Below are positions 1 to 11,469 of a DNA stretch of 11,469 bases, in pieces. The position numbers and the translations under genes are program-made. Location of the stretch: the IMG/VR virus record IMGVR_UViG_2660238126_000001, positions 1 through 11,469 of that record. The stretch is one strand, 5' to 3'. Under the pieces are notes generated by a model. That model did not search any database. It saw nothing but the letters and a program-made list of their open reading frames with translations, and was not told where the DNA came from. Source of the stretch: a virus. Taxonomy: Duplodnaviria > Heunggongvirae > Uroviricota > Caudoviricetes. Positions within the stretch are counted from its first letter, which is position 1, and each line of letters opens with the position of its first letter.

Positions 1-329
1 GGTATACGGAACAGTATGGCGTGAAGTGACCTGTGGGGCGAACTGGAATGGACATCACCAAGGACGAAACCTCCTCTCTCTGCAAAGGATAGTTATCCAT
101 CCGGGGCAACCTATACCTTTACCATAACTTCCGGCATAGCCACCTTGCTACAATCAAGGGGTGTTGAAGAAACATCCGTTTCGTGGTGCTTTTTTAGTCT
201 TTTGGGGATTTAAATTCCTATCGATGAACGGGGAGGAGATCTGGCCCTGGATGTTACCAACCGATCCCCGCAGACATTTGCTTTCAGAACAGTCTGAAAT
301 ATCAGTAATATCTGCAACAGGATGCCATT

Positions 330-347
330 CTTGTTTGCACGAACCAT
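330..347 (-). pseudogene. cII: cII 5' remnant: first 6 codons (MVRANK) with lambda-like RBS, then unrelated sequence
   Basis: Reverse complement of 330..360 reads aggaaatacttacat-ATG GTT CGT GCA AAC AA, matching the lambda cII start as I recall it. The downstream translation (NGILLQILLIF...) is low-complexity and not cII-like. Confidence 0.6.
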
Positions 348-426
348 ATGTAAGTATTTCCTTAGATAACAATTGATTGAATGTATGCAAATAAATGCAT
401 ACACCATAGGTGTGGTTTAATTGGAT

Positions 427-458
427 GCCCTTTTTCAGGGCTGTGATGTGTAAGAGCG
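427..458 (-). promoter_or_regulatory. nutR: nutR (boxA and boxB hairpin) N-utilisation site downstream of cro
   Basis: Minus strand reads cgctcttaca (boxA-like) followed by gccctgaaaaagggc (boxB inverted repeat), located between cro and the cII start as in lambda. Confidence 0.8.
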
Positions 459-465
459 GTGTTAT

Positions 466-675
<210 letters not shown>

Positions 676-690
676 TTAGTACATGCAATT

Positions 691-760
691 ATTATCACCG
701 CTAGAGGTAAAACAGTCAACACGCACGGTGTTAGATATTTATCCCTTGCGGTGATAGATT
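691..760. promoter_or_regulatory. Right operator region: OR1 (693..709), OR2 (717..733), OR3 (740..756), PR (-10 691..696, -35 714..719, minus strand) and PRM (-35 732..737, -10 755..760, plus strand)
   Basis: Three 17-bp sites tatcaccgctagaggta, caacacgcacggtgtta and tatcccttgcggtgata. OR2 and OR3 are identical to lambda as recalled and OR1 differs at one position. PR has ttgact-17-gataat on the cro strand; PRM has tagata-17-tagatt reading into cI, whose ATG at 767 is at the expected leaderless start. Confidence 0.9.
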
Positions 761-763
761 TAA

Positions 764-1480
<717 letters not shown>

Positions 1481-1519
1481 TGAAACCACTTTTATCTACA
1501 ATTTACAGGGCGGTAAACA

Positions 1520-2077
1520 TTGGCAAAAATAGATGATTATCAGCCAAGCCAAGTAGAAGTTGATAAAGTACTTTATTGTAAAAAAATAGTTAACTTTTCT
1601 GGCGTTAAATGGAAACAGAAACCAAGTCGCTCTGATATGTGGCTACAAGCTCATATCATCCCCTTGGATGAGGATTGTATACCTATACAAGGGCTAAAGT
1701 TTGAACTGAAATGGAAACCAGATCAGGATTCAGAACCTGATGACCCGATTTCTTACCCTAAAATAAATATTATTGCTTTCTATCATAACAAGAGGGTTTT
1801 CGCGGTAGATACCTATCACTTTGACAAACACACGAATAGTTACAAGGTCGATCATCCGAAGTACCAAGATATCATTTACGGTGCTCATTACCATGTATAC
1901 TATGAAGAAGCTGGATACTATAGTGATAGAATAGCGTTTCCAATCGAAGATGACATAAACCCAGATGACCTGGTAGGGTATTGGAATTACTTCTGTAAAC
2001 ATCTGAACATAACTTACTCTGGGAGAATACCTTTACCGCTTGAAGATGAGTCGGGGCAAATGGGGTTTGGAATATGA
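1520..2077 (+). CDS. Hypothetical protein A (185 aa), first gene of a two-gene cassette in the rexA position; acidic and rich in Tyr, His and Trp
   Basis: 558-nt ORF starting at TTG 1520, three codons after an in-frame TAA, with agggcgg about 10 nt upstream; the first in-frame ATG is codon 40 at 1637. Co-oriented with cI and visibly more AT-rich than the flanks. No transmembrane segment or recognisable catalytic motif by eye. Confidence 0.7.
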   Translation: MAKIDDYQPSQVEVDKVLYCKKIVNFSGVKWKQKPSRSDMWLQAHIIPLDEDCIPIQGLKFELKWKPDQDSEPDDPISYPKINIIAFYHNKRVFAVDTYHFDKHTNSYKVDHPKYQDIIYGAHYHVYYEEAGYYSDRIAFPIEDDINPDDLVGYWNYFCKHLNITYSGRIPLPLEDESGQMGFGI

Positions 2078-2826
2078 TGTGCTCAACAGTGATCTCACAA
2101 CTAGGTTTCGAATGCCATCCAATAGGCAAGACCTTGAGAATTATCAGTCCATTCACTTACTGTGATGATGGAGAGCATGTCGGTGCCTTTATCCGTGAAG
2201 TCAATGGTAGGTATTTAGTTAGTGACAGATGCGATGCCTTAATGAATATGGAGGCAAGAGGGATCTCGCTTACCAAAAAACGACTTGATGAGATACGACA
2301 ATTACTGCTTAAAGAAGGCGCAGAACTCAATGCTCGAGGAGAAATCATTGCTTGGGCAACAGAAAAGGATGTCGGTGCGATTACATCGAACATAATTAGA
2401 GCTGGTATACTCGCATCAACTTTGTCGTTAGACTGGTATCAGCCAGTTCAAGCTGAAAAGTTTGAAAGTATGGTTATTGATTATCTATATCACACAGAGC
2501 TTAGAGAGGCACTTTCTCTTCGTGAAAACGTATATGGCTTGAGTGGACATCAAATTACCGTCCCTGTAACAATAAAAACCGACATACCTAAATACGTTTT
2601 TACATCAAGCGTGAAACACGGAGGAAGCTGGAATAGTGCTTACTCATTGCTTGGGAAACTAATTGATCTTAAAGCTTCAAGTGAGGAGTATAACAACAGA
2701 TTTGTTGTTATAGACAGCGAAGCAATTGGTGATCAAATGCAACAACTCTCCTTACTCTTCCATGAATCAAGCCAAGTTCTACCATTCTCCAAAAGAGAGA
2801 CTTGGATTAAGAGACTTGCAGCATAA
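2074..2826 (+). CDS. Hypothetical protein B (250 aa), second gene of the cassette in the rexB position; soluble, with an N-terminal Cys/His cluster
   Basis: ATG 2074 overlaps the TGA stop of gene A (aatATGAtg), indicating translational coupling. 753-nt ORF ending at TAA 2824..2826, immediately followed by an intrinsic terminator. No lambda counterpart recognised. Confidence 0.8.
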   Translation: MMCSTVISQLGFECHPIGKTLRIISPFTYCDDGEHVGAFIREVNGRYLVSDRCDALMNMEARGISLTKKRLDEIRQLLLKEGAELNARGEIIAWATEKDVGAITSNIIRAGILASTLSLDWYQPVQAEKFESMVIDYLYHTELREALSLRENVYGLSGHQITVPVTIKTDIPKYVFTSSVKHGGSWNSAYSLLGKLIDLKASSEEYNNRFVVIDSEAIGDQMQQLSLLFHESSQVLPFSKRETWIKRLAA

Positions 2827-2831
2827 TACAA

Positions 2832-2857
2832 CCCGGCCTCAGCGCCGGGTTTTCTTT
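2832..2857 (+). terminator. Intrinsic terminator (tImm-like) closing the PRM immunity transcript
   Basis: cccggc-ctcagc-gccggg hairpin followed by ttttcttt. Sequence from here rightward to OL resembles the lambda rexB-distal / tImm region as I recall it. Confidence 0.8.
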
Positions 2858-3014
2858 GCCTCACGATCGCCCCACCTAAAAACACATAACCAATTGTATT
2901 TATTGGAAAATAAATAGATACAACTCACTAAACAACGCAATTCTGATCTCTCCTTACATCGCCGAGGCAATACACTCACTCGAAAAAATAAATCCATATA
3001 AAAAACATACAGAT

Positions 3015-3077
3015 AACCATTTGCGGTGATAAAATATCTCTAGCGGTGTTGACACAAATACCACTAGCGGTGATACT
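3015..3077 (+). promoter_or_regulatory. Left operator region OL3 (3015..3031), OL2 (3035..3051), OL1 (3059..3075) with PL promoter (-35 ttgaca 3049..3054, -10 gatact 3072..3077)
   Basis: Sites aaccatttgcggtgata, tatctctagcggtgttg and taccactagcggtgata. ttgaca-17-gatact reads rightward into nutL and N. Confidence 0.9.
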
Positions 3078-3117
3078 TAGCTCGTCAGCAGGACGCACTA
3101 ACCACCATTGAAGGTGA

Positions 3118-3148
3118 GGCTCTTAAAAATTTAGCCCTGAAGAAGGGC
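3118..3148 (+). promoter_or_regulatory. nutL: nutL (boxA ggctcttaa and boxB gccctgaagaagggc)
   Basis: boxA-like 9-mer followed by a perfect boxB hairpin sequence, about 45 nt downstream of the PL -10. Confidence 0.85.
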
Positions 3149-3258
3149 AGCATTCAAAGCAGAAAGCTTTGAGTAGCGCGAAATGCAGCTGCAAGACAGC
3201 AACCGTGGGGATAAGCATCACGGCGCGTTACTCAAAGCTAACTGACAGGAGAATCCAG

Positions 3259-3582
3259 ATGGATGCACAAACACGCCGCCGCGAACGTCGCGCAGAGAAA
3301 CAGGCTCAATGGAAAGCAGCAAATCCCCTGTTGGTTGGGGTAAGCGCAAAACCAGTTAACCGCCCTATTCTCTCGCTGAATCGCAAACCGAAATCACGAG
3401 TAGAAAGCGCACTGAATCCGATAGACCTTACAGTGCTGGCTGAATACCACGAACAGATTGAAAGCAACCTGCAACGTATTGAGCGCAAGAATCAGCGCAC
3501 ATGGTACAGCAAGCCTGGCGAACGCGGCATAACATGCAGTGGACGCCAGAAAATTAAGGGAAAATCGATTCCTCTTATCTAG
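3259..3582 (+). CDS. N: Antitermination protein N (107 aa)
   Basis: Translation MDAQTRRRERRAEKQAQWKAANPLL...KGKSIPLI with the arginine-rich motif, preceded by RBS aggagaatccag-ATG. The track's longer 3169 start is a TTG extension and is rejected. Confidence 0.96.
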   Translation: MDAQTRRRERRAEKQAQWKAANPLLVGVSAKPVNRPILSLNRKPKSRVESALNPIDLTVLAEYHEQIESNLQRIERKNQRTWYSKPGERGITCSGRQKIKGKSIPLI

Positions 3583-4137
3583 TTACTTAGATATTGGCCT
3601 TGGCTTTATCTCAATATTATATGGATCATAGCTGGCAACTAATTCAGTCCAGTAAATATCCTCAATAGGGAATAATATATGCTTCCCGTTCCATCGGGAA
3701 AAAGTTTTGTTCAACACACCAAGCTCAATCAACTCACTAATGTATGGGAATTGTTTTGATGTAACCACATACTTCCTGCCTTCATTAAGGGCTGCGCACA
3801 AAACCATAGATTGCTCTTCTGTAAGGTTTTGAATTACCGATCGCACTTTATCGTTTTGCATCTTAATGCGTTTTCTTAGCTTAAATCGCTTATATCTGGC
3901 GCTGGCAATAGCTGATAATCGATGCACATTAATTGCTAGCGAAAATGCAAGAGCAAAGACGAAAACATGCCACACATGAGGAATACCGATTCTCTCATTA
4001 ACATATTCAGGCCAGTTATCTGGGCTTAAAAGCAGAAGTCCAACCCAGATAACGATCATATACATGGTTCTCTCCAGAGGTTCATTACTGAACACTCGTC
4101 CGAGAATAACGAGTGGATCCATTTCTATACTCATCAA
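3583..4137 (-). CDS. sieB: Superinfection exclusion protein B (184 aa), membrane protein
   Basis: Translation MMSIEMDPLVILGRVFSNEPLERTMYMIVIWVGLLLLSPDNWPEY... matches lambda SieB from memory. It has hydrophobic N-terminal helices and is convergent with N. Confidence 0.92.
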   Translation of the reverse strand: MMSIEMDPLVILGRVFSNEPLERTMYMIVIWVGLLLLSPDNWPEYVNERIGIPHVWHVFVFALAFSLAINVHRLSAIASARYKRFKLRKRIKMQNDKVRSVIQNLTEEQSMVLCAALNEGRKYVVTSKQFPYISELIELGVLNKTFSRWNGKHILFPIEDIYWTELVASYDPYNIEIKPRPISK

Positions 4138-4261
4138 ACTGTAGGGGTTGTAATAGTTTATCCGATTTCTCGCTGTAGGGGTACACGAGAACCACCGAGC
4201 CTGATGTGGTTAAAAGACAGGCACAATCTTTACTACCGCAATCCACTATTTAAGGTGATAT

Positions 4262-4348
4262 ATGGAAGAAGAATTTGAAGAGTTCGAAGAGCATCCGCAG
4301 GATGTAATGGAACAGTACCAGGACTATCCGTATGACTACGACTATTGA
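4262..4348 (+). CDS. Small acidic ORF (28 aa, MEEEFEEFEEHPQDVMEQYQDYPYDYDY), lambda orf28-like
   Basis: ATG 4262 with upstream taaggtga; overlaps the ral start. Its position between sieB and ral matches lambda orf28 as recalled. Below the length cut-off of the ORF track. Confidence 0.5.
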   Translation: MEEEFEEFEEHPQDVMEQYQDYPYDYDY

Positions 4349-4511
4349 TAAGAATCAATGGTGTGGACAATTCAAGCGATGCAATGGATGCAAGCTGCAA
4401 TCGGAATGCATGGTTAAGCCTGAAGAAATGTTTCCTGTAATGGAAGATGGGAAATATGTCGATAAATGGGCAATACGAACGACGGCAATGATTGCCAGAG
4501 AACTTGGTTAA
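4332..4511 (+). CDS. ral: Restriction alleviation protein Ral, ending early at TAA (59 aa); the frame continues QNNKAA to TGA at 4530..4532
   Basis: Translation MTTTIDKNQWCGQFKRCNGCKLQSECMVKPEEMFPVMEDGKYVDKWAIRTTAMIARELG*. Lambda Ral is 66 aa as I recall, and 59 + 7 in-frame codons gives 66. Confidence 0.8.
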   Translation: MTTTIDKNQWCGQFKRCNGCKLQSECMVKPEEMFPVMEDGKYVDKWAIRTTAMIARELG

Positions 4512-4668
4512 CAGAACAACAAAGCTGCCTGATAGTGGCCTTTATTTTTGGCATAAATAACAGAATAAACACTGCACTGTGTATTCATTCCAACGAGTGA
4601 ATACACGGAGCAATGTCGCTCGTAACTAAACAGGAGCCGACTTGTTCTGATTATTGGAAATCTTCTTT

Positions 4669-4694
4669 GCCCTCCAGTGTGAGGGCGATTTTTT
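4669..4694 (+). terminator. Intrinsic terminator-like hairpin upstream of ea10 (tL-type, presumably read through under N antitermination)
   Basis: gccctc-cagtgt-gagggc stem-loop followed by gatttttta. Confidence 0.55.
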
Positions 4695-4714
4695 ATCTAT
4701 GAGGATATGAACAG

Positions 4715-5083
4715 ATGTCAAACATCAAAAAATACATCATTGATTACGACTGGAAAGCATCAATAGAAATTGAAATCGACCATGACGTAATGACAGAGGA
4801 AAAACTTCACCAGATTAATAATTTCTGGTCAGACTCTGAATACCGACTCAATAAACACGGCTCTGTATTAAATGCTGTATTAATCATGCTGGCGCAACAT
4901 GCTCTGCTTATAGCAATTTCAAGCGACTTAAATGCATATGGTGTTGTGTGTGAGTTCGACTGGAATGATGGAAATGGTCAGGAAGGATGGCCTCCAATGG
5001 ATGGTAGCGAAGGAATAAGAATTACCGATATCGATACATCAGGAATATTTGATTCAGATGATATGACTATCAAAGCCGCCTGA
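4715..5083 (+). CDS. ea10: Ea10 protein (122 aa)
   Basis: Translation MSNIKKYIIDYDWKASIEIEIDHDV...DSDDMTIKAA, in the lambda ea10 position between ral and cIII. Confidence 0.85.
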   Translation: MSNIKKYIIDYDWKASIEIEIDHDVMTEEKLHQINNFWSDSEYRLNKHGSVLNAVLIMLAQHALLIAISSDLNAYGVVCEFDWNDGNGQEGWPPMDGSEGIRITDIDTSGIFDSDDMTIKAA

Positions 5084-5155
5084 GCGCGGCGTTACCGCAT
5101 ACCAATAACGCTTCACTCGAGGCGTTTTTCGTTATGTATAAATAAGGAGCACACC

Positions 5156-5320
5156 ATGCAATATGCCATTGCAGGGTGGCCTGTTGCTGGCTGCCCTTCC
5201 GAATCTTTACTTGAACGAATCACCCGTAAATTACGTGACGGATGGAAACGCCTTATCGACATACTTAATCAGCCAGGAGTCCCAAAAAATGGATCAAACA
5301 CTTATGGCTATCCAGACTAA
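5156..5320 (+). CDS. cIII: CIII (54 aa), FtsH inhibitor that stabilises CII
   Basis: Translation [54 protein letters not shown] with RBS aaggag upstream. The track ORF 5163..5432 is a different frame. Confidence 0.9.
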   Translation: MQYAIAGWPVAGCPSESLLERITRKLRDGWKRLIDILNQPGVPKNGSNTYGYPD

Positions 5321-5432
5321 ATTCACTATCGCCACTTTTATTGGCGATGAAAAGATGTTTCGTGAGGCCGTCGACGCTTATAAAAAATGGATATTAATAC
5401 TGAAACTGAGATCAAGCAAAAGCATTCACTAA
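5289..5432 (+). CDS. kil: Kil (47 aa), host cell-division inhibitor
   Basis: Translation [47 protein letters not shown]. Overlaps the cIII 3' end and the gam 5' end as in lambda. Confidence 0.85.
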
Positions 5433-5803
5433 CCCCCTTTCCTGTTTTCCTAATCAGCCCGGCATTTCGCGGGCGATATTTTCACAGCTATTTCAGGAGT
5501 TCAGCCATGAACGCTTATTACATTCAGGATCGTCTTGAGGCTCAGAGCTGGACGCGTCACTACCAGCAGCTCGCCCGTGAAGAGAAAGAGGCAGAACTGG
5601 CAGACGACATGGAAAAAAGCCTGCCCCAGCACCTGTTTGAATCGCTATGCATCGATCATTTGCAACGCCACGGGGCCAGCAAAAAAGCCATTACCCGTGC
5701 GTTTGATGACGATGTTGAGTTTCAGGAGCGCATGGCAGAACACATCCGGTACATGGTTGAAACCATTGCTCACCACCAGGTTGATATTGATTCAGAGGTA
5801 TAA
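5387..5803 (+). CDS. gam: Gam (138 aa), RecBCD inhibitor
   Basis: Translation [22 protein letters not shown]... with internal Met ([15 protein letters not shown]...) corresponding to GamS, ending ...[10 protein letters not shown]. Confidence 0.95.
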
Positions 5804-5808
5804 AACGG

Positions 5809-6594
5809 ATGAGTACAGCACTCGCAACGCTGGCTGGGAAGCTGGCTGAACGTGTCGGCATGGATTCTGTCGACCCACAGGAACTGATCACCACTCTTCG
5901 CCAGACGGCATTTAAAGGTGATGCCAGCGATGCGCAGTTCATCGCATTGTTGATCGTCGCCAACCAGTACGGCCTTAATCCGTGGACGAAAGAAATTTAC
6001 GCCTTCCCTGACAAGCAGAACGGCATCGTTCCGGTGGTGGGCGTTGATGGCTGGTCCCGTATCATCAATGAAAACCAGCAGTTTGATGGCATGGACTTTG
6101 AGCAGGACAATGAATCATGTACATGCCGGATTTACCGCAAGGACCGTAATCATCCGATCTGCGTTACCGAGTGGATGGATGAATGCCGCCGCGAACCATT
6201 CAAAACCCGCGAAGGCAGAGAAATCACCGGACCGTGGCAGTCGCATCCCAAACGGATGTTACGGCATAAAGCCATGATTCAGTGTGCCCGTCTGGCCTTC
6301 GGATTTGCTGGTATCTATGACAAGGATGAAGCCGAGCGCATTGTCGAAAATACTGCATACACTGCAGAACGTCAGCCGGAACGCGACATCACTCCGGTTA
6401 ACGATGAAACCATGCAGGAGATTAACACTCTGCTGATCGCCCTGGATAAAACATGGGATGACGACTTATTGCCGCTCTGTTCCCAGATATTTCGCCGCGA
6501 CATTCGCGCATCGTCAGAACTGACACAGGCCGAAGCAGTGAAAGCTCTTGGATTCCTGAAACAGAAAGCCACTGAGCAGAAGGTGGCAGCATGA
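5809..6594 (+). CDS. bet: Bet / Red-beta single-strand annealing protein (261 aa)
   Basis: Translation [68 protein letters not shown]... matches lambda Bet from memory. Stop overlaps the exo start (ATGA). Confidence 0.97.
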
Positions 6595-7271
6595 CACCGG
6601 ACATTATCCTGCAGCGTGCCGGGATCGACGTGAGAGCTGTCGAACAGGGAGATGATGCGTGGCACAAATTACGGCTCGGCGTCATCACAGCTTCAGAAGT
6701 TCATAACGTAATAGCAAAACCCCGCTCCGGAAAAAAGTGGCCTGACATGAAAATGTCCTACTTCCACACCCTGCTGGCTGAGGTTTGCACCGGTGTGGCT
6801 CCGGAAGTTAATGCTAAGGCGCTGGCCTGGGGAAAACAGTACGAGAACGACGCCAGAGCCCTGTTTGAGTTTACTTCCGGCGTGAATGTTACTGAATCCC
6901 CGATCATCTATCGCGACGAAAGTATGCGCACCGCCTGCTCTCCCGATGGTTTATGCAGTGACGGCAACGGCCTTGAGCTGAAATGCCCGTTTACCTCCCG
7001 GGATTTCATGAAATTCCGGCTCGGTGGTTTCGAGGCCATAAAATCGGCTTACATGGCCCAGGTGCAGTACAGCATGTGGGTGACGCGAAAAGATGCCTGG
7101 TACTTTGCCAACTATGACCCACGAATGAAGCGTGAAGGCCTGCATTATGTCGTGGTTGAGCGGGATGAAAAGTACATGGCGAGTTTTGACGAGATGGTGC
7201 CGGAGTTCATCGAAAAAATGGACGAGGCACTGGCTGAAATTGGTTTTGTATTTGGGGAGCAATGGCGATGA
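6591..7271 (+). CDS. exo: Exo / Red-alpha 5'-3' exonuclease (226 aa)
   Basis: Translation [65 protein letters not shown]...EQWR matches lambda Exo from memory. Confidence 0.97.
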
Positions 7272-7450
7272 AGCATCCTCACGATAATATCCGGGTAGGC
7301 GCGATCACTTTCGTCTACTCCGTTACAAAGCGAGGCTGGGTATTTCCCGGCCTTTCTGTTATCAGAAATCCACTGATAGCACAGCGGCTGGCTGAGGAGA
7401 TAAATAATAAACGGGGGGCTGTATGCACAAAGCATCTCCTGTTGAGTTAA
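7262..7450 (+). CDS. Small ORF, lambda orf60a-like (62 aa from the first ATG; 60 aa if started at the second Met at 7268)
   Basis: Translation [31 protein letters not shown]...; overlaps the exo stop, in the orf60a position. Confidence 0.75.
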
Positions 7451-7614
7451 GAACGAGTATCGAGATGGCACATAGCCTCGCTCAAATTGGAGTCAGGTTT
7501 GTGCCAATACCAGTAGAAACAGACGAAGAATTTCACACGTTAGCCGCATCCCTTTCACAAAAGCTGGAAATGATGGTGGCGAAAGCAGAAGCAGATGAGA
7601 GAGACCAGGTATGA
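7423..7614 (+). CDS. Small ORF, lambda orf63-like (63 aa)
   Basis: Translation [63 protein letters not shown], in the orf63 position. Confidence 0.75.
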   Translation: MHKASPVELRTSIEMAHSLAQIGVRFVPIPVETDEEFHTLAASLSQKLEMMVAKAEADERDQV

Positions 7615-7690
7615 CAACCACTGAATGCATTTTTCTGGCAGCGGGCTTCATATTCTGTGTGCTTATGCTTGCCGACATGGGGCTTGTTCA

Positions 7691-7906
7691 ATGACACCTC
7701 AGCAAGAAAACGCCCTTCGCAGCATTGCCCGTCAGGCTAATTCTGAAATCAAAAAAGCCAGACAGCAGTTTCCGGATAAAAACGTCGATGACATTTGCCG
7801 TAGCGTACTAAAGAAGCACCGCGAAACGGTAACGCTGATGGGATTCACACCGACTCATTTAAGCCTGGCGATCGGCATGTTGAACGGCGTCTTTAAGGAA
7901 CGGTGA
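7691..7906 (+). CDS. Small ORF, lambda orf61-like (71 aa from ATG 7691)
   Basis: Translation MTPQQENALRSIARQANSEIKKARQQFPDKNVDDICRSVLKKHRETVTLMGFTPTHLSLAIGMLNGVFKER with gggg about 10 nt upstream. The track's 7625 start would read through a hydrophobic leader and is less likely. Confidence 0.65.
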   Translation: MTPQQENALRSIARQANSEIKKARQQFPDKNVDDICRSVLKKHRETVTLMGFTPTHLSLAIGMLNGVFKER

Positions 7907-7928
7907 ACATGAAAAGCAAAATCATCAG

Positions 7929-7949
7929 GGAGCTACAGGCTCCTTTTTT
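7929..7949 (+). terminator. Weak intrinsic terminator-like hairpin
   Basis: ggagc-tacag-gctcc followed by tttttt. Only a 5-bp stem. Confidence 0.4.
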
Positions 7950-8004
7950 ATTATTCGCATTCACCCTCAAGCGTATTAACCAACAATTCAGGGATTAATG
8001 AAAG

Positions 8005-8226
8005 ATGGCAGACATAATTGATTCAGCATCAGAAATTGAAGAATTACAGCGCAACACAGCAATAAAAATGCGCCGCCTGAACCACCAGGCTATATCTGCC
8101 ACTCATTGTTGTGAGTGTGGCGATCCGATAGATGAACGAAGACGACTGGCCGTTCAGGGTTGTCGGACTTGTGCAAGTTGCCAGGAGGATCTGGAACTTA
8201 TCAGTAAACAGAGAGGTTCGAAGTGA
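8005..8226 (+). CDS. DksA/TraR-family C4 zinc-finger protein (73 aa), lambda orf73-like
   Basis: CxxC...CxxC spacing in ...HCCECGDPIDERRRLAVQGCRTCASCQEDLE..., typical of TraR-type proteins. Length and position match lambda orf73 as I recall it. Confidence 0.8.
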   Translation: MADIIDSASEIEELQRNTAIKMRRLNHQAISATHCCECGDPIDERRRLAVQGCRTCASCQEDLELISKQRGSK

Positions 8227-8474
8227 GCGTAATTCACTCTCAGGCACTGCGTGAAGCGGCAGAGCAGGCAATGCATGACAACTGGGGATTTGACGCGGAC
8301 CTTTTCCATGAGCTGGTAACACCATCGATTGTGCTGACACTGCTGGATGAACGGGAAAGAAACCAGCAGTACATCAAACGCCGCGACCAGGAGAACGAGG
8401 ATATTGCGCTAACGGTGAGGAAACTGCGTGTTGAGCTGGAGACAGCAAAAATCAAAACTCAACGAGCAGCGTGA
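8223..8474 (+). CDS. Hypothetical coiled-coil-like protein (83 aa) in the ea22 position, terminated by TGA with a further open in-frame stretch downstream
   Basis: ATG (GTG?) at 8223 overlaps the orf73 stop. The translation is charged and helical-looking (...ERERNQQYIKRRDQENEDIALTVRKLRVELETAKIKTQRAA). I cannot confirm homology to Ea22. Confidence 0.55.
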   Translation: MSVIHSQALREAAEQAMHDNWGFDADLFHELVTPSIVLTLLDERERNQQYIKRRDQENEDIALTVRKLRVELETAKIKTQRAA

Positions 8475-8772
8475 GTAGAAGGTGTTATCTCGGATGGAAG
8501 TAAGCGTATTGCTGAACTGGAGGCCTGGGTTGAATACACAAGAGCTGCATACGTAAGAGCAAAAGACAAGGGAGATTTGATCAGAGTTATTACCCGACAA
8601 CCAACGGGATTTTACGCTTACGTACCATGTAATTAGGAATCCTTGAAGTGGCAGCCTAACTGCGGATACACTGAAATGGCGATTTGGTAACATGTTTCGC
8701 ACAAGGCTGTTACTACGCTTAAAGATAATCAGCCATGATTAAACGCTTTGTAAAAAGTAAAAGGAAATTACA

Positions 8773-9387
8773 ATGAAAAAATCAATACTAATTTTAGGGC
8801 TTACGTTAATTGTCTCATCTCAAATACCATCGGCAATGGCAAAAAATGAATCAAGACTTTGGGTTGTTGTTGATCGAACGGAAAGACATACCTGCCCTTC
8901 AAGTAAATGTGGAGTGGCTGGGAAACTATTTTTCAGGGAAGGCGTAGATTTTCTAGAAAAAAAAGGTGAATGGGTTCGTATAACTGAGCCATATTCAGCC
9001 TCATGTGTGGGAGGGGAAAGCGAATATATTAAAGAAGGTAATAAATCCTGCACAAGAAAAAACGGAATCGTCAATGGCAAGTTTTCAGAATGGGTTAAAC
9101 TTAGTGATCTTAGCAGTGAAAGGCCATCAGATCCTGCTGAAAATGCGAGCGGAGATGATACTTTAATCAAAGGATCTGATGACTACCGTATATACAAAAA
9201 AGAGTTTTCTTCGGCAGCTAGGAAGTTAATAAACGAAGGGGTCTGCACGGAAAGCGACTTTAAGGAAATCGGAGGGTGGATGGCATCAAGCAATAAGGGG
9301 AAAAACATCTATTTCACATATTGCGGAGGAATGACGTTGTCGAACAGAATATACCTAGACGTTAAAAGTGGAAAGACTTTTAGATAA
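8773..9387 (+). CDS. Secreted/periplasmic protein (204 aa) with a Sec signal peptide and an SH3b-like N-terminal region; AT-rich moron
   Basis: Signal peptide MKKSILILGLTLIVSSQIPSAMA followed by KNE. SH3b-like pattern in RLWVVVDRTERHTCPSSKCGVAGKLFFREGVDFLEKKGEWVRITEP. Seven Cys in the mature part. RBS aaggaaa precedes the ATG. Not part of lambda. Confidence 0.75.
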   Translation: MKKSILILGLTLIVSSQIPSAMAKNESRLWVVVDRTERHTCPSSKCGVAGKLFFREGVDFLEKKGEWVRITEPYSASCVGGESEYIKEGNKSCTRKNGIVNGKFSEWVKLSDLSSERPSDPAENASGDDTLIKGSDDYRIYKKEFSSAARKLINEGVCTESDFKEIGGWMASSNKGKNIYFTYCGGMTLSNRIYLDVKSGKTFR

Positions 9388-9458
9388 TATGATATTACCA
9401 ATGACAGTATTAATTTAATGCCTCCATAGAATTATCTCTAGGAAGTATGTATAAGAAA

Positions 9459-9492
9459 AGCCCGCACAATGAGCTGCTGCGGGCTTTGTGTT
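9459..9492 (+). terminator. Intrinsic terminator after the secreted-protein gene
   Basis: agcccgca-caatgagctgc-tgcgggct hairpin followed by ttgtgttatt. Confidence 0.6.
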
Positions 9493-9740
9493 ATTCGCCA
9501 TATTTTATGAAGCAAATACGACACTATAGATAATTAAGCGTTGCTGGTTGTCGATTCCTCACTCACTCCTGTTGATGGCTCTCTTCTTGTATGTGCCATT
9601 GAAGGGTAATATCGAGTAAAAAGATACCGGAAGTATCCGCGCCGCCATGATTGTCTTTCTCCTAATGCAGGAAAAGCAGAATGGCTAAATCATCAGCAGA
9701 GCGCAAAGTCGATCAGAGAGCCAAGCAAGCATCATCCGGT

Positions 9741-10019
9741 ATGCGTAAGCTGGAGCTTGTACTTGATGCTCAGGAAATTGAAATGCTGGATCGTAACTGA
9801 GCCACGCGCCGCTTCAGGCATGCGCCTTACGAGTTTGGTGAGTACATCGCGTTACTGAGCCGCCAGGATGATGCACGTGTGCGCTGGCGTATAAAATCGA
9901 TCAGCAGAAAACGTTGCGATAAGTGCGGCGAGAGAGTTCCTGTTAATTCATGCCCGTGTAATGGTGACTCACAATGCTGGGTGACCAAAGGCTGGCACGA
10001 AACAAAATTAATGATATAA
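9741..10019 (+). pseudogene. ea8.5: Ea8.5-like homeodomain/zinc-ribbon protein interrupted by an in-frame TGA at 9798..9800
   Basis: The frame reads MRKLELVLDAQEIEMLDRN*ATRRFRHAPYEFGEYIALLSRQDDARVRWRIKSISRKRCDKCGERVPVNSCPCNGDSQCWVTKGWHETKLMI*. The 72-codon segment after the TGA has no in-frame ATG and carries the Cys cluster. Total length (92 codons) and position match lambda Ea8.5. Confidence 0.5.
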
Positions 10020-10025
10020 ATCTCT

Positions 10026-10037
10026 GTGACATGTCAC
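10026..10037. promoter_or_regulatory. Perfect 12-bp palindrome gtgacatgtcac immediately 5' of the RBS of the 142-aa ORF
   Basis: Exact inverted repeat, followed by ggagg (10038..10042) and ATG 10048. Candidate operator or RNA hairpin. Confidence 0.4.
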
Positions 10038-10047
10038 GGAGGCGGCA

Positions 10048-10476
10048 ATGAAATTAGACCAGCAATATCTAAAAGATCTACTTATCGCATTCGAAAAAAC
10101 TCATGGCCCTGACACGATGCTTAGTGAACTAGAGGATAATGGCTTTAATAGATATGACCAAAATTTTATTTTCCATATGCGATTATTATGCGACTACGAA
10201 TTAATAGTCAGGGTTGATGGAAAACCTGGGTTCGGTCATATAATGTCCAACGAGTTAGGGGAAGGTGTTGGATATAGTTGGATCGAAGTACCACTGAGGT
10301 TGACAGCAAGAGGGCATGATTTTATTGCTGACTTGCGTCAAAAGGAGGTCTGGCAAACTATAAAAACAAACTTTAAGGATGAGGGAATTAGTACACTAAT
10401 AAGTGTTTCAAAATCACTAGCAAAAGGCTTTGCAAGGAAAAAGATAAAAGATATTACAGGAATAGATATTGAATAA
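10048..10476 (+). CDS. Hypothetical cytoplasmic protein (142 aa); AT-rich moron inserted between the ea8.5 and orf55 homologues
   Basis: Strong RBS ggagg 5 nt upstream of the ATG. Translation MKLDQQYLKDLLIAFEKTHGPDTMLSELEDNGFNRYDQNFIFHMRLLCDYELIVRVDG.... Lambda has only a short spacer here as I recall. Confidence 0.8.
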   Translation: MKLDQQYLKDLLIAFEKTHGPDTMLSELEDNGFNRYDQNFIFHMRLLCDYELIVRVDGKPGFGHIMSNELGEGVGYSWIEVPLRLTARGHDFIADLRQKEVWQTIKTNFKDEGISTLISVSKSLAKGFARKKIKDITGIDIE

Positions 10477-10558
10477 TTCTTAGCATCAGCAACTACTGCC
10501 TTTGGTGGAAATTATATCTGAACTCGCTACGGCGAGTTTTGTTTTATGGAGATGATAA

Positions 10559-10726
10559 ATGCACTTCCGAGTCACAGGTGAATGGAATGGAGAACCATTC
10601 AACAGAGTTATCGAAGCAGAGAACATCAATGACTGCTATGACCACTGGATGATATGGGCCCAGATAGCACATGCAGACATAACCAATATTCGAATTGAAG
10701 AACTGAAAGAACACCAAGCCGCCTGA
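10559..10726 (+). CDS. Small ORF, lambda orf55-like (55 aa)
   Basis: Translation MHFRVTGEWNGEPFNRVIEAENINDCYDHWMIWAQIAHADITNIRIEELKEHQAA*, in the position between ea8.5 and xis. Below the length cut-off of the ORF track. Confidence 0.65.
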   Translation: MHFRVTGEWNGEPFNRVIEAENINDCYDHWMIWAQIAHADITNIRIEELKEHQAA

Positions 10727-10738
10727 TGGCGGTTTTTT
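10718..10738 (+). terminator. Intrinsic terminator overlapping the orf55 stop
   Basis: gccgcc-tgat-ggcgg hairpin followed by tttttt. Confidence 0.6.
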
Positions 10739-10765
10739 CTTGCGTGTAATTGCGGAGACTTTGCG

Positions 10766-10984
10766 ATGTACTTGACACTTCAGGAGTGGAACGCTCGCCA
10801 GCGACGCCCAAGAAGCCTTGAAACAGTTCGTCGATGGGTGCGCGAATGCAGGATATTCCCTCCTCCGGTTAAGGATGGAAGAGAATATCTGTTCCACGAA
10901 TCAGCGGTAAAGGTTGACTTAAATCGACCAGTAACAGGTAGCCTTTTGAAGAGGATCAGAAATGGGAAGAAGGCGAAGTCATGA
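10766..10984 (+). CDS. xis: Excisionase Xis (72 aa)
   Basis: Translation MYLTLQEWNARQRRPRSLETVRRWVRECRIFPPPVKDGREYLFHESAVKVDLNRPVTGSLLKRIRNGKKAKS matches lambda Xis from memory. Confidence 0.96.
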   Translation: MYLTLQEWNARQRRPRSLETVRRWVRECRIFPPPVKDGREYLFHESAVKVDLNRPVTGSLLKRIRNGKKAKS

Positions 10985-11175
10985 GCGCCGGGATTTACCC
11001 CCTAACCTTTATATAAGAAACAATGGATATTACTGCTACAGGGACCCAAGGACGGGTAAAGAGTTTGGATTAGGCCGAGACAGGCGAATCGCAATCACTG
11101 AAGCTATACAGGCCAACATTGAGTTATTTTCAGGACACAAACACAAGCCTCTGACAGCGAGNNNCANNAGNGNTN
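10962..11175 (+). pseudogene. int: Integrase Int, N-terminal arm-binding region only (about 71 codons); lambda-like sequence stops after a patch of ambiguous bases
   Basis: Translation MGRRRSHERRDLPPNLYIRNNGYYCYRDPRTGKEFGLGRDRRIAITEAIQANIELFSGHKHKPLTA matches lambda Int from memory and overlaps the xis 3' end. The defined bases within 11161..11175 are consistent with int, but from 11176 the sequence no longer encodes Int and stops at 11211..11213. Confidence 0.8.
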
Positions 11176-11469
11176 ATGTACGAGCTAAATGTTACTCCGT
11201 TAAAATAAATTAGTAACAAACGCCCTATAACGTACTGAAAATTATGCCTGTGATCTAGCGCCAAAAATCAGTATTTCGGCGTGAACTCGCAAAATATTAA
11301 CGATTCAGCCGTGATAGTGGGATAAACACCTTAGAACGCCGGATAAAGACTGATAATTGTCTTCGACGGTCGGGTAAAACGAGACATCGCCCCGGCACGA
11401 ATCACTACTTAACACGGATGGCTTCAGCCCCCGTTTTCACACGAAGGTCGATGCGGCGACCAAATCGTT

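Follow-up and report, generated by a model that had tools for sequence, protein, structure and literature searches.

The window analysed here is an 11,469-bp stretch of DNA that corresponds to the whole of contig CCBV01000177.1 (100% identity between contig locus and window) in the draft assembly GCA_000936365.1, which comprises at least 177 contigs. Because the window is the entire contig, base 1 and base 11,469 are contig ends. Most of its length, the core (positions 331–11177), is a lambdoid early-left region that runs from a truncated cII to a truncated int and is oriented opposite to the standard lambda map. The gene order, supported by Pfam families, is cro, cI, a two-gene cassette in the position of rexAB, N, sieB, ral, kil, gam, bet, exo, xis and the truncated int; cI is located at 767–1480 on the plus strand, as is the remainder of the early-left operon. 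This 10.8-kb core is collinear with lambda 38376–28683 as a single place. The core is most simply explained as a real and unremarkable segment of a lambda/mEp332-like prophage.

At the left side of the core, a lambda-type cro (666–466, minus strand) is followed by a spacer (348–466, minus strand) that contains nutR, the tR1 region and the cII ribosome-binding site and is 100% identical to that of mEp332. Exact motif matches were found on the minus strand for boxA, CGCTCTTA (458–451), for boxB, GCCCTGAAAAAGGGC (441–427), and for the cII Shine-Dalgarno sequence, TAAGGA, together with the start codon (364–345), the cII ATG being at 347. The region thus has the organization of a lambda nutR, tR1 and cII leader, with boxA and boxB on the 3′ side of cro and TAAGGA on the 5′ side of the ATG. 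Over window positions 331–700 the identity is 100% to mEp332 (EF120456.1, PV340541.1), which shares the cro-nutR-tR1-cII start and whose record annotates nutR boxB and cII at the matching stretch, and 97.3% to lambda (NC_001416.1, 38007–38376). The lambda-type homology ends sharply at 330/331. The first-pass annotation had described a lambda-like nutR, tR1, cII ribosome-binding site and cII start followed by an abrupt divergence, and it placed these features correctly.

In contrast to both mEp332 and lambda, the cII reading frame of the window gives way to plasmid DNA after nucleotide 17, and O and P are missing. The remnant, ATGGTTCGTGCAAACAA (331–347, minus strand), consists of five codons and two further nucleotides. 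Of the first six codons of cII, codons 1–5 and the next two nucleotides are of lambda type, and codon 6 remains a lysine (AAG in place of AAA) by coincidence only. Past nucleotide 17, the ungapped identity to lambda cII is 23%, which is at the random level. No intact gene of PF05269 (Phage_CII; ~97 aa, CII fold) follows the leader; the 17 nucleotides are continued in frame into plasmid DNA as a chimeric 45-aa open reading frame (347–210, minus strand; a gene call) without a Pfam match.

In a collection of 15 billion proteins, this 45-aa fusion was found on exactly one contig, CCBV01000177.1, and clusters solely with a 163-aa open reading frame from an ordinary plasmid context. For a 65-aa version of the fusion (407–210), no record was found. 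The 45-aa frame (210–347, minus strand) is also a cluster representative in public protein collections, an example of an apparent assembly artefact passing into databases. The exact cI protein of the contig is recorded in 3,653 collection blocks, and in all 10 of the places listed the identical cI adjoins an intact, 97-aa cII; in most of these places O and P come next, and in the others different phage genes do. The window itself does lack O and P, as had been stated; the absence is trivial, since the contig stops at base 1. The earlier designation of this side as the left end of the prophage was mistaken, in that cII lies in the interior of an integrated prophage.

The 330 bases beyond the break are not the featureless DNA for which they had been taken, but two pieces of IncF plasmid backbone. 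When bases 1–347 were searched against complete E. coli genomes, 2,207 of the 2,317 matching places were on plasmids. The larger piece, adjoining cII, is an unannotated intergenic stretch of IncF plasmids (52–330, 279 bp). Its full 279-bp length is matched at 100% identity by 48 plasmid records belonging to complete E. coli genomes and by 51 PLSDB records; in p120899_76 (NZ_CP025918.1), for example, it occupies 14390–14668 and is flanked by a hypothetical gene and a TetR gene. In this native context the plasmid sequence is unbroken past both end points of the piece.

The smaller piece (1–51) is a fragment of a short DUF1281 allele of IncF plasmids. Ten listed records of IncFIB-type plasmids (e.g., NZ_CP010214.1 and NZ_CP076707.1) contain it without interruption at 100% identity, and 14 plasmid records match it with at least 99% identity. 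In the short-allele plasmids the sequence departs from that of the window after base 51, and no match to 52–330 was found within 3 kb of DUF1281 in those examined. The long DUF1281 allele, which is the common one, matches the window as two segments, 1–38 and 31–51, with the 233 bp between two CTGTGGGG repeats missing. We considered whether the left tip might therefore consist of three pieces, with a jump inside DUF1281 and the mismatches representing sequencing errors, and rejected this reading because 1–51 is contiguous in the short-allele plasmids. The short allele itself, which lacks the 233 bp between the two CTGTGGGG repeats, is unannotated in some IncFIB plasmids (loci ~2616–3497).

In p120899_76, which carries the long DUF1281 allele, the 279-bp piece is located ~2.8 kb from the DUF1281 gene and in the opposite orientation relative to the window. 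Thus, compared with the IncF backbone (p120899_76 and NZ_CP010214.1), both pieces are 100% identical, but in the window they abut bluntly. On this evidence, the left flank is two nonadjacent pieces of IncF backbone, bluntly joined to each other and to cII.

Within the larger piece, a 75-bp sub-repeat (155–229) has a sequence that also occurs beside an IS91-family transposase gene. Two further copies are present in p120899_76 (6729–6803 and 9630–9704), the former starting at the end of a truncated IS66-family transposase annotation and 118 bp beyond the IS91-family transposase gene. The sub-repeat may be a terminal remnant of an IS91-family element, perhaps a solo end that has become scattered through plasmid backbones. 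Since 101 bp separate its outer edge (229) from the cII junction, it cannot account for 330/331, and one-ended transposition of IS91 type was rejected as the cause of the join on the same ground. Several copies of the sub-repeat are found per IncF plasmid, and it is never annotated.

The open reading frames in 1–330 (45, 71 and 78 aa) have no match among the Pfam families, and a sensitive blastn search of 50,697 phage records (E ≤ 10) yielded no cII, O or P match for these bases. The sole phage-record matches in that search were to two tiny records resembling plasmid fragments, apart from chance matches. The entries named ‘Escherichia phage ECO95 1-6-1’ and ‘ECO111 5-P’, 1.9 and 4.5 kb long, correspond to plasmid backbone DNA and are apparently mislabelled. 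As 52–330 is an unannotated stretch, parts of which are present in as many as three copies on an IncF plasmid, a single-strand promoter resembling Frpo/ssi was also considered, the repeated part being only 155–229; we rejected it because the predicted folding is no better than that of shuffled sequences (z = 0.32 and 0.15 for the two strands) and no Rfam match was found in 52–330.

At the right side of the core, int is cut after ~72 codons. All eight Ns of the contig are located here, inside int and just before the next junction, within 14 nt (11162–11175). The unambiguous bases among them all agree with the continuation of int. The Ns are an indirect sign of a poorly supported consensus at that spot. 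A more specific interpretation, in which they mark the positions at which int and the chromosomal sequence disagree, as expected of an overlay of the two, was rejected because the correlation is imperfect, and the claim is accordingly limited to poor consensus support.

The Ns are followed by core chromosomal DNA from the pntA-ydgH intergenic region (11178–11414, ~237 bp, 98–100% match). The chromosomal match spans 11176–11414, its first two bases (AT) being common to int. This piece is present in 5,425 of 5,426 complete E. coli genomes and belongs to core chromosome without known mobility; after 11414 the chromosome continues differently from the window. The last 55 bp of the contig (11415–11469, minus strand) are 100% identical to lambda 14897–14843, which covers the overlap of tail genes K and I, and the phage sequence preceding the equivalent of 11415 differs from that in the window. 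Some genomes match for 6 nt beyond 11414; this short extension was read as chance, and 11414 was rejected as a natural insertion point. In the one genome examined in this respect, DETEC-S560, an IS4-family element is annotated ~100 bp beyond the 11414 match.

The two tips of the contig are thus alike, each having ~300 bases from two short, unrelated fragments, and all four junctions are within 330 nt of one contig end or 292 nt of the other. The joins at 51/52, 330/331 and 11414/11415 are blunt, with no microhomology, and that between int and the chromosome (~11177) has 2 nt (AT). No IS end, target duplication, or att site or core was found at any of the four junctions, and each source sequence runs unbroken across the break point in its native context. 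Truncation by an IS or transposon would place an element terminus at the break, whereas the plasmid sequence is continuous across position 330 in 48–51 plasmids. Neither does the break have the features of attL or attR: it is inside cII, int on the far side is cut at about codon 72, and the two share no core.

No record spanning any of the junctions was found among 5,426 complete E. coli genomes, PLSDB and INPHARED. In exact searches, a 37-mer across 330/331 is absent from GTDB representatives, IMG/VR and the JGI metagenomes, a 35-mer across 51/52 is absent from GTDB representatives and the JGI metagenomes, and a 29-mer across 11414/11415 is absent from IMG/VR.

Taken together, these observations make it very probable that cII is interrupted by a chimeric join at a draft-contig tip, i.e., an artefact of the assembly or library, and not a feature of the genome. 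The joins lie near the contig ends, they connect unlinked sources (a plasmid at two loci, the core chromosome and phage tail genes) without any signature of recombination, and they are absent from independent genomes. Chimeric or misjoined contig ends are a well-known general class of artefact in short-read drafts, and the window fits this class in having short fragments from different replicons of one cell at both tips, ambiguous bases at a join and unique junctions. Such ends are usually confirmed by read coverage, whereas the present assignment is drawn from the sequence itself. Earlier, a deletion or rearrangement endpoint and an assembly join had been named side by side as explanations of the break; the latter is favored by the patchwork tips and the unique junction in a window that is a whole draft contig, and the former is disfavored.

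As to how such ends could arise, clean assembly would have ended on reaching sequence that recurs among lambdoid prophages, namely cII-O-P to the left of the core and int to its right, and the assembly would have added ~300 bases to each tip, from two short, unrelated fragments of the same cell. Most likely, either the contig end was overhung by a chimeric read or fragment that had formed in library preparation through ligation of blunt ends, or a scaffolder or gap-closer glued on very short contigs. The remainder of cII, O and P would then be on other contigs of the same assembly. E. coli lacks classical nonhomologous end joining, which makes a series of adjacent blunt joins improbable in vivo; in vitro they form easily.

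The main competing possibility is that the contig is faithful and records a real recombinant, in which an IncF plasmid and a lambdoid prophage underwent illegitimate recombination inside cII, either with capture of an early-region fragment on the plasmid or with integration of the plasmid into the prophage. Both left pieces are IncF backbone at 100% identity, that is, from the same kind of replicon, and 330/331 itself carries no N. In addition, natural IncF plasmids do carry lambda-like segments with xis and int, which makes a junction between plasmid and phage conceivable in principle. Nevertheless, two junctions lie no more than 330 nt from the contig end, the opposite tip is a mirror-image patchwork with Ns, and the int side leads into scraps of chromosome and tail genes rather than plasmid DNA. 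Furthermore, the joins are blunt and without IS ends, whereas the one plasmid-borne fragment examined has IS26 a few kb to either side, and the junctions occur in no other genome or plasmid searched. Given, too, how unlikely several adjacent blunt joins are without classical end joining, we regard a recombinant as unlikely. Less likely still is a faithful contig taken as a whole, which would mean a 10.8-kb early region bounded by strings of short segments of plasmid, chromosome and its own tail genes; this would imply repair in bacteria by multiple template switches or filler DNA, with blunt patchwork junctions. If, against expectation, the junctions were real, several fragments would have been joined by their blunt ends in E. 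coli, which would be unusual.

A genuine chromosomal deletion, or an IS-mediated truncation of a defective prophage with its endpoint at codon 6 of cII, is similarly hard to credit. E. coli commonly carries defective lambdoid prophages whose modules are truncated, and the core is otherwise a normal prophage segment, but the flank is of plasmid type (2,207 of 2,317 places), the junction lacks an IS terminus, and the sole IS-related piece (155–229) ends 101 bp away from it; the patchwork at both contig tips also counts against this explanation. The most improbable account, to which we give almost no weight, is that 1–330 is the cII-O region of a related phage, intact but diverged. In its favor, the start of cII is a mosaic region in lambdoid phages, and in HK542, HK244, HK544 and CL707 the homology to the window is lost at base 345. 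In the window, however, the in-frame open reading frame ends after 45 aa with no Pfam match, PF05269 (Phage_CII) included, the identity to lambda cII after nucleotide 17 is 23%, the DNA is 100% identical to plasmid sequence, and 1–330 has no cII or O match in the 50,697 phage records by sensitive blastn. By the blastn, Pfam and identity results, this reading of 1–330, which the first-pass annotation had itself raised, is refuted.

The probable chimeric join at the contig tip is mainly a caution, in that a truncated cII fused to foreign DNA mimics prophage decay or a rearrangement endpoint. Located as it is at the ragged end of its contig, the break should not be taken to indicate a replication-defective prophage, a plasmid-phage hybrid or a 45-aa ‘protein’.

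Within the core, the two-gene cassette in the position of rexA-rexB (1520–2826, plus strand) is directly downstream of cI and encodes proteins of 185 and 250 aa, with a 4-nt overlap between the genes. The two genes match PDC-M24A (E = 5e-4) and PDC-M24B (E = 6e-10), a candidate defence pair in PADLOC, and their Pfam families are DUF6978 (a weak match) and DUF1828. Prophages with an identical cI hold other cassettes at this position, either a pair of 144 and 206 aa or a single gene of 345 aa. This position beside cI looks like a swappable defence slot. A further open reading frame of 204 aa is found in the position of the lambda b region (8773–9387, plus strand); it has an N-terminal sequence resembling a signal peptide and no Pfam or PADLOC match.

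The 204-aa gene is also present in lambda-like segments on IncF plasmids, and window positions 7290–11161, up to the Ns, match several plasmids with 97.9% identity. On the IncF plasmid pABWA45_1 (NZ_CP022155.1, 6001–10743), the one examined, such a segment is located beside dps and a gene for an arsR-family regulator. Its xis and int are intact and IS26 is found a few kb to either side, in contrast to the window, where the joins are mostly blunt and intragenic, without an IS. The same segment matches plasmids of E. coli, Klebsiella and Enterobacter. Some plasmid records look mislabelled: complete lambda genomes (~48.5 kb) appear as ‘plasmids’ under Paenibacillus sonchi, Stenotrophomonas maltophilia and Salmonella enterica, probably through lambda contamination, and the ‘plasmid’ NZ_OL790696.1 is a 4.8-Mb E. 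coli chromosome.

What the first reader, a model, noticed from the sequence alone, without database searches (positions are those of the whole stretch)
1481..2857. Non-lambda two-gene cassette replaces rexA-rexB between cI and tImm
Lambda-like sequence ends at the cI stop codon (1480) and resumes at the tImm hairpin (2832). In between, where lambda carries rexA-rexB, sit two translationally coupled ORFs (185 aa and 250 aa; ATGA overlap at 2074..2077) that I cannot match to any lambda protein. They are co-oriented with cI with no evident promoter of their own, so they would be made from PRM in the lysogen. The segment is visibly AT-richer than the flanking cI and red genes. Unlike RexB, neither product has transmembrane helices, so any exclusion mechanism would differ from Rex membrane depolarisation. 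The cI-to-PL slot is a known site for prophage-encoded exclusion and anti-phage genes.
Basis: partly seen in the sequence, partly recalled or inferred. Interest (0 to 1): 0.9.

Follow-up and report, generated by a model that had tools for sequence, protein, structure and literature searches.

The report
Unknown gene pair replacing lambda rexAB
In this lambda-type prophage the classic rexA-rexB exclusion genes are cleanly swapped for a widespread, never-characterised pair of cytoplasmic proteins that always sits just behind prophage repressor genes; it is most likely an untested kind of anti-phage defence.

Summary
Lambda homology stops one base after the cI stop codon (1481) and resumes at the tImm hairpin (2830). 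In between lie two overlapping ORFs (185 and 250 aa, ATGA overlap) with no similarity to RexA/RexB and no membrane segments.

The cassette is not unique. It is at least 99% identical in 241 of 5,426 complete E. coli genomes (CFT073, Nissle 1917, ATCC 25922) and in 7 phage records. In 100 of 100 informative loci the two genes are adjacent. In prophages they follow a co-oriented repressor: 33 of 40 distinct upstream proteins are LexA/cI-type.

Both proteins weakly match the two components of PDC-M24, a PADLOC candidate defence system predicted in silico and never tested. Distant relatives sit next to restriction-modification genes.

ORF-B combines a chaperone/YbjN-like DUF1828 domain with a restriction-endonuclease-like fold that lacks the canonical catalytic motif. 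ORF-A is a confident model with no solved structural neighbour, an invariant His/Asn/Asp cluster and a conserved weak GTG/TTG start codon.

Best reading: a lysogen-expressed, cytoplasmic two-protein anti-phage module. The function is unproven. Cassette swapping in this slot has been documented since 2007, so this is a good experimental candidate rather than a surprise.

The parts
693..756 (.). OR1 (693-709), OR2 (717-733) and OR3 (740-756) operators of lambda immunity
   Evidence: OR2 and OR3 match lambda exactly; OR1 has 1 substitution.
732..760 (+). PRM promoter (-35 TAGATA at 732-737, -10 TAGATT at 755-760), the presumed promoter for cI and the cassette in a lysogen
   Evidence: Both hexamers are found at the lambda positions, just upstream of the leaderless cI ATG at 767. 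Its role as cassette promoter is inferred from lambda cI-rexA-rexB.
767..1480 (+). cI repressor, 237 aa, lambda immunity
   Evidence: 96.5% nucleotide identity to lambda. From position 1070 on it is 98% identical to ev017/PhiR57_1-type phages.
1481..1519 (+). Left junction and 39-nt cI-to-ORF-A spacer (lambda homology ends at 1481)
   Evidence: The spacer is the same 39 nt behind two different repressor types.
1520..2077 (+). ORF-A, 185 aa, TTG start. Soluble, mostly beta, with no solved structural relative. Family-wide invariant W31, R92, N106, H123, H125, F158, P173; nearly invariant K22, D97, H104, G121, Q180
   Evidence: It gives a weak partial match to DUF6978 and PDC-M24A.
2074..2077 (+). 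ATGA start/stop overlap (translational coupling signal)
   Evidence: The overlap is conserved in nearly all homologous loci.
2074..2826 (+). ORF-B, 250 aa. N-terminal DUF1828 domain (about residues 1-116, YbjN/type III chaperone-like fold) plus C-terminal restriction-endonuclease-like alpha-beta-beta-beta-alpha-beta domain (about 128-250) with invariant S157-G158-H159, D198 and R209
2830..2859 (+). tImm intrinsic terminator (lambda homology resumes at 2830, 3 nt after the ORF-B stop codon)
   Evidence: stem AACCCGGC/GCCGGGUU, -17.2 kcal/mol for the 56-nt context.
3015..3077 (+). OL3, OL2 and OL1 operators and the PL promoter. PL points away from the cassette, so the cassette is not in the PL transcript
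   Evidence: TTGACA-17-GATACT at 3049-3077; OL1-3, 1 substitution each.

Best explanation
The segment is a two-gene accessory operon ('moron') carried in the repressor-adjacent slot of lambdoid prophages.

Expression (inferred from anatomy): it is transcribed together with cI from PRM in the lysogen, and from PRE during establishment of lysogeny, and the transcript ends at tImm. This is the same arrangement as lambda rexA-rexB.

Function (inferred): its two soluble products form a cytoplasmic anti-phage module of the superinfection exclusion or abortive infection type. The module is a divergent, prophage-borne branch of the untested PADLOC candidate PDC-M24.

Mechanism (speculative): ORF-B acts as sensor or regulator. 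Its DUF1828 domain has the fold of type III secretion chaperones and YbjN proteins, which bind partner proteins. Its C-terminal domain has a restriction-endonuclease fold with a non-canonical Ser-Gly-His site, which could bind or cut nucleic acid. ORF-A is kept scarce by a conserved GTG/TTG start codon and carries an invariant His/Asn/His/His/Asp cluster. It would be the enzymatic partner or effector that ORF-B holds in check until an infecting phage supplies the trigger.

Shown: the anatomy, the conservation, the pairing, the position and the folds. Inferred: co-transcription with cI. Hypothesised: the defence role and the division of labour between A and B.
For: Position and expression:
- The replacement runs exactly from the cI stop codon to tImm, with PRM and the operators intact.
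- No promoter signal above chance lies in the cassette.
- The same pair lies directly downstream of, and co-oriented with, the prophage repressor in Aeromonas, Klebsiella and Photorhabdus prophages.
- Across 80 viral contigs there are 40 distinct upstream proteins, of which 34 carry HTH_3 and 33 carry Peptidase_S24. Their mean column identity is only 24%, so many immunity types are involved.
- The cassette at 99% identity or more follows three different repressors.

Pairing:
- A is followed by B in 100 of 100 loci that have room downstream, nearly always with an ATGA overlap.
- The two proteins co-diverge (Spearman 0.97).
- A 25%-identical A homolog in a metagenome is also followed by a DUF1828 protein.

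Link to defence:
- B matches PDC-M24B over its full length (E 5.8e-10), and A matches PDC-M24A (E 4.8e-4), in the same gene order.
- All 18 diverse B homologs hit PDC-M24B.
- PDC-M24 was predicted from embedding in BREX, DISARM or type I RM loci.
- Distant homologs lie next to a type III RM system on an integrative element, next to an N6/N4 methylase, and next to a Dcm-Vsr-EcoRII module.
- The cI-N slot holds rexAB, BstA and other exclusion genes.

Folds:

Other:
- The GTG/TTG start on A is found in every prophage-clade variant.
- Nissle 1917 'prophage 3' carries the pair. That prophage was linked to lambda/Stx-phage resistance, with an additional unidentified factor.
Against: - No experiment on this pair or on PDC-M24 was found. 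All database names are 'hypothetical' or 'DUF1828'.
- The match of A to PDC-M24A/DUF6978 is weak, partial and below Pfam's cut-off (22 bits against 29.6).
- The canonical D...(D/E)xK catalytic motif is absent from B's nuclease-like domain, so nuclease activity is uncertain.
- A's biochemical activity is unknown.
- The pair was not among the systems recovered in the E. coli functional selection whose models are in PADLOC; there was no hit to any PD-T4, PD-T7 or PD-lambda model.
- Several distant-clade loci sit among ordinary chromosomal genes.
- Transcription from PRM was not measured.
- Position in the slot is not proof of defence. The same slot holds a hicAB toxin-antitoxin pair in mEp234.
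Confidence: 0.5

Rival explanations
1. The pair is a toxin-antitoxin-like addiction or stabilisation module. It helps keep the prophage in the host or modulates host growth and has no dedicated anti-phage role. ORF-A, made from a weak start codon, would be the toxin, and ORF-B would neutralise it.
For: - It is a compact two-gene operon with a 4-nt overlap and strict pairing.
- A conserved weak start on the upstream gene is typical of toxin-first modules.
- The same slot in mEp234 holds hicAB.
- B's N-terminal domain has a chaperone-like, protein-binding fold.
Against: - There is no HTH or RHH DNA-binding antitoxin domain and no own promoter for autoregulation.
- Neither protein hits any known toxin or antitoxin family.
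- B, at 250 aa with two domains, is unlike typical antitoxins.
- Many toxin-antitoxin modules are themselves phage defences, so this rival overlaps with the main explanation.
Confidence: 0.15
2. The pair serves the prophage's own development. It would modulate the lysis-lysogeny switch or process DNA during induction, as lambda RexA is reported to influence the bistable switch, rather than acting on other phages.
For: - There is tight, conserved linkage to the repressor gene across many immunity types.
- The cI C-terminal half and the cassette travel as one block, window 1070-2991.
- RexA has a reported role at PRM (paper PMC12894663).
- B has a nucleic-acid-enzyme-like fold.
Against: - The cassette at 99% identity or more works behind three unrelated repressors and operators, which argues against specific contacts with one repressor.
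- Distant relatives occur outside prophages, beside restriction-modification genes.
- The pair is retained in defective prophages such as the one in Nissle 1917.
Confidence: 0.1
3. The pair is a lysogenic-conversion cargo that benefits the host in a way unrelated to phages, such as stress tolerance, colonisation or virulence. Lambda bor and lom are examples of such cargo.
For: - The cassette occurs in well-known extraintestinal and gut strains (CFT073, UM146, APEC O18, NU14, Nissle 1917).
- Its AT-rich composition is typical of morons.
Against: - Both proteins are cytoplasmic, with no signal peptide or membrane segment.
- One has a nuclease-like fold.
- The family is associated with restriction-modification loci and with a defence-candidate model.
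- The pair is also conserved in prophages of Aeromonas, Photorhabdus, Yersinia, Serratia and Pectobacterium, which have very different lifestyles.
Confidence: 0.1
4. The segment is simply a highly diverged rexA-rexB.
For: Only the position and the two-gene layout support this.
Against: - There is no sequence or profile similarity to RexA or RexB.
- The sizes differ: 185 and 250 aa here, against 279 and 144 aa in lambda.
- ORF-B has no membrane helices, whereas RexB is polytopic.
- The folds are different.
Confidence: 0.01

Closest known systems
PADLOC phage-defence candidate PDC-M24 (Payne et al. 2024 preprint, 10.1101/2024.01.29.577857; cassette FAM_00129>>FAM_00065)
   Same: Both are two-gene A-then-B cassettes. 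ORF-B matches PDC-M24B over its full length, and ORF-A matches the C-terminal, His-rich part of PDC-M24A. Distant relatives of the pair lie beside restriction-modification genes.
   Different: The matches are weak (37 and 18 bits), so this is a separate branch. ORF-A falls below Pfam's cut-off for the related DUF6978. Here the pair is prophage cargo behind a repressor rather than embedded in RM or BREX loci. PDC-M24 is only a prediction and has no tested function.
Lambda RexA-RexB exclusion system
   Same: The genomic slot is identical (cI stop codon to tImm). Both are co-oriented with cI and presumably expressed from PRM/PRE in lysogens. Both are two-component cassettes and both are AT-rich.
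   Different: There is no homology. Neither protein is a membrane protein, whereas RexB is an inner-membrane protein. There is no internal PLIT-like promoter signal. One component has a nuclease-like fold, so membrane depolarisation is not the likely mechanism.
BstA (Salmonella prophage BTP1) and other repressor-adjacent prophage defences, including RexAB of Pseudomonas putida
   Same: They share the conserved position downstream of the prophage repressor and presumably share its promoter. That slot is a recognised mosaic hotspot (PMC8585504; PMC12894663).
   Different: BstA is a single protein with its own DNA-encoded self-immunity element. There is no sequence relationship, since no PADLOC hit other than PDC-M24 was found.
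Alternative cassettes in the cI-tImm slot of wild lambda-immunity phages (HK542, mEp332, mEp234; GenBank EF120456, EF120458, EF120460)
   Same: They have the same flanks (lambda-type cI and tImm) and the same kind of precise module exchange.
   Different: The genes are unrelated: tblastn of A and B finds nothing. Contents differ too: two other unknown ORFs in HK542, a single 345-aa ORF in mEp332, and hicAB plus one ORF in mEp234.
Sensor-plus-PD-(D/E)xK-nuclease defence proteins (e.g. the CRISPR ancillary nuclease Can2/Card1) and the type II restriction enzymes PspGI, NgoMIV and Cfr10I
   Different: The N-terminal domain is YbjN/chaperone-like, not CARF. The canonical D...(D/E)xK residues are replaced by an invariant Ser-Gly-His with no ExK. 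No sequence-profile similarity to an EcoRII-C enzyme was found.

Membership tests
PADLOC candidate system PDC-M24 | A protein matching a PDC-M24B model | tested here: met
   ORF-B scores E 5.8e-10 and 37.2 bits, covering residues 2-248 against model positions 4-253 of 256. All 18 diverse family members hit it, with a best E of 9.8e-12.
PADLOC candidate system PDC-M24 | A protein matching a PDC-M24A model | tested here: inconclusive
   ORF-A scores E 4.8e-4 and 18.1 bits, and only residues 104-163 match. Three of 23 distant ORF-A relatives hit PDC-M24A, with a best E of 1.5e-6.
PADLOC candidate system PDC-M24 | A and B adjacent on the same strand, in A-then-B order | tested here: met
   The two ORFs share an ATGA overlap at 2074-2077. 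The order holds in 100 of 100 informative loci.
PADLOC candidate system PDC-M24 | Found embedded in or next to BREX, DISARM or RM loci (the basis of the prediction) | tested here: not met
   In the window and in all prophage-clade loci the neighbours are a repressor and early phage genes. Only the distant betaproteobacterial clade is next to RM genes, in 3 of 11 loci.
PADLOC candidate system PDC-M24 | Demonstrated anti-phage activity | not testable with these tools
   No paper mentions PDC-M24. The source preprint lists it as an untested candidate.
Lambda RexAB | Sequence homology to RexA and RexB | tested here: not met
   blastp gives no E-value below 1, and family profiles score negative bits against RexA and RexB.
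Lambda RexAB | One component is a polytopic inner-membrane protein (RexB) | tested here: not met
   The maximum 19-residue hydropathy is 0.45 for A and 1.19 for B, against 2.39 for RexB.
Lambda RexAB | Located between cI and tImm, co-oriented with cI | tested here: met
Lambda RexAB | Excludes T4 rII mutants by abortive infection | not testable with these tools
   This needs plaque and survival assays.
Pfam DUF1828 (PF08861) | Score above the gathering threshold | tested here: met
   ORF-B residues 26-110 score 33.5 bits against a cut-off of 22. All 18 family members hit the model.
Pfam DUF6978 (PF22398) | Score above the gathering threshold | tested here: not met
   ORF-A scores 22 bits against a cut-off of 29.6, and only the C-terminal 60 residues match. 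Three of 23 distant relatives hit the model, with a best E of 2e-6, so the family is a probable sister group rather than a member.
PD-(D/E)xK nuclease superfamily (ORF-B C-terminal domain) | Alpha-beta-beta-beta-alpha-beta core fold | tested here: met
PD-(D/E)xK nuclease superfamily (ORF-B C-terminal domain) | Catalytic Asp at the start of strand 2 and (D/E)xK in strand 3 | tested here: not met
   Invariant S157-G158-H159 sits at the start of strand 2. Strand 3 has no conserved acidic-x-Lys. The other invariant polar residues are D198 and R209. The domain may be a variant active site or catalytically dead.
PD-(D/E)xK nuclease superfamily (ORF-B C-terminal domain) | Metal-dependent nucleic-acid cleavage | not testable with these tools
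   This needs purified protein.
YbjN / type III secretion chaperone-like fold (ORF-B N-terminal domain) | Structural similarity to family members | tested here: met
Type II toxin-antitoxin system | An antitoxin with a DNA-binding domain that autoregulates its own promoter, plus a toxin of a known family | tested here: not met
   Neither protein has an HTH or RHH domain or matches a toxin family. There is no promoter signal above chance upstream of ORF-A.

The most novel reading that the evidence does not exclude
The pair is a mechanistically new immune module. ORF-A would be a previously unseen enzyme fold, with an invariant His/Asn/His/His/Asp centre, kept at very low level by a conserved non-ATG start codon. 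It would be the effector. ORF-B would guard it through a secretion-chaperone-like domain and a degenerate nuclease fold that reads out a phage-derived protein or nucleic acid. This branch would have been domesticated by lambdoid prophages of many genera as their repressor-linked defence. It would also be the unidentified factor behind the phage resistance conferred by prophage 3 of E. coli Nissle 1917.
Probability: 0.25. Interest if true: 0.75.

Novelty: new variant of a known kind. Interest (0 to 1): 0.55.

Why it matters
If it is a defence system, it would join the short list of prophage immune modules expressed with the repressor, alongside RexAB and BstA. Its protein families are entirely different: one has no solved structural relative, and the other combines a chaperone-like domain with an atypical nuclease fold.

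It is common in medically and commercially important E. coli. It occurs in 4.4% of complete genomes, including uropathogen CFT073, reference strain ATCC 25922 and the probiotic Nissle 1917. It could therefore affect phage-therapy host range and the phage resistance of probiotic strains.

It would also give the first functional handle on the untested PADLOC candidate PDC-M24 and on the domains DUF1828 and DUF6978. The cassette is only 1.35 kb, has a natural promoter context, and has clear point-mutation targets, so it is cheap to test.

Tried and rejected
- **Diverged rexAB.** Rejected: no sequence or profile similarity, different sizes and different topology.
- **Relation to the other known slot cassettes** (HK542, mEp332, mEp234). 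tblastn found nothing.
- **Solved-structure relatives by sequence.** None was found for either family, even at E-values up to 10. The only low E-value, to a designed Kelch-repeat protein, had no individually significant stretch and is taken as a repeat artefact.
- **His-Me (HNH) finger idea for ORF-A.** The residue spacing is atypical and there is no structural support. Dropped.
- **Profile comparison of ORF-B with an EcoRII-C enzyme.** No signal, probability 0.1%.
- **NCBIfam.** No meaningful hit.
- **PHROGs.** Only families of unknown function.
- **Rfam.** No RNA family lies in the cassette.
- **Internal promoter comparable to lambda PLIT.** Only chance-level 9-of-12 matches.
- **Literature.** Searches for PDC-M24, DUF1828, DUF6978, PF08861, PF22398 and the PHROG numbers returned nothing relevant.
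- **Brenes and Laub 2025.** This screen of E. coli prophage defences (Cell Host Microbe) could not be read, so prior testing there cannot be excluded.
- **Genome-context scans with the broadest ORF-A alignments.** A five-sequence sub-alignment worked.
Full report
**What is in the sequence**

The window is a lambda-type immunity and early-left region, read as the reverse complement of the standard lambda map. The gene order is cro (466-666, minus strand), cI (767-1480), two ORFs, tImm, OL/PL, N, sieB, then onward through gam-bet-exo to xis and int.

BLAST against lambda gives sharp breakpoints:
- window 331-1481 equals lambda 38376-37226 (96.5% identity);
- window 2830-3171 equals lambda 35826-35496 (89%);
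- window 3233 onward is 98-99% lambda.

Lambda 37225-35827 holds the cI-rexA spacer, rexA and rexB up to its stop codon. It is replaced by 1,348 bp, window 1482-2829.

The tImm hairpin follows the ORF-B stop codon by three bases. PRM, OR1-3 and OL1-3 are in place, with 0-1 substitutions each.

The two ORFs are 1520-2077 (185 aa, TTG start) and 2074-2826 (250 aa). They overlap in ATGA.

- Neither protein resembles RexA or RexB by blastp or by family profile.
- Neither has a membrane segment, whereas RexB clearly does.
- The cassette is 39.3% GC, against 45.5% for cI and 51.5% for the red genes. Lambda's own rex segment is 41.0%, so AT-richness is a property of the slot's cargo in general.
- Promoter-like matches in 400-3400 are no more frequent than in shuffled sequence. 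The only strong ones are PR and PL.

**How common the cassette is**

- It occurs at 99.7% identity in seven GenBank phage records: ev017, ev207, PhiR57_1, PhiR63_2 and an Stx1a phage.
- It occurs at 99% or more in 241 of 5,426 complete E. coli genomes, always once and always chromosomal. These include CFT073, ATCC 25922, UM146, APEC O18, the type strain and Nissle 1917.
- Every source names the proteins 'hypothetical' or 'DUF1828 domain-containing'. The exact ORF-A sequence is on at least 1,000 contigs.
- The block shared with those genomes runs from the middle of cI (window 1070) to about 2991.
- The particular combination with lambda-type operators is absent from the complete E. coli genomes. 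It is present at 99.8-100% identity in three independent viral contigs.

**Conservation and pairing**

ORF-B homologs at 47-84% identity occur in Salmonella, Yersinia, Erwinia, Serratia, Photorhabdus, Providencia, Pectobacterium, Klebsiella, Aeromonas and Thorsellia. ORF-A homologs are fewer and diverge faster.

An exhaustive profile search found only 32 representative clusters among 1.84 billion proteins.

I collected 101 further loci from annotated genomes, viral contigs and species-representative genomes. In every one of the 100 loci, window included, with sequence available downstream of ORF-A, an ORF-B homolog abuts it, nearly always with the ATGA overlap. The identities of A and B to the window proteins co-vary (Spearman 0.97), with A always the more diverged.

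One conserved detail stands out. In every prophage-clade variant (37-99% identity) ORF-A begins with GTG or TTG, never ATG. Its N-terminus is nevertheless conserved as protein, so the weak start codon is real and maintained.

**Genomic position**

In Aeromonas caviae, Klebsiella and Photorhabdus prophages the pair lies directly downstream of, and co-oriented with, the prophage repressor, opposite a cro-like gene.

Across the viral contigs the co-oriented upstream gene falls into 40 distinct proteins. Of these, 34 carry HTH_3 and 33 carry Peptidase_S24, with only 24% mean column identity among them. The E. coli cassette at 99% identity or more follows three different repressors.

This is the signature of a mobile cargo module that uses the repressor's transcription unit.

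The slot is a documented mosaic hotspot holding rexAB, BstA and others (PMC8585504; PMC12894663). GenBank records from 2007 of wild lambda-immunity phages show other cassettes between the same cI and tImm:
- two unknown ORFs in HK542;
- a single 345-aa ORF in mEp332;
- hicAB plus one ORF in mEp234.

None of these is related to the present pair.

**Family assignment**

- ORF-B matches Pfam DUF1828 above threshold in its N-terminal 110 residues.
- ORF-B also matches the PADLOC model PDC-M24B over its full length (E 5.8e-10).
- ORF-A matches DUF6978 and PDC-M24A only weakly and partially (E about 2-5e-4, below Pfam's cut-off).
- A few distant ORF-A relatives bridge somewhat better, with a best E around 2e-6.
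- All 18 diverse ORF-B relatives hit PDC-M24B, but never strongly.

PDC-M24 is one of 145 candidates predicted by 'guilt-by-embedding' in BREX, DISARM or type I RM loci. It is listed as cassette FAM_00129>>FAM_00065 with a count of 153, and it has no experimental test. No paper in the library mentions it.

The most distant clade I could fetch is betaproteobacterial, at 21-28% identity in ORF-A. It fits a defence-island habit in part:
- one locus is an integrase/primase island carrying the pair next to a type III RM system;
- one has the pair next to an HTH gene and an N6/N4 methylase;
- one lies beside a Dcm-Vsr-EcoRII module.

Other loci in this clade sit among ordinary chromosomal genes.

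**Structures**

The ORF-B model (pLDDT 81, pTM 0.61) has two domains joined by a low-confidence linker.

The secondary-structure order of residues 128-213 is the canonical alpha-beta-beta-beta-alpha-beta nuclease core. The first group therefore most plausibly aligns to the DUF1828 half and the second to the C-terminal half. That assignment is an inference.

The canonical catalytic residues are absent. An invariant Ser157-Gly158-His159 occupies the start of strand 2, strand 3 has no acidic-x-Lys, and the other invariant polar residues are D198 and R209. The domain may be a variant nuclease or a non-catalytic nucleic-acid-binding module.

Across the whole ORF-A family the invariant residues are W31, R92, N106, H123, H125, F158 and P173. 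D97, H104, G121 and Q180 are nearly invariant.

**Interpretation**

Three things are well supported:
- the segment is a real, conserved, translationally coupled two-gene operon;
- it is mobile cargo of the repressor-adjacent slot;
- it is unrelated to Rex.

Co-transcription with cI from PRM and PRE, ending at tImm, is a strong inference from anatomy. PL lies downstream of tImm and points away from the cassette, so the cassette is not in the PL transcript.

A defence function is the best single hypothesis. It rests on the slot, the two-component match to a defence candidate, the RM neighbours of distant relatives, the nuclease-like fold, and the circumstantial case of Nissle 1917.

In Nissle 1917 the cassette-bearing prophage is the 'prophage 3' linked by Bury et al. 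2018 to lambda and Stx-phage resistance. The authors state that another, unidentified factor of that prophage must contribute. By position, the cassette genes are their EcN_1291 and EcN_1292, listed as 'hypothetical proteins'.

The division of labour I propose is speculative: ORF-B as chaperone-like sensor or regulator, and scarce ORF-A as enzymatic effector. It leans on the conserved weak start codon of ORF-A, the degenerate catalytic site of ORF-B, and the protein-binding fold of DUF1828.

The rival explanations are a toxin-antitoxin or addiction module, a modulator of the prophage's own switch, and a host-fitness cargo. They cannot be excluded without experiments.

**Verdict**

Cassette replacement at this slot has been known since 2007. 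The sequence is common and already deposited. A distant branch of the family has already been flagged in silico as a defence candidate.

What remains new is that both protein families are functionally blank, one apparently without any solved structural relative, and that the prophage branch has a tight, conserved association with repressor genes.

I could not read Brenes and Laub 2025, so prior experimental testing there cannot be ruled out.

Noticed in passing
window 1520-1522, and homologous loci L004-L091: ORF-A starts with TTG here and with GTG or TTG in every prophage-clade homolog (37-99% identity), never ATG. Its N-terminus (MAK...) is nevertheless conserved as protein. The weak start codon therefore appears to be under selection, suggesting that ORF-A must be kept scarce.
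   Followed up: partly
L108 (E. coli Nissle 1917, NZ_CP022686.1) 2960-3329 and 4451-5757: The primers that Bury et al. 2018 used for the Nissle 'phage repressor (pr, EcN_1294)' bracket the CII-family regulator gene, not the LexA-type repressor. That gene lies 1.1 kb from the cassette in the same prophage ('prophage 3'). By position the cassette genes are EcN_1291 and EcN_1292, 'hypothetical', absent from strains SE15, IAI1 and MG1655. The authors postulated a further unidentified resistance factor in this prophage.
   Followed up: partly
window 1070-2991: The block shared at about 98% identity with ev017/PhiR57_1-type phages and with 239 E. coli genomes starts in the middle of cI, at the boundary between the DNA-binding half and the C-terminal half, and ends just before OL. 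The cI C-terminal half therefore travels with the cassette. The combination with lambda operators is absent from 5,426 complete E. coli genomes but present in three viral contigs, L016, L026 and L032.
   Followed up: partly
window 1-330: Lambda homology begins only 17 nt into cII, at lambda 38376. The first 330 bases are not phage. Bases 52-330 are 100% identical to an unannotated segment found mostly on E. coli plasmids, at 2,207 plasmid places. cII, O and P are therefore missing on this side, so the element is either rearranged or defective, or the contig is chimeric.
   Followed up: partly
window 11162-11469: Scattered N characters at 11162-11175 interrupt int. After them comes about 245 bp matching an unannotated repeat present in all 5,426 E. 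coli genomes (median 2 places per genome). The last 55 bases match the lambda tail genes K/I. This end of the window is also non-contiguous.
   Followed up: partly
window 8522-10510: A second non-lambda segment replaces lambda 30093-29334 (the end of ea22 and ea8.5). It encodes a 204-aa protein with a signal-peptide-like N-terminus and no Pfam or PADLOC match (8773-9387), and a 142-aa DUF2513 protein (10048-10476).
   Followed up: partly
window 2830-3232: The tImm-OL-PL-nutL stretch is only 89% identical to lambda, with one substitution in each OL operator. The 61 bases at 3172-3232, in the N leader, have no lambda counterpart, although the flanking cI and N regions are 96-99% lambda.
   Followed up: no
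L049 5609-5950 and L054 5609-5950: In some prophages a 113-aa DUF3024 protein, rather than a repressor, is the gene immediately upstream of the ORF-A homolog. The slot can therefore hold additional cargo in front of the pair.
   Followed up: no
supplementary table of preprint 10.1101/2024.01.29.577857: The PDC-M24B family (FAM_00065) is also listed with a different upstream partner (FAM_01408>>FAM_00065, count 15) and in a three-gene form. This hints that the DUF1828 protein is the constant component and the upstream partner is exchangeable.
   Followed up: no
window 5143-5201: The lambda cIII thermoregulator RNA element (Rfam RF01804, 88.5 bits) is present and intact. This is ordinary for a lambda-like phage.
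   Followed up: yes

What the first reader, a model, noticed from the sequence alone, without database searches (positions are those of the whole stretch)
1520..2077. Cassette protein A: non-ATG start and unusual composition
The only start compatible with the full ORF is TTG at 1520, three codons after an in-frame TAA; the first in-frame ATG is codon 40. The protein is strongly acidic (many D/E, including DDPISYP, IEDDINPDD, LPLEDES) and enriched in Tyr, His and Trp (YGAHYHVYYEEAGYY). It has no Walker, HNH or obvious PD-(D/E)xK motif, so it may be a binding or sensor component rather than an enzyme.
Basis: seen in the sequence. Interest (0 to 1): 0.5.

Follow-up and report, generated by a model that had tools for sequence, protein, structure and literature searches.

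The report
Uncharacterised prophage gene replacing lambda rexA
This is a real protein-coding gene that starts at a weak TTG codon; it is the first of two uncharacterised genes that sit where phage lambda keeps its rexA-rexB exclusion genes, so it is probably part of an untested anti-phage module carried by about 4% of E. coli genomes.

Summary
The ORF 1520-2077 is a genuine 185-aa gene and TTG-1520 is its start. Homologues in about 100 loci (21-99% identity) align from residue 1 (MAK...). Codons 2-39 are under the same purifying selection as the rest of the gene. 17 of about 20 lineages use TTG or GTG at this codon. The composition claim holds only in part: Tyr is enriched (8.6%), but the protein is only mildly acidic (pI 5.3).

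The window is about 97% identical to phage lambda, except that rexA-rexB are replaced exactly, from the cI stop to the tIMM terminator. The replacement is gene A plus an overlapping gene B (DUF1828). The A-B pair is always adjacent. In 82 of 92 loci it lies directly behind a cI-type repressor.

A has a confident beta-rich model with no relative among solved or viral structures. It carries an invariant Asp/His/Asn/His/His cluster and a conserved disordered C-terminal tail. B combines a YbjN/chaperone-like domain with a restriction-endonuclease-like domain that lacks canonical catalytic residues. The pair resembles the untested PADLOC candidate PDC-M24, strongly for B and only weakly for A.

The best reading is a lysogen-expressed anti-phage cassette kept at low dosage. 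The mechanism is inferred, not shown.

The parts
767..1480 (+). cI repressor (lambda-type, 237 aa). It is the upstream gene of the operon; its stop codon marks the left edge of the replaced segment.
   Evidence: Pfam HTH_3 plus Peptidase_S24. About 96.5% identical to lambda 38376-37226; similarity to lambda ends at window 1481.
1481..1519 (+). 39-nt cI-A spacer holding a weak Shine-Dalgarno-like GGGCGG and the in-frame TAA at 1514-1516. No terminator lies between cI and A.
   Evidence: Sequence. The terminator scan finds nothing between cI and A. RNA folding is not significant, z = -1.15. Homologues keep only a GGA core about 9-11 nt upstream of the start.
1520..1522 (+). TTG initiation codon of gene A.
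   Evidence: It is aligned with GTG or TTG in 17 of about 20 homologous lineages and with ATG in only 3. PGAP uses the same start.
1520..2077 (+). Gene A: 185 aa, beta-rich, Tyr-rich, uncharacterised (phrog_2017; a weak DUF6978 / PDC-M24A relative).
1808..1894 (+). Codons for the conserved polar cluster D97, H104, N106, G121, H123 and H125 (RxxAxD...HxN...GxHxH). This is a putative metal or catalytic site.
   Evidence: Invariant or nearly invariant in alignments spanning 21-99% identity. The residues lie on predicted strands 91-98, 103-105 and 123-126. Spatial clustering could not be checked because no coordinates were available.
2036..2074 (+). Conserved, predicted-disordered C-terminal tail of A (P173-LEDESGQMGFGI). 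This is a candidate docking motif or degron.
   Evidence: P173, E175, S178, G179, Q180 and G182 are invariant in the close family, and P...GQ..L(L) is kept in the distant clade. pLDDT is 37-56.
2074..2077 (+). ATGA overlap of the A stop codon with the B start codon (translational coupling).
   Evidence: Sequence. The same overlap is seen in 92 of 93 loci; in the 93rd, L040, gene A is frameshifted. It is also seen in the Aeromonas and Thorsellia loci.
2074..2826 (+). Gene B: 250 aa, DUF1828. It has a YbjN/T3SS-chaperone-like N-domain and a restriction-endonuclease-like C-domain, and is the obligate partner of A.
2830..2851 (+). Intrinsic terminator, homologous to lambda tIMM. It closes the cI-A-B operon and marks the right edge of the replaced segment.
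   Evidence: 8-bp GC-rich stem followed by a T run. Similarity to lambda resumes at window 2830 = lambda 35826.

Best explanation
Gene A (1520-2077) is a translated gene that initiates at TTG-1520. It is the first cistron of a two-gene accessory cassette (A plus the DUF1828 protein B, joined by an ATGA overlap). The cassette precisely replaces rexA-rexB of phage lambda, between the cI stop codon and the tIMM terminator. It is therefore transcribed with the repressor in lysogens.

The most likely function is a lysogen-expressed anti-phage module (superinfection exclusion or abortive infection). It is distantly related to the untested PADLOC candidate PDC-M24.

Within the pair, A is a compact beta-rich protein with an invariant Asp/His/Asn/His/His cluster, probably a metal site. 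It ends in a conserved disordered tail that probably docks onto B's chaperone-like N-domain. B supplies a restriction-endonuclease-like, DNA-directed domain. A weak start codon (TTG or GTG), a weak Shine-Dalgarno sequence and coupling of B's translation to A's probably keep both proteins scarce and in a fixed ratio.

Shown here: the gene is real, its start, the operon anatomy, the obligate pairing, the linkage to repressors and the fold assignments. Inferred only: the defence function, the A-B complex, metal binding, and which partner senses and which executes.
For: Gene and start:
- Homologues cover 100% of A and share the N-terminus.
- pN is far below pS in codons 2-39.
- TTG or GTG is retained in 17 of about 20 lineages even though synonymous sites are saturated.
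- The AF2 model is confident: pLDDT 82, pTM 0.81.

Slot:
- The window matches lambda at about 97% on both sides, with breakpoints at 1481 and 2830.
- There is no terminator between cI and A, and there is one right after B.
- The same slot holds rexAB in lambda, an NYN-domain gene in phages 2B8 and ev099, and another gene pair in HK542.
- The cI-N interval is a described mosaic hotspot that carries the abortive-infection genes rexAB and bstA (PMC8585504).

Linkage:
- 82 of 92 loci have a cI/S24-type repressor directly upstream, in at least 25 different repressor and spacing combinations.
- A and B are adjacent in all loci examined from either side, including 21-28% identical relatives.

Relation to a defence candidate:
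- B matches PDC-M24B over its full length at E = 5.8e-10.
- A and 7 other family members hit only PDC-M24A models.

Partner fold: B has a YbjN/chaperone-like domain plus a PD-(D/E)xK-like domain.

Features of A: invariant D97, N106, H123 and H125 plus nearly invariant H104, and a conserved disordered tail.

The cassette is AT-rich (38-39% GC) compared with its flanks. It is present in 239 of 5426 complete E. coli genomes, including Nissle 1917.
Against: - No experiment exists for this cassette, for DUF6978, for DUF1828 or for PDC-M24. Literature searches returned nothing functional, and PDC systems are untested candidates.
- A's match to DUF6978 and PDC-M24A is weak (E about 2-5e-4), covers only residues 104-164 and is below Pfam's cut-off.
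- B lacks an invariant D...(D/E)xK triad, so it may not be a nuclease.
- The A-B contact, the metal site and the meaning of the weak start are inferences.
- Three lineages use ATG, so a weak start codon is not obligatory.
- Occupying the slot does not prove defence: RexA itself also modulates the lysis-lysogeny switch (abstract of bioRxiv 10.1101/2021.04.19.439022, listed).
Confidence: 0.55

Rival explanations
1. A-B is a regulator of the prophage's own life cycle. It would modulate the CI/Cro switch, induction or replication, as recently described for RexA, and would not act against other phages.
For: It shares an operon with cI and has the same position as rexA. RexA is reported to bias the switch toward lytic growth independently of RexB (abstracts of bioRxiv 10.1101/2021.04.19.439022 and PMC11077077). 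B has a DNA-enzyme-like fold without obvious catalytic residues, which would fit a DNA-binding role.
Against: The identical cassette sits behind at least 25 different repressor types and immunity regions in several genera. That is hard to reconcile with a function tuned to one switch. A has no HTH or other DNA-binding domain. The other cargo in this slot is defence-like: rexAB, bstA and an NYN-domain gene.
Confidence: 0.15
2. A-B is a toxin-antitoxin-like addiction module that stabilises the prophage. A would be a labile antitoxin, with its hydrophobic-ended C-terminal tail acting as a protease tag, and B would be the toxin.
For: It is a two-gene operon with overlapping, translationally coupled genes. 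The upstream partner is mildly acidic. It has a conserved disordered C-terminal tail ending in hydrophobic residues. B has a nuclease-like fold.
Against: Neither protein matches any toxin or antitoxin family in Pfam, NCBIfam or PADLOC. A has no DNA-binding domain for autoregulation. A weak TTG or GTG start on the supposed antitoxin is the opposite of the usual antitoxin excess. A's most conserved residues form an enzyme-like polar cluster, not an interface. Both proteins are larger than typical type II pairs.
Confidence: 0.12
3. A-B is lysogenic-conversion cargo with a host-physiology role unrelated to phages, such as a metal- or stress-related enzyme pair. It would simply be carried in a permissive slot.
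For: A has a His-rich invariant cluster that suggests a metalloprotein. B's top structural neighbour is a biofilm-operon regulator of the YbjN/DUF2170 fold. No defence phenotype is known.
Against: The pair is strictly confined to prophage immunity regions in all loci examined in the enterobacterial clade. Its only family resemblance is to a defence candidate. The family is rare and patchy, with 20 cluster representatives among 1.84 billion proteins. That is typical of mobile defence cargo.
Confidence: 0.1
4. The region 1520-1636 is an untranslated leader and the protein starts at ATG-1637, or A is not translated at all and serves as a leader for B.
For: TTG is a rare start codon and the Shine-Dalgarno sequence is weak. 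ATG-1637 is the first in-frame ATG.
Against: Codons 2-39 show protein-level purifying selection equal to the rest of the gene. The N-terminal residues are invariant across genera. Many homologues have no in-frame ATG in the first 60 codons. The N-terminal helix and strand are confidently folded parts of the model.
Confidence: 0.02

Closest known systems
Phage lambda RexA-RexB exclusion system
   Same: Exactly the same genomic slot and operon logic. It is a two-gene cassette between the cI stop codon and tIMM, co-oriented with cI and expressed in lysogens. The window is otherwise about 97% lambda.
   Different: There is no sequence or fold relationship: A and B match no Rex model in PADLOC or Pfam. 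Neither partner appears to be a membrane protein: both AF2 models are mixed helix/strand globular folds and B's structural neighbours are soluble proteins. RexB is reported to be an ion channel (PMC8585504). rexA starts with ATG. The rex genes are separate, whereas A and B overlap.
PADLOC candidate system PDC-M24 (A = DUF6978-like, B = DUF1828/DUF1829-like)
   Same: Same gene order and the same two protein types. B matches PDC-M24B over its full length (E = 5.8e-10). A and its relatives hit only PDC-M24A models.
   Different: A's match is weak (E = 4.8e-4), covers only residues 104-163 and probably falls below a calling threshold. PDC-M24 itself is an unpublished, untested candidate, so it gives no mechanism.
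Pfam DUF6978 (PF22398)
   Same: It shares the C-terminal core, A residues 104-164 aligned to profile positions 81-133. That stretch includes the HxN...GxHxH region.
   Different: The score is 22 bits against a gathering cut-off of 29.6. Only 6 of 18 family members hit at E <= 0.01. The N-terminal 100 residues are not covered. The function of DUF6978 is unknown.
BstA (Salmonella BTP1 prophage abortive-infection protein)
   Same: [quoted passage not shown] It is found behind repressors in diverse Gram-negative prophages (PMC8585504).
   Different: It is a single protein with its own anti-BstA DNA element. It is unrelated to A or B, which give no family match to it.
CARF-less Can2/Card1-type and CCGG-family restriction endonuclease folds; YbjN / XisI / type III secretion chaperone fold (structural neighbours of partner B only)

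Membership tests
Pfam DUF6978 (PF22398) | Whole-protein score at or above the curated gathering threshold (29.6 bits). | tested here: not met
   22 bits, E = 2.2e-4, matching only residues 104-164 to profile positions 81-133 of 133. 6 of 18 relatives hit at E <= 0.01 with a best E of 1.1e-4, and A itself scores below the cut-off.
PADLOC PDC-M24 | A-type protein matching a PDC-M24A model. | tested here: inconclusive
   E = 4.8e-4, 18 bits, partial match. 8 of 18 family members hit one of three PDC-M24A models and no other PADLOC family.
PADLOC PDC-M24 | B-type protein matching a PDC-M24B model. | tested here: met
   E = 5.8e-10, residues 2-248 against profile positions 4-253 of 256. A second model matches at E = 1.1e-7.
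PADLOC PDC-M24 | The two genes are adjacent, on the same strand, with A upstream of B. | tested here: met
   ATGA overlap in the window. The same arrangement is seen in all related loci examined.
PADLOC PDC-M24 / anti-phage defence systems in general | Demonstrated protection against phage infection. | not testable with these tools
   No publication mentions PDC-M24, and DUF6978 and DUF1828 appear only in passing in gene lists. PDC systems are described as untested candidates.
PHROG 2017 (phage protein family, unknown function) | Significant full-length match to the family profile. | tested here: met
   E = 6.2e-67, residues 2-183 against profile positions 7-162 of 162.
Lambda RexAB-type exclusion system | Location between cI and the tIMM terminator, co-transcribed with cI. 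| tested here: met
   Breakpoints against lambda lie at window 1481 and 2830. There is no terminator before A and one after B.
Lambda RexAB-type exclusion system | Homology of the first gene product to RexA. | tested here: not met
Lambda RexAB-type exclusion system | The second gene product is a polytopic inner-membrane protein (RexB). | tested here: not met
   B is modelled as a two-domain mixed helix/strand globular protein whose structural neighbours are soluble proteins. No dedicated transmembrane-helix prediction was run.
Type II toxin-antitoxin modules | A toxin and an antitoxin belonging to known TA families, with the antitoxin carrying a DNA-binding domain. | tested here: not met
   Neither protein gives a TA-family hit, and A has no HTH, RHH or AbrB domain.

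The most novel reading that the evidence does not exclude
A-B is a previously uncharacterised type of prophage-encoded anti-phage system occupying the rexAB slot. Protein A would have a fold with no solved relative and would use a His-cluster metal site either to sense a phage cue or to act as the effector. It would work in a fixed low-copy complex with the chaperone-like/endonuclease-like protein B. That dosage would be enforced by a selectively maintained non-ATG start codon and translational coupling.
Probability: 0.3. Interest if true: 0.65.

Novelty: new variant of a known kind. Interest (0 to 1): 0.45.

Why it matters
The slot behind the lambda-type repressor is where rexAB, one of the oldest and still unexplained abortive-infection systems, resides. 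This window shows a clean natural swap of rexAB for an unrelated two-gene cassette. The cassette is present in 239 of 5426 complete E. coli genomes, including the probiotic Nissle 1917 and the type strain ATCC 11775, and it also occurs in an Stx1a-converting phage.

If it is a defence system, it would affect how such strains resist therapeutic or Stx phages. It would also add a mechanism built from two domains of unknown function (a DUF6978-like protein and DUF1828). The near-universal TTG/GTG start offers a simple experimental handle, a start-codon swap, for testing whether dosage is critical.

Tried and rejected
- **PDB sequence searches.** A weak match to an NMN adenylyltransferase (E = 0.21) was judged to be chance. 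A match to the designed Kelch propeller SAKe6AC has a summed E of 6e-12, but no single stretch passes. It arises from six identical repeats each weakly matching one hairpin, so I rejected it as an artefact.
- **BFVD viral structures.** No hit with E <= 1e-3.
- **AFDB50 fold search.** The library was not available, so 'no known fold' holds only for solved and viral structures.
- **A and B as paralogues.** hhalign probability 0.1%, rejected.
- **RNA structure around the start codon as a regulator.** z = -1.15, not significant. The promoter-like hits in the region are at chance level, 6 found against 7.1 expected.
- **Rfam and tRNA scans.** Nothing in the cassette.
- **The search for related loci with the distant alignments A2 and A4.** Both failed for lack of a conserved stretch.
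- **Literature.** Searches for the RefSeq accessions, PDC-M24, DUF6978, DUF1828 and the PhiR57 phage names returned nothing functional. The Nissle 1917 paper tested only the repressor gene (PMC5987069).
- **DNA-mimic idea for A.** Rejected, because acidity is ordinary (net charge -9, pI 5.3).

Full report
**1. The observation**

The ORF 1520-2077 (+) is present as described, at 185 codons. TTG-1520 is the only ATG, GTG or TTG codon between the in-frame TAA at 1514-1516 and ATG-1637, which is codon 40. The TAA is two codons upstream (TAA-ACA-TTG), not three.

The composition claim holds only in part:
- Tyr is clearly enriched: 16/185 = 8.6%, against 3.0% in the other 16 proteins of the window (binomial P = 1.5e-4).
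- His is marginal: 4.3% against 2.2% (P = 0.058).
- Trp is not enriched (P = 0.38).
- Acidity is ordinary: D+E is 15.7% against 13.6% (P = 0.23), with pI 5.27 and net charge -9.

**2. Is it a gene, and where does it start?**

It is a gene, and it starts at TTG-1520. The evidence:
- A search of 5.8 billion proteins finds homologues of 183-187 aa covering 100% of the query, all beginning MAK.(D/T)DY.PSQ.EVD.
- RefSeq/PGAP annotates the same 558-nt CDS in Nissle 1917, as WP_001062368.1, hypothetical protein.
- Against 14 diverged homologues, codons 2-39 have synonymous differences of 0.55-1.07 per site but non-synonymous differences of only 0.17-0.40. These values match the rest of the gene. The segment upstream of ATG-1637 is therefore translated and is not a leader.
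- The AF2 model (pLDDT 82, pTM 0.81) places a helix at 11-19 and a strand at 22-25, with pLDDT above 90.

The start codon across the family is informative:
- In 92 of the 93 related loci (38-99% identity; the 93rd, L040, is frameshifted), the codon aligned with residue 1 is TTG in the E. coli clade or GTG in all other enterobacterial clades. It is never ATG.
- Many of these loci have no in-frame ATG in the first 60 codons.
- Adding the more distant relatives, Aeromonas uses TTG, one distant clade uses GTG, and Thorsellia plus two distant clades use ATG.
- That makes 17 of about 20 lineages non-ATG, even though synonymous sites are saturated. A weak start is favoured by selection but is not obligatory.
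- The Shine-Dalgarno element is also weak, mostly just a GGA core 9-11 nt upstream.
- The RNA around the start has no significant structure (z = -1.15).

**3. Surroundings**

The window is the early-left region of a lambda-like prophage, read in lambda's leftward direction. The genes in order are:
- cro (-) at 466-666
- cI at 767-1480
- A, then B
- a terminator at 2830-2851
- pL/OL, with the pL hexamers at 3049-3077
- a nutL-like hairpin at 3134-3148
- N at 3259-3582
- sieB (-) at 3583-4137
- ea10, the cIII thermoregulator, gam, bet, exo, xis and int

The window matches lambda at about 97% identity on both sides of the cassette. Similarity stops at window 1481, one base after the cI stop codon. 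It resumes at window 2830, which corresponds to lambda 35826 at the tIMM terminator. Genes A and B therefore replace rexA-rexB exactly.

There is no terminator between cI and A, so A and B should be transcribed with cI in lysogens. The cassette is AT-rich, at 38-39% GC.

Related phages carry other cargo in the same slot. Phages 2B8 and ev099 have an NYN-domain gene, and HK542, HK244 and HK544 have a different overlapping gene pair. The cI-N interval is a recognised mosaic hotspot that houses the abortive-infection genes rexAB and bstA (PMC8585504).

**4. The cassette as a unit**

- B (2074-2826) overlaps A by ATGA.
- The A-B pair is adjacent in every locus examined. That covers the 93 loci, relatives of 21-28% identity, and loci reached from the B side in Aeromonas and Thorsellia.
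- In 82 of 92 loci a cI/S24-type repressor lies directly upstream on the same strand, in at least 25 different combinations of repressor length and spacing.
- The cassette occurs in 7 sequenced phages (ev017, ev207, PhiR57_1, PhiR63_2 and an Stx1a phage among them) and in 239 of 5426 complete E. coli genomes, including Nissle 1917 and ATCC 11775.
- The family is rare overall, with 20 cluster representatives among 1.84 billion proteins.
- A diverges faster than B. A/B identities are 67/78, 58/72, 48/69 and 39/52%.

**5. What the proteins look like**

Protein A:
- It is mostly beta, with an N-terminal and a C-terminal helix.
- By sequence it belongs to phrog_2017, of unknown function (E = 6e-67).
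- It touches Pfam DUF6978 only weakly: 22 bits against a cut-off of 29.6, covering residues 104-164. Its match to PADLOC PDC-M24A is also weak, at E = 4.8e-4.
- Across the whole family the invariant residues are K22, W31, R92, D97, N106, G121, H123, H125, F158 and P173, with H104 nearly invariant. The signature is RxxAxD-x6-HxN-x14-GxHxH. This looks like a metal-binding or catalytic site on adjacent strands. I could not verify spatial clustering because coordinates are not exposed.
- The last 13 residues (PLEDESGQMGFGI) are conserved yet predicted to be disordered. That suggests a docking motif or a degron.

Protein B:
- Its model has pLDDT 82.
- Its superfamily-invariant residues are C3, C14, D32, E34, D51 and E90 in the N-domain, and GxSG (155-158), P164, T177 and D198 in the C-domain. 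They do not form a canonical D...(D/E)xK site.
- It matches PDC-M24B over its full length, at E = 5.8e-10.

**6. Most likely mechanism**

Shown:
- A is a real gene with a TTG start.
- A and B form an operon with cI.
- The two genes are obligately paired and translationally coupled.
- The cassette replaces rexAB and travels between immunity regions.

Inferred:
- The cassette is a lysogen-expressed anti-phage module related to the PDC-M24 candidate.
- A and B form a complex, perhaps with A's tail sitting in B's chaperone-like domain.
- A carries a metal site.
- The weak start keeps both proteins scarce.

Which partner senses and which executes is open. A's faster divergence favours a sensor or regulator role. 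Its invariant polar cluster, together with B's degenerate nuclease site, keeps an enzymatic role for A alive.

I put 0.55 on the defence-module reading. Rivals:
- A modulator of the prophage's own switch, as RexA is now reported to be: 0.15.
- A toxin-antitoxin-like addiction module: 0.12.
- Unrelated lysogenic-conversion cargo: 0.10.
- An untranslated leader, or an ATG-1637 start: 0.02.

**7. Comparison with what is known, and novelty**

The cassette works from the same place as RexAB and BstA but is related to neither. Its only family ties are to domains of unknown function and to an unpublished, untested PADLOC candidate.

Membership of DUF6978 fails Pfam's threshold. Membership of PDC-M24 is met for B and for gene order, and is inconclusive for A.

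I rate it a new variant of a known kind, namely repressor-linked prophage accessory or exclusion cassettes. Interest is moderate. The start-codon observation itself is already implicit in RefSeq annotation. What is worth following up is its evolutionary persistence, the clean rexAB swap, and the lack of any solved or viral-model structural relative for A.

Noticed in passing
window 1463-1480; L003-L009: The last ~15-18 nt of the repressor gene (gaagagacgtttgggtga, encoding EETFG-stop) are shared, with one change in most of the other-genus loci (atgagacgtttgggtga), by repressors of different length and immunity type in E. coli and other genera. The stretch lies right at the cassette boundary and looks like a conserved junction for module exchange.
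   Followed up: partly
window 11161-11180: The integrase gene (from 10962) is interrupted after about 66 codons by a run of ambiguous bases (agnnncannagngntnatgt). The sequence beyond it no longer matches lambda. This is either a truncated int, meaning a defective prophage end, or an assembly junction.
   Followed up: partly
window 8773-9387 (+) and 10048-10476 (+): There is non-lambda cargo between the ea22-like gene and xis. One ORF encodes 204 aa with a signal-peptide or lipoprotein-like N-terminus and has no Pfam match. The other encodes a 142-aa DUF2513 protein. This may be a second accessory-gene slot in the same prophage.
   Followed up: partly
L101 (phage 2B8) 1409-2266; L102 (HK542) 1332-2383: The same cI-to-pL slot carries an NYN-domain protein in phages 2B8 and ev099. 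In HK542, HK244 and HK544 it carries a different overlapping pair of hypothetical genes (144 and 206 aa). The slot is a cargo hotspot with several uncharacterised occupants.
   Followed up: partly
L040 (IMGVR_UViG_2526164629_000012), about 4001-4554: One copy of the E. coli cassette has gene A disrupted (an apparent 1-nt frameshift early in the gene) while gene B is 100% intact. This is a natural A-minus, B-plus variant, which argues against B alone being strongly toxic.
   Followed up: no
window 5143-5201 (+): The lambda cIII thermoregulator RNA element (Rfam RF01804, 88.5 bits) is intact.
   Followed up: yes
window 2074-2826 (gene B), residues 3, 14, 31-35: B's N-terminal DUF1828 domain has two invariant cysteines (C3, C14). 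It also has an invariant acidic motif, SPFTY.DDGEH, together with D51 and E90. This conserved polar site sits in the chaperone-like domain, where no enzymatic activity would be expected.
   Followed up: no
L103 (Aeromonas caviae) 2459-3004: The Aeromonas homologue of A also starts with TTG but has a strong AGGAG Shine-Dalgarno sequence 7 nt upstream. In that lineage the rare start codon is kept even where the ribosome-binding site is good.
   Followed up: no

Follow-up and report, generated by a model that had tools for sequence, protein, structure and literature searches.

A two-gene cassette in the place of rexAB beside a lambdoid prophage repressor: a candidate exclusion system

Introduction

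What is the function of two adjacent genes, here called A and B, that stand where phage lambda carries rexA and rexB? The interval between cI and N of lambdoid prophages is a known site at which exclusion genes are swapped. It has been described as a mosaic hotspot, occupied by rexAB in lambda and by bstA in BTP1, with the occupants probably sharing the promoter of the repressor (PMC8585504). The DNA analysed here, 11,469 nucleotides of a tailed-phage record (IMGVR_UViG_2660238126_000001; the whole stretch is referred to below as the window), has the A-B pair at this site. An initial reading of the letters without database searches (the sequence-only reading) had proposed that A and B are made together and form a defence-type cassette in which the N-terminus of B may carry a metal-binding knuckle. 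The analysis presented below leads to a partly different picture, in which A-B is most likely a repressor-linked prophage exclusion cassette, already flagged by a machine-learning screen and remotely related to the candidate system PDC-M24.

An exact exchange for rexA-rexB

The window corresponds to the early-left part of a lambdoid prophage with lambda immunity, in an orientation opposite to that of the lambda map. Its features, in window coordinates, are as follows.

466-666, - strand: cro
767..1480, + strand: cI repressor of lambda type (Pfam Peptidase_S24, E 4.6e-29; HTH_3, E 2.6e-11)
1482..2829, + strand: swapped cassette of 1348 bp (blastn against NC_001416 with the lambda annotation)
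1520..2077, + strand: gene A, partner of B, 185 aa, TTG start
2074..2077, + strand: ATGA, the start/stop overlap of A and B, read from the sequence
2074..2826, + strand: gene B, 250 aa, with a predicted DUF1828 domain (residues 1-121) and a predicted DUF1829-like domain (residues 127-250)
2830..2860, + strand: intrinsic terminator-like hairpin with T-run (8-bp stem with 6 G-C pairs, then TTCTTTGCCT)
3049..3077, + strand: PL promoter with OL operators (TTGACA, 17 nt, GATACT; 10/12 matches in a promoter scan)
ATG at 3259, end at 3582: N, a gene of the early-left transcript, 3' of the cassette and served by the separate PL
3583-4137, - strand: sieB
after sieB in window order: Ea10, then gam
5809-6594: bet
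6591-7271: exo
after exo, in this order: a TraR-type zinc finger gene, an Ea22-like gene, xis and int

Comparison of the window with lambda (NC_001416) by blastn gave three collinear blocks. The first, window 331-1481, corresponds to lambda 38376-37226 at 96.5% identity and runs from cro to the final base of cI. The second, window 2830-3171, corresponds to lambda 35826-35496 at 88% and extends from just past rexB through OL/PL, and the third, window 3233-4219, corresponds to lambda 35386-34400 at 99.5% and contains N and sieB. Between the first two blocks, across window 1482-2829, this search detected no homology to lambda DNA. The lambda counterpart of the missing stretch is 37225-35827, the 1399 bp of rexA-rexB, and both junctions could be matched base for base. 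Since lambda homology ends at the cI stop and resumes at 2830, the A-B cassette is a precise replacement of rexA-rexB. The PL/OL region, at about 3000-3080, aligns to the OL/PL interval of lambda. The G+C content of A (0.378) and B (0.405) is lower than that of cI (0.455) and N (0.503).

The hairpin at 2830-2860 starts 4 nt past the stop codon of B and a terminator scan predicted no + strand terminator between cI and position 2830. The hairpin is thus predicted to be both the end of a cI-A-B transcript and the right boundary of the exchanged segment. As the cassette lies directly 3' of cI and ends at a terminator that precedes OL/PL, it is most likely that A and B are transcribed with cI in the lysogen.

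In its position the pair is therefore directly comparable to lambda RexAB: the slot, from the cI stop to the terminator before OL/PL, is identical, both cassettes consist of two genes on the cI strand, and expression in the lysogen would be alike. The likeness does not extend to the proteins. A Rex family was absent from the Pfam, PHROG and PADLOC matches of either A or B. For RexA a resemblance to the DNA-binding protein RdgC has been reported (PMC12315714), while A is without a match to any known fold. RexB is described in PMC8585504 as an ion channel of the membrane, in contrast to A and B, neither of which has a membrane segment. The maximum Kyte-Doolittle mean over 19 residues is 1.19 for B, for which no transmembrane segment is predicted, in accordance with the soluble protein of the sequence-only reading, and 0.45 for A. 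These hydropathy values rule out a RexB-like membrane effector, and with no membrane segment in either protein a mechanism of the RexB type is inapplicable.

Translational coupling and conserved gene order

The open reading frame of B, proposed from the letters at 2074..2826 on the + strand with 250 codons for amino acids, can be accepted as a real gene, and its proposed coupling to A is equally well founded. At 2074 the sequence reads ATGATG and the stop codon of A (TGA, 2075-2077) overlaps the ATG of B. Of 27 related loci that were checked, 24 keep exactly this 4-nt overlap. A lesser claim, that the C-terminal part of B is rich in serine and threonine, fared poorly, the two residues making up 17.8% of positions 150-250 against 14.4% of the whole protein.

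The cassette is common in E. coli. With a 1420-bp query that spans the cassette, of which a minimum of 80% had to be covered, it was found in 239 of 5426 complete genomes, the best matches there being 99.6% identical, and it is present at 99.4-99.5% identity in phages ev017, ev207, PhiR57_1 and PhiR63_2 and in one Stx1a-converting phage. The repressor that precedes it in PhiR57_1 and in strain 2013C-3342 is of a different type (231 aa, compared with 237 aa here), and because it follows two types of cI the cassette is not tied to one repressor.

More distant relatives, in prophages of Enterobacterales and of Pseudomonas type, keep the same order. A narrower-alignment scan of reference genomes gave eight loci (in Izhakiella, Yersinia, Providencia, Xenorhabdus, Pantoea and Thorsellia, and on a short contig). 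All eight have an A homologue directly 5' of the B homologue, and a repressor with HTH and Peptidase_S24 domains lies upstream in each of the seven that are long enough to show it. The order of repressor, A-like gene and B is retained even where the B homologue is only 25-30% identical, in Pseudomonas aeruginosa and in metagenomes. In these Pseudomonas-type prophages cro, on the opposite strand, is followed by the S24 repressor, sometimes by a small gene such as that for CsrA, then by an A-like gene of 169-174 aa and by B, and the adjoining replication modules differ from one prophage to another. The A-like proteins encoded 5' of distant B homologues align with the C-terminal ~95 residues of A (BLASTP E 2e-8). 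A single B relative was found without an A-like gene; it follows a small HTH gene and lies between HsdM/HsdS and HsdR in a type I restriction-modification (RM) locus.

This strict conservation of a place next to cI across very distant relatives is also what might be seen if the cassette served the lysis-lysogeny switch or the induction of its own phage, with no role against other phages, and such a role has been reported for RexA/RexB (cited in PMC12315714). Several observations speak against it. The B relative in the type I RM locus is outside any prophage, the cassettes on which the definition of the PDC-M24 family is based lie within BREX, DISARM and type I RM systems, and the pair follows the 237-aa cI of the window as well as the 231-aa cI of PhiR57_1. 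A function confined to the phage's own switch is for these reasons considered improbable.

The cI-N slot and known or candidate defence systems

Further evidence for the nature of the cassette comes from what else is found at its site, which is a hotspot for defence genes. Many lambdoid phages have only ~70 bp (window 2830-2900) in common with the window, and upstream of these their cargo is different. In BP-4795 the three open reading frames in the slot match PD-Lambda-2_A (E 2.5e-42), PD-Lambda-2_B (E 3.8e-50) and PD-T4-9_C (E 3e-11), and in 2G7b the cargo is a protein of 283 aa for which no match was obtained. PD-Lambda-2 of BP-4795 and BstA of BTP1 (PMC8585504) thus have the cI-N slot and the right junction of ~70 bp in common with A-B, although their proteins are unrelated to A and B, and for both of them there is experimental evidence of defence.

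The family itself has been flagged twice by computational means. PDC-M24 is a two-gene candidate among 145 untested PDC systems (Payne et al. 2024 preprint, 10.1101/2024.01.29.577857), which were identified by guilt-by-embedding as cassettes inside BREX, DISARM and type I RM loci (10.1101/2024.01.29.577857). B matches PDC-M24B of PADLOC with 37 bits (E 5.8e-10), the alignment extending from end to end of each of the two PDC-M24B models, and a PDC-M24B match was also obtained for 43 of 48 members of the B family. A gave only sub-threshold matches to PDC-M24A and to DUF6978, that to PDC-M24A covering 60 residues of the conserved C-terminal core (18 bits, E 4.8e-4), and the Pseudomonas-type A-like proteins gave no match to PDC-M24A. 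The gene order of the two systems is alike, with a small A followed by a B of ~250 aa, adjacent and on one strand. They differ in their surroundings, A-B being found 3' of prophage repressors and PDC-M24 inside BREX, DISARM or RM loci. From the low scores of both proteins, A-B is placed by sequence comparison as a remote sister clade of PDC-M24. DefensePredictor (PMC13092281) assigned log-odds of 6.3 to WP_000968517.1, which differs from B at a single residue (E145D), and of 5.6 to WP_000968518.1, and listed both as 'Predicted novel defense gene'. Neither accession is among the entries of its supplementary tables of tested units, nor in the part of Table S6 that was examined. A search of the full-text literature revealed no functional study of DUF1828, DUF6978, PDC-M24 or the carrier phages.

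Taken with the exact replacement of rexAB and the synteny with the repressor in distant relatives, the B relative in a type I RM locus, the presence of PD-Lambda-2 in the slot of a sibling phage and the agreement of two independent screens (as a PADLOC candidate and by DefensePredictor) lend contextual support to the proposal that A and B are a coupled and probably co-translated defence-type cassette.

As a two-gene operon with overlapping frames, A-B could in principle also be a toxin-antitoxin or addiction pair, mainly stabilising the prophage rather than excluding phages. Its presence on mobile elements would suit this explanation, as would a B domain with a chaperone-like fold (described below) that could neutralise a partner. 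Searches of Pfam, NCBIfam and PADLOC, however, gave neither protein a match to a toxin or antitoxin family beyond that to PDC-M24. Nor was a DNA-binding domain of the autoregulatory kind found in A-B, and the genes would share the repressor's transcription unit, with no obvious promoter of their own. The B relative in the RM locus, moreover, lacks an A-like gene. We regard an addiction pair as very unlikely.

Domain structure of B

Sequence searches with B gave one recognised domain. Pfam DUF1828 (PF08861) was matched at residues 26-110 with 33.5 bits (cut-off 22, E 5.2e-8), and 45 of 48 relatives of B match it too. The PHROGs match of B is phrog_1960, of unknown function, and NCBIfam had no match for either B or A. 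A profile of the B family searched against 1.84 billion cluster representatives recovered 237 clusters at E<=0.001, and nearly all of the full-length matches were about 250 aa long. In sequence searches of the PDB with B, A and the B-family profile, only ankyrin/DARPin low-complexity hits, designed proteins and a spidroin were returned, none of them meaningful.

The AlphaFold model of B has a mean pLDDT of 82.5 and consists of two domains, with a linker of low confidence (residues 122-126) between them. In the model residues 1-121, the DUF1828 domain, have the fold of type III secretion chaperones and of YbjN, and the DUF1829-like domain, residues 127-250, has the fold of PD-(D/E)xK nucleases, including the alpha-beta-beta-beta-alpha-beta core of that fold. 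DUF1829 (PF08862, clan PDDEXK) was not matched in B by HMMER and was matched in one of 48 relatives at E 0.0077. Independent HHpred results have been published for WP_000968518.1, a sibling accession of 250 aa from E. coli; they place DUF1828 at residues 25-114 (99.5% probability) and DUF1829 of clan PDDEXK at residues 155-241 (98.8% probability) (PMC13092281).

Sequence identity between the N-terminal domain and the type III secretion chaperones and YbjN/DUF2170 proteins that have a similar fold is 6-16%. The chaperone-like domain of B differs from the type III secretion chaperones in being fused to a nuclease-like domain and in having no secretion system nearby. By analogy of fold, it may bind peptides.

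The C-terminal domain differs from DUF1829 proteins in that the aligned strand positions of the B clade are without acidic residues. Where the nuclease superfamily has its catalytic Asp, at the beginning of strand 2, and (D/E)xK, on strand 3, B has Pro164, Phe176 and Ser178. Among relatives, the B clade has Pro164/Phe176, the Pseudomonas-type clade mostly Pro164/Gln176, and a distant subgroup Asp164 with Asp/Glu176. We read this to mean that the prophage-linked clades have lost the canonical catalytic residues, on an alignment at 20-30% identity that could be shifted. The residues conserved across the family are Asp51 (100%), Pro26, Asp32, Gly33, Gly155-x-Ser157-Gly158, Lys195, Asp198 (96%) and Asp/Glu214, and Ser157, Lys195, Asp198 and Asp/Glu214 could form a non-canonical active site. 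B itself may be the effector, acting as a nuclease whose PD-(D/E)xK site is non-canonical and which is regulated by the chaperone-like domain and by A. Given the substitution of Pro164, Phe176 and Ser178 in the B clade at positions where the distant subgroup retains Asp164 and Asp/Glu176, this seems rather unlikely.

The N-terminal cysteines and histidines of B

At the N-terminus of B the sequence-only reading had named Cys3, Cys14, His15, Cys30 and His35 as a possible metal-binding knuckle. The five residues and the surrounding N-terminal sequence are present as it gave them. There is a further cysteine, Cys53, that it had missed, and all four cysteines of B thus fall within residues 1-53, an arrangement with a chance of about 0.002 if positions were random. 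Half of the ten Cys/His residues of the protein are found in the first 35 (binomial tail 0.007). In the closer relatives (n=21, 48-84% identity) the conservation of Cys3, Cys14 and His35 reaches 90% or more, with His15 and Cys30 being variable. To this extent a metal site central to the function of B would have something in its favour.

The knuckle nevertheless fails on conservation. Across 112 full-length relatives Cys3 is conserved in 68% and Cys14 in 73%, in contrast to His15 (7%), Cys30 (4%) and His35 (18%), and only three of the 112 have the complete set of five. Neither CxxC nor HxxxH spacing is present in B. The model distributes these residues over a helix, a strand, a loop and a further strand of the ~120-residue alpha/beta domain with the chaperone-like fold, and so over separate elements of secondary structure. 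No zinc-finger family was among the Pfam matches of B, and a zinc knuckle or zinc finger, which would need four conserved ligands at short spacing, can be rejected for a protein in which only Cys3 and Cys14 are conserved. A functionally central knuckle therefore has a very low probability.

Cys3 and Cys14 themselves behave as a unit. Both are present in 76 of the 112 relatives and neither in 30; Cys14 occurs alone in six and Cys3 alone in none (Fisher p about 1e-21, uncorrected for shared ancestry). These counts identify as the family feature a coupled pair of cysteines, kept or lost jointly, and not a four-ligand site. It may be speculated that such a two-Cys site binds metal across a dimer or jointly with A.

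Conserved features of A and a proposed mechanism

The PHROGs match of A is phrog_2017, and no fold match was found. An alignment of 17 diverse sequences showed W31, R92, D97, H104, N106, H123, H125, W155, F158, N163, P173, G179 and Q180 of A to be invariant. The last two of these, a conserved Gly-Gln, lie in a C-terminal tail that is modelled as disordered (pLDDT <50, residues 175-185). A short motif to which a partner binds would be expected to look like this, conserved within a disordered tail.

On the basis of these findings it is suggested that cI, A and B would be transcribed together in the lysogen up to the hairpin at 2830-2860, and that the A-B pair would, through exclusion or abortive infection, protect the lysogen against other phages. 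Judged mainly from genomic context, such a protective role is considered reasonably probable. The division of labour between the two proteins can be put forward only tentatively. As B has no canonical nuclease residues and its N-terminal domain is folded like the secretion chaperones that bind peptides, it is proposed as the sensor or regulator, which would hold or otherwise control A through the chaperone-like domain. A, with its invariant Asp/His/Asn/His/His set and its conserved C-terminal Gly-Gln tail, would be the effector. In the case of A, for which there is no fold match, the assignment follows solely from the conserved residues. A still more specific version can be formulated, in which A-B is a soluble two-protein abortive-infection or exclusion allele of rexAB with a new mechanism, and B, with its degenerate nuclease-fold domain joined to a chaperone-like one, senses a phage product and releases A, a small new-fold protein with a His/Asp metal centre that B had been holding by the Gly-Gln tail. 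That all of these details should hold is doubtful.

Implications

Because it is a clean natural replacement of rexAB in a phage with lambda immunity, the A-B cassette lends itself readily to tests in the phage background that is understood best. Should no phenotype emerge, the cassette would be one more uncharacterised accessory pair of prophages. If there is one, it would represent a new class of effector and would provide a first function for the DUF1828/DUF1829 and DUF6978-like families. As the cassette is common in E. coli and is carried by at least one Stx1a-converting phage, it could shape the infection of pathogenic E. coli by phages, possibly including those used in therapy.

Conserved start and genomic neighbours of the A-B cassette

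Despite very low overall identity, nearly all of the A-like proteins, the relatives of gene A that are encoded upstream of B relatives, begin with Met-Ala-Lys and the remainder with Met-Ala. The start codon of gene A in the window is TTG (first codons 1520-1528).

Several Pseudomonas-type prophages have a small CsrA-family gene that either separates the repressor from the A-like gene or sits close by, reading in the same direction as the operon:

L030 4195-4431, CsrA-family gene
L032 4212-4412, CsrA-family gene
L031 7402-7635, CsrA-family gene

One B relative lies in a type I RM locus that embeds further genes:

L027 3436-9191, type I RM locus

Here the interval between HsdS and HsdR is a dense embedded island, which holds an HTH_3 gene, a protein of 344 aa that matches nothing in Pfam, DUF4268 and Fic-domain genes and a 'dnstrm_HI1420' gene.

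Other cargo between cI and N

The same slot in two further lambdoid phages, BP-4795 (L020) and 2G7b (L019), carries different genes:

L020 2651-3992 (AJ556162.1 8720-10061), BP-4795 ORFs 22, 21 and 20, annotated as 'hypothetical'
L019 2622-3473, 283-aa protein of 2G7b

The BP-4795 ORFs match PD-Lambda-2_A, PD-Lambda-2_B and PD-T4-9_C, the PD-Lambda-2_B match covering profile positions 3-125 of 402 only. Judged from these profile matches, they look like an unannotated PD-Lambda-2-type system, possibly truncated or variant. The 2G7b protein, which has no match in Pfam or PADLOC, is a candidate for another uncharacterised cargo of this site.

Accessory genes and superinfection exclusion in the window

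Two genes in low-G+C stretches are found towards xis and int:

8773-9387, + strand, 204-aa ORF between the Ea22-like gene and xis
10048-10476, + strand, DUF2513 protein of 142 aa (E 7e-11)

The 204-aa ORF lies in a stretch of G+C ~0.38-0.40 and is without a match in Pfam and PADLOC. Its N-terminus is signal-peptide-like (MKKSILILGLTLIVSSQIPSAMA), and the product is possibly a lysogenic-conversion protein that is secreted or located in the envelope. A second stretch of low G+C (0.37), immediately upstream of xis/int, contains the DUF2513 gene, which also counts as accessory. Near the window end, the start of the integrase ORF is broken by ambiguous bases (11162-11175, translated as XXXXXX), which are a sequence-quality or masking artefact.

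Closer to the cassette is an exclusion gene:

3583-4137, - strand, sieB, superinfection exclusion (Pfam SieB, E 1e-29; phrog_6399, E 2e-114)

This gene stands back to back with N and is 99.5% identical to lambda. It gives the prophage a second exclusion function, ~750 bp from the A-B cassette.

Follow-up and report, generated by a model that had tools for sequence, protein, structure and literature searches.

The replaced block and its main gene

Read on the + strand, the window, meaning the whole stretch of 11,469 nucleotides that was analysed, corresponds to the early-left (PL) arm of a lambda-like prophage. Its gene order is cro (- strand), cI, N, sieB (- strand), gam, bet, exo, orf60a/63/61, the TraR-like orf73 and a truncated ea22, followed by xis and int. 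We aligned the window with the lambda genome (NC_001416) by blastn. Homology is present only at 4901-8521 and 10511-11161, and the DNA in the gap is non-lambda (Table 1). The initial annotation had proposed an accessory "moron" insertion in the exo-xis region, and the alignment agrees: homology to lambda stops at 8521 and resumes at 10511.

The block of about 2 kb takes the place of about 760 bp of lambda DNA, so that ea8.5 is missing entirely and ea22 lacks its 3' part. Three further elements share the block with its main gene: a fragment of a humD-like pseudogene, a DUF2513 gene, and a Cys-rich ORF interrupted by an internal stop. In the RefSeq annotation, ea22 is frameshifted and incomplete, and the humD-like fragment appears as an incomplete "DNA repair protein". 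The Cys-rich ORF is intact in plasmid copies (WP_001129736.1). The main gene had been placed between the ea22 slot and an Ea8.5-like ORF. The first neighbour is indeed there, as the truncated ea22. However, the second is not an Ea8.5 relative: lambda Ea8.5 has no homologue in the window (tblastn, best E 2.1), and the Cys-rich ORF shows no similarity to it.

Across 35 E. coli-type IMG/VR contigs, the identity of the block is 96-100%. Deletions among the IMG/VR copies are confined to the pseudogene zone, 9652-9858. The segment 8401-10600 is also found in lambdoid prophages of IMG/VR (six named contigs). Since their integrases are only about 75% identical to lambda Int, the block is probably common to lambdoid phages with different attachment sites. 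In the window itself, undetermined bases at about 11160-11180 break the int reading frame (XXXXXX in the translations), near the point where lambda homology ends (11161).

In the slot between cI and PL, lambda has rexA and rexB; the window has two different, AT-rich genes there (1520-2077 and 2074-2826, + strand). Among the candidate defence systems of PADLOC, their match is PDC-M24, weak for component A (E 4.8e-4) and at E 5.8e-10 for component B. Their Pfam assignments are DUF6978 (under its cut-off) and DUF1828.

Table 1. Coordinates of the features in and around the non-lambda block (window numbering).
Feature	Position	Strand	Remarks
Truncated ea22	8223..8525	+	N-terminal 102 residues match lambda Ea22 at 84%; reading frame ends at 8474
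Non-lambda mosaic block	8522..10510	+	GC 41.0%; blastn against lambda NC_001416
Upstream leader, 142 nt	8631..8772	+	Travels with the CDS; aligned to the E. fergusonii phage-plasmid
Candidate sigma-70 promoter, TTGAAG-18-TACACT	8643..8672	+	PWM 10.6, third best on the + strand; weak
Shine-Dalgarno, AAGGA	8761..8765	+	7 nt 5' of ATG; sequence inspection
CDS, 204 aa + stop	8773..9387	+	WP_000748284.1 / phrog_8310, hypothetical
Sec type I signal peptide (predicted)	8773..8841	+	Residues 1-23; cleavage between AMA and K; read from the sequence
SH3b domain	8851..9102	+	Residues ~27-110; insertion at residues ~70-100 with C78 and C93
C-terminal domain (CTD)	9118..9384	+	Residues 116-204, ~85 residues; two short helical turns, then helix-helix-three strands
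G+C-rich hairpin, intrinsic-terminator-like	9460..9495	both	Stem 9460-9484 (GCCCGCA...TGCGGGC); flanked by an A run and a T-rich run
humD/umuD'-like pseudogene fragment	9538..9648	+	Residues 46-82 of 130; in-frame TAA 9607-9609; tblastn 75.7% identity, E 1.5e-8
Cys-rich ORF, 112 codons	9681-10019	+	C-terminal CxxC...CPC...C; internal TGA 9798-9800 in the window
DUF2513 gene	10048-10476	+	Inside the replaced block

The main gene is AT-rich, as had been noted, with a GC content of 39.2% against 49.2% in the lambda-homologous DNA at 4901-8521. It is also foreign to lambda, as the initial annotation had stated. Blastn found no homology with NC_001416 across 8522-10510. Likewise, a comparison with the lambda core and exo-xis genes (ea22, ea8.5, orf60a/61/63/73; blastn, and tblastn of Ea22 and Ea8.5) gave no match for the ORF, the sole match being the truncated ea22 upstream. 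The ribosome-binding site described for the gene is present as a Shine-Dalgarno sequence.

At E <= 1e-3 we found 82 homologues, in E. coli, E. fergusonii, Pseudomonas, Aeromonas and metagenomes, and nearly all have about 204 amino acids. The dN/dS value against the E. fergusonii copy is 0.085 (dS 0.71), and the reading frame is intact in 33 of the 35 E. coli-type IMG/VR copies. For these three reasons the ORF is more than a product of chance; on sequence grounds, it is a real gene under purifying selection. The other two copies are frameshifted exactly at a run of eight adenines (8957-8964, codons 62-64), a run also present in the E. fergusonii copy. These frameshifts could be sequencing errors or the result of slipped-strand switching.

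Of 5426 complete E. coli genomes, 129 contain the 1-kb region with the gene at a coverage of at least 80%. The carriers come from humans, poultry, cattle and wild animals. At the E. coli locus inspected (FORC_081), the same DNA is annotated as a prophage adjoining ybhC, at the lambda attachment site. Among 50,697 phage records, one carries the region or the gene, that of phage Chlobot.

RefSeq holds an identical protein (WP_000748284.1), and the match with phrog_8310 is full length (E 3.6e-136). Both entries belong to the same protein family as the query and carry no function. All source names of the relatives are "hypothetical" or "exported hypothetical protein". Databases already list the sequence, as a hypothetical protein. 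Literature searches on WP_000748284, phrog_8310 and Chlobot found no paper on it, and a search on SH3b, periplasmic, prophage and exclusion found nothing relevant.

Export signal, SH3b fold and C-terminal domain

The protein is predicted to be exported through a Sec-type signal peptide. Its N-terminus, MKKSILILGLTLIVSSQIPSAMA followed by KNE, has two lysines, a hydrophobic core of 13 residues, proline at -5 and alanine at -3 and -1. By inspection, it divides into MKK, SILILGLTLIVSS and QIPSAMA before the lysine, which fits a Sec type I signal in the n-region, the h-region and the -3/-1 positions. The predicted cleavage site with an AxA motif, given in the initial annotation, corresponds to this AMA. 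Of 55 full-length homologues, 54 have an N-terminal signal peptide, a lipobox or a membrane anchor. The profile libraries also gave a sub-threshold match to the lipoprotein signal LPAM_1. The mature protein would have about 180 residues. We counted six cysteines (C41, C46, C78, C93, C158 and C184), an even number, where seven had been claimed.

The N-terminal domain has the SH3b fold. In the AlphaFold2 model, built with 33 sequences, the pLDDT is 90.3 and this domain forms an SH3-like beta-barrel. An SH3b-like segment had been proposed, and the fold bears it out. Nevertheless, the SH3_3 family of Pfam (PF08239) scores the query at 16.1 bits, under the gathering cut-off of 27, while two homologues (P0132 and P0096) are above the Pfam threshold. 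Compared with known SH3b wall-binding domains (SH3_3; lysostaphin, Psm of phiSM101, the N-terminal SH3b of NlpC/P60 proteins), the query lacks a hydrolase domain. It also differs from them in its score and in an insertion of about 30 residues with a predicted disulfide. The two most distant homologues have neither this insertion nor C41 and C46. A scan of NCBIfam gave no match for the protein, and PADLOC-DB v2 gave 0 families at E <= 10.

The C-terminal domain carries the motifs SDD, GGW.KS, YFTYCGG and NRIYLD, and its C158 and C184 are invariant. The profile and structure searches suggested earlier were run. They returned phrog_8310, the sub-threshold SH3_3 and the SH3b fold, but no Pfam, PDB or BFVD match for the C-terminal domain. 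Pfam searches with 27 sequences of the domain produced only scattered single-member noise, no fold match was found in the PDB, and Foldseek against BFVD gave nothing at E <= 0.001. Sequence matches in the PDB, obtained with both the domain and the full-length profiles, were de novo designed TIM barrels; we rejected them as spurious, a sum of four weak helix matches. No His or Cys-His motif that looks catalytic occurs in the domain, and it does not resemble hydrolase folds. Likewise, it shows no similarity in sequence or fold to the known periplasmic inhibitors of lysozymes and lysins (Ivy, MliC/PliC, PliI, PliG, LprI, T4 Sp).

A profile of the domain retrieved 531 clusters at E <= 1e-3 among 1.84 billion representatives. 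It is almost always at the extreme C-terminus. Six architectures were seen: signal peptide-SH3b-CTD, which is that of the query; lipobox-SH3b-CTD; zinc ribbon-predicted membrane helix-SH3b-CTD; signal peptide-ankyrin repeats-SH3b-CTD; signal peptide-CTD alone, of about 100 aa; and tandem CTD. In every architecture checked, the domain follows a signal peptide, a lipobox or a membrane anchor and is predicted to be extracytoplasmic.

From Enterobacteria to Alphaproteobacteria, Acidobacteriota and Vampirovibrionales, the motifs hardly vary. Metagenomes and environmental Proteobacteria (Rhodobacterales, Rhizobiales, marine Vibrio, Pseudomonas) account for most members of the family. In Vibrio, they occupy syntenic chromosomal positions, which suits a housekeeping role in the envelope as well as a defensive one.

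This distribution bears on the virulence role raised in the initial annotation, in which the protein would be a host-interaction factor like Bor or Lom, acting in adhesion or in resistance to serum or innate immunity. An exported prophage moron in E. coli of humans, poultry, cattle and wild animals is what one would expect of such a factor. However, the family is mostly environmental, and beyond Sec the protein has no outer-membrane or secretion signal. We regard a virulence role as highly improbable.

Genomic contexts and expression

The gene is found on several kinds of mobile elements. The E. fergusonii copy, 89% identical, is in a P1/P7-like phage-plasmid, directly after hot and humD. There, humD is intact, preceded by a LexA box (3681-4073) and immediately upstream of the homologue. 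The DNA homology extends over window positions 8631-9389, which correspond to 4090-4848 of the phage-plasmid at 84.9%; it covers the 142-nt leader and the CDS, not the terminator. Because a humD-like fragment is kept in the window and an intact humD stands beside the E. fergusonii homologue, the sequences point to a P1-like donor with later rearrangement. These humD traces show exchange between lambda-like phages and P1-like phage-plasmids. On the same phage-plasmid, a gene of the Tad2-like (anti-Thoeris) family and a dUTPase gene (5763-6949, - strand) are convergent to the homologue. The pair starts about 900 bp downstream of it, with one 266-aa gene in between.

In an Aeromonas prophage, the homologue lies between a Q-like antiterminator and the holin. 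In six Pseudomonas loci, an integrase gene immediately precedes it, and these integrases share only 40-78% identity. In a ColE1-type Citrobacter plasmid of 5.3 kb, it is the only evident cargo, 3' of a TTGACA-17-TACTAT site. Large IncA/IncF plasmids were considered as independent contexts and rejected, for what they carry is this lambda exo-xis fragment again, picked up between IS elements.

All-against-all clustering of the ORFs in 77 genome loci found no neighbour conserved across genera. The gene therefore behaves as single-gene cargo and, as far as its neighbourhoods indicate, would act alone. DUF2513 adjoins it in just two places, the E. coli block and a single Marinobacter locus. At the latter, in Marinobacter litoralis, a relative consisting of the C-terminal domain only is followed at once by the DUF2513 gene (6401-6763), in a region resembling a defence island with PIN, NERD and MqsA-like genes. 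The adjacency to DUF2513 could be due to chance or reflect a weak functional link.

The lack of a constant partner weighs on one alternative, an orphan immunity protein. The C-terminal domain would neutralise a single class of toxin acting in the periplasm (a T6SS amidase or muramidase effector, or a bacteriocin that targets the wall), and the gene would have spread as stand-alone immunity. The small size of the protein, its export or lipoprotein anchor and its place on mobile elements fit this idea, and about 100 aa for the stand-alone domain is a typical size for immunity proteins. However, no effector-like gene is conserved alongside it in the 77 loci. Immunity proteins tend to co-evolve rapidly with their toxins, and strong conservation across phyla is unusual for them. 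We consider this explanation unlikely.

In the window, the gene is in the sense orientation of the PL operon. Genes of this operon are expressed after induction or infection by N-antiterminated transcription. From its orientation, the gene would therefore be expressed in this way after induction or infection. Expression in a repressed lysogen would need the weak candidate promoter in the leader. This was found with a custom-made PWM, which ranks PL and PR first on their strands. Its score is lower than the 95th percentile of shuffles (11.8), and the controls PL and PRM score 12.4 and 9.9. A consensus scan called no sigma-70 site on the + strand, this candidate included. Both hexamers are identical in E. 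fergusonii and the spacer differs, which is suggestive only. The leader is also predicted to form a long hairpin at about 8647-8714 (dG -35.2 kcal/mol over 160 nt, z -2.65), which overlaps the candidate promoter. Most of the changes against E. fergusonii are wobble-compatible, with no clear covariation. Rfam yielded a single hit, Thr_leader, which at 21 bits is under its gathering score of 55.

Some strains, E. coli ATCC 8739 among them, carry an IS1 in the leader, about 60 nt before the ATG (about 8707-8715). The blastn break at 8706/8716 fits a 9-bp target duplication. PL and the candidate promoter are on the far side of this IS1, away from the gene.

Downstream, the gene had been described as having its own hairpin terminator. 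The hairpin itself is plausible. On the + strand, its stem is followed by TTTGTGTTATT up to 9495, with an RNA dG of -18.8 kcal/mol (z -2.3). However, the - strand version folds about equally well (-17.5 kcal/mol, z -2.8) and has the better T run, and the consensus scan called only this version. The hairpin therefore looks bidirectional, and a bidirectional intrinsic terminator is plausible from its structure. It is not homologous to the terminator that follows the E. fergusonii copy.

The three phage contexts (in the PL operon, downstream of Q, and after the LexA-controlled humD) could mean expression in lytic growth only. All three are active on induction. Accordingly, we weighed an accessory factor of the phage's own lytic cycle, expressed from PL, PR' or SOS-controlled promoters. 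It would bind peptidoglycan and modulate wall turnover or the timing of lysis, or it would be a small wall-active enzyme. In the prophage L138, the homologue lies just after the endolysin and spanin genes and before the terminase, and SH3b domains are typical of endolysins. Nevertheless, the gene is also carried by the non-phage ColE1-type plasmid, by integrase islands and by chromosomes without lysis genes. The C-terminal domain, of about 85 residues, offers no recognisable catalytic residues or hydrolase-like fold, and lambda lyses normally without the gene. A lytic accessory is, in our opinion, very unlikely.

Proposed role in the envelope

The gene is a genuine, well-delimited moron, and, as judged from its sequence, its predicted exported product combines an SH3b domain with a C-terminal domain that matches no Pfam family and no solved fold. 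It resembles the lambdoid morons Bor, Lom and Cor and an LprI-family protein of phage ev099. Like these, it is an additional gene set between conserved ones, deviates in composition, and has an exported product and a hairpin 3' of it. However, it has no relationship with them in sequence or fold. In ev099, the ea22-xis slot (2503-3201) encodes an exported protein of the LprI family, which is a family of lysozyme inhibitors, with a signal peptide and a hairpin 3' of the gene.

The position of the gene is typical of lysogenic-conversion genes. This, together with an exported product encoded by a prophage and the lipoproteins among its relatives, would agree with superinfection exclusion at the level of the receptor or of injection, as for Cor or Llp. 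The protein would then bind the periplasmic face of an outer-membrane receptor, or a component of an inner-membrane channel, and block the entry of DNA from particular phages. However, known exclusion proteins of the receptor level have a narrow distribution. The motifs studied here are nearly invariant across distant phyla, and the gene is also on plasmids, islands and chromosomes, which argues for a universal target and not a strain-specific receptor. The scan of PADLOC gave no match either, and the protein shows no fold similarity to known exclusion proteins. Exclusion of this type appears quite unlikely to us. Superinfection exclusion and envelope modification were, beside virulence, the roles that the initial annotation had put forward as conjectures.

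The explanation that we prefer is a mobile single-gene cassette in a lambda-like prophage, whose exported protein with SH3b and C-terminal domains gives protection at the level of the envelope. We hold it tentatively, at slightly less than an even chance. The cassette of leader and CDS (about 760 bp) would have recombined into the dispensable exo-xis region of the prophage. After export, up to three disulfides would form. The SH3b domain may tether the protein to peptidoglycan or to another conserved polymer of the envelope, as its fold suggests. The C-terminal domain, which in some relatives makes up the whole mature protein, would be a non-enzymatic module that binds a broadly conserved periplasmic target. 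We favour a module of this kind over a strain-specific receptor blocker because the domain is small, has no catalytic-looking residues, occurs in stand-alone secreted forms and keeps its motifs nearly invariant across phyla.

The outcome for the carrier cell would be a benefit at the level of the envelope. The likeliest one is protection of the wall against incoming muralytic activity, such as phage tail lysins, wall-degrading effectors of T6SS or bacteriocins, or lysozyme. With modest confidence, we favour an envelope-protective role of this kind, for example, one that blocks incoming wall-degrading enzymes. The LprI-family protein in the corresponding slot of ev099 speaks for it by analogy. 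T4 Spackle (Sp), Ivy, MliC/PliC, PliI and PliG are small Sec-exported periplasmic proteins, as the query is predicted to be. The likeness proposed with these lysozyme inhibitors is a functional analogy and not family membership, because the C-terminal domain has no similarity to any known inhibitor.

A broader proposal concerns the whole family. The C-terminal domain might define an undescribed family of binding or inhibitor modules, widespread and periplasmic, which SH3b domains would tether to the wall and which would neutralise a conserved class of wall-degrading enzymes. It would be a one-gene "wall armour", traded by phages, phage-plasmids, islands and small plasmids against superinfecting phages, T6SS or lysozyme. 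We regard this proposal as doubtful.

The protein is a small, well-folded and experimentally tractable target. With the LprI-family protein of ev099, it makes two cases in which the ea22-xis slot of lambdoid phages encodes an exported protein. Its C-terminal domain represents a family of more than 500 clusters that match no Pfam family and no solved fold. If the inferred role is true, the gene would be a one-gene module of envelope protection carried by many kinds of mobile elements across Proteobacteria, and this family would acquire a function.

Follow-up and report, generated by a model that had tools for sequence, protein, structure and literature searches.

A probable inherited nonsense pseudogene of the phrog_536 accessory gene family in the exo-xis region of a lambda-like Escherichia coli prophage

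The window (the whole stretch of DNA analysed here, 11,469 nt) is the early-left arm of a lambda-like E. coli prophage, in the orientation opposite to that of the standard lambda map. Its landmarks are as follows.

466-666, minus strand: cro
767-1480: cI
plus strand: homologues of gam, bet and exo
8005-8226, plus strand: TraR/Orf73-like gene
10559-10726, plus strand: orf55
10766-10984, plus strand: xis
10962 onward, plus strand: start of int

The accessory exo-xis (b) region of this arm contains a 112-codon frame at 9681..10019 (+), on the same strand as exo, xis and int, that is broken at codon 40 by a TGA at 9798..9800, as read from the sequence. The parts of this frame, together with the features that precede it, are given below.

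9541..9606, plus strand: relic of an S24-peptidase/HumD (UmuD-like) gene, a 22-codon fragment, recognised from the annotation of matching positions
9623..9688, plus strand: 3' end of a NinX/DUF2591 gene, whose TAA overlaps the ATG at 9681, from 90-97% matches to the ends of phage NinX genes
9669..9672, plus strand: AGGA, Shine-Dalgarno-like, 8 nt 5' of the ATG at 9681, read directly from the sequence
9681..10019, plus strand: the interrupted gene as a whole (112 codons plus TAA), read as a pseudogene and delimited by end-to-end alignment with intact homologues and by its phrog_536 match
9681, plus strand: start ATG, read from the sequence
9681..9797, plus strand: translatable N-terminal fragment of 39 codons, comprising a basic arm, a putative beta-strand and part of the predicted helix A
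9741, plus strand: second Met codon in the same frame, read from the sequence
9798..9800, plus strand: premature TGA at codon 40; ancestral TGT (Cys), changed by T to A at 9800, from the homologue alignment
9801..10016, plus strand: 72 codons beyond the TGA, covering the remaining part of the predicted ribbon-helix-helix and the putative zinc module, severed from translation
9879..10019, plus strand: mechanical 46-codon open reading frame starting with GTG, from Val67 onward and covering the zinc module only, from the list of open reading frames
9915..9977, plus strand: Cys cluster C79-x2-C82 ... C91-x-C93 ... C99, read from the sequence
9919..9919, plus strand: second lesion, G to A, giving Gly80Asp in the CxxC knuckle, from comparison with E. 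coli ATCC 8739
10017..10019, plus strand: terminal TAA, read from the sequence

A sequence-only reading of this stretch had pointed to an in-frame TGA followed by 72 open codons, and both are confirmed in the sequence. The CxxC...CxC cluster that it placed in the 72-codon stretch is likewise present, as C79/C82 and C91/C93, with C99 in addition. The same reading found no ATG in the downstream stretch; there is one in frame, at codon 111. It also proposed a start at Met 9741 or 9681 and a protein of about 92 residues. Both Met codons exist, and the true start is the one at 9681, not the one at 9741: the gene has 112 codons counted from 9681, its homologues are nearly all 112 aa long, and invariant positions lie within residues 1-20. 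The apparent size match to Ea8.5 at about 92 aa arose because the wrong start codon had been picked.

With Cys restored at codon 40, the encoded protein matches the PHROG profile phrog_536 with an E-value of 2e-48 over residues 1-111 of 112. Megablast against phage genomes identified intact 339-nt counterparts in phiV10 (PhiV10p55), TL-2011b (gp20) and Chlobot, and in a gapless alignment over the 339 nt codon 40 is TGT in all three, as opposed to TGA in the window. Because the interrupted frame aligns end to end with intact 339-nt genes, it is the remnant of a gene and not a chance open frame. PhiV10p55 (YP_512310), gp20 of TL-2011b (YP_007001971) and the epsilon15 gp49-like 112-aa 'transcriptional regulator' all belong to phrog_536, and the product name in RefSeq for the phiV10 and TL-2011b genes is also 'transcriptional regulator'. 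The phiV10 and TL-2011b proteins share at least 84% identity with the window gene over its full length, and their genes have the same length of 339 nt and the same Cys pattern; they differ in having an intact TGT, whereas in the window copy codon 40 is TGA and G80D is added. The setting differs as well: in these podoviruses the gene is the last early gene ahead of the terminase genes, whereas the window copy belongs to the exo-xis region of a lambdoid prophage.

When 5.8 billion protein clusters were searched, 299 homologues came back, spread over Escherichia, Salmonella, Citrobacter, Klebsiella, Enterobacter and Edwardsiella; among the 120 of these that were listed, nearly every one has a length of exactly 112 aa. 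An exhaustive profile search gave 177 clusters at 50% identity. In two alignments, one of 26 and one of 40 sequences, M1, K3, E7, K9, Q12, R13, Q16, G20, N39, C40, C79, C82, C91 and C93 are invariant. The sequence-only reading had also considered that homologues might normally start downstream of the stop, which is inconsistent with the 112-aa length and with the invariant M1, K3, E7, K9, Q12, R13, Q16 and G20. In the wider family (59 full-length relatives), no sequence departs from C79 or C82, 58 have C99 and 40 have Cys40; the 19 that lack Cys40, all distant relatives, have R, A, M or I at that position. At the nucleotide level, codon 40 is TGT in 107 of the 125 pattern matches across the loci examined. 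The window copy has the length of the family and the full profile match, and lacks an open frame carrying C40, C79, G80, C82 and C99; we therefore class it as a pseudogene member of phrog_536, because codon 40 is TGA and residue 80 is Asp. Searches of Pfam, NCBIfam and PADLOC gave nothing significant for the gene, and a literature search with the locus tags of the family and its PHROG identifier found no papers. phrog_536 is a widespread, uncharacterised small accessory protein of enterobacterial temperate phages.

The gene had previously been labelled Ea8.5-like, with a suggested comparison to lambda ea8.5. We detected no homology between the two, which fall into different Pfam and PHROG families. 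BLASTP of the window protein against lambda Ea8.5 gave E = 24, and hhalign of the family alignment against Ea8.5 gave a probability of 0.3%. The window gene has no match to PF20735 even at E <= 1, and its PHROG is phrog_536, not phrog_6325; lambda Ea8.5, by comparison, reaches 164 bits on PF20735 and 181 on phrog_6325. A passage in PMC8614690, citing Kwan et al. 2013, describes Ea8.5 as having a hybrid homeodomain/zinc-finger fold (PDB 2M7A), and the same passage says that it is thought to be a transcription factor. The resemblance of the two proteins is of a general kind only: both are small and encoded between exo and xis, and each combines a helical part at the N terminus with a C-terminal Cys cluster, a zinc site in Ea8.5 and a putative one in the window gene. 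By contrast, Ea8.5 has 93 aa against 112 aa for the window gene, and its N-terminal fold is of the homeodomain type, as opposed to the ribbon-helix-helix predicted for the window gene. The label is thus corrected on two counts: the gene is not ea8.5, and it has 112 codons, not 92.

A second candidate relationship, to the DksA/TraR C4 zinc fingers (PF01258), was also rejected. Residues 50-110 gave a weak profile match, below significance (E about 0.06), to TraR and YbiI, and the matched stretch includes a long helix followed by 'CxxCGxxIP'. The window gene has no PF01258 match, and its cysteines are spaced C79-x2-C82-x8-C91-x-C93-x5-C99, unlike the C-x2-C-x17-C-x2-C of the DksA/TraR C4 fingers (F TraR, lambda Orf73, YbiI). 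The real TraR/Orf73 homologue of the window lies elsewhere, at 8005-8226 (+); it is an intact 73-aa TraR/DksA-type zinc-finger protein (PF01258, phrog_54) and the counterpart of lambda Orf73, for which reprogramming of the host RNA polymerase has been demonstrated (PMC9239242).

We modelled the intact protein with AlphaFold2. A shallow alignment of close homologues gave a pLDDT of 59.8 and was unusable; the deeper alignment that replaced it gave a model with a mean pLDDT of 88.6, for which Foldseek found nothing significant in the PDB. The model suggests a candidate ribbon-helix-helix domain of the Arc/MetJ/CopG type in the N-terminal part (about residues 20-74) and, behind it, a Cys-rich zinc module at the C-terminal end, predicted to consist of C79, C82, C91/93 and C99, and we infer that the intact protein is a small DNA-binding regulator. 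In the model, the stop at codon 40 lies within helix A of the predicted ribbon-helix-helix domain, and because the TGA cuts this helix, the 39-residue product would be unable to form the predicted fold. The proposed course of events is that the gene would presumably be transcribed from pL, that a single transversion would have turned TGT (Cys) at codon 40 into TGA, and that translation from the ATG at 9681 would halt after 39 residues, within the first helix, so that no DNA-binding dimer and no zinc module would be made. With neither of these made, the gene would be a pseudogene.

The sequence immediately upstream contains other decayed genes. At the position of the S24-peptidase/HumD relic, PGAP annotates a 'DNA repair protein, incomplete' in ATCC 8739, and related strains have an 'S24 family peptidase' or HumD. 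In TL-2011b, the start codon of the phrog_536 gene overlaps the stop codon of the upstream DUF2591/NinX gene (ATGGCTAA). The relics at 9541-9688 mark a recombination joint between nin-region and b-region modules, and the dispensability of an accessory gene at this place fits with such a mosaic joint containing other decayed genes.

To ask how widely the TGA is found, we used an allele-specific 55-mer with which every 28-nt megablast seed was forced across base 9800. The TGA version was found in 64 of 5,426 complete E. coli genomes and the TGT version in 353, about 80 of these at >=95% identity and hence in the same sublineage; the TGA accounts for about 45% of the copies of its sublineage in complete E. 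coli genomes. The allele is also present in 18 IMG/VR contigs and on three diverged haplotype backgrounds, and the independently sequenced complete genomes that carry it include three ATCC 8739 assemblies and several NCTC strains. Contigs with the exact 39-aa products numbered 804 (the product of the window), 110, 832 and 63, and the two commonest 39-aa products occur in 1,453 (that of the window) and 1,383 blocks of the assembly collection. Across 428 nt (9620..10047), the window differs from ATCC 8739 at one position, 9919, which is not in the TGA. RefSeq ECOLC_RS26175 of ATCC 8739 is the same gene with the same TGA, described by PGAP as 'hypothetical protein; internal stop', and has the same neighbours as in the window: the gene for a 204-aa protein, a DUF2513 gene, orf55, xis and int. 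The two loci differ in that ATCC 8739 has Gly80, an IS1 upstream in the prophage and an intact int, whereas the window has Asp80. The counterpart in E. coli O68:H12 strain 97.3 is likewise marked as pseudo by PGAP, with an 'internal stop'.

These counts bear on whether the stop exists at all. The window comes from a draft-quality record with N's near 11162-11175, and the ambiguous bases and a suspicious joint inside int are what would lend some credit to a sequencing or assembly error at 9800. However, the identical TGA recurs in independently sequenced complete genomes, among them the three ATCC 8739 assemblies and the NCTC strains, and on the three haplotype backgrounds. Because the same TGA recurs across the genome census, we exclude such an error, which would now be scarcely credible. 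The wrong base call that the sequence-only reading had offered as one of three explanations is therefore rejected, given the 64 complete genomes, the 18 IMG/VR contigs, thousands of assemblies and the internal stop in RefSeq. The pseudogene is already flagged by public annotation, and the TGA is an ordinary allele.

We next consider the history of this allele. The 40 TGA copies represent 9 haplotypes in three groups. A synonymous CGC at codon 43 is common to all TGA haplotypes and absent from 60 intact haplotypes, and this shared linked CGC suggests that the allele arose once and later recombined; in their 3' half the group C haplotypes match an intact haplotype (L083). The TGA probably arose once, in a sublineage with 'RRFR' at residues 43-46. 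The window haplotype, with Asp80, recurs elsewhere (L132, GCA_964056415.1), and D80 is absent from all 60 intact haplotypes, Gly80 being nearly invariant in the family. In the 'phages' collection, no isolated phage is closer to the window than the intact Chlobot (97.2%); since window-like (type A/B) TGA copies would outrank Chlobot, they are absent from isolated phages in this collection. The TGA allele was seen only in resident prophages, many of which have IS insertions nearby.

Selection on the gene has been relaxed since the stop arose. Nei-Gojobori pN/pS is 1.01 among the TGA haplotypes, compared with 0.29 among close relatives with intact haplotypes, 0.16 among more distant ones and 0.23 over all intact pairs, and the changes specific to the TGA lineage comprise 10 nonsynonymous (A2T, K3R, A5S, A10V, E37D, R47H, A48S, R66H, G80D, R85K) and 2 synonymous substitutions, a ratio that does not depart from the neutral expectation of 77% nonsynonymous (p = 1.0) and differs from the 43% of intact genes (one-sided p = 0.006); these statistics are rough, being based on 9 haplotypes, on non-independent pairwise comparisons and on substitutions counted by hand, and all agree in direction. 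K3R, R66H and G80D strike invariant or nearly invariant residues, and changes in the zinc module among TGA copies include G80D, G80R and C99Y. One copy (L127; IMGVR_UViG_2617270985_000006, about 3669-3790, minus strand) shows, besides the TGA, a deletion of 1 nt in codon 31 (GCTCAGGAA to GCTC-GGAA), which is either a second inactivating lesion or an error in a draft sequence. Of the 40 TGA copies examined, 39 keep the 72 downstream codons open. The open frame is uninformative, because about 7 substitutions in that stretch would leave it free of further stops with a probability of about 0.66. Both halves of the gene have been drifting neutrally since the TGA arose, gaining damage such as G80D. 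The locus combines a premature stop, in a frame that aligns over its full length, with relaxed selection and later lesions across 9 haplotypes.

The pattern of drift also bears on whether the TGA might be decoded. UGA is the leakiest stop codon in E. coli, and low-level decoding by near-cognate tRNA-Trp, leaky or programmed, would make the allele a variant with attenuated expression that is itself under selection, and not a null. The abundance of the allele (64 complete genomes, about 45% of the sublineage) is compatible with this, as are the open downstream frame in 39 of 40 copies and the acceptance of residues other than Cys at position 40 in distant relatives; since Cys40 is replaced in 19 of 59 of these relatives, a read-through product bearing Trp might still fold. 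However, the 81 nt around and after the UGA (9790-9870) fold no better than shuffled sequence (z = +0.62), giving no stimulatory structure 3' of the stop. The sole local hairpin has 4 bp, and its equivalent can form in TGT alleles too, where the loop alone is different (A to G at 9820). Scanning 9300-10200 against Rfam at E <= 10 yielded nothing beyond chance or terminator-like matches, far under gathering scores, and ARAGORN found no tRNA in the window, so the window contains no suppressor tRNA. Moreover, pN/pS is about 1, invariant positions are substituted on both sides of the stop, one copy has the added frameshift, and the open downstream frame is expected by chance. The read-through that had been suggested from the sequence alone thus finds no support, in either the RNA structure after the stop or the evolution of the two halves, and we regard a selected, attenuated variant as improbable. 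Basal leakiness of the UGA is possible, and nothing points to selection for leakiness. We consider it very improbable that the TGA allele is alive in the further sense of a UGA partially decoded, as Trp or less plausibly as selenocysteine, to give an attenuated dose of the regulator that favours stable lysogeny.

Selenoprotein genes are classically recognised by a UGA that lines up with Cys in homologues, and the UGA of the window is placed in just this way, opposite the Cys codon of its homologues, where it might encode selenocysteine. SelB, however, needs a specific hairpin starting about 11 nt past the UGA, and there is no SECIS-like hairpin after the UGA here. Only three selenoproteins are known in E. 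coli, all of them formate dehydrogenases. Beyond the stop, the sequence evolves neutrally. The lack of a SECIS and this neutral drift outweigh the UGA/Cys signature, and selenocysteine recoding can be all but dismissed.

Another possibility is that the TGA split the gene in two, yielding a 39-aa peptide from the N-terminal part and, by re-initiation at the GTG at 9879, a zinc-module protein of 46 aa. An AGGA at 9866-9869 precedes this GTG by 9 nt, a 46-aa open reading frame in Chlobot has been named 'transcriptional regulator', a phage protein of identical sequence exists in a metagenome-assembled genome, and the N-terminal fragment has a family of its own, phrog_34005, whose 40 positions match the 39-codon fragment. 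By contrast, the 39-aa piece would end inside the predicted helix A and would be without helix B; GTG 9879 is the codon of the conserved Val67 and is also present in intact genes; gene callers left the 46-aa frame uncalled in 20 of 20 genome loci; and selection is relaxed in both halves, with G80D, G80R and C99Y in the zinc module. Chlobot, moreover, has an intact 112-codon gene, with TGT at codon 40 and a frame open over 339 nt, and the 46-aa call is for this reason an annotation artefact. We conclude that the 46-codon frame at 9879..10019 is probably not a gene, and that two separate products are a very unlikely outcome.

Note that the deposited annotation of Chlobot (PP925838; L001 in our set) misses the intact 112-codon gene at 2562-2900 of that genome. 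It has instead an out-of-frame 'UmuD-like protein' at 2422-2739 and the 46-aa 'transcriptional regulator' at 2760-2900. Such a mis-split of an intact gene can spread into protein-family databases.

Taken with the alternatives above, the evidence favours inactivation by a nonsense mutation, the first of the explanations put forward in the sequence-only reading: the ancestral codon is TGT, the TGA is inherited, and selection after it is relaxed. We put the probability that 9681..10019 is an inherited TGT-to-TGA nonsense pseudogene of the phrog_536 accessory gene, in the exo-xis region of a lambda-like prophage, at roughly 0.88. The TGA allele is unusually frequent for a dead gene, and frequency alone does not discriminate between hitch-hiking in successful prophages and selection for a null or attenuated allele. 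With null and intact phrog_536 alleles both common in nature, the family offers a ready natural knock-out for studies of function.

Several other parts of the window deserve mention. The stretch at 8773-9492 (+) holds the gene for a 204-aa protein with a signal-peptide/lipoprotein-like N-terminus (phrog_8310, weak SH3_3) and, after it, a GC-rich hairpin with a T-run at about 9456-9492, an arrangement that resembles a self-contained moron within the pL operon. Weak Rfam matches to Thr_leader and Esr41 at 9401-9494 probably reflect only this terminator. At the other end of the arm, scattered N's at 11162-11175 break int after about codon 66, and the sequence at 11176-11469 is not int: it is E. 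coli DNA found in 5,425 of 5,426 complete genomes, at a median of 2 places per genome. The stretch at 11162-11469 has the look of a joint made in assembly or of a prophage cut short at int. Directly after cI, at the position occupied by rexA/rexB in lambda, are two overlapping genes (1520-2826, plus strand) encoding proteins of 185 aa (phrog_2017, weak DUF6978) and 250 aa (DUF1828, phrog_1960). The pair matches the PADLOC candidate system PDC-M24 (M24A, E 5e-4; M24B, E 6e-10), suggesting that 1520-2826 may be a prophage-encoded defence cassette at the rex position.

Follow-up and report, generated by a model that had tools for sequence, protein, structure and literature searches.

Among the described systems closest to the gene analyzed here are the morons, units of promoter, gene and terminator that lie between conserved phage genes, and the accessory genes of the lambda exo-xis region, namely ea22, ea8.5 and orf55 to orf73. 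Like the gene analyzed here, the latter are non-essential and AT-rich, lie in the variable exo-xis region, are flanked by terminators and are found in some relatives only (PMC8614690). Roles in transcription have been proposed in the exo-xis literature for these neighbouring genes (PMC8614690). The window (the whole stretch of viral DNA that was analyzed, 11,469 nucleotides) is the early-left arm of a lambda-like prophage, displayed with pL transcription running from left to right. Its gene order starts with a cI-like repressor, two ORFs in the rex position, an N-like gene, sieB (on the opposite strand), gam, bet and exo. Small exo-xis genes, a TraR/DksA-like gene, an Ea22-like fragment and a 204-aa ORF with a signal peptide follow, and the order ends with a UmuD-like fragment, a phrog_536 gene, a 142-aa ORF, orf55, xis and int. 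The features around the 142-aa ORF are given in Table 1.

Table 1. Coordinates of features at the 142-aa ORF and its borders (positions in the window).
Feature	Start	End	Strand	Remarks
phrog_536-family gene	9681	10019	+	112 codons, Cys-rich; PHROGs annotation 'transcriptional regulator'; pseudogene here
Predicted RNA hairpin	10021	10042	+	9-bp stem, lineage-specific extension of the palindrome; UCUCU pairs with GGAGG and would sequester the Shine-Dalgarno sequence
Perfect 12-bp palindrome GTGACATGTCAC	10026	10037	.	conserved element flanking phrog_536 genes on the 3' side; marks the left border of the cargo slot
Shine-Dalgarno sequence GGAGG	10038	10042	+	5 nt before ATG
DUF2513 gene (PF10711, phrog_585)	10048	10476	+	142 aa; winged helix-turn-helix domain and three C-terminal helices
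Intrinsic-terminator-like hairpin and U-tract	10520	10549	+	within sequence common to lambda
orf55	10559	10726	+	lambda homologue, downstream neighbour of the 142-aa ORF

The 142-aa ORF was initially described as an AT-rich insertion relative to lambda. It is indeed absent from canonical lambda at this position and is AT-rich, with a GC content of 36.1% compared to 49% in the upstream ORF, 46% downstream and 44% in the window; the GC content falls at the palindrome, the left edge of the cargo slot. The event itself looks different from the one proposed. In a sensitive blastn search, lambda covers 26% of window positions 7900-10600, in two flanking pieces only, which span 1475 bp of lambda versus 2701 bp here, and homology to lambda picks up again at position 10511, the right edge of the cargo slot. 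Since lambda aligns only to both flanks of this interval, the alignment identifies the segment with the 142-aa ORF as a mosaic replacement of the 3' part of ea22 and of ea8.5, not as a simple insertion. E. coli ATCC 8739 carries the stretch 9400-10760 in a remnant prophage at att-lambda (99.9% identity), and the plaque-forming phage Chlobot carries it at 97.7%, with the 142-aa ORF intact. Of 5426 complete E. coli genomes, 140 contain at least 80% of this stretch, and homologues of the ORF occur in many Enterobacterales.

The ATCC 8739 prophage (L002, 3139261-3148151) is missing the immunity region and N and carries two IS1 insertions; its DUF2513 gene, orf55, xis and int are still intact. Elsewhere in the window, two overlapping ORFs of 185 and 250 aa (1520-2077 and 2074-2826) occupy the rexA/rexB position just after the cI-like gene. 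The shorter belongs to phrog_2017 and has a weak DUF6978 match, while the longer belongs to phrog_1960 and contains DUF1828; they are candidates for a prophage exclusion pair. Near the start of the 185-aa ORF, at 1563-1576, is a perfect 14-bp palindrome, ATAAAGTACTTTAT. The 204-aa ORF (8773-9387, 39% GC; phrog_8310, with weak SH3_3 and LPAM matches) starts with a signal or lipoprotein-like sequence and is presumably the one that the initial annotation had called a first AT-rich insertion. Finally, a short fragment at 9541-9609 resembles the C-terminal part of UmuD or of an S24 peptidase; RefSeq has a partial 'DNA repair protein' there in ATCC 8739, and the Chlobot annotation has a 105-aa 'UmuD-like' ORF.

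The 142-aa ORF with its closely spaced GGAGG, and the perfect palindrome directly upstream of it, are both present as first described, the stop codon of the ORF being TAA at 10474-10476. In an HMM search, the protein matches PF10711 (DUF2513) with 42.9 bits against a gathering cut-off of 29.6, residues 2-115 covering profile positions 1-100 of 100, and it matches phrog_585 with E = 2e-34. Its homologues form 113 clusters, nearly all of which carry PF10711 as a precomputed domain, and the family has 1457 representatives. The identical protein is found in RefSeq as WP_000762730.1, 'DUF2513 domain-containing protein'. Across 37 homologues 18 columns are invariant, and pN is 0.14-0.18 compared to a pS of 0.75-0.85, which is saturated. 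Given the number of homologue clusters, the Pfam match above threshold and the low pN relative to the saturated pS, the ORF is a real gene under purifying selection, far beyond chance. As judged by its profile matches, the protein belongs to an already catalogued, uncharacterised family. No match to it was found in NCBIfam or, at E <= 10, in a PDB sequence search; among the defence-protein HMMs of PADLOC-DB 2.0, none of the families matches at E <= 1. A literature search for DUF2513, PF10711, phrog_585 and the accession numbers found no relevant paper.

The protein is hydrophilic (GRAVY -0.34, pI 5.8) and has no N-terminal hydrophobic stretch, in agreement with the earlier description of a hydrophilic protein without a signal peptide. 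Its predicted structure consists of a confident winged helix followed by three C-terminal helices; the Pfam model ends at residue 115, and the conserved C-terminal helices reach residue 137. The winged-helix domain has a pI of 5.0 and a net charge of -6, the median pI of the DUF2513 family being 5.5. A cluster of conserved residues is formed by H43, R45, R84, T86 and H90. A structure search with Foldseek returned almost exclusively DNA-binding regulators as neighbours of the model, with E values of at least 0.06 and identities of 10-20%, i.e. a resemblance to winged-helix regulators at the level of the fold. The protein has no MarR or PadR match in Pfam.

The gene upstream of the 142-aa ORF, which had been called Ea8.5-like, belongs to a different family. 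Both halves of this broken ORF match phrog_536 in a PHROG search. BLASTP against lambda Ea8.5 gives E = 24 and hhalign a probability of 0.2%, while PF20735 matches lambda Ea8.5 but not the phrog_536 protein, such that both the Ea8.5-like assignment and membership in PF20735 are rejected and the earlier label is one of position only. The gene ends with a stop codon at 10017-10019, and alignment with intact homologues places an in-frame TGA (9798-9800) at the position of an invariant cysteine, Cys40; RefSeq flags the ATCC 8739 gene with 'internal stop'. The same nonsense allele is carried by several E. coli prophages (L070, L074, L075 and L096), and the gene is intact in Chlobot, in L071 and L079, and in p55 of phiV10. 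The homologues of phrog_536 form 394 clusters, all annotated as hypothetical, and have six invariant cysteines. A Pfam search with the phrog_536 protein finds no family, and its AlphaFold model has low confidence (pLDDT 58, too poor for a fold search).

The window contains 4 perfect 12-bp palindromes compared to 2.9 +/- 1.7 in shuffled sequences, and thus the presence of the palindrome is by itself no more than chance; its conservation is beyond chance. Among loci with a DUF2513 gene behind phrog_536, at least 14 different upstream sequences preserve all 12 bases, even where protein identity falls to about 60%. The spacers on either side, one from the stop codon to the palindrome and the other from the Shine-Dalgarno sequence to the ATG, vary freely. 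A purine-rich Shine-Dalgarno sequence abuts the palindrome in every one of these loci. We also used 78 IMG/VR loci picked by phrog_536 homology alone, which are close relatives and not independent, breadth being given by other, more diverse loci. The palindrome lies at the gene end in 77 of these 78 phrog_536 genes (75 exact copies and 2 with one mismatch) and 37 of the loci have a second exact copy, whereas a DUF2513 gene comes next in only 21. After phrog_536 and the palindrome there may also be a terminator and no cargo (L006), an unrelated gene (L147, L156, L188, L189, L205, L207, L220-L222 and L253), or a DUF2513 gene at a distance of 70-500 nt (L131 and L127). Conversely, DUF2513 genes in other contexts, namely other phage slots and integron cassettes, do not have the palindrome upstream. 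This distribution shows the palindrome to track phrog_536 rather than DUF2513, and it speaks against the initial proposal of an operator for the 142-aa gene.

A scan of IMG/VR for GTGACATGTCACGG gave at least 120 stretches, and the swapped-half control GTCACATGTGACGG gave 87. (The swapped-half counterpart of GTGACATGTCAC is GTCACATGTGAC; the 16-bp form is CCGTGACATGTCACGG.) Among the matches listed, the motif lies outside ORFs of at least 80 aa in 62 of 118 loci compared to 9 of 87 controls (p = 1.5e-10), or, counted by flank families and again among the matches listed, in 30 of 59 compared to 8 of 58 (p = 2.4e-5). A phrog_536 gene is present in 44 of the 118 motif-selected stretches and in none of the 87 controls (p = 5e-13, among the matches listed). 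The association is strong but, on the loci seen here, not exclusive, because the palindrome with a hairpin also sits between tail genes M and L, with no phrog_536 gene in the fetched stretch (see below). As an element, the palindrome is real and conserved, and it seems not to have been described before; no paper containing GTGACATGTCAC was found when the literature was searched for the 12-mer.

The order of elements differs between slots. L006 has phrog_536, palindrome and terminator; in other genera phrog_536 and the palindrome are followed by the Shine-Dalgarno sequence, the DUF2513 gene and a terminator of its own; and the window has the phrog_536 pseudogene, palindrome, Shine-Dalgarno sequence, DUF2513 gene and a lambda-type terminator. 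Thus, the cargo sits between palindrome and terminator. In several cases the cargo is an unrelated gene that begins 9-12 nt behind the palindrome and takes the GG(A)G next to it as Shine-Dalgarno sequence. The stop codon of phrog_536 is often inside the palindrome; a rule that its TGA is always embedded there was rejected, since the stop precedes the palindrome in phiV10 p03 and in the window. A palindrome regulon in this phage type was also rejected: the window has 1 copy at up to 2 mismatches, and Chlobot has one exact copy with near-matches at chance level.

Copies of the palindrome in phiV10 and its relatives lie at other gene ends as well. The phiV10 protein p55 is a phrog_536 homologue, 87% identical to the Chlobot allele, and a copy with one mismatch lies at the stop of p55. 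Two further copies in phiV10 are exact, and each is found where convergent genes meet, within a few bases of an annotated rho-independent terminator (positions in L352: 2262-2273, 19493-19504 and the record ends). In prophages like phiV10 and epsilon15, exact copies bracket the terS-terL module (L147, L155, L206, L213, L238, L259 and L262), one copy being at the phrog_536 stop and the other 3-4 nt from the terminator after terL; the latter abuts a slot that holds different morons in reverse orientation. In another prophage type, between the lambda-type tail genes M and L, the palindrome is followed by a terminator-like hairpin at L211:2790, L237:2696 and L191:5756. In this case the stop codon of M is inside the palindrome. 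Palindrome and hairpin may form a small composite unit that occurs independently; a megablast search of this tail-gene context against GenBank phages found nothing. At a further junction, just downstream of phrog_536 and the palindrome (L147:1250-1300, L259:5720-5780, L220 and L262), promoter-like hexamers overlap a perfect LexA box (TACTGT-N8-ACAGTA) that precedes an ORF of 85-88 aa, which suggests that this junction is under SOS control. The palindrome itself was rejected as a LexA box (CTGT-N8-ACAG), because the window reads CTGT-N8-ACGG and because conservation across loci runs opposite to that of a LexA box, the inner 12 bases being fixed and the outer ones variable. Spacing and the pattern of conserved positions also led to the rejection of a CRP-like site.

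The family to which the 142-aa protein belongs is found in several settings. In E. coli, Enterobacter, Cronobacter-type and Yersinia-type prophages, the DUF2513 gene follows a phrog_536 gene, the pair being located in the exo-xis region in E. coli and downstream of the replication genes in Yersinia-type prophages. A subfamily of about 50% identity has its place between the lysis genes and terS; it is preceded by its own promoter-like region, in which there is an imperfect inverted repeat, GGCATTCACTGAGTGCC. Overall, at least three variable slots of temperate phages hold DUF2513 homologues; relatives are present in only 2 GenBank phage records but in about 150 IMG/VR contigs. Five members of the lysis-terS subfamily (L008, L013, L134, L137 and L138) share a conserved block, GGCATTCACTGAGTGCCTGTGATAATGCTA, about 30-60 nt upstream of the DUF2513 start, which contains an imperfect 17-bp inverted repeat abutting an extended -10-like sequence, TGTGATAAT. 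The upstream repeat of this subfamily may be an operator, and would fit autoregulation by a DNA-binding protein.

Outside phages, Vibrio, Marinobacter and Rhodanobacter have homologues (about 35-49% identity) that each form a single-gene integron cassette between two attC sites, of the VCR type in Vibrio, and loci from Gallionella and Herminiimonas have similar attC-like flanks (cassette loci L016, L019, L020, L037, L007 and L017, also L005 and L028). The attC sites were recognised by direct reading of the flanks; a repeat search missed them in two Vibrio loci (L020 and L037). The DUF2513 domain is also the N-terminal part of fusions with TIR_2 or with a CAP12/Pycsar-type TIR domain, PF10137 (P0140, P0243, P0261-P0265 and P0269, also P0207, which is weak). 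These fusions are a small clade from short metagenomic contigs, and their TIR domain is joined to other N-terminal modules in thousands of relatives. In an anecdotal survey of 8 distant chromosomal loci, 5 adjoin hsdR, a HepT/MNT toxin-antitoxin pair, SMODS, YoeB or an integrase. Taken together, these settings suggest that the protein needs no fixed partner to function, travels as cargo and tends to be found near conflict systems.

Several explanations of the 142-aa gene and of the palindrome were weighed. The most direct is a dimeric repressor that binds the palindrome before its own RBS and so autoregulates. The winged-helix fold resembles that of MarR/PadR dimers, and the palindrome does abut the Shine-Dalgarno sequence wherever a DUF2513 gene directly follows phrog_536, but we consider autoregulation very unlikely: 57 of the 78 phrog_536 loci have the palindrome without DUF2513 next, to which L006, L127, L131, L147 and L156 can be added, DUF2513 genes in other slots and in cassettes are without it, Chlobot has just the single copy, the would-be DNA-binding domain is acidic, and no promoter that it could regulate is called at this position. 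That the palindrome acts as RNA, i.e. as a hairpin that hides the Shine-Dalgarno sequence and ties translation of the ORF to that of the upstream gene, is somewhat less improbable, though still doubtful. An RNA structure controlling translation was the other possibility named in the initial annotation, and in this lineage a local 9-bp stem that would bury GGAGG is predicted, at -10.8 kcal/mol; a single nucleotide separates the stem base from the upstream stop codon. Against this, the energy is unremarkable (z = -1.6; 15 of 200 shuffles fold as well), and by our reading of the alignment the extension of the stem beyond the palindrome is not kept in other lineages. The core of 12 bases is invariant and never covaries, variants changing one side only (L104 and phiV10); the invariance by itself cannot separate a DNA from an RNA reading, and taken with the one-sided variants it fits sequence recognition better than selection for a stem. 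The upstream gene is moreover a pseudogene here, and therefore any coupling would be lost. No Rfam 15 family matches at 10000-10060; the only hit is a sub-threshold Thr_leader at 9401-9494 (E = 0.44, 21 bits versus 55). At the far end of the scale, we find it hardly credible that the ORF is decaying, functionless junk in a cryptic prophage. The neighbouring phrog_536 and UmuD-like genes are already broken and the ATCC 8739 prophage is an IS1-riddled remnant, but the intact ORF of a plaque-forming phage, the recurrence of the stretch in E. coli genomes, the low pN and the invariant columns all point the other way.

The main rival to a role as conflict cargo is that the protein is an ordinary transcription factor of the MarR/PadR type, which reprograms host or phage genes elsewhere. 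We regard this as unlikely, yet as deserving more weight than the explanations above. It agrees with the identity of the structural neighbours, with the inverted repeat in the promoter-like region of the lysis-terS subfamily and with the transcription roles proposed for the exo-xis neighbours (PMC8614690). On the other side, the acidic median pI of the family argues against it, as does the use of the same domain as the N-terminal module of TIR effectors, and in lambdoid loci no conserved operator accompanies the gene. The gene also moves singly between phages, integrons and phyla, and therefore its DNA target would have to be universal or be carried along.

We tentatively favour the conflict-cargo reading, to which we give slightly less than an even chance: the 142-aa protein would be a lone mobile cargo with a role in phage-host conflict, exerted through ligand binding by its winged helix. 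Because the family is found in several phage slots, in integron cassettes and in TIR fusions, the gene appears as self-sufficient cargo rather than a locally autoregulated repressor. In the proposed mechanism, a self-contained, moron-like DUF2513 gene would occupy a variable exo-xis slot between the palindrome at the 3' end of phrog_536 and the terminator before orf55. No sigma-70-type promoter is called on the + strand at 9300-10900, and by eye the only candidate is a weak CTGGCA-N17-TATAAA. Since there is no convincing promoter of its own, we infer that the gene is transcribed with the N-antiterminated early-left (pL) operon; in ATCC 8739, it may be silent because the remnant prophage is without the pL region. 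Translation would start from the GGAGG abutting the palindrome. The protein would then act alone, probably as a dimer, with its winged helix binding a nucleic acid, a nucleotide-like molecule or a partner protein. As suggested by genomic context and the rare TIR fusions, its role would probably be in phage-host or phage-phage conflict (exclusion, defence or counter-defence) rather than in regulation of its own locus. The modelled winged helix is a generic fold, also that of ordinary transcription factors, and this counts against the conflict-cargo reading. With its occurrence as lone cargo in phages and integrons and its TIR fusions, DUF2513 would be an inexpensive and sensible choice for a phage-challenge or anti-defence screen.

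As for the palindrome, our best guess, drawn purely from co-occurrence, is that it is a binding site of the phrog_536 protein, or else part of a composite with the terminator. A bolder and rather improbable extension is that GTGACATGTCAC and the Cys-rich phrog_536 protein constitute an undescribed system of site and binding protein in enterobacterial temperate phages, which would mark the boundaries of cargo slots. The sites would always be at the phrog_536 3' end and often directly beside intrinsic terminators, and the system would insulate transcription units or promote the exchange of cargo, DUF2513 being one such cargo. The DUF2513 protein could, in this extension, be a free-standing sensor domain of TIR effectors that acts as a decoy or sponge. 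It should be noted that a palindrome beside an RBS is not necessarily the operator of that gene. A recurrent 12-bp box is exposed at gene ends and terminators in many enterobacterial prophages, and if it is a protein-binding or recombination site, it bears on how the modules of phage mosaics are delimited.

Among known sites, the closest to the palindrome are those of MatP and SlmA. The MatP site, matS, has 13 bp (GTGAC[AG]N[TC]GTCAC), and prophages are reported to be without it (PMC3603311). Its half-sites, GTGAC and GTCAC, are identical to those of the palindrome, whereas the centre has 3 bp in matS and 2 bp in the palindrome; the latter (GTGAC-AT-GTCAC, 12 bp) is thus one base shorter than the matS pattern and was rejected as a matS site. 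The 12-bp SlmA site, GTGAGTACTCAC, has the same length and the same outer GTGA...TCAC as the palindrome, and differs in the inner four bases. With respect to the 142-aa protein, the MarR/PadR/HxlR regulators share its three-helix bundle and beta wing, followed by helices that could mediate dimerisation; unlike these, the protein is acidic, resembles them only at the level of the fold and has no assignable operator. The YjcQ family (PF09639) is a relative of DUF2513 and PHROG 585. In some TIR effectors DUF2513 stands in the place of an N-terminal sensor or adaptor module, whereas the 142-aa protein has no effector domain. It also differs from the exo-xis set: it has no sequence relative among the lambda exo-xis proteins, no promoter of its own was detected and its upstream gene is phrog_536. 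Finally, like a moron, the gene has a deviant GC content compared to its flanks (36% versus 46-49%), is absent in lambda and is present in relatives.

Follow-up and report, generated by a model that had tools for sequence, protein, structure and literature searches.

A break in the lambda-type int gene of a draft prophage contig is best explained as a computed assembly join

The lambda-type integrase gene int breaks off near the right end of an 11,469-bp stretch of DNA (the window), where several bases are ambiguous. In draft assembly GCA_000936365.1 the window makes up contig CCBV01000177.1 in full; no mention of CCBV01 or GCA_000936365 was found in literature searches. Judged from its sequence, the breakpoint is very probably a computational join made in the draft assembly and not a biological truncation of the gene. 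The marks of an artefact are an N pattern that reproduces the mismatches between two parent sequences, native loci that are unlinked, a junction that recurs in no other record searched and a fragmented draft source. The initial annotation had raised misassembly or a contig join as a real possibility, and this possibility is strongly supported by the N pattern, by the draft status of the contig and by the patchwork found at both of its ends.

A lambdoid prophage contributes its early-left arm to the window, with the lambda orientation reversed. The genes run in the order cro (on the − strand), cI, a two-gene cassette in the slot of rexAB, N, sieB, ral, a DUF2528 gene, kil, gam, bet, exo, ea genes, xis and the start of int at position 10962. 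Among phages, the window is matched best by the wild lambdoid PhiR11_1, Chlobot and mEp332, with lambda itself at 97.3%. The xis gene (10766–10984, + strand) is intact in the list of open reading frames, encodes 72 aa and is 100% identical to its counterpart in PhiR11_1, where it is annotated as an excisionase. The 5′ part of int occupies 10962–11177 on the + strand, with codons 1–66 fully defined and codons 67–72 partly masked. Between 10700 and 11161, a segment that takes in xis and the first 66 int codons, the window is 100% identical to the xis/int region of PhiR11_1 and 98.3% identical to that of lambda. The 66 defined Int residues match the N-terminal arm-type DNA-binding domain of lambda-type integrases (Pfam Arm-DNA-bind_1, PF09003, E = 7e-33, profile positions 1–71 of 74). 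The lambda and PhiR11_1 modules differ from the contig in what follows: no core-binding and catalytic domains (PF00589) were found in the int frame of the contig, and the att core and arm sites that lie 3′ of int, sought by their positions in lambda, are absent from the window, their place being taken by DNA from upstream of pntA and by a piece of phage tail sequence.

The patch itself is small and its composition is precise. There are only eight Ns in the 11,469-bp window, at 11162–11164, 11167–11168, 11171, 11173 and 11175. Positions 11160–11177 read agnnncannagngntnat, and every defined base in this interval equals the corresponding base of int codons 67–72 of lambda and PhiR11_1 (aga atc aac agt gat aat). 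The same codon string is present in all of the related loci that contain the flanking anchor (11/11); among related prophages, nine loci have this int sequence over the length of the patch. Agreement of the defined bases with these codons had been noted at the outset, and it holds with two corrections: position 11161 is a defined g and not an N, and the Ns span 11162–11175. The further statement that the downstream sequence is not int is also confirmed, with the boundary moved from 11176 to 11178; the int frame is left after codon 72 and meets a stop at 11213.

To account for the Ns we extended each parent natively into the other and wrote a base where the two agreed and an n where they disagreed. 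Across the patch, native int reads agaatcaacag-tgataat, and the native chromosome directly upstream of the piece matched on the right reads agccacacaagCcgctcat (L002 3984–4002). The consensus of int and agccacacaagCcgctcat, with the chromosomal capital C omitted (one 1-base gap), is exactly agnnncannagngntnat. Thus 8/8 Ns fall on mismatches and 10/10 defined bases fall on matches between int and the native chromosome, and the interval 11160–11177 can be described as an overlap-consensus patch, to which neither strand is assigned. The chance that a random sequence would reconstruct the whole patch is about 2e-6; with only the 5′ 11 columns considered and three registers allowed, it is about 2e-4. 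The chromosomal bases that account for the 5′ half of the patch lie outside the downstream BLAST match, in the native continuation towards pntA, while the Ns at 11171, 11173 and 11175 need int t, a and a against chromosomal c, c and c. The N pattern thus implies that in the underlying data both parents would run natively through the join, with int going on to position 11177 or further.

Without a gap, the consensus of int and chromosome accounts for no more than the 3′ seven columns (ngntnat), and the rest needs the 1-base gap. A second int/chromosome register lies about 20 bases away from the join and fails to yield the N pattern. In this register, window positions 11131–11200 and L002 3979–4040 have the words tcagga, acacaagcc and tccgtta in common, with a local alignment score of 16 that is reached by 0.25% of shuffles. 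This word similarity between int and the region upstream of pntA is probably chance low-complexity resemblance. It may have made an erroneous overlap easier for aligning or read-mapping software to tolerate.

Three unrelated sequences in series make up the last 310 bases of the window, and the 294 bases past the patch comprise two pieces unrelated to each other, each of which matches a native locus of its own at 100% identity. The first piece (11176–11414, + strand, 239 bp) is Escherichia coli chromosomal DNA from the pntA-ydgH intergenic region, is identical throughout to L002 4001–4239 and begins some 50 bp upstream of the start codon of pntA; with the patch included, chromosomal information extends over 11160–11414. 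This intergenic region was found in 5425/5426 complete E. coli genomes. The second piece (11415–11469, − strand, 55 bp) is identical to L005 3001–3055 and comprises the 3′ end of the lambdoid tail gene K (C40 peptidase) and the first codons of the tail assembly gene I. The join between them at 11414/11415 is blunt: at their native loci, the chromosome goes on with ttaaatt and the tail sequence follows on from ...cagtgcc. A search of 11176–11469, which had been proposed as a check, is thereby answered by these two pieces, and no insertion sequence (IS) is among them.

The right end of the chromosomal piece coincides exactly with an IS10/ISVsa5 insertion site in strain DETEC-S560, where the element is flanked by the 9-bp duplication tacttaaca (L001 4239/4240 and 5569–5578). 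In four other genomes (H2–H5) the matches likewise extend a few bases beyond the IS10 site. The pntA-ydgH intergenic region may be an IS10 hot spot, which could explain why the piece ends there, and the coincidence gives a hint that the pieces of the assembly end at repeat boundaries. We also considered IS10 at the other joins; the window holds no IS10 sequence, and by eye the end of int and the join at 330/331 are unlike the IS10 target consensus.

A similar patchwork is present at the opposite end of the contig. Positions 1–51 (+ strand) are a fragment of a plasmid DUF1281 gene whose ungapped identity to L019 ends at 51, and which could reach 56 with a 2-base gap. Positions 52–330 (+ strand) are 279 bp of non-coding DNA from plasmids of enterotoxigenic E. 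coli (ETEC), 100% identical to L006 2501–2779. Homology to lambda begins at 331, which corresponds to lambda coordinate 38376, so that at 330/331 plasmid DNA is joined bluntly to codon 6 of lambda cII. This join makes a chimeric cII′ open reading frame (210–347, − strand) of 45 aa, whose exact product is on record only for CCBV01000177.1; a 65-aa version was not on record in an exact-product look-up. No N occurs at the joins 51/52, 330/331 and 11414/11415, all of which are clean and blunt.

The pieces at the two ends of the contig have roughly the size of a k-mer (right, 55 bp; left, 51 bp, or 56 bp with the 2-base gap), a hint of de Bruijn graph overhangs into repeats. The idea that the contig is a single de Bruijn edge with k = 55 overhangs was set aside, as the two ends disagree on k and the fit is too unclean to claim.

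None of the junctions of the contig was found among 5,426 complete genomes of E. coli, 50,697 records of phages and 72,556 of plasmids. Scans for exact patterns in collections of viral, genomic and metagenomic contigs, including one for the int/chromosome junction with the Ns treated as wildcards, did not find them either. No two of the pieces were adjacent in any of the complete genomes.

Taken with the parental origin of the patch, these observations suggest how the join could have been produced. One sequence would have ended within a lambda-type int at about codon 72, and a second would have begun between pntA and ydgH of E. coli. Software for assembly, scaffolding, gap closing or read consensus would then have overlaid the two across about 18 columns, keeping each base on which they agreed and entering an ambiguous one at each disagreement, and the remaining pieces would have been concatenated without overlap. 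The rest of int, attL and ybhC would presumably lie on another contig of the same assembly. A patch that is the consensus of two parents points either to a software overlay of two sequences or to a pile-up of reads from two loci on one scaffold. The closest likeness is to mis-joined contigs of short-read drafts, with which the window shares its small draft contig, the juxtaposition of unrelated loci, Ns at parental differences, junctions confined to one record and one piece that ends at an IS10 site. It differs from them in that three of its four joins are blunt and lack Ns. Scaffolders usually pad gaps with Ns. Two findings count against an artefact: blunt concatenations occur together with an overlap written as an N consensus, and no specific program was matched to both; and the weak local similarity of the parents would suit real microhomology-mediated recombination as well.

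Real recombination, as an alternative, can be put in two forms. In one, a defective prophage would have undergone an illegitimate recombination at short homology, or a deletion, that ran from about codon 70 of int through a 0.25-kb pntA filler to tail gene I, with loss of the int 3′ part, attP/attL, the b region and J, and the Ns would be low-quality calls. The tail piece does have the orientation that a colinear deletion inside a single lambdoid genome would give, int and the chromosome do show weak local similarity at the join, and rearrangements of the int region are real in three related prophages (L013, L016 and L018). Low-quality calls, however, would not hit exactly the eight mismatches and spare the ten matches. 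A sequenced recombination junction contains one sequence only, whereas the patch reports two. Moreover, the filler locus is unlinked to the lambda attachment site, the opposite end of the contig is a like patchwork with plasmid DNA, and among the genome, plasmid, phage and metagenome records searched the junctions occur nowhere else. We therefore consider a recombination with miscalled bases very unlikely. The other form supposes a true microhomology-mediated rearrangement in an ETEC-like strain, which would have left a locked-in prophage without the int 3′ part, att, the b region and J and with a templated 0.25-kb pntA filler, while native copies of both parents in that genome contaminated the consensus and gave rise to the Ns; this we regard as very unlikely. 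Were the join real, it would be one more case of prophage decay by illegitimate recombination, of modest interest. Phage DNA joined to host DNA at weak similarity is also known from specialised transducing phages and products of aberrant excision (the lambda gal and lambda bio type), but there the host DNA is adjacent to att (the ybhC, gal and bio side), whereas in the window a 0.25-kb piece of the pntA promoter is followed by phage tail sequence.

An interruption of int by an insertion sequence or transposon, with the end of the element as the downstream DNA, has precedents in the IS4-family, IS3-family and IS1 insertions in xis/int of L013, L016 and L018, and the chromosomal piece does end at a bona fide IS10 site (the tacttaaca duplication) in another strain. 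Yet the 239 bases past the patch are single-copy intergenic chromosome from the pntA locus, found there in 5425 of the 5426 genomes, and no transposase, terminal inverted repeat, IS end or other IS sequence was found in 11176–11469. We judge an element at the break to be highly improbable. Foreign DNA placed in int of an engineered lambda derivative (DE3-like, a recombineering prophage or a cloning vector) was also considered: lambda DE3 and similar constructs have an interrupted int, and a Red region and a cI region are present in the window. Against this, the closest phages are wild and lambda stands at 97.3%, the genes in the rexAB slot are different ones, and the flanks, which come from ETEC plasmids and the chromosome, contain no sequence of a vector, marker or polylinker. 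The match to the DE3 record ends at 11161, as it does for every other phage. An engineered origin is scarcely credible on these grounds.

Seven of the nine related prophage loci with the same int string, which also have the same upstream genes (L009–L012, L014, L015 and L017), encode a 356-aa Int followed by the pectinesterase gene ybhC, the neighbourhood of lambda attB; the remaining two, L013 and L016, have IS insertions in xis/int. Host DNA flanking the attachment site was not found at the junction in the window; the joined DNA comes from pntA-ydgH, whereas the related prophages adjoin ybhC. L013, L016 and L018, which sit at the lambda attachment site, belong to the same prophage family and have the same 204-aa, DUF2513 and 55-aa genes upstream. 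They differ from the window in having transposase genes at the break in int/xis and the remainder of int or ybhC beyond it, where the window has no IS and unlinked DNA. These three loci indicate that genuine inactivation of the int-xis module does happen in E. coli. Their insertions in the xis/int region (L013 10767–13618, L016 10767–13618 and L018 10894–11591) consist of an IS4-family together with an IS3-family element, or of IS1.

The preferred explanation, a computed join, changes what can be said of the integrase. The initial annotation held that only the arm-binding part of Int is present. This is correct for the contig, where PF09003 covers residues 1–66, but it is not supported as a statement about a biological truncation, as the N pattern implies that native int continues. 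The core-binding and catalytic domains of Int and the att site are missing from the contig because the phage-derived sequence stops, and a truncation of the gene is not thereby demonstrated; the missing catalytic part reflects the contig and not necessarily the strain. A biological disruption of int is likewise not supported, given a patch that is a two-parent consensus and close relatives that carry the full 356-aa Int. The contig says nothing on excision, and the claim that the prophage copy is unable to excise on its own should be withdrawn. Anyone scoring the prophage from this contig would class it as defective, with a truncated int, no att and no capacity for excision, on the strength of a software join. 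Treating an N patch as a match/mismatch consensus of the extended parents is a test that can be reused, and it separates computed joins from real breakpoints without reads.

The cassette 3′ of cI, in the slot that rexA and rexB occupy in lambda, consists of two genes on the + strand (1520–2077 and 2074–2826). The first encodes 185 aa with a weak DUF6978 match and the second 250 aa with a DUF1828 match. In a comparison with a candidate defence pair from PADLOC, the matches were weak for PDC-M24A (E = 5e-4) and reached E = 6e-10 for PDC-M24B. The related prophage L017 carries a pair of equal size, with the same DUF1828 match, downstream of its cI.
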